In this document: positions 1-64,000 of the stretch, one piece after another
Layout: each line of letters starts with the position of its first letter
Numbering within the stretch: the stretch's first letter is position 1
Assembly (NCBI GenBank): GCA_019056785.1
Contig: DXJV01000059.1
Coordinates: 32,001 to 96,000, forward strand
DNA: 64,000 nt
Direction of reading: 5' to 3'
Source: Candidatus Heimdallarchaeota archaeon
Lineage (GTDB): Archaea; Asgardarchaeota; Heimdallarchaeia; JABLTI01
The notes under the pieces: model-generated
Told to the model about the DNA's origin: nothing
Databases searched by the model: none
Seen by the model: only the letters and a program-made list of their open reading frames with translations
Made by a program: the position numbers and the translations under genes

Positions 1-104
1 TCTTACTTATTAAACCTTTACAAATTACTGAATACAAGGATGCTTTTTGAGGATTTTTATCTCTTTTTAACTTCTTTAAAAACAAATGGTAAACTTACCA
101 GATT

Positions 105-1652
105 TCATTCTTTTGCAATTTTCCGGACAAAAAGGATTGCCTTTGTGAAAAAGAAACCTAAAACGAGTAGAATTGCTATCGCAAAGCCAAAGCGCGTGAG
201 CGCTTTCCGTTTTGGCGGGAAACTTCGTGGGTTCAATGGATCAGTAGAGGCAAAGTACTCTTCAGCATCCGTGTAACCATCAGCGTCTGTATCATTATTT
301 TCTGGGTTTGTTCCGATTTTCTCCTCAAAGAAATTACAAAGACTGTCTCGATCATTGTCTAAAGAAAAAGTAAGAATAAGCCTTTTTAGGAAAAAATCAT
401 ATCTATAGTTAAAGAAGCCTGTGGTCACAATTTCCTCATTTATCGAATAGTCGATGGCCAAGAGTTCCATAGAAAAATAGCCGCTAGTGGTTCGATACCA
501 GATAGGTTCTAAAGAAGAATTGAAATAGGCTAGAAAGGGCCCGTCAAAAGCGCCACCAATATTTTCAGTTTGACCAATTACATAGAATTCATTTGCATGA
601 ATTGAAGAAAGCCCCTGGACATCTTCATCTATATCGAATTTTCCCCACACTCTTTCAGTGAGAATTTCGCCATCCAAGTTAAGAGAAAAAATGCGAACAT
701 CTTTAAAAATTCCATTTCCATTGTTTTCAAGACAATCACCAACAAGAATGAGCTGTTCTTTCTCGAGGTTAATACCCATGTCCTTAATTGTTGTTTGTTC
801 TTCTCGTGTGTATTGTTTTTTCCAGAGGATAGTACCGTTCTGCAAAAGTCGTTGAATAACCAAATCGGTTCTTTTCTGATTAGCTTTAGATATCTGATTA
901 AAAAAGAGAAATAAGTCGCCTGTTAACGGTTCTAGAACAATGCGGGGATAACTATCAATTGAGGGCGACAAAAATGCTTTTTGCCAAAGAATGGCCCCAG
1001 TAGAGCTGTTTATACAATAAAGTAAAGTGTTATCAGCAGAATTTTGGTTAGTTGGATCAGTTTGTAAAGCCGTTAAATATAATTTGCCTTTTGAGTAGAG
1101 TATTCTTTCACCTTGTTCTGCCAAGCTGGGGGTTCCTATTGTTGTGTTCCACAAAAATTCTTTTGAAGTATAGTTAAAACTAAATAAGAAAATATCCCAA
1201 TCATTAGAACTATTGAATGTTCCACCCACTGCAAATAATAATTGTTGTTGTTCATCAAGCACCAAGTTGTTTGCAGTGGTTGGTTCATCTTGTTGATAAA
1301 CCTCAAGCCAAGCCAATTTTCCTGAGTCATTAACCATGCCAATAAAGAAATCAGTTTGCGTGAAAAACTCGGTTTGAAGATTTCCGACAAAAAAGAACTC
1401 CCCATTTGAACCGGCTTTTATACTCATTCCTTTTGCTATGTAACCTGTTTCCCGCCAAAGAGTATAGTAACCAAGTAGATTGTCTAACGCTCGGGTGGTC
1501 TGCGGAAAAAGTTGGCTGGTTTCAATGGCTTTTGATTGTTGAGTTTTCGTTAAAATTACAGTCGAGAAAAGGGGGAAAAGGAACAAAACTAATAACAAAA
1601 GTAATTTTACACTAGTAGGGACTCTGGAGAAAGGAAAATGGTTCTTGTTCAA
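105..1652 (-). CDS. Membrane-anchored secreted beta-propeller-like protein with Ca-binding (TSP3-like DxDxDG) stalk and C-terminal TM helix
   Basis: N-terminal hydrophobic signal; repeated beta-rich G..LW motifs; DNDRDSL..E...GTNP..NDTDADG..D.EE...TDPLNP before a C-terminal TM; TTG start preceded by GGTGA. Confidence 0.7.
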   Translation of the reverse strand: MNKNHFPFSRVPTSVKLLLLLVLFLFPLFSTVILTKTQQSKAIETSQLFPQTTRALDNLLGYYTLWRETGYIAKGMSIKAGSNGEFFFVGNLQTEFFTQTDFFIGMVNDSGKLAWLEVYQQDEPTTANNLVLDEQQQLLFAVGGTFNSSNDWDIFLFSFNYTSKEFLWNTTIGTPSLAEQGERILYSKGKLYLTALQTDPTNQNSADNTLLYCINSSTGAILWQKAFLSPSIDSYPRIVLEPLTGDLFLFFNQISKANQKRTDLVIQRLLQNGTILWKKQYTREEQTTIKDMGINLEKEQLILVGDCLENNGNGIFKDVRIFSLNLDGEILTERVWGKFDIDEDVQGLSSIHANEFYVIGQTENIGGAFDGPFLAYFNSSLEPIWYRTTSGYFSMELLAIDYSINEEIVTTGFFNYRYDFFLKRLILTFSLDNDRDSLCNFFEEKIGTNPENNDTDADGYTDAEEYFASTDPLNPRSFPPKRKALTRFGFAIAILLVLGFFFTKAILFVRKIAKE

Positions 1653-1807
1653 AAAAGCTCACCAAACAACTATATCAAATGCGATTTTTCCCTCTTAAAT
1701 TTATTTATTCCAAACCACGTATTTATATAGGAGAAAGTTAAGGTTAATACCAAAATAGTGTAATTTAAGTACTAAAAGGGTAATTATAATATATTCTTAT
1801 CATTATA

Positions 1808-2341
1808 ATGAAAAGAAAATTATTAGCTTTCAAAAAGAACTTTGTAGGAATGGCACTTATGAGCGGACCAGATAAGAAAAAATTAGATAAAATGATTTGG
1901 CAATTACGAGAGGGCTGGGGGGAAAGTACTCGTATTGAAGCCGCTAGAGATCTGGGATGGATAGGTACTGAAGCCGCTGAAGAAGCTGTCCCGGAATTAA
2001 TTAAAGCGCTATTAGAGGATAAAAGTGAGAACGTTCGAGTGGAAGCTGCAATTTCACTCCAATGGATCGGTTCGAAAGCATCTAAAGCAGTGCCTGCGTT
2101 AGTGAAAGCATTATTAAATGACCAGAGCGAAAAAGTTCGTGAACGGGCTGCAATTGTCCTTTCCGGCATGGGAAAATCTGTTCTAAAAGCTGTCCCTGAT
2201 CTTTACAAAGCAAGCAATGAGGATAAAAGTGTGCAAGTGCGAGAAGCGGCGATGAATACGCTTGAAAAAGTTGCACCAATCTGTGGGTTTCCTACTATCG
2301 AAGAGATGGTAAAAGCAAACAACGCCTCGAAAAAGAAATAG
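1808..2341 (+). CDS. HEAT-repeat (PBS lyase-like) protein
   Basis: Repeated AVP.L.KAL..D.SE.VR..AA..L units; real start may be ATG 1850 or 1859 (AGGA at 1846). Confidence 0.85.
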   Translation: MKRKLLAFKKNFVGMALMSGPDKKKLDKMIWQLREGWGESTRIEAARDLGWIGTEAAEEAVPELIKALLEDKSENVRVEAAISLQWIGSKASKAVPALVKALLNDQSEKVRERAAIVLSGMGKSVLKAVPDLYKASNEDKSVQVREAAMNTLEKVAPICGFPTIEEMVKANNASKKK

Positions 2342-2373
2342 CCGCTGGTAAAAAAAGCAGCATTAAAAGCTTT

Positions 2374-2477
2374 TTCTTTTCAAGTTTATATCTAAAAGGA
2401 TTAAAGAAGAAAAAGCGAATTATTCTTTTCAAGTTTATATCCAAAAGGATTAAAGAAGAAAAAGCGAATTATTCTTT
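2374..2477 (+). repeat. 49-bp tandem direct repeat (2 copies plus a 6-nt partial) containing a TATA-like box
   Basis: 2374-2422 and 2423-2471 are identical except T2393/C2442; each contains TTTATA (2385, 2434); ends directly at ATG 2478. Confidence 0.95.
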
Positions 2478-4658
2478 ATGAATCCCACAGAAAAACCTGC
2501 GAAAGAAAAGTGTGTTATAACTTTTAACGATTTGTATAATTTAAAGCAGATAACGCAAGTAACAATTCGCCCTAGAAGCGAAGAGATATATTTCGTTATT
2601 AATCAAGCAAATAAGCAAGATAATGATTATCGAGAAACTATCTGGCGTGTGAAAGATCAAGTCCAACAGTTTTCACAAGGACTTGGACGGGACAGTGCTC
2701 TAAAATGGTCACCAAATGGTAGCCAGCTTGCCTTCCTATCGATCCGAATTTCTCCCAAAGCCCTCAATAAAAAAGAGAATAAACAACCACCAAAACCACA
2801 GATCTATCTAATAGCCGCTGATGGAGGTGAAGGGCTCGCCTTAACGTCTATGCCTAATGGTGTGCTCCAGAATTTCGAGTGGAGTCGAGATAGTACAAAA
2901 ATAGTTTTCATTTCAAAGATGAATAAAGAAGAGCTATTTGGTCCGGCTGAAGAAGAATTGAAAACACTTGATCCTGATACGGCTATGCTCTTAGAGATGA
3001 AGAAGAAAAAAGCAGAAGAAAAAAAAGTCGAGCCACGAATCATTACTCGTGAGGTCTATCGAACGGGAACATCCTTCCTTGACGATCGAAAAGGACAAAT
3101 CCATGTCGCCGATGTTTCCACTAAAAAAGTTGAACGTTGGACAAACTCACTGGAAGATGACTATACTGTTGCCTTTCTACTTCCTGATAATTCAGCAGTG
3201 ATTACAAGCCGGCAAAAACCAGGTGAGGGTGATGAAACTCGCAATTGGGAATTTGTTAAGATAACTCCAGATGGTACTCTTGAAGTCATTGTGGAGGACC
3301 ATTACAATTGGGGTGGTTATTTCCAACTCTCACCAGATGGGGAGTATATTGCTACAACTATGGGAAAGCGAGAGTTGGGAACGCTGGGACAGACAAGTTT
3401 AGTGATTTATGAGGTCACAACCGGAAAAAGACATATTCTCGCTGAAGAAATCGATAATGAGAAAGTGTTTTTGAAATGGTCAGAAGATAGCAATTATCTC
3501 TACTTTGTTGTCATGGAAAAAGGTACGTCAGCAATCTGGCGAGTGGAAATCGCCACACGAAAAGTCGAGAAAATCATCAATGGCGATAAAATAATTTTCG
3601 GCTATGACATCTCAACAGATAACAGCTGGTTGGCTTACCAATCCTTCTATGTGAATGACCCCTCTCAATTGTACAAATATGCGATTTCCAGTGGTGAAGA
3701 AGAACTTGTCTACGCTCCGAACAAGGAATTTTTATCGGCAAAGAAACTCGGAAAAACAGAAGAGATTTGGTATGATGGTTTTAATAATGACTTTAAAATA
3801 CAGGGCTGGATTCTCACGCCCCCAGATTTCGATCCAGAGAAGAAATATCCTCTTGCTTTAAATATGCATGGTGGTCCACATGTTATGTGGACTTGCCACC
3901 AAAGCATCCCAATGTTCCATGAGTTTCAGCTGCTTGCTGCAAATGGTTATGTTGTCTTCTATTGCAACCCTCGTGGAAGCAATGGTTATGGACAGAAATT
4001 TTATCAAGCATGTGAAAAACACTGGGGCGACCCTGACTCTGTTGACATTCTTAACGGTGTGGAGTTAGTTGTAAATAAAGGGTTTATAGATGAGAAACGG
4101 ATGACCATTACCGGTGGTTCCTATGCTGGCTTCTTAACAGCATGGATGATCGGACATGACAATCGTTTTGCTTGTGCAGTATCTCAAAGGGGTGTTTATT
4201 TCCTTTCGGGTTTCTGGGCATCAACAGATGCTGCTCGTGTTTTAATAGATGACGAATTTGGCACTACCCCGCTGGATGACCATCTCTTTCTCTGGGAGCG
4301 TTCTCCTGCTGCTTATGCAAAAAATATCAAAACACCTTTGAGAATCATTCATAGTGAACTAGACTTTCGAGTCCCAATCTCGGATGCAGAAATGCTTTAC
4401 ACTGCTCTGAAACGCGAGCAACCAAAATTGGATGTGGAATTTGTTCGTTATCCAAAAGAAGGGCATGAGCTCTCACGTTCAGGGCAACCAACACGACGGA
4501 TCGACCGCCTGGAAAAAATCGTTGAATGGTTTGATAAATATTGTCAACCCAAGAAGTACAAACAAGAATTGGCTCTCAAGGAAAAAATAGAAAAAATAAA
4601 AGAACAAACATTGAAAAAAATGTCGGAAAAGATTAAAAACTTGCAAAAAAAGTCTTAA
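2478..4658 (+). CDS. S9 family (prolyl oligopeptidase/acylaminoacyl) peptidase
   Basis: N-terminal WSP.G propeller repeats; HGGPH; nucleophile motif GGSYAG; DFRVP; EGHELSR. Confidence 0.93.
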   Translation: MNPTEKPAKEKCVITFNDLYNLKQITQVTIRPRSEEIYFVINQANKQDNDYRETIWRVKDQVQQFSQGLGRDSALKWSPNGSQLAFLSIRISPKALNKKENKQPPKPQIYLIAADGGEGLALTSMPNGVLQNFEWSRDSTKIVFISKMNKEELFGPAEEELKTLDPDTAMLLEMKKKKAEEKKVEPRIITREVYRTGTSFLDDRKGQIHVADVSTKKVERWTNSLEDDYTVAFLLPDNSAVITSRQKPGEGDETRNWEFVKITPDGTLEVIVEDHYNWGGYFQLSPDGEYIATTMGKRELGTLGQTSLVIYEVTTGKRHILAEEIDNEKVFLKWSEDSNYLYFVVMEKGTSAIWRVEIATRKVEKIINGDKIIFGYDISTDNSWLAYQSFYVNDPSQLYKYAISSGEEELVYAPNKEFLSAKKLGKTEEIWYDGFNNDFKIQGWILTPPDFDPEKKYPLALNMHGGPHVMWTCHQSIPMFHEFQLLAANGYVVFYCNPRGSNGYGQKFYQACEKHWGDPDSVDILNGVELVVNKGFIDEKRMTITGGSYAGFLTAWMIGHDNRFACAVSQRGVYFLSGFWASTDAARVLIDDEFGTTPLDDHLFLWERSPAAYAKNIKTPLRIIHSELDFRVPISDAEMLYTALKREQPKLDVEFVRYPKEGHELSRSGQPTRRIDRLEKIVEWFDKYCQPKKYKQELALKEKIEKIKEQTLKKMSEKIKNLQKKS

Positions 4659-4676
4659 TCTTTTTCTCAAACTTTT

Positions 4677-5840
4677 TTATTTATTTTTAGGTTCTAAACG
4701 TTCATAGCCATGTTGTTCTCGAATGAAGTCCCAATGTTCATTAACTTTCCTGATAATGTCATCTGAGATTTCGTGCACATTTGGTTTGTACGTTTCTTGT
4801 GATTTAATATAGCGAACAAAGGCATCTTTTGCTTCGTCAAAGCCATCAATGTCAAGCTCAGTATAGATGCGTTTGAGCTGAGTTAATGGATCCTTAATGA
4901 AATCTTCGTACTTGATATCAATTATCCGGTCTTTTGGAATCAATTTTCGCGTCTCATTAAACCGTTCGTACATTTCTCGAACATTATCAAGAATGCCTTG
5001 TTGTAATTCATCATCATCCCAGGTTTGGACTGCATAAATAGCAAACACTTCTCTAAAGAAACGTAAGGTAGAAGCATACATATTATAGGGATTACGATAA
5101 GTATGAACAAATTTTGCATTGGGGTACATTTTCAGTAGAAGTGGTATTCGATAAGTGTTTGCGGGGTTTTTCAAAATAAGCATTTTTCCATTATACTTCA
5201 AGGTCATTTTTTTCACGAAGAATTCGTATGTTTTACGCCACTTCTTAACATCGCGTTCCTTACAATCACCAATGGCGTTATAACTTGAGTAGAGTTTAAA
5301 ATTGCGGGGGAAGATGAAGCCATTGTAAAAACCATATTTGCTCATAGCACCAATGGCATATTCTTCTTCGGTTGGTTCCTCACTCCCCATTAAAACTTCA
5401 TCCATGGGTCTTTTCTCCGGAAGAGACATATCTATGAGCTTTTTCGTTATTTTTTCAAAAGTAAGGAAAAAGTGGGGTGCATAGGCTTCAAGGTTCGAAA
5501 CGTAACCTTTGTTCTTGTCTTTTGTAAGTAAAGACATCAGATAGGTTGTCCCCGTTCGATAATGTCCAACTACAAACAAGGGATCGGTTTTAACCTCAGT
5601 TTTCTTAATCTTCCGAGTTTTTGTTAACCACTCAATAGCGCGTAATGGCCAGGTAATTGCACAAAGCCAATAAGCGTAAGTAAAACGCAACCAATATTTC
5701 GGGTGAACTCGAAACTTATTTTGCCAGAGAAGTCGCCAAATGTTTATTAGCGTCATGCCACCAAGTGGCTCTTCTTTTACGATAAGATGAGTGCGATCTT
5801 TCTTTTTCTTTTCGCCTTTAATTTTCTTCTGTTTCGTCAA
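4677..5840 (-). CDS. PAPS-dependent sulfotransferase (Sulfotransfer_3/Stf3-like)
   Basis: 5'-PSB loop GHYRTGTTYL; LKNP; 3'-PB motif YRNP...YAS; YEDF; AGGAGG 9 nt before TTG 5840 (ORF track start 5882). Confidence 0.88.
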   Translation of the reverse strand: MTKQKKIKGEKKKKDRTHLIVKEEPLGGMTLINIWRLLWQNKFRVHPKYWLRFTYAYWLCAITWPLRAIEWLTKTRKIKKTEVKTDPLFVVGHYRTGTTYLMSLLTKDKNKGYVSNLEAYAPHFFLTFEKITKKLIDMSLPEKRPMDEVLMGSEEPTEEEYAIGAMSKYGFYNGFIFPRNFKLYSSYNAIGDCKERDVKKWRKTYEFFVKKMTLKYNGKMLILKNPANTYRIPLLLKMYPNAKFVHTYRNPYNMYASTLRFFREVFAIYAVQTWDDDELQQGILDNVREMYERFNETRKLIPKDRIIDIKYEDFIKDPLTQLKRIYTELDIDGFDEAKDAFVRYIKSQETYKPNVHEISDDIIRKVNEHWDFIREQHGYERLEPKNK

Positions 5841-6028
5841 TTGATGAATCCTCCTTAGGTAATTGAGGAAAAGATTTGCCAAACCGATTTATTCTTAACA
5901 ATCTAAATTATTAATCTTCTTGTTTAAATCGAATTTAGTGTAGAACAACATCAATTAATAATTTTTTTATTTGCTTTCTGGCGGATAAAACAACGAAACT
6001 ACCATGTGAGAGATACTAAGGGGTTGTT

Positions 6029-6056
6029 GAAAAAAAAAGAGAAAGAAAGAAAAAAA
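6029..6056 (-). terminator. Probable oligo-T/pyrimidine terminator downstream of cysC
   Basis: Long purine run on + (T/C-rich on -) just after the cysC stop. Confidence 0.45.
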
Positions 6057-6066
6057 GGGTTGAAAA

Positions 6067-6618
6067 TTAACTCGAGTTTGGGATTAATCGTTCTTTCTCG
6101 AGATAGTCCAAAATAATTTTTACACTTTCTTCTACAGTTTCATGTTCTGTATCACAGACAATTTCAGGGTTTGGAGGTTCCTCGTAAGGATGACTCACAC
6201 CGGTGAAATTCTCTATCTCACCTGCAAAAGCTTTCTCATAAAGCCCTTTTACATCTCTTCTTGCACATTCTTCGACTGATGCTTTGACAAAGACCTCAAT
6301 GAAGCGCGCATTCTCTGCTTCAACCTCTTTTCGGGCTTGCTCACGGACAGAGATGTAGGGAGAAATAAACGAAACAAGTGTTGCCACTCCATGTTTGGCT
6401 AAGAGCCGGGTGACAAATGTTACTCGTTCAATGTTTTTCTTTCGATCTTCTTCTGTGAAGCCTAAGTCTTTTGTCAAAGATTTGCGAACAATGTCGCCAT
6501 CTAATCGTTGCACTCGGAGGTTGCGTTTTAATAGCTCCTCTTCGAGTTTAACTGCAATAGTCGTTTTACCAGCACCAGAAAGTCCTGTAAACCAAACAAC
6601 AAAACCTGGTTTATGCAT
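6067..6618 (-). CDS. cysC: Adenylyl-sulfate (APS) kinase
   Basis: WFTGLSGAGKTT P-loop; LDGDIVR; RDVKGLY; FTGVSHPYEEP. Confidence 0.97.
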   Translation of the reverse strand: MHKPGFVVWFTGLSGAGKTTIAVKLEEELLKRNLRVQRLDGDIVRKSLTKDLGFTEEDRKKNIERVTFVTRLLAKHGVATLVSFISPYISVREQARKEVEAENARFIEVFVKASVEECARRDVKGLYEKAFAGEIENFTGVSHPYEEPPNPEIVCDTEHETVEESVKIILDYLEKERLIPNSS

Positions 6619-6653
6619 ATGTTTTAGTCTCCAATGTTAATGTGAGTGTTTCT

Positions 6654-7847
6654 TTAAGATACGAAGAGTTCTTTTTGACTGAGAAGATACTTCGCTACTT
6701 CAGGTCGGATATATTCTGTTAGTCCATCAAGTTGCTTATTCATGAGCATTGCTCTAATCTTTCGACCACTGATTAAATGTTGGTATTTTGTATTAACATG
6801 CGGGCAAGTCTTGTCTGAGACAACTCCATTGCATTTTTTACAGATGAAAAATGAACGGAAACAGATCGGTTGAATCCTCAAGTCAGGGAATTTGTCGAAA
6901 ATCGCATGAGCATCAAATGGTCCATAATAATTGCCCACACCTGCATGGTCGCGTCCTACGATAAAATGTGTACAACCAAAGTTCTTACGCATAATAGCAT
7001 GAAAGATTGCTTCCTTCGGGCCAGCATATCGCATCCTTGTTCGTAAGATTCCCAACATGGTTTTACTTTCTGGGTAATAATTCTGGATGAGAATTTTATA
7101 TGCTCCAAGGATAACAGGGTCGAGGAAATCGTTCTTTTTCTTCTTCCCAATAATTGGATTAATGAACAGTCCATCAACAAGATTTAAAGCAGTCTTTTGA
7201 ACAAATTCATGGCCAATGTGCGGGACATTGCGTGTTTGGAATCCAACAACAGACTTCCAATTGCGCTCCTTGAACATTCGTCGTGTTTCCTCAGGATAAA
7301 AAGTAAATTCTTTGAATTGTTTAATTTCAGTGTTAAGAAGGGAGATTTTTCCACTTAAAAGAATGTCATTTGCTTGCATAACATTGGCAACACCGGGGTG
7401 TTCCATATCAAGTGTTTGAAAGACACTTTGAGCAACTTCCCGCTTTTTATATGGGAATTTTTCTTCGAGATGAAGCACAGCGAAAACTTCAGAATTTCCA
7501 TTGAAAACGGCAATATCATCCCCCTCAGAAAACTGGTCAGCGATCTCCTCTGAAACATCTAATGTAATGGGAATTGTCCAAGGAATGTCGTTTGGCAACC
7601 GATCGAACTTAATTATTGACTCAACTTCATTTTCGCCCATAAAACCTTTAAGGGGGCTGAAAACACCATGAGCAATGTTGTTGATATCTTCAATAGTTTC
7701 ATTTGAGGCCTTTAAATAAGGCATTTCTCTACTTTCCGATAAAAGTCGCTCCTTTTTTCGCTTAGATGAAATCACTCTATTAATTAATTTACCACCATGA
7801 GGTCTGATCAATATCAACTTATCTCCATTTTTTGTTTTAATTTGCAC
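6654..7847 (-). CDS. sat: Sulfate adenylyltransferase (ATP sulfurylase)
   Basis: PHGGKL; FSPLKGFM; FQTRNVPHIGHE; MRYAGPKEA; HFIVGRDHAGVG; C-terminal CxxC..CPH Zn site. Confidence 0.97.
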   Translation of the reverse strand: MQIKTKNGDKLILIRPHGGKLINRVISSKRKKERLLSESREMPYLKASNETIEDINNIAHGVFSPLKGFMGENEVESIIKFDRLPNDIPWTIPITLDVSEEIADQFSEGDDIAVFNGNSEVFAVLHLEEKFPYKKREVAQSVFQTLDMEHPGVANVMQANDILLSGKISLLNTEIKQFKEFTFYPEETRRMFKERNWKSVVGFQTRNVPHIGHEFVQKTALNLVDGLFINPIIGKKKKNDFLDPVILGAYKILIQNYYPESKTMLGILRTRMRYAGPKEAIFHAIMRKNFGCTHFIVGRDHAGVGNYYGPFDAHAIFDKFPDLRIQPICFRSFFICKKCNGVVSDKTCPHVNTKYQHLISGRKIRAMLMNKQLDGLTEYIRPEVAKYLLSQKELFVS

Positions 7848-8192
7848 TTTTTGATAAACAATAGCTATTATAGGTGGTATGATGGTATTGAAAGAGAGAC
7901 AAATTCTTTCATAAACATACTAATAACAAGCTCTTTTTCATTAGCTACTTGAATTTGTGAGAAATTACACTTTGTTATTAATAAGTTTATTCAAAATAAA
8001 GATAAGATGAGAATCATAAAACACTCTTGCTACCAAAAAATGAGTAAAGCTTGCATTTTTCATGCCAGAAGCCAATTTTTTTCTCCAGAAGAAAGGATTT
8101 GTTTGTAGTTTAGCTCCAAATTTAACATATTTTTCTTGAAATTAGCCGTCAGTAGACATGAAATTTCTGTCATCAAAAGTTTAAAGCCAGTT

Positions 8193-10361
8193 TTATTTTG
8201 CTTTTTTCCCAATTTGTGTAATTTTTCGAAGGAATTGATCTTTTGGGAATAATATAACCAATCTTTTCAGTTCATTATAATATAGGTCAATCTTTTCTTT
8301 TTGTTGGAAAACTTTTGCAATCCCTAATAGAAATAGCAAGCCGATCGAGCCTCTCCGAGTAATTTCCTGTTGTTTACTATAAAGACTAATAAAATCTATT
8401 AGTTTATTCGAAAGCCAGTCGATTGTTTCTTGTTCTTGATTTGGGAAATCAAGGATAAGAAAATTCAAGGTGTCTAAATATTTCAGCTGAAGTTGTTCAT
8501 CGTACGAATGGACTTTTGCGATTTCTTCGTTAATTTCGAGTAGAATGGTTTTTTGCTTTTGATTTTTCGCTTCAAAAGATAAAATGCCTTCATTGATTGC
8601 ACGTGCAATTTTAAGGGGAATTTCTTCATCATTCAGAATTAATCGATTAGCAATTTCCAATTCTTCTTTAATTTTTAAGAATAGGGCATATTCACCTTTC
8701 CGTGCATAATAACTTAGCAAGTGTATTAAATTATCCACAAAATTATATTGTTGATAATACTTGTTTAAAAGTTTCAAACCCTTATGATTAAGGATTTTCA
8801 TGAGAACAAGGACTGCTTCACCATCAAAACGTGCTGCACGAAGGGTCACAGCTCGAACCAAAGGCTCAATGAGTTCAATGACGAATTTCTTTTCACAAAG
8901 TTTGTTCGTATGAGTTATAATCTCTTCTTTTGTTATCTTCAATTCTTTGGAATTAAATCCAAACATCCCCACTGCATAAATCAAGGCAAGAGTATGGAGC
9001 AAGTGGTTCTCAAGGTATATTTCATTATCAAAATGGAGTTGCCGTAAAAAGTTCACCTGGTTAACAATTGCGCTTTCTTTTGTTGCTGCAGTAGTTAAAT
9101 CATCCCGAAGTGAAATTGCATCTTGAATCTCGTTGATTGTTTGCCTATCAGGCGGGATTTGTCCGGTCTCTCTGAGATGTTCCTTCAGAGAAGCATCATA
9201 GTCAATGATCGCGTCAACTTCTTCGACAATAGTTATTGGGGTCAATGCATCCGGCTTTTGAGCGATGATTTGTCTATAAACTTCTTCAATATCATGGATG
9301 TTATTTAAATCGTAAGCAAGTACAATCCCCCGACGGCCTATTTTCAAGGCATCGTACTCCTCAATGCGCATTGTTTTCATGATTGACATGAGTTTTACTT
9401 CTGCTTCTCGTAAAAGCTGGTTTTTATCGCGTCCTTCTTTAAGTTCTTGAATGAGAGGGATGTCCATGAATTCATCCCAAAGATTAAATTGATCAAAAGC
9501 ATAACTAAGGCGATAAATATCCTCAAAAAGTGTTTTCCCTTTTTGTCGGAGCAAATATTCTGCATCTTGCAAAATATGCCGGATAAATTGAAGGCATTCC
9601 TTCTTCTTTTGTTTCTTATTCTGTCTTGCGAGATTAATTATCGCATTTATCGCTCCTTCCTGCAATATTTCATTTATATCCTCGCCAATTAATGAAGTCT
9701 TCAATCTATTTAGCAAAGGTTCTGCTTCAAGTTCATATTCGAAGTTGCTTATAGCGAAGCTACTGAGTTGCTGGTAGACTTTATTGATCAGTGAACAATC
9801 TTGGTCGTTTAAATAGAATAAGGTGTTCATGAAGACTTTTGCATCAAGAAGTTGAATGCTCTCAAGAAGAGGATGAAGAACAGCTTTTTCTTGAACGTGA
9901 TTCAAAATTTCTAAAATTTCAGTATCATCGCCCCATTTAATTAATTCTACGGCAGCAGCGGAAATTGCTTGAAAAACTTGCAACTTTTCCGGGAATCGTG
10001 CGAGAATCTCGAGTAAATCATTGAAAAAATTTGTTCGGGTTTTCCCTCGGACGGGGCGGCTATCAACAATCACTTGCGAGATAGCAAAAGCAAAAAATCG
10101 AAGAACTCCTTTGTTCTCCTTAGCAATTGCAACCACTTCAGCAAATTCGTTTAGAAGCATTTGTTCTGTTTCAAAATCATTTTGTTCACTAAAATGAAGG
10201 ATGACATTAAATAAAGTTTCAGCAAATTTAACTGTTGTTTGTTGATCCTTTTTCAAGTCGATTTTTTTTCGTAGAGAATGAATTTCAGTCAGAATCTCTT
10301 CTTTTGAAAGTTTATCTAGCTTGTCTCTGAGAGCGTTGATTGTTTCAGTCATGGTTTGCAC
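8193..10361 (-). CDS. Hypothetical all-alpha (solenoid/TPR-like) protein
   Basis: 722-aa ORF of amphipathic helices with no recognisable catalytic motif. Confidence 0.6.
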   Translation of the reverse strand: MQTMTETINALRDKLDKLSKEEILTEIHSLRKKIDLKKDQQTTVKFAETLFNVILHFSEQNDFETEQMLLNEFAEVVAIAKENKGVLRFFAFAISQVIVDSRPVRGKTRTNFFNDLLEILARFPEKLQVFQAISAAAVELIKWGDDTEILEILNHVQEKAVLHPLLESIQLLDAKVFMNTLFYLNDQDCSLINKVYQQLSSFAISNFEYELEAEPLLNRLKTSLIGEDINEILQEGAINAIINLARQNKKQKKKECLQFIRHILQDAEYLLRQKGKTLFEDIYRLSYAFDQFNLWDEFMDIPLIQELKEGRDKNQLLREAEVKLMSIMKTMRIEEYDALKIGRRGIVLAYDLNNIHDIEEVYRQIIAQKPDALTPITIVEEVDAIIDYDASLKEHLRETGQIPPDRQTINEIQDAISLRDDLTTAATKESAIVNQVNFLRQLHFDNEIYLENHLLHTLALIYAVGMFGFNSKELKITKEEIITHTNKLCEKKFVIELIEPLVRAVTLRAARFDGEAVLVLMKILNHKGLKLLNKYYQQYNFVDNLIHLLSYYARKGEYALFLKIKEELEIANRLILNDEEIPLKIARAINEGILSFEAKNQKQKTILLEINEEIAKVHSYDEQLQLKYLDTLNFLILDFPNQEQETIDWLSNKLIDFISLYSKQQEITRRGSIGLLFLLGIAKVFQQKEKIDLYYNELKRLVILFPKDQFLRKITQIGKKAK

Positions 10362-10548
10362 CGAAATTAAACCAAACAGGCGCTTCTAGTTAAGTCAACT
10401 CTATGTTAATATAATAATATTCTTTTTCTATAGGCAATGTGAATAGCGGGTTTCCTTCAAAGCTAACAGAAAGAATTTAGTTAGCGTTACTTTGATCTTA
10501 AAACATGAAAAAAAAAGAGGAAAAGAGAAAAACTTTTCATTTGTATTT

Positions 10549-11100
10549 TTACAACATTTTTGATGGGAGTTCTGCCATTTTCTTTTTAATGAATTCTCGT
10601 CGTTCTCCACGGGACTTGAATTTGGTAATTTCGTCTTTGTATTTCTCCATGACAATTTGTCGTTGGAAGAAAGCATATAAGGTGTCATAGAATGGAAATT
10701 CCATCTCCAGTGCATCGTGGTCAGAATCGACAAGCAAGGGAGCACCGCTAGCAATAACCTCAAGGCCAAGAGCCAATGGTTCTTCCTCTAATTTGCCTGT
10801 GTCAGCGGCGCGAACAACTTTCTGAAGTCGGGCAAGGGCTTCATCATCTCCGAGTTTGTACTTTTTAACAATGGCATCAAAAGTACAAAACTTTTCATCA
10901 TTTTCTTTGTAGTGATCTAATTCAATGCCGGTGCCAGTATCATAAGGTATTGCGCCGGTTTTTTCGACAAACTCAGGAATCTCTTCACGTGGCAAGAAAA
11001 TGAATTGCGCTTTCAAATCGATAAAGCGTTTGATAAGCCAAGGAGAAGCGACTCGATCAACATGGACATAATCACGTGTAACCCAAAGCATAAAATTCAT
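10549..11100 (-). CDS. Chromate resistance protein ChrB C-terminal-domain protein
   Basis: WVTR..VHVDRVASPWLIKRFID..A.F.F; CTFDAI; VRAADT; YDTLY. Confidence 0.85.
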   Translation of the reverse strand: MNFMLWVTRDYVHVDRVASPWLIKRFIDLKAQFIFLPREEIPEFVEKTGAIPYDTGTGIELDHYKENDEKFCTFDAIVKKYKLGDDEALARLQKVVRAADTGKLEEEPLALGLEVIASGAPLLVDSDHDALEMEFPFYDTLYAFFQRQIVMEKYKDEITKFKSRGERREFIKKKMAELPSKML

Positions 11101-11316
11101 CTCTGAAGTGTTTTATCATTTAATTATTCTAATCATACATTTTTCTTACGAGTTTTAAGAATTTCTATGCCCTTTTTTTAAATTAGATATTTCTTTAAAA
11201 GATTAATCTAATAGCAAAATGCTTTAAAATTCATTAAAAAGCCTTCTTCCTTTAGGGATTAACCGTAATAGGTGAAAAAAAGAATGATAAAGAAAAAAAA
11301 AATAGTGGATAAGGCA

Positions 11317-14300
11317 TTACTGGTCATAATAATTTTGATCATCAGAATAGTACTGTGAATAGTCTTGCTGTTGTTGTTCTCCTTCTTGAGAGTATTGTTG
11401 GTCTTGGGAATATTGATCAGGGTAAGAAAAGTCTACTTCTTGATAATAATGGTCAATTGGGGGTTGTTGATAGAACTCTTTGCGGAAACCAAAGATGCTT
11501 TCAACTAGTAGCGGTGCGGCTGAAAACTCATTTAAGTCTATAAGTTCAGAAGTGAGTTGGTGTTTGAAAGTGACCTCAAATTCATCAAGGAATCGTAATA
11601 CTAGTTCTTTCAAAATTGGTTTTACATCATTCACTAGTAAAATGGCATTGCCAAAATAACCAATGGCAACAATTAACCGCTTCTCACCGAACTCAAGCAC
11701 TTGGGTTTGCTGTTCAAGATCCGTTTCGCCTGTAATTTCTCTAAGAATTCCAACAATGCCGGTGAGAGCACCACCAAAGAGTTGTTCGTCTTCAAACAAG
11801 TCTTTGGAGTAGGGAACATATGTAAGCGTCAAACCATTTTTAGTGACGTAAGCTACTGCTTCCAAGCTTTTTTGCCAGCCTTTATTAATGCGTTTTTTCT
11901 TTGTCGCAACGACCAAAATGGTAGAAAAGATGATTGCAATTATCAATCCCCCTCCCACCGGGAGAACAATGGTGTAGAGGTTCTCTTTCAACCATTGGAA
12001 TAAGGGGCTAGCCGACCCTCCGTTGTTTCCTGAAGCCATCTTCAACTCTAAGGGATAGGTAGTTGTTTGAAGGGAATTACCAGCGCTGTCTGTTATAATA
12101 AAGCTTAATGTAAAGTTCCCTTCGCCAAGAGTAGATAAATTAAGAGATGTAGTAAAAATATAAATGCCATTTAGTCCTTGGACCAGGGTCATCTGAATTG
12201 TTTCATTTATGCCATTCCCTGCAATAACTAAGCTAATTGATGCTACCCCATAATTGTCTTGAGCTGAGAGTGAAATATTAATCATATTTGCACTAGTGTT
12301 TGTAGAAAGTTCGAATTCATTTTTATAGTTTGATAATACACGATCGCCAAAGATGATGGAACCAAAAATGCTTGGATCAACTTTATCAATTATTACTTCA
12401 ATAACAAGTGTTCTTCCACGATCAGCGGTGTCATAAACAGTGATTGTAAGATTATGGTGTTCGCCGGGAGCAACGAAGTTATCTTCGGTGACATTTACTT
12501 CAAGCCAGAAAGGTTGGTCAAGGATGTTACCAACATAGCTCTTATAATAAACTACTACTTGTCCATCGGCTATTACCTGGACTTCTTTCACACCAAGCCG
12601 GGTATCAAAAACTGTGAGGTTTATAATGAAATTGGGGTTGTTAGTAACATAGCTTTGAGGAATATTCACAAAAAATTCAGGTGCCTGCGGATAAAGTTCA
12701 ACAGTGATTGTCGCTTTTTTAGTGTTATGTGCAGCATCAAAAGCTTCAACAGTAATGTTATGATGGCCATCAGCAAAAGAAGAAACGTCAAAGAATTGTG
12801 CAGTAGTCAAGTCGTTAAAGGTGCCCATGAAAGTAGTGTTAATCCAGACATTGTATCCTGCAATTCCTGACCCGGAATCAAAAGCAGACCATTCAACATA
12901 CAAATTATCTTCCAGAATTAACTCGAGGTTATTGGGAGTTAATATCGCAACGCTTGGCGCTAATTGATCGATCCAGACAAAACGCATGTCGACAAACTGG
13001 AAGCTACTTCCAATTAATACTGCAATTGTCACATTGAAAACGGGGAAGTCCGAGGGATTGATAGCTCCAAAATCCACAATTGTTGATAAAGTGGTATTGC
13101 TATATGCCCCATATAAGGTTCCATTAACAAAAACATAAAACTGGTCAACAAAGATGTTTTTCACATTCCAGGTGAAATTAACTGTTGTGGAATAAGAATA
13201 ACTCGAGAATTCTATGGGATCTATGATATTAAAGGAGGGGGCGAGAGTATTGTGTTGAACAGAAATTGTTTGTTCAGTAAAATGACCTATATAATCTATA
13301 ACTCGAATAGTAATAGTTGAAGAAGCATTAGCAGGAATGGTAAACTCATAAAAACTACTTGAGGGGTCAGTTAAAGTATCAATTTGGAGACCATTAAGGA
13401 AAACGGCATATTCTTTAATACCCGTACCATTGTCATTTGCATCCCAGAAAACCGTCACAACTTCCGAACTGGTAAGAAAACCATCTTCTGGTGAAGTGAT
13501 TTCTAAGGAAGGTGCGAAGGTATCAAGAGCAATTGTGTAGTAATCCAAAGCATAATTTCCTGCTTTGTCCCATGCCATTATTAAAATTTCATTAAAGCCT
13601 TCGGAGAGAGTAATTGTGTCATTAAAAATTGTGTTATCATAAAAACTGTAGAAGATATCATTAATTTCTAACTCGAAATAATCAATACCACTCCCACCGC
13701 TATTGTCGACGCCGATCCATTCCACGAATAGGGACAGATTGTCAGTATAATACCAATTGTCTTCTTGCGGTAGGGTTAAAGGTTCAAGAGCAACTGTGGG
13801 AGTGACAGTATCTCGTGTAATCGTTATTGATCTTGACTTGTTATGCCCAACAGCATCTGAAGCAACCACTTGAATTTGATATTGCTTATCAAAAGGCAAG
13901 TCTACAACAGTAGAATGTGAATCTGTAACGTCGATGCTTTTACCATCTAAATAAATCTGATAGAATTCAACCCACGACCATTCATCATAGCCATCCCACT
14001 CAAGATTAATTGATGAGGATTTAACTGCAGAATTATCGATGGGGGAAGTAATCTCTAAGTAGGGGGGAGAATTATCATAAATGATAAAGACAGTATCTTT
14101 ACCTTTATTGTTGCTTGTATCTTTGCCAATAATGGTTACATTGTAGATTCCTTCGCCGGCATCAAGAGTGAGCCAAAGTGAGGTGGCTGACTCGTCGCTT
14201 TTTTGTAGTGAGCCATTAACATAAGCATCAAAAAGAACATCGTCTCCTTCAGGGTCATAATAATCATACGAAACTTGAATCAGGTCGGAGTCGACGATAT

Positions 14301-16608
14301 CATCCCATTGTGGATCAGTAATCGTGACTTCAGGTGCACTTTGTGAGTATTCAATTGAAATGTAATCATGAGCAACAAAGCCAAGAACATCATAGGCATA
14401 TATTTCAATATCATTGCTCCCAAGAAGTAAACTAATATAGGCACCTCGTTGACCCGCACCAGCACGAGTTTGGAAGGCACCATTGATATAAATGTCGAAA
14501 AACTCCATTGGATTGGAGTCATTAGAGATAGACCATTGGATAAGAAGACTTTCTCGGTTGGAAGTGTAACCAGAGGAGGGAGAAGTGAAGGAGACGCTGG
14601 GAGGATTACCAATACCGAGAATGATGATTTGCCCGGTATAATCACCGATGATGGCTTCCAAATCATCATCTTCATCGATATCATAACCAATAATTGAGCT
14701 CTTGGCTCCAATAGTTGCTCCGAGATCTCCTGACCATTCTTCAGTATAAACCAAATCCTTTGCGTAGGGTGTAGCATTTAAATTCGTAACTTGTAAAATT
14801 TTCACGGTACCGTTAGAACAACCAATGATTAATTCATTGTAAGTATCGTCATCAATATCAAAAACGGCTGCACCACCAGCAAAATTGGGGTTACTACCAT
14901 CATTTACATTAAATTCTAAGGGGATGGAACTGTCATTAAAAGTAAATTGGCCGAAGATCTTTACAGTATTTCTTCCAACGATTACTGTCTCGTTTTCACC
15001 GTCATTATCTACATCTGCAACAACAATTGTATGGCCGAAATAGTCAAGTGTATTGTTATGTGACTCGGCTGGAAGATCATCTTCTGGAGTATAAACAGTA
15101 CTATTAGTTGGATTGTCATAATAGCTTGTGCCATCCATTTCGATGATTTGGAGCATTGTTGGAGAAATAGAATTGGTATCATTAATCTGCGAGAAGAAAA
15201 GCAATTCATTCCAAGCATCTCCATCCATATCAGCAATTTCGAGCTCATGAATTCTAGAGACTTCTTCGCGGTTAATTTTGTAAGGAGTTAAATAACCAGC
15301 TAAAGTGAATTTGTCCGGTGGTTTTGAATAAGTTAAGACTCCTATTTGTCCTGTTTCATCACCAAAAAGGATTTGTTTGGAGCCGTCATTTTTATTCATT
15401 GCATCTCCAATTGCAATATGCCCCAACAATTTATCGCCATAGTTATCAAAAATAACACTTGATTCATCAAAATCTTTTGTTACATCATTCCAGTCATATA
15501 ATCGACCGATGCGACTATCTGAACCGACACCGTAAAGCTCATCCTTTCCATCCTCATCGAAATCATAAGCAGCTATTTCAGTGATCTGAAAGAGATCGCT
15601 GTAGTGTTCCGATTCCCACGAACCCCAAATACGTGTAAGTTTTCCATTAACATAATCAAAAATAGCTATTAACTTATCATCTCCAGAGACACGACGATTG
15701 GAAACCACAACAAGCTCTTTATCTCCATCGCCATTAATGTCGGCAAGAGTCAAGTAGGTATTATTACCAGGTCCGATGGCACCATCTTTTATATTGAAAT
15801 TATCTTCAATGATATATTCTTCAAAGAAATGCTGATCACCTAAATGAATATCACCCCATTGGCTAGGGTCATTTGCGAAGGAAGCAATATTGTCAGGGAC
15901 AACGGGCCAAGTGATGAAATCACTAAGAGTGGAGAGGTCTGAAGTAGCAATAACACTCCAACCAAGAATTTTATCGTTCACAGGAGTGGAATAAGGAATC
16001 TTAATCTCATACTGTCGATGGGCAGTAAGATTGTTAAAGGCAGAAGTTGAAAAGCCAGTATCGACAATAATCCCACTCGAGGCGAGAGCAATGCCTGGAC
16101 CTGCTTCTTCGATAAAGACCCAGTCCTGTAAAACGTAACTATAACTGTATAAGTCAACAACTTCTATTCCACTATTGTAACGATACCTTAGTCGATAATC
16201 TGCTGTGCTCAGCCAACCATTATGGTCCAAATCAAGATATACCACCATCCCAAAAGTGGAAGATGGAACCTCTACTATGAAACTCGTACAATCCAAAGCA
16301 ATATACACCGTAACATTATCATTTTGAACAAGTAGTTTTCCTTCGGAATTTCCCTTTTCATTAAATAAATTATATACCGCTGCAGAGGTCCATTCTTGAG
16401 AGCGGTCATAAAGCTTGAAATCAATATTCCCGTCTATGGTCGGAGCGGTCTCATTCCAGATGGAGAAAAGCTCTATCGGTTCTGCAACAGGAGAATGTCC
16501 TTGAATATGAAACACTTGAAATTGATTGATAGTAAGAAAAGTAGTAATAAAGAATAGTGCAACACAAATTGCCAATTTTGATTCTCTTCTAATTTTAAAA
16601 TTATACAT
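11317..16608 (-). CDS. Giant single-pass surface protein: signal, CBM9/DOMON-like domain, FG-GAP beta-propeller, about 9 Ig-like domains, TM, cytoplasmic longin/roadblock-like domain, Q/Y-rich tail
   Basis: APTIDG...EW start motif; seven D-x-D/N-x-D-G-x-x-E-like blades; repeated P...ITSP...A.D..G Ig units; TM followed by KKKR; LFGGALTGI..ILREI..GEKRLIV motif. Confidence 0.8.
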   Translation of the reverse strand: MYNFKIRRESKLAICVALFFITTFLTINQFQVFHIQGHSPVAEPIELFSIWNETAPTIDGNIDFKLYDRSQEWTSAAVYNLFNEKGNSEGKLLVQNDNVTVYIALDCTSFIVEVPSSTFGMVVYLDLDHNGWLSTADYRLRYRYNSGIEVVDLYSYSYVLQDWVFIEEAGPGIALASSGIIVDTGFSTSAFNNLTAHRQYEIKIPYSTPVNDKILGWSVIATSDLSTLSDFITWPVVPDNIASFANDPSQWGDIHLGDQHFFEEYIIEDNFNIKDGAIGPGNNTYLTLADINGDGDKELVVVSNRRVSGDDKLIAIFDYVNGKLTRIWGSWESEHYSDLFQITEIAAYDFDEDGKDELYGVGSDSRIGRLYDWNDVTKDFDESSVIFDNYGDKLLGHIAIGDAMNKNDGSKQILFGDETGQIGVLTYSKPPDKFTLAGYLTPYKINREEVSRIHELEIADMDGDAWNELLFFSQINDTNSISPTMLQIIEMDGTSYYDNPTNSTVYTPEDDLPAESHNNTLDYFGHTIVVADVDNDGENETVIVGRNTVKIFGQFTFNDSSIPLEFNVNDGSNPNFAGGAAVFDIDDDTYNELIIGCSNGTVKILQVTNLNATPYAKDLVYTEEWSGDLGATIGAKSSIIGYDIDEDDDLEAIIGDYTGQIIILGIGNPPSVSFTSPSSGYTSNRESLLIQWSISNDSNPMEFFDIYINGAFQTRAGAGQRGAYISLLLGSNDIEIYAYDVLGFVAHDYISIEYSQSAPEVTITDPQWDDIVDSDLIQVSYDYYDPEGDDVLFDAYVNGSLQKSDESATSLWLTLDAGEGIYNVTIIGKDTSNNKGKDTVFIIYDNSPPYLEITSPIDNSAVKSSSINLEWDGYDEWSWVEFYQIYLDGKSIDVTDSHSTVVDLPFDKQYQIQVVASDAVGHNKSRSITITRDTVTPTVALEPLTLPQEDNWYYTDNLSLFVEWIGVDNSGGSGIDYFELEINDIFYSFYDNTIFNDTITLSEGFNEILIMAWDKAGNYALDYYTIALDTFAPSLEITSPEDGFLTSSEVVTVFWDANDNGTGIKEYAVFLNGLQIDTLTDPSSSFYEFTIPANASSTITIRVIDYIGHFTEQTISVQHNTLAPSFNIIDPIEFSSYSYSTTVNFTWNVKNIFVDQFYVFVNGTLYGAYSNTTLSTIVDFGAINPSDFPVFNVTIAVLIGSSFQFVDMRFVWIDQLAPSVAILTPNNLELILEDNLYVEWSAFDSGSGIAGYNVWINTTFMGTFNDLTTAQFFDVSSFADGHHNITVEAFDAAHNTKKATITVELYPQAPEFFVNIPQSYVTNNPNFIINLTVFDTRLGVKEVQVIADGQVVVYYKSYVGNILDQPFWLEVNVTEDNFVAPGEHHNLTITVYDTADRGRTLVIEVIIDKVDPSIFGSIIFGDRVLSNYKNEFELSTNTSANMINISLSAQDNYGVASISLVIAGNGINETIQMTLVQGLNGIYIFTTSLNLSTLGEGNFTLSFIITDSAGNSLQTTTYPLELKMASGNNGGSASPLFQWLKENLYTIVLPVGGGLIIAIIFSTILVVATKKKRINKGWQKSLEAVAYVTKNGLTLTYVPYSKDLFEDEQLFGGALTGIVGILREITGETDLEQQTQVLEFGEKRLIVAIGYFGNAILLVNDVKPILKELVLRFLDEFEVTFKHQLTSELIDLNEFSAAPLLVESIFGFRKEFYQQPPIDHYYQEVDFSYPDQYSQDQQYSQEGEQQQQDYSQYYSDDQNYYDQ

Positions 16609-16770
16609 GGCTGTTTATCACCCTATATCTAGTTATTAACTTGATTGCTCCTAAACTCGACTTACAAATGGACTGAAATCTGTAAGATAGATTTTGTCGG
16701 GTTCAGTTAATAGCTGTTCCAACAAACCATAAAAAAGTTTACATTAAGGAAACCTGCATTAACTTTAAAG

Positions 16771-19700
16771 TCATTTAAAAGACAATTGCGAAATTGCTTT
16801 GCGAATTTTTTCGGCAGTATCTCTTGGTTCGTCCAAGACAAAGGCAAATTCCATTATTTTTTCAGTGAATGGTTCAAGATGGACAAGAGAGTTCAACCAG
16901 ACAATTAGCATTATACCTAAATCTACAATTGTGACTGTGCCGGTTGTTTTCTCTGAAACAAAGAAAGCGATGGATTGTTCATCTTTAAAGATGCGACTCA
17001 AAGCTTTCCCAAAGGGATTAAACGCTGTAAATTGTTGTTTCACTGCATTATGAAACCAGAGTTCTTTTTCTGCTTGAACTTCGACTTTTGTTCCTTCAAT
17101 TGTTCCTTGAAGGCCCACGTCACAAATAAACGTTCCAACAAAAGGCACTACTCTCGGTGTGGGGTTTTCAACTTTAAGTCGAATGAGTACTATTTTACTA
17201 TTTGGAAAAGTAAGATACTCAATTTCACACTTTAACCCTGTGAGAAACTCCTTGTCATTTTGTATGGTAAAGATTGATTTTGTTCCTTTCCAAACGCCTT
17301 TTTCACATTTAACTGTTCTAACTTTTTCTGGCTCAGTGAAAATCTCTTCTGAAGCGGGATGGAACATTTGGGGTTGAATCCCACCAAGATAATGTTCTAG
17401 GAAATACTTGGCTTTGATTTCCGGGAAACTATCGATAAGGTATTCTCGGCCTTGGTTGTCAGTGAGTCGGATAAGGTTCCCACCTTCTTCAGCGACAACA
17501 TCGAATGTTAGAAGACCATTTTGAACCTTGAACAATTCTTTCTTCTGATCAACAACTTGCGAAACTGACACTTCGCCTTGGGAGGCTACTAACACAAAAT
17601 TATCAAAAGAAATTTCGAATTCTCCTTTGTAAAGGACTTGAAGATTTTCAACAATATTAGAGTAGTTGGCAGGAATAATAACTTCAATTGGCAAAGTGAC
17701 TTTTTTAAGGAATCCCCCCTTGGGCACAGAGATCGTTCTTTTCAACCCGCTATTTGTATCAAACATTGCTTGCCAACCGGAAGGGGCAACTAAGGACAAT
17801 TCACCTTGAAATGGATAATTCGTTGCAAAATGAACCTCGAGAGATAATTTGTTTGTTTTACCTGCAAATAAAACTTGACTCTTTGCTAATGTAATGTCAA
17901 AGTCTTTAATGATTTCTGGGCCCATTAGCATTTCTTCGAATGGAAAGCTTGCCTTCCCAATAAGTTGGCTCCATCGTTGTCGAACCTGTTGAAGGTTAGT
18001 AAATCCAAAAGAATACCAAAGTTCAATGGGTTGATAACTTTTACCAGGAGAAATTTCTACAGCTTTACTTTCAAGGTTGTTTAGCATTCCTTTGCGTAGA
18101 TTTACTTTTTCAATGGTACTGGGATCCCAAATCCAGGCTGTAAGCTCGTTAGAGGCCAGCATTTTACTTGCGGACCAGCTTTCATGCCAGAGTGTTGCAT
18201 CTGTTGGAATCATCGGTGTTGTAAGGAAATTCGTAAATGTCTCAGTTTCAATTATTTTGCCTTCTAAAGGCGCATATCCTTTCGCCTTCATCAAATACGG
18301 ATTCATGCTAATACCATGATGGAACGCGCCTGTTTTTGCTGAGGTAAGAATTGTCTTTTGGGCATTTAGATTCGTATATTTGGTCCAAAAATGAACTTCT
18401 TCCAATCCTGCTTTTAATTCCAGAAACTTCTCAATAAGCAATCCTTCTATCTGCCGGCTTTTTGCAGTTAACTTTAGTAAAAGACCATCTCTTTTTCTCC
18501 TAAGATGGTAGTCAAATTTTAGAGTTGTGTCACGTGATAAACCATAGGGCGGCCCGGCTTGTAGCCTAAGTTGTGAAAAGCCATTCTTCTCTCCATGATA
18601 TATTTTCATGTTCCCCCCTTCAAGTGAAACCTCAACAGCTAACTTGTCAGTGAGGAGATAGAGCCGTTCTGTTTCTTGTATTGTAGCGTATTCAGCAAGA
18701 CCTGCAACACGAGCGAAAATTGGCAGTTCAAAAACAGGCAGTTCGATTGTTGTATCCTCATACTGTAGAAAAGGTATCATTGCAATTTTGTTCACATTAT
18801 GAGGGTTGGTTGCAGGAAAAGCGTAAGGAAAGGAAATGCCAGAAACATCGTTTGGTTTTAGCTCTACTGTGATTTTTCTTTCTTGGTTGCTACTTTTTTG
18901 CTCTTTGATTTGCACAAAACCTTGGATGGGTAAATCAGTGGTGTTTAGAATATCCAAAGAAATGGTGCTTTCTCTACCCTTAGGTATAACAACGAATTGT
19001 TCTTCCTCAAAAGTTCGAAGTTTGATTGGCGATTGTATCTTACCACTGGTAACAAACTCGAGGGAATACCCTCCAAAAGAAATGTTTGTAGTAATGCTCT
19101 TACAAGCTTGTTCTGCTCCTTTGTAAAGATTTGCATTTTTGTCAAGAGTGAATTTACAACTAACAATTTTTTGCTCGTCTTTTTTCACTCGAACTTTTTT
19201 TGGCAACGTGCCTTGCCAATGCAATCCAGGGAACTTTTGAACAAATAAAGAGCATTCAAAATCTTCTGCTAAACCATTTTGAAACTCGATTTTAAATTCA
19301 TTAGGAATGCCAATAAAGAGATTGTGATTTTTTAAGCGTGTTTTAATTTTTATTGATTGTTCACCTAATTTACTAAAGATGCCTGAAATTCCCCACCCAA
19401 ACCGATCTATTTCCACTTCTAAAAGGTCTGACTCTTCTTTAAATCGGTAAATGAAAAGTTCCATATTATCAATAACCATCTTGTCAGGTTCTTGATTCAA
19501 TTCTCGGTCGAAATTTGCATACCAATCCGGATGTTTAGAGAACCATTCTTTAGCAATGGGGTTTTGTTTTATACCAGGAATATAATCTTGCATATAGACA
19601 GCTGTTTCAGGGACCCAAAAAAGACCAACTTTTTTATAAAGAGGAACAGCATCCAAATTCCCAGACCAAGTATGTAAATCAACTCGTGTTATTCCTTTTT

Positions 19701-20040
19701 CTTCCGCAATCTCGAGTGCTTTAAGAAGAAGCCTCTTCCCAAACCTCTGTCCTTTGACTTTTGGAATTACCCCTAAAATAGAAATATAAGCTGCTTTCTC
19801 ATCACGCCAATGAGGATACAAACCACAATAGCCACAGAGCTCACCATCCTCATCAACTGCGAGAAGATCAGCTATTGCAGAGGTTTTATCCAACCAATCA
19901 TGTACTCTTTCTGCAGTGTAAGGAACTCCACCGCCAAATCCCCCAGGCCATAATTTGTTGAATTCATTAAACATTACTGCAGCTTTTTCAGCAAGAGAAG
20001 GGTCATAAAGAATAATTTTTCCTTTTTGTTGTGAGGTCAT
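16771..20040 (-). CDS. Large GNAT-family acetyltransferase with C-terminal beta-sandwich domains
   Basis: V.P..KGQRFGKRLL; TWSGNLDAVPLYKKVG acetyl-CoA motifs in the first 150 aa. Confidence 0.8.
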   Translation of the reverse strand: MTSQQKGKIILYDPSLAEKAAVMFNEFNKLWPGGFGGGVPYTAERVHDWLDKTSAIADLLAVDEDGELCGYCGLYPHWRDEKAAYISILGVIPKVKGQRFGKRLLLKALEIAEEKGITRVDLHTWSGNLDAVPLYKKVGLFWVPETAVYMQDYIPGIKQNPIAKEWFSKHPDWYANFDRELNQEPDKMVIDNMELFIYRFKEESDLLEVEIDRFGWGISGIFSKLGEQSIKIKTRLKNHNLFIGIPNEFKIEFQNGLAEDFECSLFVQKFPGLHWQGTLPKKVRVKKDEQKIVSCKFTLDKNANLYKGAEQACKSITTNISFGGYSLEFVTSGKIQSPIKLRTFEEEQFVVIPKGRESTISLDILNTTDLPIQGFVQIKEQKSSNQERKITVELKPNDVSGISFPYAFPATNPHNVNKIAMIPFLQYEDTTIELPVFELPIFARVAGLAEYATIQETERLYLLTDKLAVEVSLEGGNMKIYHGEKNGFSQLRLQAGPPYGLSRDTTLKFDYHLRRKRDGLLLKLTAKSRQIEGLLIEKFLELKAGLEEVHFWTKYTNLNAQKTILTSAKTGAFHHGISMNPYLMKAKGYAPLEGKIIETETFTNFLTTPMIPTDATLWHESWSASKMLASNELTAWIWDPSTIEKVNLRKGMLNNLESKAVEISPGKSYQPIELWYSFGFTNLQQVRQRWSQLIGKASFPFEEMLMGPEIIKDFDITLAKSQVLFAGKTNKLSLEVHFATNYPFQGELSLVAPSGWQAMFDTNSGLKRTISVPKGGFLKKVTLPIEVIIPANYSNIVENLQVLYKGEFEISFDNFVLVASQGEVSVSQVVDQKKELFKVQNGLLTFDVVAEEGGNLIRLTDNQGREYLIDSFPEIKAKYFLEHYLGGIQPQMFHPASEEIFTEPEKVRTVKCEKGVWKGTKSIFTIQNDKEFLTGLKCEIEYLTFPNSKIVLIRLKVENPTPRVVPFVGTFICDVGLQGTIEGTKVEVQAEKELWFHNAVKQQFTAFNPFGKALSRIFKDEQSIAFFVSEKTTGTVTIVDLGIMLIVWLNSLVHLEPFTEKIMEFAFVLDEPRDTAEKIRKAISQLSFK

Positions 20041-20204
20041 AAAACGAGCACCTGCTTGTCAAATTCTTATCTTTCTTTCATTTGTTTATTAACTTAAATG
20101 TTCTTTTTTTGTAGCTACCAGTAAGGTCATTTGAAAGTTAATAAATGCACGATAGCTGGTCACATGTTAAATATTTATTGACCACAACTGACCATTTTGG
20201 GCTT

Positions 20205-23015
20205 TCATGTAATTTTTAATAATTTTAATTCAAACGGCTTAAATTTCAAGTTAAAATTACCGTTTGTGATTGTTAGTGTTTTTTTACAAACACCTTCAAT
20301 GGTTTTTTCCTCACACTTTTGGAATTTTGCAACTGTTGTAATTGGTAGTTCTACAGGGTTTTGATCAATATTATAAAGCAAAACAGTCAGTGCATTGTCA
20401 CGAATGCGCAGTGAGGAAATCTTGATCATTGATTCCTTAAAACTAATGAGGGGTTTCTGGAGCTTACTAACAAGTGTATTGTTAACAAAAGGATAGCTAA
20501 CCGGTGGAAGGGCGAAACTTTCTGCAGCATTTACTGTTTCATTTATAGGCATCTCTTTTGCATGAATTAACAAGCTATATTCGAATGTGTATTCTTTGTG
20601 AAGCTCTTGTGCTCCGGGCGTTTCTAGAAATGGTCCTGCATGCATCGGTCTCTCTGGGAAGTCTTGTCTCGAGAGAAAACCAACGGCTCGAATTAACGTT
20701 AGCGCCAATTTTTGTTTGTGTACTAATTCAACTTCTGGGAGCCCTTTATTAAATAATGAGAAAGCTGCTTGAGTTTTGGGGTCTTCAATTCGAATAAATC
20801 TTTTTTGCGGTTGGATTCCTGATGGCTGTTCCGCAAATTCCTCGAGTGAAACGGGTTCTCCTTGCCTTTCAATGAAACCAAAATGAGTGGAAGTTTTTGT
20901 GGTTGGGCTTTCAAAAGGCAATGGGAAACAAATGCGAAGACGATGGTCCTTTGCAGTATTTGTTAGTGTTATAGTAATGTCGATTCGTGGGAGGTCCCGA
21001 TAAAAACGAAAAGTGGTAGAAACAGGAATAATCGCCTTACCAGAACGTTTTGTTCTGTCCTCACTTAATTCAGCATAAACTTTGAGAAGCATTGTTTGTT
21101 CAATTTCTGCGAAAAGCGGTCCGACAGTTTTTAGTTTACGATGAACTTTTACCGCTCGTGCCTTGTCAGGTTTTACAGCGCTAAAAGTGTACTCATCCCC
21201 CCGGTCGCCAAGATCCTCGAAGGCATGTTGATTTGTGAAAAGAACGTTTCTTTGCTTGTCAAAAAGTGAAAATGTTCCATTGCGATTGAATTTTACCCAG
21301 TAGAATTTATTCGAAATGCTATTTTTTGTAACGGTTAATTTTTCCTTGAGGGTTTTCTTGGTTGGTTGATCGCTTAAAAGTAATTTTTCATAACTCCAAG
21401 GTCGTAATGGTACGAGAGCAAGATAAGAGCGTTGAGAACCCAGGGTTGCTTTTACATGAAATTTTTTATATTTGCCAGAGTCAACAAGGGCGAGCACTTT
21501 CTCCTTTAGTTTTTGCGTGTTAAGTTCTCCGATCAGCTTTTTACCAAGAATCATGGTAATATGGTAAAGAGTGGGATCAGCAACATCTTCTGCAAAGAAC
21601 ACTTCATTAAGGTAAACATCCATCAACTTTCTCCCAGGGAGCATTTTTATCCCGGTTTTGATGAAAAAGGGTTTGAAATTATTTTCAAACAGAATCTCTT
21701 CTGATGAGCTAATTGGCTGAACGGGAAATTCCTCGCCATTGGTTGTGAAGACTTTTTTCACGTTCATTTTTACAGGGGCTTTAAATCGAATCAAGCTGGG
21801 AGATGTGCCATTGTTTGAAGGGTTATAAGTTAGAAGGGAAGTACTGTTTTCAGTGGCTTTCTTCTGCAATTTTTCTTCCAATGACTCAAAAAGGCCTGAA
21901 CAAATACTTTCAGCCCACGAAAAGCGACTAATCATTTCATTATGTGTTTGGTCAACACTACAACCACATATGGAGTCATGGGGCTGATTTTTCAAAAACC
22001 AATTCCAAGCAAGTTCAATGAGGTTCTTTGGATAGTCGAGTATTTCAGCTAGCTTGAGAATTGTAAATTGTGGCTCGAGATAGTGGACCAGCAAATCTTC
22101 TATCTTGGCATTCCAAAGTTTAATCCACATCCGAGTAGAATAAGTATCTTGTAAAAGTGGTGCGCGAGCAGAAGAACGAAATTCGCCGGCATAAATATCC
22201 AATTGGACTTGTTCTTCAGTAATCCTTTCGTCCAGTTTTCGTATATACTCTTCCAAAAGCGACAGGTGTATCTTCATTCCTTTAATTTTCACTTTAGGAA
22301 GATTGGTGATAAGTGATTTGTTTGGAAATTGATGGTCAGTGCCATTCATTAGCAAAAAGAGGGGGAGAGGGGAGAAAGGTTCGAGATCTCGAACAATGCC
22401 GGAAATATCATTAGGAAGGACCGAAAGCTCACTTGAAAGATAGGCTGCATTTCCATAGCTAAAAGGGAGGTAATTCACTTTAATTATCGTTTCGGCTTTC
22501 GGGTGGCATTTCCAGAAGAAAGGCACTTTGGTAATCTCATTGCCAACGCCACGCCAGATAACAGCCCACCGAAGGGTAGTTAAATCACCTAAAAGTTGTG
22601 GTATTGCTCGAGTGTGTCCGAATTGATCAGGCAAATAACCAACATTCATTAGAGGGATCTGATACTTTTGACTAAGAGTAAGAGCGAATTCTAAATTTCT
22701 CACAAAACTCTCCTGACCAATTAACCATTCGTCAGGGAGAAGATACCAGGGGCCGACAGCAACCTTTCCGGCACGAATAACCTCAAGAAACTGTTCCTTG
22801 TGTTCTGGCTTCACTTCGAAAAAGTCTTCAAGTATGATTGTTTGTCCATCAAAAGTAAATGAGTAATCATTCTCTTCTAAAATCTCTAACAAGTCTTCAA
22901 TAAGCTCTACGAGTTTTAAACGAAACTCTTGAAACGGTTTATACCATTCACGATCCCAGTGGGTAGAAGGAACAATAAAGACTTCTTTCATAGCATTGGC
23001 TTTTTTTCCGGTCAA
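20205..23015 (-). CDS. Glycoside hydrolase family 38 (alpha-mannosidase/mannosylglycerate hydrolase-like)
   Basis: THWDREWY; FDGQ; GPWY..PDE; YLPDQFGH; NGTDHQ; NQPHDSICGCSVD; DHRLR. Confidence 0.93.
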   Translation of the reverse strand: MTGKKANAMKEVFIVPSTHWDREWYKPFQEFRLKLVELIEDLLEILEENDYSFTFDGQTIILEDFFEVKPEHKEQFLEVIRAGKVAVGPWYLLPDEWLIGQESFVRNLEFALTLSQKYQIPLMNVGYLPDQFGHTRAIPQLLGDLTTLRWAVIWRGVGNEITKVPFFWKCHPKAETIIKVNYLPFSYGNAAYLSSELSVLPNDISGIVRDLEPFSPLPLFLLMNGTDHQFPNKSLITNLPKVKIKGMKIHLSLLEEYIRKLDERITEEQVQLDIYAGEFRSSARAPLLQDTYSTRMWIKLWNAKIEDLLVHYLEPQFTILKLAEILDYPKNLIELAWNWFLKNQPHDSICGCSVDQTHNEMISRFSWAESICSGLFESLEEKLQKKATENSTSLLTYNPSNNGTSPSLIRFKAPVKMNVKKVFTTNGEEFPVQPISSSEEILFENNFKPFFIKTGIKMLPGRKLMDVYLNEVFFAEDVADPTLYHITMILGKKLIGELNTQKLKEKVLALVDSGKYKKFHVKATLGSQRSYLALVPLRPWSYEKLLLSDQPTKKTLKEKLTVTKNSISNKFYWVKFNRNGTFSLFDKQRNVLFTNQHAFEDLGDRGDEYTFSAVKPDKARAVKVHRKLKTVGPLFAEIEQTMLLKVYAELSEDRTKRSGKAIIPVSTTFRFYRDLPRIDITITLTNTAKDHRLRICFPLPFESPTTKTSTHFGFIERQGEPVSLEEFAEQPSGIQPQKRFIRIEDPKTQAAFSLFNKGLPEVELVHKQKLALTLIRAVGFLSRQDFPERPMHAGPFLETPGAQELHKEYTFEYSLLIHAKEMPINETVNAAESFALPPVSYPFVNNTLVSKLQKPLISFKESMIKISSLRIRDNALTVLLYNIDQNPVELPITTVAKFQKCEEKTIEGVCKKTLTITNGNFNLKFKPFELKLLKIT

Positions 23016-23098
23016 TTTTTCCTACCTTGGTGTGTGTAAAATATGCTGCTATTTGTCTTAAATGTTCTTGTAGAAAAAAGAATTTGTGGCTATAGAAG

Positions 23099-24220
23099 TT
23101 ATTCAAATCTATTGCCACAATAGGGGCAAAATTTGATTGTCTCGGAGAGCGATATACCGCAGTAAGGACAGATTGGTGTTTCAGTAGATATTATTGAACT
23201 TTCATTTGTTTGTTCCTTTTCTTTCGCTTCTTTTTCATCCTCAAGGTTGCTCAATTCGTTTTCAGAGTGTGATGGACCTGAAGTTATGTCTGTTGATGGA
23301 GAAGAGAGCGCTTTATTTGCTGTTGCTAATAACTTTGCTCGTCTCAAGAATTCATGTAATTGCAAATTTGTAGGTTCAAACATTACTGCTTTGCTTAAAT
23401 AGGCACATGCCTTATTATATTCCTTGAGATAGAAGTAACACAATCCTGCCCCTGTAAGAGCAGAAGAAATATTAGGGTTAAATGAAAGTACTTGTCGCCA
23501 AAGATTCAATGCCCCTCTAAAGTTTCCTCTATCCATTTCAATAACAGCCTGGTTCATTAAGAATGTTATTGATGCATTATTAGAATAAATTGTCTGGAAA
23601 CCGCCATAGCTTTGTTGCCCCATCATCGGATAAGCAGGCGCGGCCTTTTGTTTCCTAGAGTGGCGAACTGCAAAGATGACTATTCCGGAGATGAGAGCTA
23701 TGCCAACAATAGGAAGCCCAATTGCCAATCCCCAAGGAAAGTCGTCGCTACTGCCACCGCCTGAGGAAGGTGCGCCCATTTCAACAATAGACGCAGTGAA
23801 AGAAATCGTTGTGGTTTTGTAGCCTATATTCCAAAAGGTAATGGCCCAAACATCTGTATGGGGAAAACGAACGGTGCTGTAGTGCGATGATGCCGTACAA
23901 AGAACATGTTCCTCACAAGGGAGATTATTCTGCCAAGCATCAACCTCATCGCTTGGAATGAGAGTAACCTGTACGGTACAGCCAGGGTTGGTACTGAAAG
24001 AATACGAAATGCCGTACGATGAGCTAAAAGAACTTGTAGTTTCTAAAATAAGGAATTGCTCATGTTCTAAGACCTCACTGTCTAAAATTTCCATTAAGAT
24101 TACAGGAGAAGCAGCTGCTTTTGCCTTTGTTTGTTTAATGTTTGAAACCAAAAAAACAAATCCCCAAGTAAGAAAAATACAAAGAACTATCACTCTTATT
24201 TCATGTAAATATTTTCTCAT
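23099..24220 (-). CDS. Single-pass membrane protein with extracellular beta-sandwich, cytoplasmic TPRs and C-terminal zinc ribbon
   Basis: Signal peptide; TM GLAIGLPIVGIALISGIVIFAV; two TPRs; CPYCG..FCPYCG. Confidence 0.8.
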   Translation of the reverse strand: MRKYLHEIRVIVLCIFLTWGFVFLVSNIKQTKAKAAASPVILMEILDSEVLEHEQFLILETTSSFSSSYGISYSFSTNPGCTVQVTLIPSDEVDAWQNNLPCEEHVLCTASSHYSTVRFPHTDVWAITFWNIGYKTTTISFTASIVEMGAPSSGGGSSDDFPWGLAIGLPIVGIALISGIVIFAVRHSRKQKAAPAYPMMGQQSYGGFQTIYSNNASITFLMNQAVIEMDRGNFRGALNLWRQVLSFNPNISSALTGAGLCYFYLKEYNKACAYLSKAVMFEPTNLQLHEFLRRAKLLATANKALSSPSTDITSGPSHSENELSNLEDEKEAKEKEQTNESSIISTETPICPYCGISLSETIKFCPYCGNRFE

Positions 24221-24368
24221 ATCTTTCCAAACCTGATTAAAAGAAGAGAGCTCAGTTTCTTCTTTTTATCCTCTTCCACAAACATCTTACTTTTTTATAA
24301 GATATTAATGGTTATTTTTAATTAGAAATTTGAGTTTTTCTATTTAAAGTTACAAAAAAAGAAAAAGT

Positions 24369-25193
24369 TTAATCGCTTTTCTGTTGCTGATGTAGTCGTT
24401 TCTCTTTCAAGAGATTGCGAGAACAGATATATGCAGTATAATGTTGAGGGCGACTAAAGCCCAATTTTAAAGCAAATCGGGTGGAGATTTCACTATCAGA
24501 ATCGAAATGCAATTTAATCCCTCGCTCCAAACATTCTCCTATTAATGCTGTTGCTGCAATGGTAGCAAATCCCTTGCGGCGATAATTAGGGTCAGGGTCA
24601 GTCACAACGAGCAGGTTAAATTCATCATCATAAATGGGCATTGCCGAAGCAGCAATGCTTACTACTAACTTTTTTTCGTCGTGAATAATACAATAGCCCA
24701 TCCCTCGCTCTATGAAATCAGCTGGCGACTTGTAAAAAGGTAAGATTGTTGGGGCAATTTTCGGATTGATGTTTTCGAGGATTTCATAAGAAATTTTCTT
24801 CAAGCTATACCCTTTTGGTAATTCCTTTTTGTGTAATTTTCTGTTCGCCTTTAGTAGGTTACTTTTTCGGGATAAAAATTTCGTTCTCGGAAAAGCCGTT
24901 AAAATCAGGTGTTTCCTTGCTAAGCGCAACCAGAAATCATTCGGAAAGAGTAAAAGTTTATTTTCTGAGATTTTGGCTATAACTTCCTTAGCATTTTTAT
25001 TCCGGCTCAACCCCCCGACGAATTCCATTACCTTGTAGGTTAATAGGGCGACTTTTGGTCGAGCTAAATTGTCCACAAGAATAACCCCTGTTTGATCCTT
25101 TAGGATGGTTTTAATCATGACGCGTAAAAATCTGTGTTTGTTAAACATTGTGAGAAGCTCAGCATGCCGTTCAGGGGGGAATTCGCTTAGCAT
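24369..25193 (-). CDS. GNAT-family acetyltransferase
   Basis: TDP..YRRKGFAT motif A; S..FALKLGF motif B. Confidence 0.85.
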   Translation of the reverse strand: MLSEFPPERHAELLTMFNKHRFLRVMIKTILKDQTGVILVDNLARPKVALLTYKVMEFVGGLSRNKNAKEVIAKISENKLLLFPNDFWLRLARKHLILTAFPRTKFLSRKSNLLKANRKLHKKELPKGYSLKKISYEILENINPKIAPTILPFYKSPADFIERGMGYCIIHDEKKLVVSIAASAMPIYDDEFNLLVVTDPDPNYRRKGFATIAATALIGECLERGIKLHFDSDSEISTRFALKLGFSRPQHYTAYICSRNLLKEKRLHQQQKSD

Positions 25194-25275
25194 TCATAAC
25201 ACCAAACAACAGCTAACAAGAAAAAGAGCTTAAAAAAGCTATTTATTTAGTTTTAATTACTTTTTTTTGAGTATT

Positions 25276-26979
25276 TTACCAGCGCTTTTTTTCTGCTTCT
25301 CGTGACTTTCTTTTATCCTGTGGAAAGTCAACCAGCGCGACAGTTTCGCCATATTTGGTGATAGACTTTCGCTCTCTAAATTTAACCAGAATGGGGATTC
25401 GTAAAGCAGCACCCGTTAGAACACCTGTTCCTCGTTCCAGATAGGGGAGCAATCCCAAGTATCGGGTAGCAAATCCTGCAAGAATGTCTTTGGCGACTAA
25501 AAGATCTGATTGTTCTGTGATACGGAAAATTAATTTCGAATTGCATTGCGAAAGAATGTCTCTATCGAGTCCACTGGGTCTTTGACTAACAATGCCTAAG
25601 CCGGCTCCCATTTTTCGTCCTTCTCGGGCAAACCATTCAATAGCTTTCTTTGTTGGGGATTCACCTATGGGAATAAATCGATGCGCTTCCTCTATTAAGA
25701 GAAAGACCCTTTGGATATCTTTAATTTCCATTGATCTTCGCAGCCGGTTAAGATAACTCGAAACGAAGATTCTTCGCGCTCGCTCATCAAGCATGGGTTG
25801 GCTTACATCTAAAATTGTTGCTTGTTCAGGCGAAAAATGACTTTTCACACTTGTTAAACTTGCGAGTTCTTTCGTCTTATCACTTGTTTCTCTTCGACGA
25901 TATTTTTCATCAAATTCTTGAATGATTTGACCGGAATAATGACAAATTGCTCCATTAAGCTCTGTGAAGAACCCCATTTTGCGAAAGACTTCCAGTTTTC
26001 GTACTATGGGTTTTCGGCTAGCACCATCAATAATGCCATTTTCAATTCCAAAGCCTAGAAAACCATCGATATCATAGCAAATTGCATTTCCCAAAGAATC
26101 ACGGATATCATACCAGGTATTCTCGATCTTTTCTTTTTGGGTGTGGGTCAAGTCATACATAAAGCTAAACATTTCAGAGGTGCTAATTTCACTAAAGAGC
26201 ATGGTTATTGGTTCAATGGAGAGATTGACGTCTAATTTCTTTGCCATTTTTTGCATGTCTTGGAAATAGCGAGGTGGATATTTATTGGGATAAAGAACTT
26301 TTACAAAATATTTGGGTAGGGAATTGTCTCCTTTTGGTCCTACTGTTTGTGATAGCCCCCAATATTCACCATGGGGGTCAACAATTAACGAAGGGAGCCC
26401 AAACTCTGCAAACTCTTCAATAATAACTCCTGCAGCATACGATTTCCCGCTGCCTCGAGAGCCAAAAATCGCCAAACCATCTGAGCCCAAGACATTCGGA
26501 TTTAACTTTACAGGGATCTCTCCTGAATGTTCAGCAAAATAGCCAATAAACATTTCCCCCCGTTCTTTCCCAAAAACAGCCAACTCGAGTAATTCGTCAT
26601 TACATTCAAAAACCATCGACCCGGGGGAAATCCACGCATTTGGTGTTGTAATGTTCATTTTATCCGGAGCAATACTCGAAACCAGGACAATGTCAATTAT
26701 ATGAAATTCTGTAAATTCTAACATTGCACGTGATTCTAACGAACGTCGTAATCGATCCATCCAAAATTTGGCATACCGTTCATCACTCAATTGCGGGTTT
26801 ACAGCACGAATGTTCATAACGCGTCCAATAATTGTTTGTCCCGTTGCAAGAGGGATACTTACAAAATTCCCTTCGACAATGTCTTCATGCTCAACATTTT
26901 CATCGAGCCTGACAAGTAAGGTATCTTGCTCTGTTGATGCACCAAGAACGAAACCAATTTTTTTTGCCCGGGAATTCAC
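25276..26979 (-). CDS. HerA-like ATPase/DNA translocase (HAS barrel plus DUF87)
   Basis: N-terminal HAS barrel (IGFV..GNFV..IIGRV); Walker A GSRGSGKS; DPHGEY; Walker B IEEAHRF; REGRK.G; SQRPS; probable GTG start 26979 (ORF track 27006). Confidence 0.9.
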   Translation of the reverse strand: MNSRAKKIGFVLGASTEQDTLLVRLDENVEHEDIVEGNFVSIPLATGQTIIGRVMNIRAVNPQLSDERYAKFWMDRLRRSLESRAMLEFTEFHIIDIVLVSSIAPDKMNITTPNAWISPGSMVFECNDELLELAVFGKERGEMFIGYFAEHSGEIPVKLNPNVLGSDGLAIFGSRGSGKSYAAGVIIEEFAEFGLPSLIVDPHGEYWGLSQTVGPKGDNSLPKYFVKVLYPNKYPPRYFQDMQKMAKKLDVNLSIEPITMLFSEISTSEMFSFMYDLTHTQKEKIENTWYDIRDSLGNAICYDIDGFLGFGIENGIIDGASRKPIVRKLEVFRKMGFFTELNGAICHYSGQIIQEFDEKYRRRETSDKTKELASLTSVKSHFSPEQATILDVSQPMLDERARRIFVSSYLNRLRRSMEIKDIQRVFLLIEEAHRFIPIGESPTKKAIEWFAREGRKMGAGLGIVSQRPSGLDRDILSQCNSKLIFRITEQSDLLVAKDILAGFATRYLGLLPYLERGTGVLTGAALRIPILVKFRERKSITKYGETVALVDFPQDKRKSREAEKKRW

Positions 26980-27070
26980 TATGGAAACCTTCCAATTACA
27001 AAACAATACCTTTGCTGTTTAAAATTATTTTTTCAATATTTCTAAAAAACACCTCGAAAAAGAGGGAGAA

Positions 27071-27089
27071 AACCGAGAAAAACTCGGTT
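27071..27089 (-). terminator. Hairpin plus T-rich tract ending the Cys-ladder gene cluster
   Basis: Perfect 7-5-7 inverted repeat AACCGAG-N5-CTCGGTT overlapping the stop at 27088-27090, followed on - by TTCTCCCTCTTTT. Confidence 0.6.
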
Positions 27090-27411
27090 ACTTGTAAAAA
27101 ATTGAATAGAAGAACCACTTTATCATTTTCAAAGAGTTCACAAGTGACTCCTTAAAACCAATTCTTCCGGAACCACTGCAGCTATTCTGGCAGCTATTTG
27201 TACATGAATCCGCACATGATTCCCCACATGCACTACAGATGGCATTTGTCAATCCTGTTGCAAGTCCAGTTAATAACAAGACGAAAAAGACAATCACCAG
27301 AACAACAATGATTATTGGCAAAACAATCGCAAAAATGATGATTAAAATCCTCCTGCGACGCTTTTTCTTAGCCTCGAAGTCAGGATCCGGTACTTTAACT
27401 CCTTCGGCCAT
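27088..27411 (-). CDS. Small membrane protein with 6-Cys (xxSC)n ladder; paralogue of 27523..28101
   Basis: KKKRRRR, long TM with LP, CSACGESCADSCTNSCQNSC, C-terminal KWFFYSIF helix; AGGTTGA RBS-like sequence. Confidence 0.8.
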   Translation of the reverse strand: MAEGVKVPDPDFEAKKKRRRRILIIIFAIVLPIIIVVLVIVFFVLLLTGLATGLTNAICSACGESCADSCTNSCQNSCSGSGRIGFKESLVNSLKMIKWFFYSIFYK

Positions 27412-27522
27412 TTAAATCAACCTTTTTATATGAGATTAATATGTTTTATTAAATACTAATTTACCCAATAAAAGTATTCTCCTTTTGCACAATCGCTTGG
27501 GAAAAAGGAATGTTTTTCTTCC

Positions 27523-28101
27523 TTATTTGAAGAAAACCCCTATAATCGTGTAAAAAGTCCATTTTAAGAGCTTGATTGAGCTGGAGGTTTTTTCTGCTTG
27601 TTGAATGGTGCTTCCACAATCGCAATTACAACTACTACAAGAATTTGCGCAGCTATCACCGCAATTACAACTAGCATTGCAAGAGTCACTGCATCCCTGG
27701 CAGCAAGAGTCTGAACAAGAATTTATACAAGAGTCAGAACAGTTTTGACAACATTGTGATGAACAACTTTGAAAAGCACCAACTAGAGCGAGAAAGATAA
27801 AGACAAACACACCGATGATGATGAGTAGTGGCAAAACTACTGCAAAAACAATAATGAGGATTATATTTCGCCGTTTTTTCTTTTTTCTCAGCTCGTCTTC
27901 GCTTTCAGGTTGTTGGTCTATTATTGTTCCTTCTAATTGCTCTTCTGGTGGTTCTTGTGATGGGAATTGGTCAACAGGTGTCGTTTCCTCGGCTCCTACC
28001 TTGTCATTTGGCGGAGGAGGAATTTTAGAAAAAGCCTCTTCAGTATCTTTGTAAGGCTCATCGATACCTTCGAAAGCTCCTTCCTCTTTTTTTTCTGCCA
28101 T
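27523..28101 (-). CDS. Membrane protein with 17-Cys ladder
   Basis: Acidic N-terminus, KKKKRR, TM with LP, 17 Cys in about 50 aa, C-terminal KWTFYTII helix. Confidence 0.82.
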   Translation of the reverse strand: MAEKKEEGAFEGIDEPYKDTEEAFSKIPPPPNDKVGAEETTPVDQFPSQEPPEEQLEGTIIDQQPESEDELRKKKKRRNIILIIVFAVVLPLLIIIGVFVFIFLALVGAFQSCSSQCCQNCSDSCINSCSDSCCQGCSDSCNASCNCGDSCANSCSSCNCDCGSTIQQAEKTSSSIKLLKWTFYTIIGVFFK

Positions 28102-28197
28102 AAAAACTCAACTTCTAAGTCCAATACTGAACAAAAATGTGTAAAAATATAAAAAACTATTGTAAATAGTCAGAAGAGAATAATTAAGCTTTTTCTC

Positions 28198-28890
28198 TTA
28201 AGTCTTATTTTCCTTTTTATTTCTCTTTTGTGCGACTTGTTGTCGGGCTTTTTCCAGTTCCTCTTCGACTATTGCATAGACTTTCCGGACGCGGATATTA
28301 GTGTTCCGTTCTGGATCGCAACTATTGTTAAGGTGCAGTGGGCAAGTTCGACATTTCTCGCGATTGGCATTTCTTCCCCTGCTAATACCATATAATTGAT
28401 TTCCGAGAAATAAAAGAGCAAATAGGATTAATCCCAACCACCATCGATGCGGAATAAAAAAGGTTTGAATTATTAACGCAAGATAGGCTCCTATGCCAAA
28501 ACCAGAAACAAAGCGAGAGAAGGCTTTTGTCCATTTATTTTTCAATCCTATCAGACGATGAATGATTGCTAACCCAAATCCTGCAAATGGAAGAGAGGCG
28601 GTCACCCAATAATTGTAACGAAAAATGGTTGGCACAGTAAAAAAAAGCACCGCATAGATAAAAATTGCAGAATAAATCATTGAACAACCAATACAAAAAC
28701 CAAACTCACCAATCCGGAAAAAGTGATCTTCATATTCACTACACATGGGATGGTGGGCTAAAAACTTCCAGGCACGGAGTTTGAAAATCGCCACTTGTGC
28801 ATGAAAAGGAGTGCGTTTTTTTAAATAAACCTCCTCCGAAAGGTAGGGGGTTTTGATTTGTTCCGGTGATTTTTCAGGCAATGCAAACAA
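28198..28890 (-). CDS. DUF2085-like 4-TM membrane protein with His/Cys metal-binding motifs
   Basis: HHPMC....H....G....CIGC..IY; four TMs with R..SG.G.G; C-terminal CRTCP.H....C. Confidence 0.65.
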   Translation of the reverse strand: MFALPEKSPEQIKTPYLSEEVYLKKRTPFHAQVAIFKLRAWKFLAHHPMCSEYEDHFFRIGEFGFCIGCSMIYSAIFIYAVLFFTVPTIFRYNYWVTASLPFAGFGLAIIHRLIGLKNKWTKAFSRFVSGFGIGAYLALIIQTFFIPHRWWLGLILFALLFLGNQLYGISRGRNANREKCRTCPLHLNNSCDPERNTNIRVRKVYAIVEEELEKARQQVAQKRNKKENKT

Positions 28891-29059
28891 CCATTCAATT
28901 GTAATATGAATTTTGAAATAATTGGTTAATGCTCTTAATTAAGATTTTCAAAGATGTAGGGAATTTCCTTTGAGAAAGTAGGGAATATTCCTTTGTTACA
29001 ATAAGACTCATAAAGTAGAAGGACAAATAATAATTGCTTATCAAAAGGATGTGAGATAG

Positions 29060-29284
29060 ATGCCTGCAATTGATCGTTACGCAATTAAATATAGAGATGA
29101 AGTTAAACACTTCAATAATCATGTTGATGCAGTTTCTTACGTTTTGGGTCTCCCTTCAAGCACTGAAAAGATCGAAATTAAAAAATTCGGTAGTTGGCAA
29201 AAAGTCCTTATTTATCTTGAAGGAGAAATAAATGAAATCCAACGCTTAGCTTCAATTGTTCTTTCCTGGGAAAAGAAAGATTAG
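29060..29284 (+). CDS. Small hypothetical protein
   Basis: ATG with purine-rich upstream sequence, protein-like composition, isolated in an intergenic gap, T-rich tract after the stop. Confidence 0.6.
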   Translation: MPAIDRYAIKYRDEVKHFNNHVDAVSYVLGLPSSTEKIEIKKFGSWQKVLIYLEGEINEIQRLASIVLSWEKKD

Positions 29285-29881
29285 CCTTTTTCTCTCTTCA
29301 AGATTTATTCTCTAGCAAATTTCTTCCAGCGATTTTTACTTTGTTTGGTTTTCTCGCACTAGTTTATGTAAGGCAAATATTTCCTAATTTTTTTAACGTA
29401 AGGAATACTCTGGATAAAAAAAAGTCAGGCAAAAACACACCCAGGTTGGATAAGCGTTGTTTCTCTACCAAAGTAAAAAGTGGCGATAAGGCGACCATTT
29501 CAAGCGTCTTGCAAACCTTCTGGGTTTTTAGGTTTACAATATTCTTTCGTGGTCTTTTTCCTTCAGAAATCCCATATAAAAGCATTACTTGACCCTTGCT
29601 TTTATAGGTCTTTTTGAAGGCTTTCTTATCGCCAAGTAAATAATAGCTCTTAATCTTAAAATACCTTTCATAAACATAGCAAAGGCAATTTTGGAAGGTT
29701 TTAACAGAAAAATGACCCCAAAAATAACATCTCGGTGTTAATTTTTTGGGGAAAGGTAAAACTCGTTTGGTTATTCCTATTTCGCTCCTATCAATTTATT
29801 TATTTTCTTAGTCATTTTCTTTTTAAGTCGAAGCGATTACACACACAAAACAACAGATACTTTTGGATGTTTGAAACAAAA

Positions 29882-30190
29882 ATGAAGAGAAGATTATACA
29901 ATATTGACCCGAAAGAATTAATCCTCCGGGATCATCTTGCAATTGACCGGACTAAGCTGGCTAATGAACGCAATTTCCTGGCATTTGTACGAACTGCCCT
30001 TGCCTTTGTTGCGGGTGGTTTTGGGCTAATAAAGTTTGTCGATGAGCTTGCGTATATTGTTATTGGTTGGATCCTTGTGGGAATTGGAGCTATTGTTCTC
30101 GGTTTTGGTTTCTATCGTTACCTTAAATTCAAAAAAGTCATTGACAGTATGCAACATCCAGAAGAAGAAAGTACAACAACCTCAAATTAA
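29882..30190 (+). CDS. DUF202/YidH-family membrane protein
   Basis: LRDHLAIDRTKLANERNFLAFVRTALA signature plus 2 TMs; start probably ATG 29882 or 29867 rather than 29735. Confidence 0.9.
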   Translation: MKRRLYNIDPKELILRDHLAIDRTKLANERNFLAFVRTALAFVAGGFGLIKFVDELAYIVIGWILVGIGAIVLGFGFYRYLKFKKVIDSMQHPEEESTTTSN

Positions 30191-30241
30191 TGAGTATAAC
30201 AACAAAAACAAAAAGAAAAGGGAAAGGAACGTTTGTTCCCT

Positions 30242-31504
30242 TTAATAGTCTAATTTGTCGAAAAGGCGCATTGTGTCTGGCTCGATTTCCATCTCATCGA
30301 GGAAGCGCATAGCTGCCCTGTTTGGATCACTCGAGCGATAAATGTATCTACCCACGATAATGATATCAGCACCGGCTTTCAATGCATCATTTAATGGTTT
30401 GCCGGGTTTCAAACCTCCAGCAACTGCTGCCAGTCCGCCAGTAATCTTTTTGATTTGTTTAATGTCGCCCCAAACGCTTCGTGAAGCAGACGTGCCTTCT
30501 TTCTTTGCTGCGCCGGTTTTCTGAGCATCTTCTTGATCAATGCCACGATGAAGAATAACCACTTTTGGCTTTTCTTTTAAGCGTCCCAGCATCGCCAGAA
30601 ATTCTGTCTGTGTGGTATTAAGAGAGTCAATCCAGGCATGGACTCCTCGTTTATTACAGGCACGAATGAACTCGGCAATGGTGCTTTCCGGAGCAATCCC
30701 GGACACTACAACCGCATTTGCAGTGGCATCTGCAGCAGCATTTACTTCCGCTCGTCCTACATCGAGAGTTTTCATATCAGCAATAATGTACGCGCCCGGT
30801 TTGATCTGGCGCATTCGACCGACAGTTTCTTCAATGCCGTATTTTTTGATGTAAGGTGTACCAATTTCAATGATGATCCGCTCTGACTTTGGTAGTTGTT
30901 CAACAATTTTAACTGCTTGAGATAGCGAACCAACATCTAAAGCTATTTGTAAATAAGGCGGGTTCCAAAGAGTTTGTGGTTTGAATTTCATCACGGGATG
31001 CTTAGCACGGTCCTTTTCAGCAATGAGTTTCTTGAGTGGTGGATAGTCGCTTAGAGCACGCTTAATTGCTAAGCGGGTAGCACCATAATTGTAATAATAA
31101 ATTTTGGATTCATCTTCGGCTTTTGGATGAATGTATACACTAACAATAATAACATATTTGAAAAGCTTCTCTTGGGGAATGTCACCTTCTGCAGCGGCAT
31201 CGGCGACGGCTTTAGCAACAGCCATTTGTGCCGGGCCAAAAATCTTTCCCGCTTGGTCGAGATTTTCAATTGTTACTTTCGGGACAATAAGTGTACGGGG
31301 GTGCGGTTGCAAGTTTGGTTTTATTAATGCTAACAAGGGTGTGTGGCCTTGTGAAAGCTGTGTCATACCATTTGCAAAAGCATGACCAACCGGTCCATCC
31401 TTATCGCCGATCATTAGATCAACATGCGCAAGTTCATTTCCCTTTCCCTGTAAAGCTTCACCTATGAAAAAGTCTGCCAATTTTTTTAAAACCACCGGGG
31501 TCAT
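30242..31504 (-). CDS. fae-hps: Bifunctional formaldehyde-activating enzyme / 3-hexulose-6-phosphate synthase
   Basis: Fae: GEAL.G.GNE.AH.DL.IG, GHTPLLA, PKVT, FGPAQ.AVAKAVAD, NYGAT; HPS: LQIALD, EIGTP, ADMKTLD, HRGID, AGG, VGR. Confidence 0.95.
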   Translation of the reverse strand: MTPVVLKKLADFFIGEALQGKGNELAHVDLMIGDKDGPVGHAFANGMTQLSQGHTPLLALIKPNLQPHPRTLIVPKVTIENLDQAGKIFGPAQMAVAKAVADAAAEGDIPQEKLFKYVIIVSVYIHPKAEDESKIYYYNYGATRLAIKRALSDYPPLKKLIAEKDRAKHPVMKFKPQTLWNPPYLQIALDVGSLSQAVKIVEQLPKSERIIIEIGTPYIKKYGIEETVGRMRQIKPGAYIIADMKTLDVGRAEVNAAADATANAVVVSGIAPESTIAEFIRACNKRGVHAWIDSLNTTQTEFLAMLGRLKEKPKVVILHRGIDQEDAQKTGAAKKEGTSASRSVWGDIKQIKKITGGLAAVAGGLKPGKPLNDALKAGADIIIVGRYIYRSSDPNRAAMRFLDEMEIEPDTMRLFDKLDY

Positions 31505-31772
31505 TTTTTTTACTTTGTGTGTTAACTTCGAAGGCTTAACTTTATTAAGTTATCTAATTTTGTAATAATTCCCAGATAATATTTTCAAGAGAAGAAGGCT
31601 TAGAAATGTTAAAAGCTGGGAGACCTGTTGCTCTTTTTTATTCTTTGATTGGAAATGCTATCATATTGAAACATAATCAAATTCGAGATTACTTTTTCAA
31701 GCAACAATGATGAATTCAGATTTTTTTCATAAGAATGTCTATGCAAATTGTCATTCATTTGTACCATTGTGA

Positions 31773-32564
31773 TTAATATTTCATGCTAATTCTCTTTTGA
31801 ATCTCCTTCTCGAAATTTGTTGTTCGATAGAATTTCTCGCGGAGCATAGAAAGAAGTATCTTTAGATACGCCTTTTTTACATCATAAAAATCTCTGGCCG
31901 GAACCTCAGAAATTCCTCCACCTGGGAAATGAATTTCGTATTTCTTAACTAAACCTAGAAATTTCTTCTTTAAATGAATGCTATTTGCAGCAATTTCATT
32001 TGCTTCCAAAGATAATTGATAATCAATGGCTTTTGCTTCGAGGAGAAGTTCTCTTTCAAGCTCAGATGAGATTTTCCCTGTGAATTTTGGTAAGAAGATT
32101 TTTTGCAAATAATCTTCAACAGTGATAAAAATTTTCAATCCATCATCTGTTAGTTGAGTAAAATAGCTACGTAGTACAGTCAAAGTTTGCTGGGTATTCT
32201 TCTCAATTGTCTTTAAGATTTCACTACTTGGTAAGAAAAAAACAGTTACTAAGGGTAAAATGTCACTCCCAACGGGATTAGGGTTATAAGAATAATATAG
32301 ATCGTTTATAATACTAGCAATAATTTGCTCTCTCTTAAACTGCCTTTTTCGCTTGCATTGTTGGTTAGTTGAGGCCGAAGCGATGCAAATAAACTCCCCT
32401 TCGATTAACAAACCAATTTCAGGTGCAACAGAAACAAGCTCCTCCTCTGAAATTTGGCAAATTGTTGCCACCCAATTAAGTCTGGCTTTCTTTTGTTTCT
32501 TAACTAAATCATAAATCTCTGACTTCTTTGCAGGAGAAATGGTGTCCAAAATAAATCCCCACAT
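31773..32564 (-). CDS. Hypothetical protein, possible N-terminal winged helix
   Basis: 263-aa ORF filling the gap; HTH-like ARLNWVATICQISEEEL. Confidence 0.55.
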   Translation of the reverse strand: MWGFILDTISPAKKSEIYDLVKKQKKARLNWVATICQISEEELVSVAPEIGLLIEGEFICIASASTNQQCKRKRQFKREQIIASIINDLYYSYNPNPVGSDILPLVTVFFLPSSEILKTIEKNTQQTLTVLRSYFTQLTDDGLKIFITVEDYLQKIFLPKFTGKISSELERELLLEAKAIDYQLSLEANEIAANSIHLKKKFLGLVKKYEIHFPGGGISEVPARDFYDVKKAYLKILLSMLREKFYRTTNFEKEIQKRISMKY

Positions 32565-32782
32565 AAAACTGTGTTTTGGTATTCACCTTTTTTCAAAATT
32601 TAAAATTTTTTATTATTCGAACAGGTGAAATTTCTTTGAAAGATTCCTATGAGAGTGCTTATCTTTTCCCATATAAAAAAGCGTTTTTATTTTCCATTTC
32701 AGGAGAGTTTTCAAACCAATTCTAAACGGAAATTTTTATTTAATGAAAAAACATAATTACCTAAATACGAAGGCAGTTTATT

Positions 32783-33661
32783 ATGTGGCGAAAAAGCCCC
32801 GTCCCCTTTCTAAAAGGGAAGAGACCTCTTGTAATGGCACATCGGGGGGACAGTGCAAATACCCCTGAAAACAGTCTACGGGCATATGAAGACGCTTACA
32901 AGTTGAAAGTGGATGTTATAGAAACAGATTTGAGAATCACACGTGATGATGAAATTGTCTTTTTTCATGATGCTCGCGTAGACCGGACGACAAATGGGAA
33001 GGGTACAGTGAAATCTCTAACGCTTAGAGAACTCAAAAAATTAGATATGGGCTATCGTTTCAAAGGTGTTGGGGAATTGGAGGGAAGTTATCCTTTTCGA
33101 GGAAAGGGATTACAAATCCAAACGCTTGAAGAAGTCCTGACCCGCTTCCCAGATATGAAATTTAATATGGACATAAAAGACACTCTTTCGCGTGCCCCGA
33201 CAGTCTTGGCTCGAAAAATCAAAGAGTTAAATGCCGAAGATCGAGTAATGATTGGTTCTTTCCATCACAAACAACTTAAAGGCTTTCGACTCCAGTCAGG
33301 TGCTCCGACTAGTGCAAGCCCTCAAGAGGTCTGGAAATTCAAAAGAGGTGTTTACAGGTGGTTCAAGAAGAATAAGCCTTTCACGTTCTCTGATGACCTT
33401 GTTTTGGAGCAAGAAGAAGTTGTGGGAGAGCCATTGCCTTACTTTGCGTTGCAAATTCCAGAAAAAATCTTTGGCATGAGAATTTTTTATGGTCCTGAAT
33501 TTTTCAAACTATGCCATTTAGTTGAAATTGCTGTACATATTTGGACAGTAAATGAGCCCGGCGACATGTTCAGGCTGCTTGATTGGGGTGTTGATGGTAT
33601 ATTCTCAGATAAACCGAAGATGCTTTTAGATATTGTTAATTTCAAATTTGGCTCCAAATAG
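32783..33661 (+). CDS. Glycerophosphodiester phosphodiesterase (GDPD)
   Basis: AHRG...PENS; ETDLR.TRD...V.FHD...RTT; WTVN; GVDGIFSDKP. Confidence 0.95.
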   Translation: MWRKSPVPFLKGKRPLVMAHRGDSANTPENSLRAYEDAYKLKVDVIETDLRITRDDEIVFFHDARVDRTTNGKGTVKSLTLRELKKLDMGYRFKGVGELEGSYPFRGKGLQIQTLEEVLTRFPDMKFNMDIKDTLSRAPTVLARKIKELNAEDRVMIGSFHHKQLKGFRLQSGAPTSASPQEVWKFKRGVYRWFKKNKPFTFSDDLVLEQEEVVGEPLPYFALQIPEKIFGMRIFYGPEFFKLCHLVEIAVHIWTVNEPGDMFRLLDWGVDGIFSDKPKMLLDIVNFKFGSK

Positions 33662-33680
33662 CATACCAAATAAATGATTT

Positions 33681-33798
33681 TTTTATACATGCAAGTCACA
33701 TTATGTGACCTCACAAGAAGAAGTCTCTTTTTGAGTCCCCAAAAAGTGAATTTTCTTTTTATATGGTAACTATTAGTGACTAATTATGACTCATAATT
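33681..33798 (+). promoter_or_regulatory. Two TATA-like boxes, each followed by a GTNAC-N5-GTGAC operator-like palindrome, plus a third perfect palindrome
   Basis: GTCACATTATGTGAC 33695-33709; GTAACTATTAGTGAC 33766-33780; AATTATGA-C-TCATAATT 33782-33798; TTTTATA at 33681 and 33757. Confidence 0.65.
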
Positions 33799-33803
33799 TG
33801 TGA

Positions 33804-34979
33804 ATGAAAATGGTTATTCATCAACGAATAGAAATACCAAAAAGAAAGAAGGTCAAATTAACAGAAGTAGATGGCGACCTGAAAATTGGCAAGGGAGCTT
33901 TTCTAATAGCTGAGAAAGGGACAATTATAGTCCATGGTCGAATTAAGAACAATGGGGGATTCAAATGTAAAGGTAATCTTGAAGCACGCTCATTAGAAAC
34001 CAAGTCAGGTTCGGTGTTTGTGTTCGGCGATCTAACATGTCAAAGAGAGGTTACTATTGGAAAGAAGCTTGTTGTAAATGGTAAAATTACCGCAGAAGAA
34101 GTTTCGGCAGGGAAAGCAGTTATAGTTTTTAAAGGAGCTAAAGTTGATAAAATTACTGCTGGTTCACGAATTATTATTAAGGGAACAAACAACGTAGAAC
34201 AGCTACGAGCAGGTGGCCTTGTCCGATTAATTGGCGAAAATCATCTACAAGCAGTAAATGCAGGTAGGAAAGTTAGCCTTTTAGGAAACACTTTTGTTGA
34301 AAATGTCAGGGCAGGTTTCAGTATTTTCTTTGAAAAAGGAAAAATTGAGCGTGCGAGTGCAGGCTTTTCTATCACAATAAAAGGGCCGGCTGAAATTGCG
34401 ACAGCAAATGCTGGGTTCCAAATAAAATTCCTGAATAAAATATCAATCGAAAAAGCAAATGCAGGCTTTCGGATCAAAGCTTTCCAACCAGTCACTTTTC
34501 AGAAAATGAATGCTGGCTTTCAAATTACCCTCTTAAAAGAAAGCTCAGGACAGGCAATAAATGCAGGTTTTAAAATAAGTGCTTTGGAGAACTTGGCAAT
34601 TGAGGATCGTCTTTCCGCAGGACACAAATGCAAGCTGAGACAATTAACGTGCACAGTTATCTCTGCAGGCAAAAAAATTGTCGCGAAAAAAATTATTGCC
34701 AACTCATTTGCTGTTGCCAAAAAGGGAGTCGTTAAAGGAATCATTATTGCAGATGAAGTGCTACTAAAAGAAAAAGCTCGAGCAAGCAACATATATGCAA
34801 AAGAATTGACATTGTACGAAGAGAGCGTTGCAAGAAACGTCTATGCAGAAAAAATCACCCTCGAAAATTATGCTAAGCTTAAAGGGAAAGTGTTTTATGT
34901 TAAAGAATTAAACGCCGAACCGAAAGCAAAAATAAAAACGAAACCGATTCAAGTCAGCGAATTGCCATCACCACCTTAA
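33804..34979 (+). CDS. Long beta-helix (bactofilin/polymer-forming cytoskeletal-like) protein A
   Basis: About 12 central 17-aa repeats with an xAG turn (e.g. EKANAGFRIKAFQPVTF) plus flanking windings. Confidence 0.7.
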   Translation: MKMVIHQRIEIPKRKKVKLTEVDGDLKIGKGAFLIAEKGTIIVHGRIKNNGGFKCKGNLEARSLETKSGSVFVFGDLTCQREVTIGKKLVVNGKITAEEVSAGKAVIVFKGAKVDKITAGSRIIIKGTNNVEQLRAGGLVRLIGENHLQAVNAGRKVSLLGNTFVENVRAGFSIFFEKGKIERASAGFSITIKGPAEIATANAGFQIKFLNKISIEKANAGFRIKAFQPVTFQKMNAGFQITLLKESSGQAINAGFKISALENLAIEDRLSAGHKCKLRQLTCTVISAGKKIVAKKIIANSFAVAKKGVVKGIIIADEVLLKEKARASNIYAKELTLYEESVARNVYAEKITLENYAKLKGKVFYVKELNAEPKAKIKTKPIQVSELPSPP

Positions 34980-35148
34980 ATTCTAAAACAGATCTAATAT
35001 CCAGAAAAGAGAAAAAGCTTTCAAAAACATACAGAAGATAAGAGTATGTCGATCATTCGATGCTTTTTCTTAATTAAGAAGGAATAGACATAAAAATAAA
35101 CATACGAATTGTTGGATACATTTTGTGAATAGACTTTAAAAAACGACA

Positions 35149-36351
35149 ATGAAAAAATCCTTAGAAGGCTTCCTAATGTACGAACTGGTAGTAAAAAAAG
35201 GACAACAGGTAACCCTTAGTAAAGTTAATGGAAATCTGTTAATAAATGACAATGCCGAACTTATCGCTGAAGAGAGTACCATTAAAGTCGAGGGTGCAAT
35301 TGTTGTTAAAGGGCATTTTTTCTGTAAGGGAAATCTTCAGGCCCAAAGCCTTGAAGCACGGAAAGGCAGTGGGGAAATTCTTGGTAATTTGGAGTTGCAT
35401 CATTTTGCTATTGTTGGAAATAGTCTTGATATTGGCGGGAATTTTTCATGCCCTGACATTTCCGTTGGAAATAGTCTTCACATTGAGGTAGATGTTACTG
35501 CAAAGACAATAAAAGTAGGGAATAAACTTCGAGTTGGAGGAGCAGCAAAAGTTGAGACTGTAAAGGCCGGCGGAATTGCTAAAATTTTTGGCAGAGCAAC
35601 AATTGGTACTCTAATTGTTGGTGGTACTGCAAAGCTACTTGATACTGCAGAAATAAAGGAATTGAAGGTTGGTGGGGTTGCTAAAATAGCCGGCGGAAAA
35701 ATTGCTGTGATTAAAGTTGGTGGAGCCTTACAGGTAGCGGACGAATTTGAAGCTGAACAAATTGACGTTGGTGGTTCGGCTTCTTTTAAGGCCCATGCAA
35801 AGGTAGGCAATGTTGAAATTGGTGGAAACTTAACTTGTGCGACAGACCTCAAGTTTAGAACCATTGATGTGGGGGGAGGGATGAGCGTAGAGGGAAATCT
35901 TATGGGTGAAAGTTTGAAGGTGGGTGGGATAATAAAATGCGGCGGTAAATTGACATGTGAAAAACGACTTGTTGTTGGCGGTCAATGCAAAAGTACTCTC
36001 ACAATTAAAGCAAAAGAAATTGATGTCAATAAAAAAATTGATGCTCCAACAATAGTGGCACAGTTTTTCAAGTTGAGACGACGAGGAACAGCCATTGGAA
36101 CAATCGTTGCTAAGAATGTTATCATTGGTTCTCGTGCAACAATTGAAGACGTCTTTGGTGAGGAGATCTTATTGGAAGAGTATTCCAAGGCTAACAACCT
36201 TTATGGCGCGAACATTTCGTTAGAAGAAGGCGTAAAGGTTACAGGTGAAATACTCTATCAAACATCTTTATATCAGGATTCAACTACTAGCATTAAAACC
36301 CCTCCAAAACAAGTGCAACAGTTACCCCCGCCTTTTGGGGCAGAGCAGTAG
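35149..36351 (+). CDS. Long beta-helix (bactofilin/polymer-forming cytoskeletal-like) protein B, paralogue of A
   Basis: About 12 central 17-aa repeats with a VGG/VGN turn; N-cap and C-terminal P.QV..LP.P shared with A; start possibly ATG 35176. Confidence 0.7.
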   Translation: MKKSLEGFLMYELVVKKGQQVTLSKVNGNLLINDNAELIAEESTIKVEGAIVVKGHFFCKGNLQAQSLEARKGSGEILGNLELHHFAIVGNSLDIGGNFSCPDISVGNSLHIEVDVTAKTIKVGNKLRVGGAAKVETVKAGGIAKIFGRATIGTLIVGGTAKLLDTAEIKELKVGGVAKIAGGKIAVIKVGGALQVADEFEAEQIDVGGSASFKAHAKVGNVEIGGNLTCATDLKFRTIDVGGGMSVEGNLMGESLKVGGIIKCGGKLTCEKRLVVGGQCKSTLTIKAKEIDVNKKIDAPTIVAQFFKLRRRGTAIGTIVAKNVIIGSRATIEDVFGEEILLEEYSKANNLYGANISLEEGVKVTGEILYQTSLYQDSTTSIKTPPKQVQQLPPPFGAEQ

Positions 36352-36473
36352 GCTATTACAGGATATAAAAAGTAATTTTAAGTTAGGCAAAAATTCTTAA
36401 GTGTTTAATTTGATAACATACAAAAATATTAAATGCAATATCAAACAAATCTTCAAAAAGAGGAGGATATCAA

Positions 36474-37565
36474 TTGATTAAGACCTTAAAAAGAATGTCA
36501 AGAGTCTATATCTTTACCTTTGCACTTATTTTTATAACTGCTGCTTCAACTTACACCGCAATGGGTGCAACAGATTTTAAAGGAATAAAATCTATCAAGC
36601 CAGGTTTGAATAATGCCTTCCGGTATTCGATCAGGAATTTCAAGAATCAGCGATTCACTATAAGTGTATTCTTTAATGAAACTGTACCTACTTCTTATTG
36701 GCTCTTAGTTTTTTGTATTGACAGACAAACCTTGACAGATCTCGAGCAAGGAAGGTTGACGCCTTACAATCTTACTGAGACCTCAGGAGAATATCTCTTT
36801 TATTATAATGTCTCACATTCAGAATATTTTGAAGTAACAGAAGTCATTCCTGATTGGGAAGAATGGACGTTTATGTTTTTAAACTTGAATGAAAATGAAA
36901 TGATGACTTATATTACCATTAAAAGACAGCATGTTTTATGGTGGCTGGGTCTCCTCCTCCCACTGCTTGCCATTGGCGGTTTAGTTTCCTATTATGTAGC
37001 AGAACGAGTCACAAGATATGAACGTGCAAGAATGGATAATGAGAAAGCCATTAAAAAACTCTCCAGCAGGAAAGAAAGCGAACGAAAGAAAGGTGCTTAT
37101 TGGCTTATTAGTAATGGTACAGAAAAAGAAATAGAAATTTTACGTAAAAAATTGGATGATGCCAATCCCATCGTACGGGAAAATGCTGCCTTTGCCTTAG
37201 GTGGGATTTCGAAACGGCTTGGAGATAAGAGCTCTTCAAAGATTCTCCTGGAAAAATACAAAGTAGAAACAGAGTTGCCCGTTAAAGAAAGCATTGTTGG
37301 TGCTCTCTGTGATGTTGGCGATATTTCAGCATTGTCTATTTTCGAAAAATATCTTCATAGCGAACATAATGAACAGCTGAGATATAAAATTGCTACTGCT
37401 TTGGGTGACATTGGGCACATTAAAGCTGCAGCTACTCTGGTAAAAGTTTTAGAAAATAAAAATACTGATGCACTAAAATTTGCTGCAAGAAGATCTCTCG
37501 AGAAAATTGCTAAAAATACAAGTGAATCCGTTGAAAGTTTGATTAACAAATATTCCAAAAAGTAA
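36474..37565 (+). CDS. Single-pass membrane protein with extracellular beta domain and cytoplasmic HEAT repeats
   Basis: AGGAGG plus TTG start; signal peptide; TM WWLGLLLPLLAIGGLV; D.NP.VRENAAFALG-type HEAT repeats. Confidence 0.8.
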   Translation: MIKTLKRMSRVYIFTFALIFITAASTYTAMGATDFKGIKSIKPGLNNAFRYSIRNFKNQRFTISVFFNETVPTSYWLLVFCIDRQTLTDLEQGRLTPYNLTETSGEYLFYYNVSHSEYFEVTEVIPDWEEWTFMFLNLNENEMMTYITIKRQHVLWWLGLLLPLLAIGGLVSYYVAERVTRYERARMDNEKAIKKLSSRKESERKKGAYWLISNGTEKEIEILRKKLDDANPIVRENAAFALGGISKRLGDKSSSKILLEKYKVETELPVKESIVGALCDVGDISALSIFEKYLHSEHNEQLRYKIATALGDIGHIKAAATLVKVLENKNTDALKFAARRSLEKIAKNTSESVESLINKYSKK

Positions 37566-37688
37566 ACTTTCAACTCTTTACTCTTTTTTTTTCTCGAGAA
37601 TTTTTTTCAATTTCGTTCTTTCCCTTAAGAAAAAGTTCACTCATTTTTCTATTTGGCAAAAAACCTTTATATTATCTAATTAAATAAT

Positions 37689-39125
37689 ATGCAACTAGCC
37701 AACAATCAATTTTCAACGGTATCCCTCAAAATGAAGAAGGAGAGCACTGTTTTGTCAGGTGAAATCTATCAAAAAATCTTGAAAGAAAATTCATATGAAA
37801 AGATGAAGGAGAAAAAGACAGGTTTGGTGGGGGTTCGTGTAGATATTAACAGCCCTTTAAGTGTAGATGAAATCGATGGGAAAATCTACAAACGGGTTGT
37901 TAAAAGCCCTAGAATGGATGTTTGCGCGGAAACAATTGTAAAAATAACAAAAATGGGTTATGTGCCGGTGATCTTTGCTCATCAGGGACGATACACGAAA
38001 GATGGTCCGGATGCAAATTGTATTTCGCTCGAGTCACATGCTGACCTGCTTAATGGGATGTTGCACAACATCAATGTCCATTTTCAAAACGATTCGCTCC
38101 AAAATTTGAGTGAATATGATTTCATTGGACTTCAACCTGGCGATGCTGTTGTCTTAGAAAATACCCGGATGGAAATGATTCCTAATGTAGGAAGTTTGGA
38201 AAACAATTTAGAAGAAGGGCGAAAGATTTTCAATAAGGTTTTCGACCCTATTTTTGACTATTATATTATTGATGCCTTTCCAACTTCACATAGAGCAAAC
38301 ACCTCCTTAGCACCAGTTTTTGATACGACACCTATTCTTTTTGGACCGGAATTTATCAAAGAATTTGAGCAAATAGAGCGCATTCGTAAGCGCTTATATT
38401 CCTCTCAACCAATTATGTTTGGTTTTGGTGGGGCGAAATTTGATAAACTGGAGAATATGAAAAAGATTCTTTCGAGGAAAAATGTCATTGCTTTCTTTGG
38501 TGGTATTCCTGCTCAACTCTTACTTCGAGCAGGGGGCTATTCTTTGGGAAAATTAAATAATGAATTCTTGGAAAATCGCGGGGTAGATGTTGCTAAAGAA
38601 TTGCTTGAAGTGCTAAAAAATGGCGCAGATTTTTATCTTCCAATTGACTTTACAGTTAAGATTGGTGACGCTGGAAGAACCATTCGAACGCTTAGCATTG
38701 CAGATGTAGCTAAACATGATGATGGAATGATCCTCGACATAGGTGAACACACTGTAAATTATTTCATTAATGATATTATTCTCTCCTTTCTGTCCTCTTC
38801 CTCTGGAATGTTCATTAAGAATAATAATGACCTAAAAGAGTTCGAGTGGTGTTTTGTTCAAGCTGGGCCCTTCGGCAAGGTGGACGAATATGGTTTGAAT
38901 ACCTTGCCCTTCATCGCTCGATTGCTGAAAAAGGATCTAAATATAACAATCTTAGGCGGTGATTCTGCAGCCTATATGCGTACCAGTGGCTTTGGAGATG
39001 CAATCGAGGTTATTCTCAGTGGTGGTGCAGCGTTGTCCTATCTTGCTACTGGGAAAATCAAATGTATCGATAAAAACCCCAACTTCCGAAAATATTTTGA
39101 CCAGGCAACAACTAAAAAAGAATAA
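37689..39125 (+). CDS. pgk: Phosphoglycerate kinase (divergent)
   Basis: VRVDINSP; HQGR; LENTR; DAF..SHR; GGAK; LDIG; GP.G; GGDS; GGA. Confidence 0.85.
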   Translation: MQLANNQFSTVSLKMKKESTVLSGEIYQKILKENSYEKMKEKKTGLVGVRVDINSPLSVDEIDGKIYKRVVKSPRMDVCAETIVKITKMGYVPVIFAHQGRYTKDGPDANCISLESHADLLNGMLHNINVHFQNDSLQNLSEYDFIGLQPGDAVVLENTRMEMIPNVGSLENNLEEGRKIFNKVFDPIFDYYIIDAFPTSHRANTSLAPVFDTTPILFGPEFIKEFEQIERIRKRLYSSQPIMFGFGGAKFDKLENMKKILSRKNVIAFFGGIPAQLLLRAGGYSLGKLNNEFLENRGVDVAKELLEVLKNGADFYLPIDFTVKIGDAGRTIRTLSIADVAKHDDGMILDIGEHTVNYFINDIILSFLSSSSGMFIKNNNDLKEFEWCFVQAGPFGKVDEYGLNTLPFIARLLKKDLNITILGGDSAAYMRTSGFGDAIEVILSGGAALSYLATGKIKCIDKNPNFRKYFDQATTKKE

Positions 39126-39170
39126 AAATAGCTAATCATTAGTTCGGATCTTAAAGAAGGAATTTGCTTC

Positions 39171-40247
39171 ATGTCTCTCCCTGGATATACTATCAGCATT
39201 TTGGAGAAGCCAACAGCTAAGGAAAAAAAGCGAATAAGTAGTTTTCTTGAAACGATCGGTCTCGAGTATGAAGAAACGGTGGAGGTAAGTATAATCATCA
39301 CCGATGAAACCACTAACGAAATTGTTGGGACAGGCAGTTTTGAAGGGATGGTGATAAAATGTATGGGCGTGTCGCCTGCCCATCGTGGCCTTGGCTTTTC
39401 AGCTCATCTGCTCTCGTTGTTAGTAAAAGAAGAATTCAGAAGAGGGAGAGAACATCTCTTTATTTTCACGAGCCCAAAAAACCTGGATGAATCTTCAGGA
39501 AATGTTTTTAGTGGTTTTAAATTGATCGCTCAAACAGACGAGATTGCACTCCTCGAGATGGGACCGCAAACCATTCAAGATTATCTCGAGCAATTAAAAG
39601 GGGAATTGGACCGGAAAATAACCACATTCTCAATAAAACCAGCGCAAATTGGTGCTATTGTCGTTAATTGTAATCCTTTTACTTTAGGACACCAGTATCT
39701 AATCGAAACTGCTGCTAAAGAATGTGACCTACTTATTGTTTTTGTTGTGACAGAAAATCGCTCTGTTTTTCCAACAGACGTACGTTTACAATTGGTAAAG
39801 GAAGGCACAAAGCATATCGAAAATGTTCTCGTCCTAGAAGGTGGAGAATACATTATATCACAAGCAACTTTCCCCCGATACTTTATGAAAGAATCCGGAA
39901 ATATCTCACTTGCACAAGCGCGATTAGATGTAACGATTTTTGCTGAATACATCGTTCCAGCGTTGAAAATTACTAGGCGCTATGTTGGCGAAGAACCTTT
40001 TTGCCCGGTAACACATGCTTATAATCAAGCAATGCAAGAAATTTTGGTCCCAAAAGGAATTGAGCTTAAAATTATCCCTCGAAAAGAATTGGATGGAGAG
40101 GCAATTAGTGCTTCTAAAGTTCGGAAATTACTGGTTGAAGGGAAATTTGACGCGATTGCTAAAATCGTTCCAAAAACGACATTGGATTTTCTCCGCTCAC
40201 CTGCAGCAAAACCAATAATTAAAAAAATAAAAGAGAAGAGTGGTTAG
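39171..40247 (+). CDS. citC: [Citrate (pro-3S)-lyase] ligase (ACP acetylating enzyme)
   Basis: N-terminal GNAT-like domain; NCNPFTLGHQYLIE; YIISQATFP.YF.K; RYVGEEPFCPVT..YN..M; ISASKVR. Confidence 0.93.
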   Translation: MSLPGYTISILEKPTAKEKKRISSFLETIGLEYEETVEVSIIITDETTNEIVGTGSFEGMVIKCMGVSPAHRGLGFSAHLLSLLVKEEFRRGREHLFIFTSPKNLDESSGNVFSGFKLIAQTDEIALLEMGPQTIQDYLEQLKGELDRKITTFSIKPAQIGAIVVNCNPFTLGHQYLIETAAKECDLLIVFVVTENRSVFPTDVRLQLVKEGTKHIENVLVLEGGEYIISQATFPRYFMKESGNISLAQARLDVTIFAEYIVPALKITRRYVGEEPFCPVTHAYNQAMQEILVPKGIELKIIPRKELDGEAISASKVRKLLVEGKFDAIAKIVPKTTLDFLRSPAAKPIIKKIKEKSG

Positions 40248-41173
40248 TGCATTCTCTTATCAGGGATAGTTAGATAATAAAACATAAGTGCTACTGCAAG
40301 AAGATCAGCACACCCTCCAGGACTAATGTTTTGCTCGATAAAGTCTTTGTCCAGCTCACGGACCTTGTCTAGCCATTCATCACTATAGGCATTTTCACTT
40401 AACACAAGCTTGTTGGCTTGATTTCGAACATAGGTCAATGTTTCCGCTCCATGTCTAGCTAGAATATTTGTATCATCCACGCGCGTCATTAAAAACAAAA
40501 GTGCCATGATGAGCCCGCGTTCAAAAGGAATTCCGCTTGCATTTGCCTTAACAATAACTTGATAGGCTGCTTCTGCATTTGGAAAGCCCTTTTCAGCCTC
40601 GCCCCTGATACCGGTCACTCCCGAATCGAGAAAGAGCCATTCACCCGCGGTGATTTTCTGTTCGTTCTTATCGAGCTGCATGAGTTCTCGTTCAACGATC
40701 CCTTCTGTAATCTTTTGAATGGTTTGAATGATGCGCAGTAATTTTAAGTCACCAGTTTCGCGAGCGGTAAGATAGCCAGCGGCTGCAGCAATAAGCATAC
40801 CACTGAATATCAATCCTTTTTGAGTGTTTACATTATCGGTAGCAAGAAACATCTCTTCTTCTGCTGATAGACCAATTGCTCGAATTTTCGGCAATAAAGC
40901 ATTGAGGTCACCCCGATGGTCCATAGCCACCTGTGCTGCAACAGACATAAAGTGTGCGATTGCTGCCGTACTCTGCATAAAGGTGCTAATATCCATATCT
41001 TTATGTGCACCAGCATTTGCTCTATCAACCAAACCAGGTTTGGGGGTACAAATTATCTCCATTAAAATAGCTTTTAAAATGTTAGAACCTATTTTAAAAG
41101 CTGTTGGGGAGATAATCATCCCTTTCATATATTTATTTTGAGCAGTATTATCATACGCAATTCTATTGGACAT
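40244..41173 (-). CDS. citG: Triphosphoribosyl-dephospho-CoA synthase
   Basis: TPKPGLVDR...GAHKDMD; NTQKG; GIRGEA; DDTNI..R.G; SPGG.ADLLA. Confidence 0.93.
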   Translation of the reverse strand: MSNRIAYDNTAQNKYMKGMIISPTAFKIGSNILKAILMEIICTPKPGLVDRANAGAHKDMDISTFMQSTAAIAHFMSVAAQVAMDHRGDLNALLPKIRAIGLSAEEEMFLATDNVNTQKGLIFSGMLIAAAAGYLTARETGDLKLLRIIQTIQKITEGIVERELMQLDKNEQKITAGEWLFLDSGVTGIRGEAEKGFPNAEAAYQVIVKANASGIPFERGLIMALLFLMTRVDDTNILARHGAETLTYVRNQANKLVLSENAYSDEWLDKVRELDKDFIEQNISPGGCADLLAVALMFYYLTIPDKRMH

Positions 41174-41347
41174 TGTTCTCTCACGTAAAAGGCTTTTATT
41201 GTTGATTCTTTATAGTCCTTTGCTTCTATTAAAAATATTATTAATGTGTAATTTTGGAAAAATCTCTCCATTTGAAAATTGGTTTTGGTCAAAAAGTATT
41301 TTGAATGGGAATGAGAAAGTAATTTAGTTAACGTTTAAGGTGAAAAT

Positions 41348-43915
41348 TTGTTGAGGGTATGGCGCTTTTTAGGAATTTTCTTTATCTTAGGAATTCTTTT
41401 ACCAATAGCTCCTCAAATACAGTTAACCGGCGATTATTTCCCAACAAGAACCACTCAAGTTACAGGGTTACTGCCATCACCCTTAGAACAAGAATTTTCT
41501 CTCAAAACGAAGGCCTTTGGATTAATCGAAAAAGCTCAATTTGACGATGATGGGGGAAGAGCTGAAGGTGTGGCATTAGCAAATGGATTAACCTTTGTAG
41601 CAAATTACGACCAAGGCTTAGAAATCATAAATTCAACTGATCCTTCTAATCCTGTAAAGCTATCGTCGAAAAGAACGCAAGGAAATGCCTTGGATGTTTA
41701 TGTTAAAGGAAATTTTGCTTATGTTTCACAAGGAAGTTCTGGTGTGGCAATAATCGACATTCAGGATCCACAAAATCCGCGCACAATCTTCAATCTTGAC
41801 CCAGGTGGGATGGTTCGGGAAGTAGATATGTATTCTAATCTCTTATACATTATCACTGATTTCAATGGCTTTTTCTTGTATGATGTCAGCAATCCATATG
41901 ATCCAAAAAGCATCTCGAGTTGGACTGATGGTATGCTCCATCGGGGTATTAGCGTATTAAAAAAGCATATTTGTTTATCTACCTGGGGCCTTGGGCTTAA
42001 AATCCTCGATTTGACATTCCCTGAAAAACCAGACCTAATTGGTGTATGGAATGATAGTATAAATTATGCGCGGGGAGTATATGCTACCACTATTAATGAA
42101 CAAAAATTCGCTTTTCTTGCCAGCTCGACGAAAGGAGTGCAAATAATTAATATCACAATGCCTCAAGCCCCGGTTTTAGTAGCAACAATTTTCAATGGTT
42201 GGGGCGAGATGCTAGATATAACAGTGAAAGATGGCATTGCTTATTGTGCAAATGCTGATTTTGGCCTTTTATTAGCAAATGTTTCTGACCCATCGAACCC
42301 CGTCATTCTTGATAGCTATGACACAAATGGGAAAACACGCGATGTTGCTGTAGAAAATGGACTTACAGTTATCGCAGAGCGCTATCAAGGGATAAAATAT
42401 TTTGATACCACTAATCCGGCAGACATCCATTTTCTTTGGCAATTTTTTGACCATGGACAAGCAAGTAATCTCATTTTGGATGGCACTACTCTTTATGTTG
42501 CAGATAGTCGAGGGGGACTTGAGATTTTTGATGTTTCAGAACTAGCCTTTCCTAAAAAGATCGGCTTTTTCCGGGAAGAGGGTGTTTATGTGCAGAATTT
42601 CATTTTAAAGGATGACTTAGCTATTGTCACTGCATTTGATAATGGCCTTTATTTTATTAATATCAGCGACAAAACGCATCCAACAAAAATAGCTTCCTAT
42701 AACAGTGGCCTTTTTCTCCGGACAGTTGCCGAAAAGGGTGACCTCCTTTTCATAGCTGGACTAAATAACACGATAGAAGTATTGAATATCTCAAATCTAA
42801 GCGCGATTAGCAAAGTAAGTGACTATCTTTTTCCAGTCACTTATCCTGACATTTATAGTTTGACTGTCTTGGGTTCGACACTTTTAGTGGGTTCTTCTTA
42901 TGAGAGTCTAACTTTATTGAACATCTCTGATATTACCCACATTACTCAGATAGATTTCCTTGATTTTGATAATCCTGTTTTTAGCATAAAAATTGTCGAG
43001 AATTATATCTTCGCTGCAGCTGGGAATGCCGGCTTACAAATTGTTAATAACAGTAATAATAACTTACAGGTAATTGGCTCTCAAGAAACTTCAGGGTATG
43101 CGTTAGACGTTGCGTTAAATGACAGCCTTGCATTCATTGCTGATCGCACCGGTGGGATAACTGTAATAGATATTTCTAATCTTTCTCATCTACAAAATAT
43201 TGGCGGAAACACTGCTCATAATTGTTATAGTATTGTTCTCGGTAAGCAAACAGTTTTTTCTGGTGCATGGACAGAGGGATTAATAATCTATAGCTTTGAT
43301 TCAGATGGGGATTCAATTTCTGACGAAGATGAAAGTCTTTATGGGACCAACCCCTATGATCCAGACACTGATGGCGACCAAATGCCCGATAATTTTGAGA
43401 TCAATTACCATCTTAATCCACTTAATGCAACTGATGCCTTTGAAGATCCAGACGAGGATGGATTGACCAATGTTGAAGAATATGCTCAGGAATTTTTCTA
43501 TGGAGAGCCAACAGATCCGTTTAATCCTGATACAGATGGTGATTTCATGCCAGACGGTTATGAGGTTGCAAACAATCTAAATCCTTTGTTAGCAAATGGT
43601 GACGCCGATACTGATTTAGATCACTTAACAAATCTGGAAGAATATTTAATTGGAACCAACCCCAGAAAAAAAGACACAGATGGGGATGGAGCTGAAGATG
43701 GCCTTGAGGTTGCTTTTCATACGGATCCTCTTAACCCTAAGGATTACCCAGCAAAAAGACAATTAATACGTGTTCTATTAGCTCTCGGTCTAACACTCCT
43801 TCTAGCAATTACTGCAATAATTTTTGTTATTAAATATTTCAGAAACAGAGTTCAACGTAATATCGAACGTGAAGAAAAAGTCCTTGAAGCCGAAGAGGAG
43901 ATTCTACTATTCTGA
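41348..43915 (+). CDS. Membrane-anchored LVIVD-repeat (beta-propeller) protein with TSP3-like Ca-binding repeats
   Basis: Signal peptide; more than 12 A...GL.I.D.S.P..P repeats; multiple DTDGD..PD..E....NP; C-terminal TM. Confidence 0.85.
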   Translation: MLRVWRFLGIFFILGILLPIAPQIQLTGDYFPTRTTQVTGLLPSPLEQEFSLKTKAFGLIEKAQFDDDGGRAEGVALANGLTFVANYDQGLEIINSTDPSNPVKLSSKRTQGNALDVYVKGNFAYVSQGSSGVAIIDIQDPQNPRTIFNLDPGGMVREVDMYSNLLYIITDFNGFFLYDVSNPYDPKSISSWTDGMLHRGISVLKKHICLSTWGLGLKILDLTFPEKPDLIGVWNDSINYARGVYATTINEQKFAFLASSTKGVQIINITMPQAPVLVATIFNGWGEMLDITVKDGIAYCANADFGLLLANVSDPSNPVILDSYDTNGKTRDVAVENGLTVIAERYQGIKYFDTTNPADIHFLWQFFDHGQASNLILDGTTLYVADSRGGLEIFDVSELAFPKKIGFFREEGVYVQNFILKDDLAIVTAFDNGLYFINISDKTHPTKIASYNSGLFLRTVAEKGDLLFIAGLNNTIEVLNISNLSAISKVSDYLFPVTYPDIYSLTVLGSTLLVGSSYESLTLLNISDITHITQIDFLDFDNPVFSIKIVENYIFAAAGNAGLQIVNNSNNNLQVIGSQETSGYALDVALNDSLAFIADRTGGITVIDISNLSHLQNIGGNTAHNCYSIVLGKQTVFSGAWTEGLIIYSFDSDGDSISDEDESLYGTNPYDPDTDGDQMPDNFEINYHLNPLNATDAFEDPDEDGLTNVEEYAQEFFYGEPTDPFNPDTDGDFMPDGYEVANNLNPLLANGDADTDLDHLTNLEEYLIGTNPRKKDTDGDGAEDGLEVAFHTDPLNPKDYPAKRQLIRVLLALGLTLLLAITAIIFVIKYFRNRVQRNIEREEKVLEAEEEILLF

Positions 43916-44035
43916 AAGTAGCCTTCAAAATTAGTCCAAAAGTTTCTTCCTCCCTAAAAAGTTGGTTGCCCATAATGAAATGTTTTTATCAAAGAAGCGT
44001 TTAATAATTTGTTAGAATATTTTAGGTTGGTACAA

Positions 44036-46459
44036 ATGTCAGAAGAAGATTACTATATCGATATTTTGAATGAGGATAATGACAAACCGGCTAAAAAAGA
44101 CGACTATAGCTGGGGGTCAGAAAGTTATCCTCCGGAAGAAAAACCACCTGATTTTTACCAAGAGGATTTTGAGGAAGAACCTTATCAGCAAGAATTCTAT
44201 GGCGAAGGAGTCTATCAAGACTACCAAACTCAACCTCCACCACCACAACGCCCTGCTTATGAGGAGCACAGTAAAAAGTGGTTCTGGTTGGGAGTGCTTA
44301 CTGCTGCGGGATTGTCAGCAATTATAATGGTAGTATTTAATTTCATAGGCACCTCTCATCGCCCTGGTTTGGCATACCTTGAGACTGTTCTCTTGCTGAT
44401 TTGCACGACCATTCCTGGCCTTTTTGTTAGAAAAGTTGGCAAAGGCATTTTAGGCGGAATGATGATCTTTGGCCTACAATTCTTCACGCCCATTATCTTT
44501 TTCTATGCTTTGGGCAAAAACCCCACAAGCTTTTTCAGCCCCTATTTTCTCTTTCTAAATGCTGTTGGTTTGATTCTCAATGCCTACAGTGATCTGAAGA
44601 GTTTCTCATTCTTCCCAATCGACCCCACAATTTTCGATCAATTCGATCAATATACCAGCTATGCGGCCTTTGTATGGGTATTTGATCTTCTCATAATGTT
44701 CGGGGTAATGATTACTCTGGTAATTGCAAGCTCGTGGTTGACATCAAACTTGTTTACAAGTAAGGTGAAAAATGTTTGGACTTGGTGTCTTTTACCCGTC
44801 CAAGCAATAGTGATCATTTTAAATCTCGTTGTCGTTCCCTGGGTGTTATTAAGCCTTTCAAGCACCGTGCAAACAGGGGGCGCCCTCGCAGCCGGCGCAG
44901 GCAATATCGCAGAAGGAGCAATGCCTTTAATCAGTGGCAATTTTACTGATATGAGTGATGCCGATTTCAATGTATTGCTAGAGCGATTGGATCGTGCAGA
45001 TATGTGGTTCCAAATTGCTCGTGGAAATTATAGAGGATTATCCGGCTTGCGTTTCTTTAATCTACTTCGAGCTGTGAGCGGAAGTTATGGGTTTATAGTG
45101 GATATGTTTAATTCGACTATAGCTGCGGGATTCGAGTTACTCGCTGCAATTAGTCCACTCGCCCATGGGATGTTTGATAATTCAACGACTACCCCCGGCG
45201 CTGAAGTAGACGGTTTCTTCTACCAATACAAAGAATTTATGGACATTTACAAAGACTTTCCGACATCATTTGATTTCAATGGAAACGGCACGAAACCAAG
45301 CGAAAGCGATTTAGCGCAGATGGAAGTGGAAGTTGGCGATATTATTAAAGATGTCGAACTTCTTTTAGAGCTTCATTTCCGTGATGTAATTGACCATGTT
45401 CTACGTGCTGAAGAAATATTGCTCAGTATTGATCCCGATGATCTTCGTGATGTTTCTGGCATTGAGCAAGTTAATCAAGTACTGAACGAGGTGGCTGACC
45501 AGCTTGATATGGTGATGAATATCACCAACGAATACAGTGCATTAATCCCAATTGCTGTCGATCTGCTATTTGAAACTCCAAGTCTCCTACGAGCATTATT
45601 TAGTATGTTTGTTGGAAACGTCCGGTTATTAATGGGTTGGCAATTCGATCAATCACAAGTCTATTTCCAAAATGCAACTTTAGAACTGGCAGATGTTAAA
45701 GCCATTTTCTCAGACGAAAAAAGAGCTGAAATTGTTGCAAGCGAATCAGAAACCGCTTTAGGTTTCTTTGACTTTTTTGCTGATGTTTTAAACCTGGCTA
45801 CACCAATTATTGCCTACGAAGGGGCTCTTGCAGGAATACTTGGTAATATCGTGGCTGCTGTGGATGAATATGAGACAGACGGCGTCTATCCCCCAGCAAA
45901 TTGTACCATGGGATTGGTCAATTTCACCGCGGTATTTGACCACATGAATCAAGCGATAGCTTTTGCAGACATTGGCGTTGTTAATGCTACTGATGCAACA
46001 AACATGATGACTCTCATTGAAACGCGCGGAAATAATTCAGAGTATTCGTTTATGAGTGCTCCGGCTTATCAACTCGTTAGTACAATTAATGGTGTGTTTC
46101 AACCTGAACCATTTGCACGGGTTATTAGCAATGTCAGCCGAGCAATTAACGCAACATTTGGAACTACATATGCCATTAACTACAATGATGAACCCCTCTT
46201 CATGGCGGAATTAGATACTGCTTCCAGCAACATCAATGCTTCTATAGATGTTATTGACTCATACTCAAATGGTACGCCAATTTATGCCTTACGCGACTTT
46301 CTTGTGACGTTCAGAGATTCAATTAATAATATCAAAGAAGCCGTCCAACCATTTTTAGGAAGCGGGACAATCAATTTGGCTGTTCCAGATGTTGAAGACA
46401 TAATGGAAGAACTCATCACTCAAATTCACAACATTGTAGATCAGGGTTTACCACCATAA
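44036..46459 (+). CDS. Polytopic membrane protein with acidic Tyr/Pro-rich N-tail and large helical C-terminal domain
   Basis: ATG 44036 (track 44009); about 5-6 TMs; long helical, NxS/T-rich C-terminal region. Confidence 0.7.
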   Translation: MSEEDYYIDILNEDNDKPAKKDDYSWGSESYPPEEKPPDFYQEDFEEEPYQQEFYGEGVYQDYQTQPPPPQRPAYEEHSKKWFWLGVLTAAGLSAIIMVVFNFIGTSHRPGLAYLETVLLLICTTIPGLFVRKVGKGILGGMMIFGLQFFTPIIFFYALGKNPTSFFSPYFLFLNAVGLILNAYSDLKSFSFFPIDPTIFDQFDQYTSYAAFVWVFDLLIMFGVMITLVIASSWLTSNLFTSKVKNVWTWCLLPVQAIVIILNLVVVPWVLLSLSSTVQTGGALAAGAGNIAEGAMPLISGNFTDMSDADFNVLLERLDRADMWFQIARGNYRGLSGLRFFNLLRAVSGSYGFIVDMFNSTIAAGFELLAAISPLAHGMFDNSTTTPGAEVDGFFYQYKEFMDIYKDFPTSFDFNGNGTKPSESDLAQMEVEVGDIIKDVELLLELHFRDVIDHVLRAEEILLSIDPDDLRDVSGIEQVNQVLNEVADQLDMVMNITNEYSALIPIAVDLLFETPSLLRALFSMFVGNVRLLMGWQFDQSQVYFQNATLELADVKAIFSDEKRAEIVASESETALGFFDFFADVLNLATPIIAYEGALAGILGNIVAAVDEYETDGVYPPANCTMGLVNFTAVFDHMNQAIAFADIGVVNATDATNMMTLIETRGNNSEYSFMSAPAYQLVSTINGVFQPEPFARVISNVSRAINATFGTTYAINYNDEPLFMAELDTASSNINASIDVIDSYSNGTPIYALRDFLVTFRDSINNIKEAVQPFLGSGTINLAVPDVEDIMEELITQIHNIVDQGLPP

Positions 46460-46514
46460 TAAACGTTCAAAAAGAAAGCAGTTCTTGCTCTTCTTTTTTT
46501 CTTTCTCTCTTTTT

Positions 46515-46811
46515 TTAAAATGAAATTCTAAAATAGGAATAATTCTCGAGTTGGTTTGACCACTGAACAAGCACTTTTTCAACTCGTGATGCCGGCGACC
46601 CCTCGTTTCTGAGCCATTTAATCAAGCGGTAAATTTGTTCTTCTGGTCCTTCTACTTTAATTTCAACATCACCATTAGTAAGATTCCGAACAAAGCCAGA
46701 AAGTCCCAACGAAATCGCCTTTCTTTTGGTATAGGCTCGAAAGGAGACGCCTTGTACTAAGCCCTTGACGAGAATATCTGCATGGACAATTTTTTCGGAC
46801 ATTATTCTCAT
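46515..46811 (-). CDS. acyP: Acylphosphatase
   Basis: GLVQGVSFR; GFVRN..NG.VE; GSP.SRV. Confidence 0.95.
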   Translation of the reverse strand: MRIMSEKIVHADILVKGLVQGVSFRAYTKRKAISLGLSGFVRNLTNGDVEIKVEGPEEQIYRLIKWLRNEGSPASRVEKVLVQWSNQLENYSYFRISF

Positions 46812-46844
46812 TTTTTAGTAAACTCTTAAGACCTTTTTAAAATT

Positions 46845-48191
46845 GTGGCTTTTTGTTCATTGGTAAAACTTTTTGTAAGAAAAGATACCTTTTATTTGTT
46901 GGAAGTTATTGTTTTTCATTGGAGGAAGAAATTACTGCCAGCAAAAAGAGGAATTTGTATTGTAAAATTTGATGACAGGTTGGGCCCTGGCTGCCTTTAC
47001 CAGATTGGTATAGACCGCCAATTCGCGCAGAAGGTTAGTGTAAAATCTCACATCAGTACTATGGCTCTTACTTCCTCACAAAACACTCAGGATGAGTTTA
47101 TCGAATCGGTAATCCCCTTCTTGGATGAAGGATATATTGCGTATTCTAATTACTTTTTCATAAAAGATAGCTCGAGCCGTGGTGGCCGGAAAACTATTGG
47201 GATAGTCGCTCTTGTTGACAAGTCTGAGCAAATGTTGCTATACAAATCAATACCAGAATTATCCACGGCCATAAAACAAATCGCTCAAGAACTAATCAAA
47301 TCCAATATAACATCTGATAGAGATATTACTTCTGAAATTAAAGAACAGATGCAGAAGCTGCTCAAGTTAGAATCCTTGCAACTCGATTTCGATTCAAAGA
47401 ATGATTCCATTCAAATGATAAAAGAACGGGTGCTAAAAGAAGAGAAAAAGCATATCCTGGAGGCTGACCTTGAGGATAAAATCATCTCAGAAGGAAGTTT
47501 TGACTTTCTCTTTTTAAAGGTCCCAGAGGGGTTAGAAAAGGTTGTTTTTGCCTTATTGAAAAATGAACGTGTGTTGGTTTTTGGTAGAAAACAAGAGATC
47601 TCTTTAACGTTAGCAACTCTTCGGTGGTTTCTTCCACATAAGAAACTGTATAATGATGTTTGGACCGTTCCGCTGGTTGATGCCGAAGCCTTATTCTCTA
47701 GGCATGAAGATTCCGTAACATTGCATGTTTTGGGCATCGAAAGCTCACTATACAAAGACATCTTTCAGCAGACAAGTGATACTCCTATAAAACAACCGCA
47801 CAGTTCAATGGAAACTTTTCAAACAGAACAGCCGGCTTCTTTGCCTTTTCAAAGTATGGTAATAATTAATCTAGACACCAGTGAAGTAACTGGCGGCTTA
47901 TCAAATGGCTTTTGCAAACAATTAGTTCAGTCCATCAAAGGGAGAACATTCGATGAAGTTTTAAAGAAAATTTCAGAGCAAATTGAATATCTCCTTGAGC
48001 GTGTGTTTGATTTGATCATTTTAGTTCTCGATGAAGCTGATAAACCAAGTTTTGAACAATTCATAGAAAATGCTATAGAAGGAGAAATCACTCTCCTTAC
48101 AGCAATTATTTCGGATACCAATCCGCATGTTTTCCAAAAGCTATTAGAGAGTTTTAAAAAGCACAAACTTCCATTAGAAATTTTAACTTAA
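46845..48191 (+). CDS. DENN-domain-like protein (uDENN longin plus cDENN plus helical dDENN)
   Basis: CIVKFDDRLGP; YFFIKD...RGG....IV; ALLKNERVLVFG; VLGI; IINLDT; true start may follow GGAGG at 46921. Confidence 0.72.
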   Translation: MAFCSLVKLFVRKDTFYLLEVIVFHWRKKLLPAKRGICIVKFDDRLGPGCLYQIGIDRQFAQKVSVKSHISTMALTSSQNTQDEFIESVIPFLDEGYIAYSNYFFIKDSSSRGGRKTIGIVALVDKSEQMLLYKSIPELSTAIKQIAQELIKSNITSDRDITSEIKEQMQKLLKLESLQLDFDSKNDSIQMIKERVLKEEKKHILEADLEDKIISEGSFDFLFLKVPEGLEKVVFALLKNERVLVFGRKQEISLTLATLRWFLPHKKLYNDVWTVPLVDAEALFSRHEDSVTLHVLGIESSLYKDIFQQTSDTPIKQPHSSMETFQTEQPASLPFQSMVIINLDTSEVTGGLSNGFCKQLVQSIKGRTFDEVLKKISEQIEYLLERVFDLIILVLDEADKPSFEQFIENAIEGEITLLTAIISDTNPHVFQKLLESFKKHKLPLEILT

Positions 48192-48213
48192 GCTGTTGTC
48201 AGAGCGGTTTCTT

Positions 48214-48582
48214 TTATACGATCAGAACCTGGTCTATTAACTCTAAAATTTCTTTAACTGAAAAAGGCTTAACAAGATAGCCAATTGCTCCCATCGATAA
48301 TGCTTCTTTTCTTGCGCTCTCATCAGCGCTGACAAAAATGACTCTTATCATTGGTTCAATTTCCAGGAGCTCTTTTAAAGCTGCGACGCCATTTTTCACC
48401 GGCATTCGATGGTCCATTATCACTAAATCCGGCCAATTATCCCGGCTGTGTTGCTGGAAATATTCGACTGCTTCCAAACCGTTGAATGCGGTATAAAGTA
48501 TAGAATGTCCTTTCAAGCTGAGGATTTCTTTAAGAATTTCTTGAATAACTACCATATCATCAACGATCATTACTTTAGCCAT
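48214..48582 (-). CDS. Stand-alone CheY-like response regulator
   Basis: IVDD; phosphoacceptor MDHRMP; VSA; YLVKPF. Confidence 0.95.
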   Translation of the reverse strand: MAKVMIVDDMVVIQEILKEILSLKGHSILYTAFNGLEAVEYFQQHSRDNWPDLVIMDHRMPVKNGVAALKELLEIEPMIRVIFVSADESARKEALSMGAIGYLVKPFSVKEILELIDQVLIV

Positions 48583-48751
48583 GATTTATTACCTGTATTT
48601 CCATATTCACTTGATAATAGTCAAATTGTGTTTGTGGAGTTTTTTAAGAGTAAACACATTGGAAGTCCTTAAAAAAAATATTTGTTCTTGCAAGTTGGAA
48701 CACAAAAATTAGTAATTTTGCGTTTCCGTATCTCCAATGCTAAGAGAGAAG

Positions 48752-48789
48752 AAGAGATGGGAAAAGAAAGTTTTGGGGACCCATCTCTT
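48752..48789. other. Intergenic hairpin (terminator or structured RNA)
   Basis: AAGAGATGGG 48752-48761 pairs with CCCATCTCTT 48780-48789, 18-nt loop, pyrimidine tract following on either strand. Confidence 0.5.
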
Positions 48790-48989
48790 TTGTGTTGCAT
48801 ATAGAGTTGAAGTTGTGAGCCTGATAATGAAAATTTAATGCTAGTTTAAACCTAGATGAAAGGGTACCAGATTCACTAAGGGTCTACTCTTTTAATAATA
48901 TTAAAGATTTATAGCAAAAACATTCTTGTTTCTAGTAAATTTTTCCGCATTAAAAGAAAGAAAAAAGAAGAAAAAATAGGGGAAGTGGC

Positions 48990-49508
48990 TCATTTCTTTT
49001 GGGCTAATTTCTTTTTCGTGTACTCCAAAAGACCGCCGGCTTTGAAAATATTAAGCGCTTCTCCTGTCAAAGGTGGGAAATTAAAGGTTTTATCTTTGAT
49101 AGCAATTGTACCATCGATTAAATTAACAGTGATTTTTTCGTCCTTTAAAACATCAGCATGCTCAAAAATATACTGGGCAGCCTCGGGACAAGGAATGAGG
49201 GGAAAGGCATTGTTGATAGCATTCCGGTAAAAAATGCGGGCAAAGGAGACACCAACAATAGCCGCAACACCTGCTGCTTTTAAACAAGTGACAGCTTGCT
49301 CACGAGAGGAGCCTGAACCGAAATTTTGTCCCGTTATTAAAATATCCCCTTTTTGAACTTCCTTTGCAAAGCTTGGAAGATAATCCTCTAAGGCATGTTC
49401 GGCCATCTGCTCAGGAGTGAGGGGGTCATAGGTATACTTCCCCGGGAAAATCTGATCTGTGTTAATATTCTTGTCTGGAAAAATCCACATTCTGCCTGTA
49501 AATTTCAT
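48990..49508 (-). CDS. leuD: LeuD/HacB-family aconitase small subunit
   Basis: NINTDQIFPG; GQNFGSGSSREQA; SFARIFYRNAIN; AGGL. Confidence 0.88.
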   Translation of the reverse strand: MKFTGRMWIFPDKNINTDQIFPGKYTYDPLTPEQMAEHALEDYLPSFAKEVQKGDILITGQNFGSGSSREQAVTCLKAAGVAAIVGVSFARIFYRNAINNAFPLIPCPEAAQYIFEHADVLKDEKITVNLIDGTIAIKDKTFNFPPLTGEALNIFKAGGLLEYTKKKLAQKK

Positions 49509-50770
49509 TTGAAAACCTCCTTCGGGGGCTCTGTTATGCGCCCTTCGAGAACGGATGCAGCAACTGTTGCAGGGCTACCAAGGAAAATCCTCGTGTCCTC
49601 TTTGCATCCCATTCTCCCCTTAAAATTCCTGTTCGCTGAAGAAATGGCTGTCTCGCCCGGTGCTAGTGTTCCACCATAGGCTCCCAAACAAGGACCACAA
49701 GCCGGCACAGCTAATTCCCCTCCAGCCTCAACAAGTGTTTGGATGATGCCCTCTTTCATTCCCTCGAGTAAAACTGCTTGAGAGGCAGGATAGACAAGCA
49801 ATCGAACGCCGCGTTTGATTTTCTTGCCTTTTAGAATTCTTGCTGCAGCAGCAAGATCATCTAAGCGACCATTCGTGCAGGTTCCCAATAAGCCAACATC
49901 AACCTCTGTGTCAGGCAATTCTGCAATTGGAGAAACATTGTCCACGTTATGTGGTTTTGCAACGACGGGAACCATCTCATCGAGATGGAATTCCTCACTC
50001 TTGATATATGTTGCATCTTTATCAGGGAGAACCTTTTGGTAGAGATCCAAGGCTCGCCCTTTAAGATAGCGTTCAGTTACTTCATCCGCCTGAAACATTC
50101 CCGCCTTGCCATCCATTTCAGCAACCATATTGCACATAGTAAGACGTTCACTAATGCTGAAATCTTTAGTCGCTGCACCATGAAATTCGACTGCTTTATA
50201 ACTTGCACCATCTGAACGCATCTGTCCGATAATGGTAAGAATAACATCTTTTGCAAAGACATTAGCTGGCATTTTACCTGAGAGGGAAATTTTTATTGAT
50301 TCTGGAATGCGAAGCCATGTCTGGCCAATTGCCCAAATGCTTGCTGCCTCCGTCCGCCCAATTGGAATCCCGGCTGCACCCAAAGCTCCATGCGTGGTAG
50401 TATGAGAATCGGAACCGAAAATTACCACACCGGGGATAACATGCCCCTCTTGAGCCAACACTTGATGACAGATACCTACACCACAATCATAGAAGTACTT
50501 TATGCCTTGCTCGTTGACAAACTTCCTGATTTTTGTATGGTTGGCTGCTTTCTTCTCATCTGGGGGTGGAACAGCATGGTCCAGTGCAATGAAAATTTTT
50601 TCCGGGTCCCAAACCTTCGTTGCACCCATCGATTTGAATTTTCCAATAATTGCTGCAGAGTTGTCATGGGTCAGTATCCGGTGCGGCTCCACAAAAACTA
50701 TCGAGCCTTCTTCCGGGTCTTTAATACCCGTGACTTTACTTATGATTTTTTGTATCAGCGTTTGTGCCAT
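49505..50770 (-). CDS. leuC: LeuC/HacA-family aconitase large subunit
   Basis: DH; GICHQV; GSDSHTTT.GA; CNM..E; GTCTNGR; CGPCLG; NRNFKGRMG; ATGA overlap with the small subunit. Confidence 0.9.
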   Translation of the reverse strand: MAQTLIQKIISKVTGIKDPEEGSIVFVEPHRILTHDNSAAIIGKFKSMGATKVWDPEKIFIALDHAVPPPDEKKAANHTKIRKFVNEQGIKYFYDCGVGICHQVLAQEGHVIPGVVIFGSDSHTTTHGALGAAGIPIGRTEAASIWAIGQTWLRIPESIKISLSGKMPANVFAKDVILTIIGQMRSDGASYKAVEFHGAATKDFSISERLTMCNMVAEMDGKAGMFQADEVTERYLKGRALDLYQKVLPDKDATYIKSEEFHLDEMVPVVAKPHNVDNVSPIAELPDTEVDVGLLGTCTNGRLDDLAAAARILKGKKIKRGVRLLVYPASQAVLLEGMKEGIIQTLVEAGGELAVPACGPCLGAYGGTLAPGETAISSANRNFKGRMGCKEDTRIFLGSPATVAASVLEGRITEPPKEVFK

Positions 50771-50942
50771 TCTTTCTCACATCAACTTTTTGGTTCTTAC
50801 CTACACTACTTTCAATGATTTTTTCTTTGATAAATTTATTTCTTACTTTTGCATCTTTTTTAGCCCGATTGTATAGTTTTAAATATGTTTAGTAATGTAT
50901 TATATATGTAATTATATGTAAACAAAGCCGTTTAGAAGAAAA

Positions 50943-51152
50943 ATGATCGCAAAAGCAGCTTATCCAAAAGAAGAAGTGAAGGCAATTACTGCAATGGAAT
51001 CGCATCTAAAAAATGCTATAAATGATTTAATAGAGGAATCTGAAGATAAATCAAAATTAGTTACTCAACATGTAAGCATGATAATCACTCATTTAGCAAA
51101 AGCAGCAGCAGATTTACGTATCAAAAAACAAGAAGAATTGGAAAAGCTGTAA
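50943..51152 (+). CDS. Small helical hypothetical protein
   Basis: 69-aa amphipathic two-helix ORF in an intergenic gap behind AT-rich TATA-like sequence. Confidence 0.6.
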   Translation: MIAKAAYPKEEVKAITAMESHLKNAINDLIEESEDKSKLVTQHVSMIITHLAKAAADLRIKKQEELEKL

Positions 51153-51176
51153 AAGAAACTTTTTTCCTACTTACTC

Positions 51177-52661
51177 CTAACCGTGCTCACTTGTTGCAAT
51201 ATACGTTTTCTCTTCGATGAAGATTATTTGAGCATTGATTTCGTTTTTGTTAATAAGGTCATACAGAATTTGAACAGTCATATTATTGTCATCCTGAAAG
51301 AAGGAAGTCATAACATCGAGGGGGATTATAGAAATATTCGTAAGAAAATCATCTATCCGAGTTTTAATCATATTTTGGACGATTTTTTTAGAGAGATCGG
51401 TACCAAGCTTCGGTTTGATAATGTCTGTTAAAGTCTTAATATTTCCTTCAACAAAGCTTGTAAGGATTGTATTAATGGTTGCAATGAAATGTTCATCAAA
51501 TGTTTTCTTGACTGCCGGCAGATTGATGAAAGGTTGCCATTTTTCAGGAGAGAAAAATCGAATTAAAGAATTGGCAATTATGACTGCATTGAAATCTTTA
51601 AGCGCATCAGCATAATCGTTGCCACTCTTTTTCACGAAGATTTGTTTTATATATTTACTAACGATGAGTGTTTGCATATCGTAGTTATTTACAAAGATTT
51701 TGAGATTTAAATTGTGTATGCGTGAAAACGAAATGGTTTTGCAAAGCTTGTGGTTGATAATTAAATCGTTAAAGAATTTCTCCATCTTGGGGGTTACCAG
51801 CTTAGAGTTTGCTTCAATTGCAACTCGAATCAGGCTGTTACAAAGAACCGATTCGATTTTTTTATCTGGTTCATTATATGCGGCCGTTAATAGCTCCGAA
51901 AAATACGGGATAACTATTTCATAGTCTTGCCGTACGATTTTTGTTAAAAGTTCAGCCATTTCCAGTCGAGTTGGTAGCTCAGGGCTTGCAAGATATCTCA
52001 CAATTCCTTTGAGGATTGTTTTCTGATTTGTTTTGGATTTTTTGATTTTTTTAACAAGTTGCTCTTTAAGCGTTTGCTTCTGAGTAGGATCTTCGAGAGT
52101 AAGCAATTCCTCCAATAAAATTTTCACCGTAGTTCTTTGTGTGGTCTTCTTACTTTCTTCTTTTGGTTCGGTTTGTATCACTTCTGGTTCTTTTTGTTTT
52201 GGCAAAGGAGTGGCTTTCGTTGCTTCCGGTGGTTGTTTTTCAATCGTCTTATCTGTTCCTTGCTCAGCCTGAGACTTCTGCTGGGTATCTTTTTCTCTTT
52301 CTTCAGAAGGTGGTATAGTTTTTTCTTTGGGGGTTTTAACTTCTTGAATTTCAAATGTTACAATTTCTTCGACTGGAATTGGCTTAATGTTGAAGGTCTT
52401 TTTTAAAAGAATAACCTCACCGATTTTACTAATAGCGCTTACCGGGATAGTCTCTTCTACGATAAAATCAGTGCCAATTTCTGTCTTCACTGAAAGGCGC
52501 ATGTGCTTTTTCTTTTTCTCATCCTCAAAAACCTCTGCACAAGTGGCAATAATATCTCCCTTTGGATCGACAATTGGTTTTCCAACCAATTTTTCACTCG
52601 AATTGTCGTCCTCTCGAAATGGTCGTATCTTGCTGATCATAATTTTCACTTGTTTGGACAA
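51177..52661 (-). CDS. PRC-barrel plus linker plus alpha-solenoid with C-terminal PCI-like winged helix
   Basis: LVGKPIVDPKG..I...V and IP...ISKIGEVILL (PRC); K/E/P/T linker; IPL..M...F......QILYDLI....INAQI (PCI-like). Confidence 0.62.
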   Translation of the reverse strand: MSKQVKIMISKIRPFREDDNSSEKLVGKPIVDPKGDIIATCAEVFEDEKKKKHMRLSVKTEIGTDFIVEETIPVSAISKIGEVILLKKTFNIKPIPVEEIVTFEIQEVKTPKEKTIPPSEEREKDTQQKSQAEQGTDKTIEKQPPEATKATPLPKQKEPEVIQTEPKEESKKTTQRTTVKILLEELLTLEDPTQKQTLKEQLVKKIKKSKTNQKTILKGIVRYLASPELPTRLEMAELLTKIVRQDYEIVIPYFSELLTAAYNEPDKKIESVLCNSLIRVAIEANSKLVTPKMEKFFNDLIINHKLCKTISFSRIHNLNLKIFVNNYDMQTLIVSKYIKQIFVKKSGNDYADALKDFNAVIIANSLIRFFSPEKWQPFINLPAVKKTFDEHFIATINTILTSFVEGNIKTLTDIIKPKLGTDLSKKIVQNMIKTRIDDFLTNISIIPLDVMTSFFQDDNNMTVQILYDLINKNEINAQIIFIEEKTYIATSEHG

Positions 52662-52846
52662 GTTACCATTTGTTTTTTTCTATTTCAACCCCTCAAAATG
52701 AGAGTTTGTTCGACTGTCTTCACCTGTTTTTTCCATTTTAACAGAGTCTTTTAACATTTTTTAATGTATTTACTTGGGCTTTTTGACTAGATTTGCGGAG
52801 AATTTCTCTAATATTTATATATTGAGATAGAAAAGGTAATGGTAAG

Positions 52847-54349
52847 ATGCTCGAACTTTCACCTTATCTTATTGTGACCATTTTTAATTTGATTAAAAAG
52901 AAGCGCGGAATCACAGAAAAGGAGATCACAGAAGCACTTCGAAACCAGACGGGCCTCGAGTCAATGCGATTAACAGAGGCAATACAAAAGTCCATCACTT
53001 TTCTTTTGGAATCAAAGTTAATTGCAAAGTTTCCCGGCGAACAGATACGTTATAAGAAAATTGACAAAGCTGAGCTATCTATCTCAGATTCAATAGCAAA
53101 AGGCTTTGCACGAAAAGCCAAGGAAATCGCTCAGCGTACTATTTCCAGTGTCCCAGGTCAGAAGATTCGTGAAGCCCTTCTGGGGAAAAATGTTGTAGAT
53201 TGCATGATGCATGAGAATCCACTGATAATAAAATGTGCATCACCTTTAGGAAGAAATGAATATTTGTTTGAAATTCAAGAATTAACAAATGATGTTGAAA
53301 TTTTGCAGCAAATAAAGAGACAAGATTCTTTTCCAAATTTTCAAATCATTTACAATGCTCCAATCATCGAACACCTTGACTTGACCTTCCAAATCCCAGA
53401 AGATGTCCTTATCTCAGCCTCTGATGCAAGTAGATATACTTTCCCAGTGAAAAGCCCCATAGCAACAAATGATTTGCGGAAGTCACGACAGCTGCTATTT
53501 ACTGTAGCATCTGCTTGCCGGTGGGTAGGAAAATTCACAAAAGATGGACCAAAAGGGGAATTTCACTCAGTTCCGGACCTGGTCGACGTTGATGATAGTT
53601 TTGGCTATGCAGCCGTGGATGAAATAACTACCTTGAATCAACAAGATTTTGTGGCGGACCAAACCTTTGCAACATCTTATTTTCAAATGGAAAAGATGCA
53701 TAATGAGATCGACTTGATTGGGTTCGAAGAAACTCCAACTACCTTTCACATTCGCGATGGACCAATTGTTCCCCATAGCTATCGCGATATAAAATTTTAT
53801 GAAGCATTAGCCCAAGCAAAAAAATTGGTTGATATTGCCCTTCACCGAAATATCACCTATTTTGGTTTTGTGAAATTTTCTGCAGATAAAGCTTTGACTT
53901 CTTTTATAAATACAGCCATTTTTAATAACATCCTTAAAGGGAAGGTCCCTGATAATTTCTGGAGTGACTTTGGCCTTCTTAGTCAAGTGTTAGAGGACCA
54001 AGATGTCACAGTGCCAATCATTAGACTTGATAGGGGTTACGATGATCAGAAACGAAAGTGCCTGGTGCCATATATGAGCTTTTATTTGAAAATTTTTGAC
54101 TGGGTCTCAAGAATTGATATCCCATGGATGCTCTGCCGGACAGACCCGCTTGGTTACCGCAATCGTATAGCACAATTAGTTTATTCGCTTTCATCTATCG
54201 AATATTCAAAACCGCATACGACGCAAATTGTCCCCTTTCCAATAGCAATGGTAGATGAAATGGCGCGGATTGTTGCCCAGAATTTTATAGATATATCTAT
54301 TAAGCAGTTTTATGAAGAGCTTGGCAATCTCATTGACAATGAACTTTGA
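52847..54349 (+). CDS. NurA-like nuclease with N-terminal winged-helix extension
   Basis: SASDAS (D), MEK (E), IRDGP (D), GFVKFS, RID, PFPIAMVDEMARI; N-terminal GITEKEITEAL..I..LLESKLI wHTH. Confidence 0.72.
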   Translation: MLELSPYLIVTIFNLIKKKRGITEKEITEALRNQTGLESMRLTEAIQKSITFLLESKLIAKFPGEQIRYKKIDKAELSISDSIAKGFARKAKEIAQRTISSVPGQKIREALLGKNVVDCMMHENPLIIKCASPLGRNEYLFEIQELTNDVEILQQIKRQDSFPNFQIIYNAPIIEHLDLTFQIPEDVLISASDASRYTFPVKSPIATNDLRKSRQLLFTVASACRWVGKFTKDGPKGEFHSVPDLVDVDDSFGYAAVDEITTLNQQDFVADQTFATSYFQMEKMHNEIDLIGFEETPTTFHIRDGPIVPHSYRDIKFYEALAQAKKLVDIALHRNITYFGFVKFSADKALTSFINTAIFNNILKGKVPDNFWSDFGLLSQVLEDQDVTVPIIRLDRGYDDQKRKCLVPYMSFYLKIFDWVSRIDIPWMLCRTDPLGYRNRIAQLVYSLSSIEYSKPHTTQIVPFPIAMVDEMARIVAQNFIDISIKQFYEELGNLIDNEL

Positions 54350-54352
54350 GAT

Positions 54353-54727
54353 TCAGGTGAAAAGAATAATCCAAACAATGCCAAGTAGTAAAAACAACAC
54401 TCCGGGAATAATTGTTGCAACTAAAATAGTGAAGAGGCGTTTCATTTCATTTTCTCTAAATTCCTTCGCTTTCTTTGAAATGAACTGATAGTGGATGTTC
54501 TCTTCTTTTTGAAGCTGACTGCTGTCGGGTGCTGCTGCTTGTTTAAGGATTTCTTGGGCTATCATTCGTTTTAAAAGTCCCTTATATTTATTTAACTCGA
54601 GATTCAGGTCTGGTAAAGTAAAAGGCTCATTACCTTGTTCTTCAAGAGCAGTTAACAATACATCAATCTTGCGTTTCTTTTTCTCGCGAGGTTTTGAGTC
54701 GCCCTCTTTTTGTTTTTCAGTTGTCAT
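54353..54727 (-). CDS. Small tail-anchored protein, possible winged helix
   Basis: GAGG RBS before ATG 54727 (track 54847); C-terminal TM. Confidence 0.6.
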   Translation of the reverse strand: MTTEKQKEGDSKPREKKKRKIDVLLTALEEQGNEPFTLPDLNLELNKYKGLLKRMIAQEILKQAAAPDSSQLQKEENIHYQFISKKAKEFRENEMKRLFTILVATIIPGVLFLLLGIVWIILFT

Positions 54728-54908
54728 ACTTGTTCCTCGGTGTGAAGAAATAATTATTTCTTTATAAAATATTCGAGTACACTCTAAAACTAACTGAACA
54801 AAAATGTTTCTTGGAGAAAATAGGCGAAAGTTTTCAACACAAAACAAGTGAAAATTTTTACAGAAACTTTTTGAGAAAAAACGGCTTTCATTAAAAAGAG
54901 GGTCAAGA

Positions 54909-56546
54909 GTGTCTCATCAAGCAAACAATAAAAAAGTCACAAAAAAACAAAAAGCTGATTTGCAAGAGCACTTAACTGACCAAAGCAATTTGCCAAATAA
55001 AGAAAAGAAAACGAAAAAAATCTCCGGGAAACGCTTTTGGTCCTGGCTTACGGCAACAAAAGAACGCATCTATTCTTTGCTTTTTCTAATTTTGTTTGTT
55101 CTATTAATGATTATTTTAGGTATTTTTAGCCGCGATCCAACAATAATTATGTTGAAAATTGTTTATTGGTTCAATGATCATACCGGTGCAATTGGGCTCT
55201 ATCTAGGAGTAGCAGTAATCTCCATTTTTGGTAATTTCTTGGTATTTATCCCTTCTATGTACGCAATTGTTCTTATGTTTGTTGCAGCGACAGGACTCGT
55301 TAATGTTTGGTTGTTAGGGATTGCTGCAGGACTGGGAGCAGCAGTTGGGCAAATTGGTTCTTGGTTCCTAGGGAGAGCAACACGAGAAATGATCGATGAG
55401 CGCTCGTTAAAGCGTCTAAGAAAAGTGCAAAGGTGGATTGAGCGAGGGTTAGCACCATTCCTCATTTATTTCTTCGCGGCAACACCATTGCCGGATGAAG
55501 TATTATTAATAACTATAGGATTGGTGAATTATTCGTTAGTAAAAACACTCTTCTATTGTTTCCTGGGAAAAATAACTCTCACAGTAGGAGTAAGTATTCT
55601 GGCCAATCTCTTAAGCACAACTGCTTTTGGAAAATGGATGTTAGCAGCCCTTTTCAATCTGACCCCTGAAATGTTAGCAAATGCACAATTGCCACCAAAT
55701 AGTAATGTTTGGACCTCTATTGTTGTCTGGCTTATCAGTGCCTTGCTAATTGTTTTGGGTGGTTTTATTGATTGGGTCGAGCTGCTTGATAAAAGAAAAA
55801 GTAAAATCGACAAAAGAGCTTTGAACTTGCTTCTGAAAATAGCTAAAAAGTGCCCAGAGGAAGATATAAGCTCCCCTTTCATAACAATTACTTATTATAA
55901 GGAGGAACAAAAAGAGTTCTTCCCAGAAGATGCTTTTTGGTTCTTTGAAGAGAAATTGGCAAAGAAACGAGATGTCTATTTGCGTAAGAGTTTAATGGAT
56001 ATCTCAGCGATCGTGAACTCGGATATTGAGATCACCCTTTCTAATGAGTGGTTAAAACGCGTGCGCGAAAATTACCATAAACAACTGCTCCAGCCGAAAG
56101 AACAAGAAATAACACTCATTAAATATCCGTTCGGAAGGCTGGCTTCCGGAGTGCTTTTGAGGAATTTGCGCTTGCTCTCTTTTAAAGTGCATTTGAGAAA
56201 TATTTTACGAGAAAAAAGTATGGACTATCTTGCAATAGCACCACTCCCAAAAAGAGTTCGAAAACGGCTCTTACAACGAAAACTCACTTTTAACCTCTTA
56301 TTTGAAACTAGAGAAACAGAGTCATCCAAAGTGATCGCTTTGGGTTTAACGGAGGGAATTTATTTGCGGAGTATGGAAGAAATAACTACTTTGGAGGCAT
56401 TACAATATTGCTTGAATCTTGTTGAGGTTCTCGCTGTTGCTCCGGAAACTGTTACGAATTATATGATTTATAGGGTGAAATATTCGACAGCAATTGACGA
56501 TAAATTTATTCTCCCAAAAGAATTCGATGAGTCATACCCGATTTAG
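54909..56546 (+). CDS. VTT/DedA (SNARE-associated) family membrane protein with C-terminal soluble domain
   Basis: GLGAAVGQ..SW.LGR; FFAATPLPDE..L...G...Y.......FLGK. Confidence 0.82.
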   Translation: MSHQANNKKVTKKQKADLQEHLTDQSNLPNKEKKTKKISGKRFWSWLTATKERIYSLLFLILFVLLMIILGIFSRDPTIIMLKIVYWFNDHTGAIGLYLGVAVISIFGNFLVFIPSMYAIVLMFVAATGLVNVWLLGIAAGLGAAVGQIGSWFLGRATREMIDERSLKRLRKVQRWIERGLAPFLIYFFAATPLPDEVLLITIGLVNYSLVKTLFYCFLGKITLTVGVSILANLLSTTAFGKWMLAALFNLTPEMLANAQLPPNSNVWTSIVVWLISALLIVLGGFIDWVELLDKRKSKIDKRALNLLLKIAKKCPEEDISSPFITITYYKEEQKEFFPEDAFWFFEEKLAKKRDVYLRKSLMDISAIVNSDIEITLSNEWLKRVRENYHKQLLQPKEQEITLIKYPFGRLASGVLLRNLRLLSFKVHLRNILREKSMDYLAIAPLPKRVRKRLLQRKLTFNLLFETRETESSKVIALGLTEGIYLRSMEEITTLEALQYCLNLVEVLAVAPETVTNYMIYRVKYSTAIDDKFILPKEFDESYPI

Positions 56547-56653
56547 TGAGAAAGAAACATAGTAAGAGGAAATAAGTAAAAAGGCAAAATTTTTTTTGAG
56601 TGATTGGTTCTCTTGCTGTTAAAATTAGAAAGACTTTTATTTAAAAAAGGGAA

Positions 56654-59296
56654 ATGGTGGATGTTATAACTGAAATTTCGCAGGAGATAGCTTATTTTGG
56701 TAAGAAGCAAAAAAAAGCAGTAGTTGGCTTATGCATCGCTTTATTTTCCACAGCAACATTGATAACCTTTCTTTCTATCCCGTTGGGCTTTTTTCCCCCA
56801 CTTGGCGACTTCCTCTTCCCCGGAAGAGGGCTCTGGAATATAAACGAAGAAGTACCACCAACAGAAGTTATACACAACGATAAATTAACAAGCGATGTGA
56901 CTGTTTTTCGAGATGAATGGGGAATTCCACACATTTTCGGGGAGACAGAAAGAGACATTCTCTTCGCACTTGGGTACGTGCAAGCACAGGACCGATTATT
57001 CCAAATGGACCTCGCTCGAAGAGCCACCCTGGGACAACTGGCAGAAATACTGGGAGAAGACTTGCTTGAAAGAGATGAATATACTCTTAACAAGTTGATG
57101 GACTATTGGACAGAGCAAACATACCAAGCAATGCTCCAAAGCAATAATCCCATTGATCAAGAAATTCTCACTCTTCTCGAGTCGTTTTCAGCTGGAATTA
57201 ATTACTATCTTGATACCACCAAAGTTTTGCCACTCGAGTTTCAATTCTTAAATTACCGCCCTTCAAATTGGCAACCAAAAGATACGTTGGCGTTTATTAA
57301 GTATATGAGCGAAATGCTTACCTGGAGTTACTCTGATTTTACCAACATTTTAATTAAAAATGCCATTGGCTCTGCTGCCTTTCAAGAGCTTTTTGGTTAC
57401 CCATTACCCTATCAAATACCTATTGTGCCTGATTTTGGGAGCGATTTCAATACCAGCTTGAAAAAATCTTTGAACACAGGTGATATAACTGCTAATTTAC
57501 AGAGCGTTTATAGCCACTTGAGTGCAGATGTCTTGAAAGTAATTGTGAAAAACCCCCACGAGCAACAATTCTTAGGAAAAGAAGAGGTTCAAGGCTCAAA
57601 CAATTGGGTTGCATCCGGCAACAAAACTGCAACAGGAAAGCCAATACTTTGTAATGATATGCACCTTGGCTTTGACTTGCCGGGGATTTGGTACGAAGCC
57701 CACCTAATTAAAGAGGGTTCGGATTGGAATATTTATGGCTTCTTTTTAGCAGGCGTCCCATTCCCAATTGTTGGCCATAATAATTATGTCGCATGGGGAT
57801 ACACAAATACTGCCTTTGATGTTATAGATTGGTATTTTTACGATCGAATAAATGAAACTCATTATCTTTACAAGGGAAAGCCAACAAAATTCGGGGAAAT
57901 TTCTTACCAAATTGCTGTCCGAGGGCAAAAAGCTGTTAGCTTTACAATTAAAACCACAGTTCACGGACCCGTATTCGAGGGGTTAGTAAGCGCAAGTGAC
58001 TTCCCAGAATACGAAGATAAGATAATTGCTTGTCAATGGATGGGACAAAAAGTAACAAACGAAGCACGAGCAATCTACCTTTTCTCAAGGGCAAAAAACC
58101 GGCAAGACTTTAATCACGCATCTGAATTCTTTGCCACTCCGGCACAAAATATGATCTACGCAGACATTTATGGTAACATTGGTATTCGCCCAACAGGACA
58201 AGTACCAATCCGCAATGATACCGGCATTCCCGCTTGGCACTCCGGAAATGGCACCATGCTTTATAATGGTTCGGCCGGGCAAGGAGAATGGATAGGCTTC
58301 CTACCCTTCGAAGCGTTACCTCATTCTGAAAATCCCGCACAAGGATACCTCTGCTCTGCAAATCAGATTGTTGCTGGACCAGCATATACGAAAAATTACA
58401 CCTTACAAAACCCAACAACAATTTCCAATGGCTACCGTGCGAGAAGAATAAATGCTCTTTTAGCATCCGGCGAGAATTTGACCATAAAAGACATGCAAGG
58501 CTTCCTTCTGGATGTTTACTCAGTGAAAGCAGCCAATGTTGCTCCCTATTTAATAGCCGCACTTGAAGCTGTGCCCACAAAAACAGCACTGCAAACAGCT
58601 GTGCTTGCTGAGCTTAACAAGTGGGATTATCAAATGTTGACAACTTCTTCAGCAGCAACGATATTCAATGTTTGGTTTGAAAGGTTTCGATATCAGACGT
58701 TTCAAGATGATGTGATCAATCTCGGGGGGCCACGTTTCCCACCAAACACTATACTCGAGTGGTTGGTGAAAAATAATGCAAGCTCTCATTGGTTTGACAA
58801 AAACACAACACCACAAGTGGAAACAAGAGATGATATCATCTTACTGGCACTAACAGATACACTCGAGGCATTGGTAGACTATTTCGGAACAGAGGATATT
58901 AGTGCCTGGAAGTGGGGAAAACTCCACCAACTAAAAATTGACCATCTAACCGGCTTAAGCCCGTTGGGATTTGGTCCAATAGAAGTTAATGGCACAGGTG
59001 AAACTGTTAGCCCCTTCAGTGGCTACCGACTCTGGAAAGGAGATGGAATTCGTTTAGACTATAGTGACCATGGCTCGTCAGAACGGATGATCATTGATCT
59101 GGGAAATATGAATAATTCGCTATCAATTATCCCTTCAGGTGAAAGGGGGCTGACAAATTCGAAGCACTACACTGACTTACTCGAGATGTATTTGAAAGGA
59201 GAATATCATGAGCAATTTTTCGGTTATACGACAGCAAACTCATTTGCTCAATTACCAATTGAATCGATAATCTACTTCAAAGCAGGAGGAAATTAA
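56654..59296 (+). CDS. Penicillin acylase family (Ntn-hydrolase), membrane-anchored
   Basis: RDEWGIPHI; GYVQAQDRLFQMDL.RR; GSNNWV autocleavage site; NDMHL; TVHGP; QNMIYAD; SANQ. Confidence 0.95.
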   Translation: MVDVITEISQEIAYFGKKQKKAVVGLCIALFSTATLITFLSIPLGFFPPLGDFLFPGRGLWNINEEVPPTEVIHNDKLTSDVTVFRDEWGIPHIFGETERDILFALGYVQAQDRLFQMDLARRATLGQLAEILGEDLLERDEYTLNKLMDYWTEQTYQAMLQSNNPIDQEILTLLESFSAGINYYLDTTKVLPLEFQFLNYRPSNWQPKDTLAFIKYMSEMLTWSYSDFTNILIKNAIGSAAFQELFGYPLPYQIPIVPDFGSDFNTSLKKSLNTGDITANLQSVYSHLSADVLKVIVKNPHEQQFLGKEEVQGSNNWVASGNKTATGKPILCNDMHLGFDLPGIWYEAHLIKEGSDWNIYGFFLAGVPFPIVGHNNYVAWGYTNTAFDVIDWYFYDRINETHYLYKGKPTKFGEISYQIAVRGQKAVSFTIKTTVHGPVFEGLVSASDFPEYEDKIIACQWMGQKVTNEARAIYLFSRAKNRQDFNHASEFFATPAQNMIYADIYGNIGIRPTGQVPIRNDTGIPAWHSGNGTMLYNGSAGQGEWIGFLPFEALPHSENPAQGYLCSANQIVAGPAYTKNYTLQNPTTISNGYRARRINALLASGENLTIKDMQGFLLDVYSVKAANVAPYLIAALEAVPTKTALQTAVLAELNKWDYQMLTTSSAATIFNVWFERFRYQTFQDDVINLGGPRFPPNTILEWLVKNNASSHWFDKNTTPQVETRDDIILLALTDTLEALVDYFGTEDISAWKWGKLHQLKIDHLTGLSPLGFGPIEVNGTGETVSPFSGYRLWKGDGIRLDYSDHGSSERMIIDLGNMNNSLSIIPSGERGLTNSKHYTDLLEMYLKGEYHEQFFGYTTANSFAQLPIESIIYFKAGGN

Positions 59297-59299
59297 TAA

Positions 59300-59749
59300 A
59301 TGGCAGAAACAATGGAACTAAAATCTACAGTCAAAATAGATGAAGAGAAGTTAACAAGAATCATCCATTTCTTAGGAGCAATCCTCTGCTATCTTATTGC
59401 AGTGGCGCTGACATTTAATCCATACTGGCAGTTAACAATTATTGCCGGCATTCTTGGGGGCGCTTTTTTCCTTCAATTACGCAAAGGTGCCCTTGTAGGA
59501 ACAATTGCCGTTGGATTAGCCTGGGGAACGTTTCTTCTTATTAAATTGACTAAAACAAATGTAGGAACTCTTTTAACGCAAATGACGGGGATACTCCTAG
59601 GCAACGAGCAGCTAAGTTGGTTGATAATTTTAGTAATAATACTCGTTGGCGCATTATTAGGAGCTGTAAGTGGAGTAATCGGCTCGGGAATGCGACTCTT
59701 GTTTCAGAACTTTCTTGAAAAGAGACAGAAATCACAACAACACGAGTAA
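59300..59749 (+). CDS. Small 4-TM membrane protein, probably co-transcribed with the acylase
   Basis: 3-nt gap after the acylase; GGAGG RBS; Gly-rich TMs. Confidence 0.75.
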   Translation: MAETMELKSTVKIDEEKLTRIIHFLGAILCYLIAVALTFNPYWQLTIIAGILGGAFFLQLRKGALVGTIAVGLAWGTFLLIKLTKTNVGTLLTQMTGILLGNEQLSWLIILVIILVGALLGAVSGVIGSGMRLLFQNFLEKRQKSQQHE

Positions 59750-59762
59750 AAGGTGACAAAAG

Positions 59763-60725
59763 TCACCTTGCTATTTTTTTGATTAAAAAAGGTTCTAACT
59801 CACGAGGTTGATCATTTAGCGAAAAGTTTTGTATGCATGGGAGAAGCTCTTCCAAAAAAACCAAATTAATTTGTTTTAACCCAACCAAATGGCCAAGGAA
59901 TTGAAGAGCAGAAATATGCTTCAAAGAGAGTTCTTGTTTTTCACCGCTAAACCATAAATAAACAGCTCCAAACTGGAACACAGGATGCCAACAAATACCT
60001 CCAAGAAGGGCAGGTGATAAACCTTCAGCATGTAAAGTATAGACCAATCGTTTTGCCTTGAAAAATTCCTCTTCAAAGGAGGAATGTAACAAAAACCATG
60101 CTTTGAGAGAGGTTGAATGCCAACCAATAATCAGTCGCCATGTAGCGTTTCTCTTGAGAGGTGCTGGCTGTAAATATGGTTCGAAAGATGGTTTGGCAAT
60201 TGTTGGAAGTCGCAGTATGAACCTTTTTTTCCAAATTGAAAAACCATTGCGAAGATAAAATTGTCCGGATGGCCCTGCTAACTCCTCTGGGTACACAAGA
60301 AGAGAGTCACAACCGTTTCTCCTTGCTGTCTGTTCAACTTTCTCAAGTAATTTACTGGCAATCCCCAGACGCCTTTTCTCCGGCCGGATAAGAAGAAGGT
60401 CAATGTAAGCGTGTTTGCCAGGAATCGCCGCTTCCTCACCATAAAAAGCGCCGATAAAGCCGGCAATAGTGCTATCTTCACGAGCGATAAAAATATCATT
60501 GGGGTCAAAGGTCTCCTGTTTAGATTCTTGCCAGTAATTTGTTGCAATGGAGAGGTCCATTGTTGGTCCTCCATGAAGCCAACGCTGAAAAGGAGAAAGC
60601 TCGTCGTATGTTGTCTCTTCTTTTTCTGTGAGGGAATGATAAAGAAACCATTTGTCTACAGATGCACGCTCGCAATCAACAAGTCCCGGTAAAGTTTCTT
60701 TGGACAACCGTTCAATTTGTACCAT
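59763..60725 (-). CDS. GNAT-family acetyltransferase
   Basis: IRPEKRRLGIASKLL; FYLRNGF. Confidence 0.85.
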   Translation of the reverse strand: MVQIERLSKETLPGLVDCERASVDKWFLYHSLTEKEETTYDELSPFQRWLHGGPTMDLSIATNYWQESKQETFDPNDIFIAREDSTIAGFIGAFYGEEAAIPGKHAYIDLLLIRPEKRRLGIASKLLEKVEQTARRNGCDSLLVYPEELAGPSGQFYLRNGFSIWKKRFILRLPTIAKPSFEPYLQPAPLKRNATWRLIIGWHSTSLKAWFLLHSSFEEEFFKAKRLVYTLHAEGLSPALLGGICWHPVFQFGAVYLWFSGEKQELSLKHISALQFLGHLVGLKQINLVFLEELLPCIQNFSLNDQPRELEPFLIKKIAR

Positions 60726-60925
60726 TTGATTAAATTAAGATACGAGCATTAAAAAATTTGCTCTAACAGTAGTAGTGCTTGAGCAAATGACTTGTAATTA
60801 TGAGGGCCGGAGGGATCATCATCCATTTTAAGAAAAAGACTAAGTATTGATAAATTGTAAAGTTGTTTTAGTGAATGGTCGTATTTAATGAGAGCCTCTA
60901 AATCGAATAAAAAGGTGGAAACTGC

Positions 60926-61699
60926 TTGAACAACCAGCCAACTAAATACCAACAATTGAATACAGATGGTGTTTTCGCTCTCCTCAATGGAGAACTCGAA
61001 AAAGCTTCGCGCCTGTTTCAACAAGCAAGAGACCTTCGTGAAGATTGCTTTGAAGCCCTTTGCAATTTGGGGAAAGTAGAACTGCTCAAAGAACATTACC
61101 ATGAAGCAATTGCCTTATTCCAACAATCCCTCGAGATAAATGATTCGTTTATCGAATCTCTTCACAATTTAGGTGTGGCTAATTATCGACTTGGGGAGCT
61201 GGAAAAAGCAATAGAGTTCTATACAAAAGCAGTTACTATTGACCCCAAGTACTTCCAAAGTGCCTTTAATCTCGGAAATTGCTACTATGAAAAAAAAGAA
61301 CTACAAAAAGCAATCTATTGGTATCAAAAGGCCATTGAAGCAAATCCCGCATTCTTTGATGCTTTTTTCAACCTGGCTAATGCTTATAGAGAAAATAACC
61401 AGAATAGCTTGGCAATACAAACCTTTGAGGAGATAGTCAAAAAATGGCCAGATGTTCCGATGGCGTATTACAATCTCGGTTATTCTTACCATCTAGAGAA
61501 GAACTTTCAGAAAGCAATTGAAAACTATCAAAAGGCAATTGCTCTCCGGAAAAATTATTTAAAAGCGATGATAAATCTTGCACTAATTTACGAGGAGCAA
61601 GGCGAGAGGGAAAAAGCCTTAGAACTTTTAAAGCAAGTACAAACAATTGACCCTACAATTGAAGTAATTAACTTCAAAATCGAGCAATTGAAGAAATAA
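60926..61699 (+). CDS. Tetratricopeptide repeat protein
   Basis: About 6-7 34-aa A..NLG..Y......EKAI..Y.KA...P repeats; AGGTGG plus TTG start. Confidence 0.95.
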   Translation: MNNQPTKYQQLNTDGVFALLNGELEKASRLFQQARDLREDCFEALCNLGKVELLKEHYHEAIALFQQSLEINDSFIESLHNLGVANYRLGELEKAIEFYTKAVTIDPKYFQSAFNLGNCYYEKKELQKAIYWYQKAIEANPAFFDAFFNLANAYRENNQNSLAIQTFEEIVKKWPDVPMAYYNLGYSYHLEKNFQKAIENYQKAIALRKNYLKAMINLALIYEEQGEREKALELLKQVQTIDPTIEVINFKIEQLKK

Positions 61700-61893
61700 C
61701 TGCTCTGAATTTTCTTGGCAAGTTCGCAGAAAAATCACTTTTTTCGGAAAAAACTGTCTTTTTTGTCGATAGAAATGCTTGCAATATGCTTGTTCTCGTC
61801 GAGAGTTCAAAAGACCATGGAGATTTATATATTTATAAAGAAAATCTTGTGTAGAACCTTTGAAGATGGTTTTACAATTAAAACCTAGATAAT

Positions 61894-61946
61894 AAGGGTG
61901 CAGAAAAATCCAGATTAGAACACCGCCCACTTTTTTATGCACCCTT
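61894..61946 (+). other. Intergenic stem-loop downstream of a strong TATA-like box
   Basis: AAGGGTGCAGAAAAA pairs with TTTTTATGCACCCTT (14/15 bp); TTTATATATTTATAAA at about 61824. Confidence 0.5.
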
Positions 61947-62019
61947 CTAATTTTTTTCCACCAAAAACAATAAAGACTTGAAAGGGCATTGATAATTAAA
62001 AAAAAACGAGGAATAGACA

Positions 62020-62682
62020 ATGAAAGTTACTTGGCTTGGACATGCCGGAATAGAAATTGAGGATCAAGGAAAAACCATTTTCATAGATCCTTGGCTAACA
62101 GGTAATCCTGTTGCAACGAAAAAAGTTGATGAGATTAAAAAAGCAGATGCAGTTTTTGTAACTCACGATCACGGAGATCATGGTTATGCTGATGCCGTGA
62201 CAATCTGTAAGAACACCGGCGCAACATTTGTAGGCATCTTTGAATTAGCTAATAAAGCTAAAGAGGATGGAGTTGGAAATGTTCTTGGTGGTAATATAGG
62301 TGGCACTGCTACTGTCGCGGGCATCGAGTTTGTTTTTACAGAAGCACTCCACAGCAGCTCTGTTGGCGCTCCCCTTGGATTTGTTATTAAACTCCCCTCA
62401 ATGACTGTCTATCACGCTGGCGATACTGGACTTTTTATGGGGATGAAACTTCTTGGCGAGCTGTATGATGTTGATTTGGCTTTTCTACCCATAGGTTCAC
62501 TCTTTACAATGGGGCCGAAAGAAGCAGCAAAAGCACTTGAGTTATTAAGTTGCCAAAAGGTCATTCCTATACATTACAAAACCTTCCCGGTTTTAACGAA
62601 AAGTGCTGAAGAGTTTAGTGAAATCGTTGGACCAATGATCGATGTCATTGCTCTCGAACCCGGCGACTCGAAAGAATTTTAA
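62020..62682 (+). CDS. Metal-dependent hydrolase, metallo-beta-lactamase fold (UPF0173-like)
   Basis: WLGHA; IDPW; THDHGDH; HSS; YHAGDT; LPIG..FTM; IPIHY.TFP. Confidence 0.93.
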   Translation: MKVTWLGHAGIEIEDQGKTIFIDPWLTGNPVATKKVDEIKKADAVFVTHDHGDHGYADAVTICKNTGATFVGIFELANKAKEDGVGNVLGGNIGGTATVAGIEFVFTEALHSSSVGAPLGFVIKLPSMTVYHAGDTGLFMGMKLLGELYDVDLAFLPIGSLFTMGPKEAAKALELLSCQKVIPIHYKTFPVLTKSAEEFSEIVGPMIDVIALEPGDSKEF

Positions 62683-62809
62683 TCCCTTTTTCTTTTTTCT
62701 TCTATTAATAAAAAGAGTTAGGAAAGGGAAGAATTAAAAAGGGTTGAGTTTGTAAGCTACACATCATTCACAGAAAAAATCTTCGCTAAAACTAATTGAG
62801 GACTTAAAA

Positions 62810-64000
62810 TTGAAATGTTGTTATCATCCTGATCAAGAAGCCGAGGGCGCTTGTGTTCAATGCAATGCTCCTCTTTGCAAAACTTGCATGACAGATGCCG
62901 AATTAAACGAAGGCCTCTGCCAAGTTTGCCTTCGCCAGAAAAAATTCATTCGGATTTATAGTTTCTTCCGACTTTTCTCCTGTTCGTTGGGAGCAGGGTG
63001 GTTAATTCTTGCGTTCATTATTTTTGACACTTCCCAAGGTTGGTCGAAACCATTCACTTACGGTCTTTTGGGCCTTTTTGGTTCGTTTGTTATTAATATG
63101 CTGGGCCTTTTTGTTGTTAATTGGCTTTTACTTGGCAACTTAAATCCTGAGCAAAAGCTCTTCGTTGCACTTTCTCGTTATTCAGTGACAGGACAAAAGA
63201 CTTTTCTCACACAAGCAGTTCGTGCAATGAAAAAGATTGATAATCTCGATAATTATCGTAATGCACTGTTTGATCAAATTATTGCTATTCTTATATTGCA
63301 GCCCTACGATCTCCCAATGGACTGGGTTGCCTATCTTAGTGAAACATTCAAAATGACAGAAGAGGACCTCCTTTCTGGTTTACTAGAATTTGGTCATGAG
63401 GTTTTCCTAAAAAATATCTTCGAAAACCATCATTATCAAGCAATAGAGCCTTACATCGAAATTTTAAACCGGACTGAGCAAACGAAGTTATATAATGAAT
63501 TAATCGATAAAATCATGGCGCGATTAGAGACAGCCGACTTGAAAGCCATCAAACGGTCACAACCCATTCAATTTGAAGGGATGGCACAACCACAACAACC
63601 ACTTAGACGAGAACCGCCTTCAGTGCTAAAAGACAAAGCATTTCTCACAGAATTAAAGCTTATAGATGAAGAGCTAAAGGAGTTCTTAATAAAGGAAAAA
63701 CGAGATGGTGATTGGGAGAAAATCTCGGAGACCATTGATCAATTTGAGCTTCCAAAAGTGCCTAAGAATACTTTCGAAGCTGCACGCTCTCTTGCAACAC
63801 AACAAGTTTCTCAGCGACAAGCAGTCCCCACACCTCTCCCAGAAGAATTAGAACAAGTCAAAGCTGATCCCTCTAAAACCAGACTTTGTGCGGAGTGTGG
63901 CGCAAGTTTTTCAAAAGAACAATTGAAAAAATATGAATACAAAGGCATCAGCGTTAATGTTTGTTCTCATTGCTTTACTATCCTTGAAGAAGAAGGGCAT
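62810..64000 (+). CDS. Partial (3'-truncated) B-box zinc-finger membrane protein with a second C-terminal Zn finger; absent from the ORF track
   Basis: GAGG plus TTG 62810; MKCCYHPDQEAEGACVQCNAPLCKTC...LCQVC; two TMs; same frame at the window end reads LCAECG....VCSHC. Confidence 0.8.
   Translation, partial: MKCCYHPDQEAEGACVQCNAPLCKTCMTDAELNEGLCQVCLRQKKFIRIYSFFRLFSCSLGAGWLILAFIIFDTSQGWSKPFTYGLLGLFGSFVINMLGLFVVNWLLLGNLNPEQKLFVALSRYSVTGQKTFLTQAVRAMKKIDNLDNYRNALFDQIIAILILQPYDLPMDWVAYLSETFKMTEEDLLSGLLEFGHEVFLKNIFENHHYQAIEPYIEILNRTEQTKLYNELIDKIMARLETADLKAIKRSQPIQFEGMAQPQQPLRREPPSVLKDKAFLTELKLIDEELKEFLIKEKRDGDWEKISETIDQFELPKVPKNTFEAARSLATQQVSQRQAVPTPLPEELEQVKADPSKTRLCAECGASFSKEQLKKYEYKGISVNVCSHCFTILEEEGH

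Follow-up and report, generated by a model that had tools for sequence, protein, structure and literature searches.

A Cysteine-Ladder Membrane Protein Coupled to a DUF2085-Like Partner in Heimdall-Group Asgard Archaea: A Candidate Metal-Binding Unit

The Locus

The window, i.e., the whole stretch of 64,000 nucleotides that was analysed from Candidatus Heimdallarchaeota archaeon, carries on its minus strand three open reading frames that encode a four-transmembrane (4-TM) protein rich in His/Cys motifs and two paralogous single-pass proteins with ladder-like series of cysteines. The DUF2085-like 4-TM membrane protein spans 230 residues and is read from a TTG start (positions 28198-28890). The 192-residue long ladder protein (27523-28101) and its 107-residue short paralogue (27088-27411) occupy the rest of the array, and the three genes are co-oriented, as an earlier note on this DNA had proposed. 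The genome to which they belong is 82.5% complete, and its habitat is anoxic sediment or a hydrothermal vent.

Next to the last gene of the array, which encodes the short ladder protein, lies a perfect 7-bp hairpin with a 5-nt loop (AACCGAG-AAAAA-CTCGGTT; 27071-27089, minus strand) that overlaps the stop codon by 2 nt and is followed by a U-rich tract. Its predicted folding energy amounts to -14.1 kcal/mol (z -3.6), and none of 200 shuffled sequences folds equally well. The element had been described as a perfect hairpin terminator; its seven perfect pairs and its stability hold, but a strict intrinsic-terminator pattern did not flag it, and it likely represents the transcript end. An Rfam search of positions 26900-29800 returned no family, and none of the three proteins attains a curated family threshold.

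The Ladder Proteins

The long ladder protein is composed, in this order, of an acidic Pro-rich tail, a KKKKRR patch, about 33 uncharged residues, the ladder itself and an amphipathic KWxFY helix. The two ladder proteins of the window are paralogues (45% identity, E 2e-15) that have in common a polybasic patch (KKKKRR in the long and KKKRRRR in the short protein), an IIxFAxVLP segment and a C-terminal KWxFYxI motif. The ladder of the long protein (residues 113-162; 27616-27765, minus strand) holds 17 Cys within 50 amino acids, has a net charge of -5 and is devoid of Lys and Arg, with successive Cys-to-Cys gaps of 4, 1, 3, 4, 4, 4, 1, 3, 4, 4, 2, 4, 4, 3, 2 and 2 residues. That of the short protein (residues 59-78; 27178-27237, minus strand) contains 6 Cys within 20 amino acids, separated by gaps of 3, 4, 4, 4 and 4. 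Both the shared frame and the ladders of 17 versus 6 Cys, placed mostly at every fourth residue, are thus as they had been read initially.

The same periodicity is found throughout the family. Among 42 members, a Cys occurs four positions after a ladder Cys in 58.5% of cases and eight positions after it in 44%, as compared to 26.5% and 24%, respectively, in composition-preserving shuffles. Ladder size varies from 3 to 21 Cys within 17 to 61 amino acids, in agreement with the earlier description of a conserved frame that encloses a variable-length core. Cys accounts for 34% of the ladder segment, Ser for 18% and Asn for 11%; Lys plus Arg make up only 0.6%, and Phe, Trp, Tyr and His taken together about 1%. 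A hand count of ladder Cys gave even numbers in 22 members and odd numbers in 20, and this lack of an even/odd preference argues against a ladder that is fully paired in disulfides.

The possibility that the ladder represents a recent DNA repeat was discarded, as Tandem Repeats Finder detected only 2.4 copies of a 12-nt unit, and in the short gene alone. A search of the ESM Atlas with the ladder protein yielded no usable match, and three weak ladder matches in the own genome (L003, L004 and L005) turned out to be antisense or unrelated open reading frames. In one related genome (G005), the short paralogue carries an in-frame TGA at a ladder rung. Since neither SepSecS nor a tRNA-Sec above the cut-off was found in that genome, this codon probably reflects a pseudogene or an error, and not selenocysteine.

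The DUF2085-Like Partner

The 4-TM protein displays two groups of putative metal ligands. The N-terminal cluster, HHPxC-x5-H-x9-CxxC (HHPMC..H..CIGC; residues 46-69, 28684-28755, minus strand), is situated just before and at the start of the first TM helix, while the C-terminal cluster, CxxC-x7-C (CRTCPLH..C; residues 180-191, 28318-28353, minus strand), is followed by a long basic helix (residues 193-229). Nine residues, namely H46, H47, C50, H56, C66, C69, C180, C183 and C191, are invariant in 37 homologues, which substantiates the HHxxC..H..CxxC and CxxCPxH...C clusters reported at the outset, and all nine lie on the predicted cytoplasmic side. The C-terminal region has a mean of 12.5 Lys plus Arg, and its richness in these residues is the reason why it is predicted to be cytoplasmic. 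An AF2 model of the protein (pLDDT 90) places TM helices at residues 67-85, 94-114, 119-144 and 150-171, with the N-terminal cluster on a loop and a beta-hairpin (57-66) leading to the first helix. A Foldseek search of this model against the PDB returned nothing at E<=0.001, and VIA-align gave only generic four-helix or MFS-half matches (Z<=8.1), that is, no specific fold. Thirty-three homologues, all of them from Asgard/Heimdall MAGs, are annotated as "hypothetical" and bear no relevant Pfam domain (a single entry lists PF07690).

Several profile comparisons point to the 4-TM protein being a remote homologue of DUF2085, as its first description had suggested. The 4-TM gene is the best match of the genome to PF09858, at 18.9 bits over model positions 10-89 of 90, which lies below the Pfam gathering score of 25 bits; its relatives score 16.6, 12.9 and 11.9 bits. 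When the family (A2) was aligned by hhalign to 12 Asgard DUF2085 proteins, all above the Pfam cut-off, the probability of homology reached 95.0% (E 3.9e-8, 99 columns). In addition, the ESM Atlas neighbours of the 4-TM protein include DUF2085 clusters. What the two have in common is a (S/A)HH...H...CxxC motif just ahead of the first TM helix, together with the subsequent helices, the motif being AHHPxC..H..CxGC in the 4-TM protein versus SHH..H..CxRC (CARC) in true Asgard DUF2085 members. The 4-TM protein differs from the latter in that its first cluster contains one more Cys and that it possesses, in addition, a C-terminal CxxC..C and the long basic helix, and it lacks the DW.(S/T)Q...RES.N motif that true members carry in the loop between TM2 and TM3. 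Across 151 genomes of the phylum, 85 contain canonical DUF2085, which was not found in 27 sampled genomes of the class of the window, and none of 20 canonical loci has a ladder gene as neighbour. The literature search retrieved no paper on the function of DUF2085 or on a ladder/4-TM pair of this kind; three papers name DUF2085 once each, under titles that deal with different topics.

Linkage, Distribution and Fusion

At E<=1e-10, the ladder family comprises 26 clusters among 1.84 billion representative proteins, and it occurs in two families of one Heimdall-group Asgard class. Of 400 genomes of the phylum, 22 carry clear ladder genes, and these belong without exception to family f1 or to the g7 group of family f2. 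The ladder gene abuts a 4-TM orthologue in 20 of these 22 genomes, and in the other two (G004 and G052) both genes are located at contig ends. The pair of a long and a short ladder protein recurs in at least five genomes (G001, G006, G008, G009 and G010). In f1 the ladder and 4-TM genes are co-directional, while in g7 they converge, 8-30 bp apart or overlapping, and these two genes are the only gene clusters that the f1 and g7 neighbourhoods have in common. No gene for a metal transporter, a chaperone or a thioredoxin is conserved near the pair.

A fused form exists in a sister lineage. Eight proteins of Hodarchaeales (P0112 and P0115-P0121) combine an N-terminal CxxxC ladder, two TM helices and a 4-TM domain with an HSHH..CTGC motif in one polypeptide. 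The split and fused 4-TM families align by hhalign with 95.7% probability (E 1e-8), and the fused family reaches 95.8% against the same 12 DUF2085 proteins. The fused proteins are devoid of the C-terminal CxxC..C cluster. Of the 22 genomes of family f3, 11 encode the fusion at full length, and no genome of f1 or f2 does, so that the distributions of the split and fused forms are complementary. A search for longer fused 4-TM forms (484-2000 aa) found none, which is weak evidence. In addition, the type of partner with which a 4-TM protein is paired tracks its clade on a tree, with 5 changes, the minimum possible, as compared to a shuffled mean of 15.6, and this is counted in favour of the unit.

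The earlier note had proposed that unlinked ladder and DUF2085-like genes in other genomes would refute its system; adjacency elsewhere and the fusion show that this test fails to do so, and judging from the genomic arrangements the two components are very probably linked in function. Adjacency might instead be mere synteny inherited among close relatives, given that every ladder-bearing genome belongs to one class and that kin are not independent of each other. Such an origin is, however, hard to reconcile with two distinct gene orders that share no further neighbour, with the domain fusion in a third family, and with the finding of neither gene in G007, a close relative, and it appears very improbable.

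Membrane Topology

On which side of the membrane the ladder resides is predicted differently by the two forms of the system. In the split proteins, the 10 residues preceding the TM segment carry a charge of +4 to +8, and the ladder that follows is free of Lys and Arg and net negative, so that the positive-inside rule would place it outside, as had been proposed before. In the fusion, which has no signal peptide, two TM helices (KD 1.9 each) separate the ladder from the cytoplasmic His/Cys domain, and the ladder would accordingly lie inside; the earlier assignment is thus upheld by the charge pattern of the split proteins but contradicted by the fused ones. A re-entrant hairpin formed by the 33-residue hydrophobic segment, which would bring the split ladder back to the cytoplasm, was considered unlikely because the first 22 residues of the segment are uniformly very hydrophobic (KD about 3.4) and the short paralogues show no conserved turn in its middle.

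Were the split proteins oriented with the N-terminus inside, the acidic ladder would be exposed at the cell surface, and the amphipathic helix would fasten its distal end. Its task there would be the binding of metal or metal sulfide, the carriage of persulfide, or cross-linking, and the 4-TM protein would act through its TM helices only or as an assembly or delivery partner. Besides the charge pattern, this arrangement is favoured by the first 22 hydrophobic residues, which resemble a single regular TM helix with a spacer behind it, by bacterial look-alike peptides in which such a ladder comes after a Tat-type signal (P0069, P0075, P0079, P0086, P0105, P0106, P0110 and P0111), and by a WW that the partner conserves at the outer end of its TM4. 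On the other hand, the invariant His/Cys of the partner are all on the cytoplasmic side, and the fused ladder lacks a signal peptide and lies two normal TM helices away from that same cytoplasmic domain. This arrangement is considered unlikely. It should be noted that an external split ladder would sit away from the His/Cys site of its partner, a point that we count against the metal-loading proposal described below.

A Proposed Membrane-Tethered Metal-Thiolate Ladder

Our best explanation as a whole, to which we assign a probability of about 0.4, is that Heimdall-group Asgard archaea possess in these genes a lineage-specific membrane unit composed of a metal-binding ladder and its docking or loading partner. 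The first component would be a divergent 4-TM member of the DUF2085 family, with both termini in the cytoplasm and a metal-type site (HHxxC..H..CxxC plus CxxC..C) at the interface between membrane and cytoplasm. The second would be one or two single-pass proteins, each with a very hydrophobic TM helix, an acidic ladder free of Lys and Arg and a short amphipathic helix that may tie the ladder's distal end to the membrane. The ladder is postulated to act as a thiolate array for thiophilic metal ions (Zn, Fe, Ni or Cu), probably folding back on itself in the manner of twin-CX3C proteins so that CxxxC pairs would form Cys4 sites, and the DUF2085-like protein would dock or load it by means of its own His/Cys site.

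The metal-binding mechanism of the ladder, which is deduced from sequence features, is itself put forward tentatively. The observations that we count in favour of a metal-type reading are the nine invariant His/Cys on the cytoplasmic side of the partner, the Cys/Ser/Asn-rich and nearly aromatic-free composition of the ladder, its balance of even and odd Cys counts, and the anoxic sediment or vent habitat. Counted against it are the CxxxC spacing, which is unlike the CxC, CxxC and CC of metallothioneins, the lack of a conserved metal transporter, chaperone or thioredoxin gene in the vicinity, the pairing of the nearest 4-TM relatives with DUF4389 or GATase_4 proteins, and the low-confidence fold of the ladder region in the model of the fused protein (pLDDT about 30).

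Known cysteine-rich proteins offer partial parallels. Metallothioneins are soluble and use mostly CxC, CxxC and CC spacing. The likeness to them concerns the ladder segment only, with about one third Cys, an abundance of Ser, Asn, Asp and Gly, almost no aromatic residues or His, and a variable length; the ladder proteins, in contrast, are predicted to have both ends anchored in the membrane and are accompanied by a dedicated membrane protein, and a Pfam scan gave no metallothionein match. In the small Tims, disulfides join the twin CX3C motifs across a helical hairpin, and the reduced motifs bind zinc. The CxxxC motifs on helices of Tim9/Tim10 thus provide a structural precedent for a folded-back ladder, although these are soluble proteins of the intermembrane space with two motifs only and without sequence similarity to the ladder family. 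The CYSTM modules are eukaryotic tail-anchored Cys-rich membrane proteins with a proposed function in stress or in metal handling (PMC2804304). They resemble the ladder proteins in being small and in having a disordered Pro-rich cytoplasmic head and a Cys-rich segment close to the membrane, but their Cys are within or at the C-terminal TM helix, with neither a period-4 ladder nor a partner gene, while in the ladder proteins the Cys come after the TM helix and are followed by the amphipathic helix. No match to CYSTM (PF12734) was obtained with Pfam at E<=0.1.

Alternative Explanations

The pairing of the 4-TM relatives with other proteins raises the question of whether the partner may be a general adaptor instead of a metal handler, i.e., a DUF2085-like scaffold or regulator that recruits varied small partners at the membrane, the ladders being one class of clients whose chemistry is independent of a His/Cys site that would merely be structural zinc. 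Sister 4-TM clades in g3, g6 and g8, as well as a second copy in g7, are coupled to a 2-TM protein of the DUF4389 family, another clade has an overlapping GATase_4 gene as its partner, and a further paralogue lies beside CofD and a TIGR04084 radical SAM gene; moreover, in another family canonical DUF2085 forms one protein with ECF S-component-like domains. The association of the closest relatives with DUF4389 and GATase_4 implies that the 4-TM module is not ladder-specific as a family. The dedicated maturase role proposed in the earlier note is hypothetical. A general adaptor would nevertheless give no account of why the ladder, among all partners, became covalently fused, and it leaves the function of the ladder unexplained. 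We regard it as distinctly unlikely, and it is compatible with, not exclusive of, the metal-thiolate explanation.

Two further proposals would make the ladder a target of covalent modification. In eukaryotes, DHHC enzymes act on the cysteine-string protein. By analogy with these S-acyltransferases, the ladder could be a string of cysteines to which the 4-TM His/Cys protein would attach acyl or prenyl groups on the cytoplasmic face. The analogy is built on a 4-TM protein with a Cys/His-rich site at the cytoplasmic interface, a substrate-like juxtamembrane Cys string, a fusion that sets the ladder on the cytoplasmic side, and an Asgard host. It is opposed by the absence of a DHHC (PF01529) match on the 4-TM gene, both in the genome search at E<=1 and in hmmscan at E<=0.1, by the placement of the His/Cys site before TM1 and not in the TM2-3 loop, and by the strongly acidic and polar nature of the ladder, which differs from known acylation strings; such lipidation is judged improbable. 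The fold matches of the 4-TM model, all of them generic, include no DHHC structure. A long shot is a broader scheme in which the interfacial site of a 4-TM enzyme would covalently modify the juxtamembrane ladder by lipidation or another thiol modification, or, as a variant, the folded-back ladder would line up Fe(Cys)4 or Zn(Cys)4 centres as a membrane-anchored metal or electron wire. If the lipidation reading were true, the closest archaeal relatives of eukaryotes would possess a counterpart of the DHHC/cysteine-string system.

RiPP-like processing had been among the options of the earlier note: the ladder might be the CXXX-repeat core of a precursor, modified for instance by a radical SAM/SPASM enzyme and then released. 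This is suggested by sub-threshold matches (35.1 and 26.1 bits; cut-off 50) to TIGR04117, the "Cys-Xaa-Xaa-Xaa repeat radical SAM target", and by the 4-TM paralogue near a TIGR04084 radical SAM/SPASM gene. The bacterial system (TIGR04117/TIGR04115) has indeed a similar layout, in which a hydrophobic N-terminal segment precedes a series that has Cys in every fourth position and small or acidic amino acids in between. Its peptides of about 100 aa carry, however, a Tat-like RR signal, have no C-terminal helix and are partnered by a radical SAM enzyme, whereas the ladder proteins have an internal signal-anchor, an acidic N-terminal tail, the KWxFY helix and a DUF2085-like partner. The TIGR04117 match spans the hydrophobic segment and the low-complexity ladder, and no protease or exporter gene is conserved beside the pair. 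The TIGR04114 model of an 18-position repeat found no match at E<=0.01, being also silent in all control genomes, and nothing was found in the literature joining "CXXX repeat" with "radical SAM". No TIGR04115 maturase is found in the genome, which is 82.5% complete: the highest-scoring candidate, a protein on another contig (C88), reaches 39.8 bits where 350 are required, and it is better explained as TIGR04084 (343.7 bits). Together with the conserved TM anchor and C-terminal helix, which argue for a resident membrane protein, the lack of this maturase and of a conserved protease or exporter gene amounts to a weak refutation of RiPP-like processing, which we consider very improbable.

Significance

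The ladder and its DUF2085-like partner constitute an undescribed unit that, judging from sequence comparisons, may bind metal at the membrane. Two gene orders, a fusion in a sister lineage and the finding of neither gene in a close relative are the classic comparative-genomics signature of a working unit. The fused and split forms represent a natural experiment on topology and docking, and as the unit consists of only two or three short genes, heterologous co-expression is straightforward. If the ladder is a membrane-tethered metal-thiolate array as proposed, it would represent a new way for an anaerobic Asgard archaeon to hold thiophilic metals at the membrane or to hand them over, and it would provide the first functional handle on the widespread DUF2085 family.

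Organization of the Locus

The window lies within contig C31 of an Asgard MAG (82.5% complete, 2.87 Mb); near-identical proteins carry the source labels "Asgard group archaeon" or "Heimdallarchaeota". On the minus strand, the ORF of a DUF2085-like four-transmembrane (4-TM) protein of 230 aa (28890..28198) is followed by those of a long (192 aa, 28101..27523) and a short (107 aa, 27411..27088) cysteine-ladder protein. A perfect 7-bp hairpin (27071-27089, dG -14.1, z -3.6), absent from the listing of a strict terminator scan, overlaps the last stop codon and precedes a U-rich tract. A 74-aa ORF (29060-29284, plus strand) with no family match diverges from the 4-TM gene; it occupies the same place in six loci of family f1 and is missing in the loci of genus g7. 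Downstream of the ladder genes lie a HerA/DUF87-type ATPase (25276-27006, minus strand) and a GNAT acetyltransferase (24369-25193, minus strand); every f1 locus has this pair there and no g7 locus does, and the two probably represent a separate unit.

The Ladder and 4-TM Families Form a Conserved Unit

Clear ladder members occur in 22 of 400 genomes of the phylum, all in one class, where they are confined to families f1 (genera g1 and g2) and f2 (genus g7). The earlier note had proposed that ladder and DUF2085-like genes belong to one system, a rival explanation being that their adjacency reflects chance synteny. The note named unlinked genes in other genomes as refuting its proposal, which the survey did not bear out: the ladder gene directly adjoins a 4-TM orthologue in 20 of the 22 genomes that carry it, and in the other two (G004 and G052) the genes are on separate contigs, each at a contig end and oriented as expected if an adjacent pair had been split. 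Neither gene was found in G007 (85% complete). Two gene orders exist, since f1 genomes carry the 4-TM, long ladder and short ladder genes on one strand, and in g7 the 4-TM and ladder genes converge so closely that they overlap or almost do. When all neighbours of 13 loci were clustered, only the ladder and 4-TM families were common to both contexts, the remaining neighbours being unrelated: the HerA-like ATPase and GNAT belong to f1 loci, an amidohydrolase and helicases to g7 loci.

In family f3 (genus g4; sources labelled Hodarchaeales), both parts are found in a single protein of 266-321 aa, in which a CxxxC ladder at the N terminus precedes two TM helices and an HSHH..CTGC 4-TM domain. This domain is homologous to the window 4-TM protein (hhalign 95.7%, E 1e-8) and also to DUF2085. 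Among the f3 genomes, 11 of 22 encode the fusion at full length, and none was found in f1 or f2; split and fused forms therefore replace each other.

The Cysteine-Ladder Proteins

The long and short ladder proteins are paralogues (45% identity, E 2e-15) that share an acidic tail, a polybasic patch, an uncharged segment with IIxFAxVLP, the ladder and a C-terminal KWxFYxI helix. The long ladder has 17 Cys in 50 residues and the short one 6 in 20, mostly at four-residue spacing, with no recent tandem repeat in the ladder DNA. When 16 proteins from related genomes were aligned, they showed a conserved frame around a ladder insertion of variable length. The family is real but narrow: only 26 clusters reached E<=1e-10 when a profile was run against 1.84 billion representative proteins. 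The distance from the basic patch to the first ladder Cys is a near-constant 33 residues, of which about 22 are very hydrophobic and the rest form a milder spacer. Across the family, ladder length varies from 17 to 61 residues and Cys number from 3 to 21; ladders consist of 34% Cys, 18% Ser, 11% Asn and 0.6% Lys plus Arg, with a net charge of -1 to -11. A Cys at +4 follows 58.5% of ladder Cys versus 26.5% in shuffles, the tetrad consensus being C-[S/C/G]-[N/D]-[S/A]-C, and by hand count 22 proteins have an even Cys number and 20 an odd one.

The weak tail of the search held two groups of unrelated-looking bacterial proteins, one made of Tat-signal CxxxC peptides. Members of the other (P0060, P0062, P0065, P0066, P0068, P0073, P0074, P0083, P0085, P0089 and P0093) display a signal peptide, FGGGLPSS, an acidic stretch and basic patch before a TM helix, a Cys/Ser/acidic-rich stretch and a C-terminal PVYVP, and are probably one bacterial family; their likeness to the ladder proteins is one of layout.

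In-frame TGA codons coincide with ladder rungs at two loci. One is an ORF of TM-plus-Cys-ladder type from a different class of the phylum (L077:1452-1846, G138:C12), with a TGA exactly at a rung (CNSS-TGA-DTCC), past which the ladder goes on. This is a candidate selenocysteine rung, because G138 encodes both SepSecS (442 bits) and a tRNA-Sec that passes the cut-off; no structured 3' element (z 0.6) and no adjoining DUF2085-like gene were found for this ORF. In the window's own genus, a short ladder paralogue (L089:6861-7221, G005:C55) also has a TGA at a rung (CGEA-TGA-ANSC), with the downstream frame and KW helix conserved. Selenocysteine is improbable in this case, since neither SepSecS nor a tRNA-Sec above cut-off was seen in G005, and the codon probably marks a recent pseudogene or an assembly error.

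The 4-TM Protein and Its Other Partners

Judged from its sequence, the 4-TM protein is related, though remotely, to DUF2085. It falls below the cut-off of every Pfam and NCBIfam model; nevertheless, it is the top PF09858 match of the whole genome (18.9 bits, nearly full model length), and three of its relatives give full-length, likewise sub-threshold, matches. A sample of 151 genomes across the phylum yielded bona fide DUF2085 proteins in 85, and the 27 from the window's class yielded none. These proteins share with the 4-TM protein a SHH..H..CxRC-type motif before TM1, and an alignment of 37 4-TM sequences matches 12 of them at 95.0% probability (hhalign, E 3.9e-8). The AF2 model (pLDDT 90) consists of an N-terminal helix, an HHP loop, a beta-hairpin ending in CxxC where TM1 starts, four TM helices and a long basic C-terminal helix; among solved structures, only the generic four-helix arrangement was matched. 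H46, H47, C50, H56, C66, C69, C180, C183 and C191 are invariant in the family. Lys/Arg counts predict that both termini and the TM2-3 loop are cytoplasmic, and therefore both His/Cys clusters would be cytoplasmic, at the membrane interface.

The 4-TM family has other neighbours, and a rival reading sees in this protein a general adaptor. Where orthologues lack a ladder (g3, g6, g8 and the second copy of g7), they sit after a small DUF4389 gene, which precedes them in all of L018, L019, L022, L023, L024 and L124-L127; its product (94-98 aa, two TM, few Cys) looks like an alternative small partner. A 196-aa subfamily (L026, L027, L129, L131 and L132) overlaps the end of an upstream PF13230 GATase_4 gene, class-II glutamine amidotransferase-like, which suggests translational coupling. 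The window genome's own DUF2085-like paralogue of 276 aa (L007 and L037, G000:C88:20276-26179) neighbours cofD (TIGR01819), a TIGR04084 radical SAM/SPASM gene and a 158-aa membrane protein. The same arrangement recurs in six genomes of the genus (L118-L123), one of which has only fragments of the radical SAM gene. In a maximum-likelihood tree, partner type tracks the 4-TM clade with 5 changes, the lowest number possible, versus a shuffled mean of 15.6, a result that shows clustering and not co-evolution, because relatives share labels. A different family of the phylum has fusion proteins in which canonical DUF2085 comes after an ECF-type S-component-like domain (PF07155; L108:895-1929 and L116:1102-2172); this may hint at a role for DUF2085 alongside uptake modules for small molecules or metals.

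Topology and Possible Function

The earlier note had judged the ladder to be probably outside, and a surface-exposed ladder is a rival to its acting beside the partner's cytoplasmic site. The split proteins agree with that placement, as a polybasic patch ahead of a single strong TM helix and an acidic K/R-free ladder behind it predict an external location. The fusion speaks against it: its ladder lacks a signal peptide and is separated from the strongly basic His/Cys domain by two helices as hydrophobic as core TM helices (KD 1.9), so that ladder and His/Cys site should share the cytoplasmic side. In the model of the fusion, pLDDT over the ladder is ~30.

As to what the ladder cysteines do, S-lipidation is one rival, and the weakest is that the ladder is a RiPP precursor or radical-SAM substrate. 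The latter finds some support in matches to TIGR04117, but these are sub-threshold (35.1 and 26.1 bits versus 50) and span the hydrophobic segment and the low-complexity ladder, and the TIGR04115 maturase is missing from the genome; the RiPP-like processing suggested in the earlier note is thus disfavored. The note knew of no described system with this layout, and the literature search likewise found none, nor any work on DUF2085 function. We favor instead the ladder as a thiolate array for thiophilic metals, because of its metallothionein-like composition, the lack of parity in Cys number, the anoxic habitat and the precedent of twin-CX3C proteins, which bind zinc when reduced. The membrane would hold the ladder at both ends, and the ladder may dock on, or be loaded by, the interfacial His/Cys site of its 4-TM partner.
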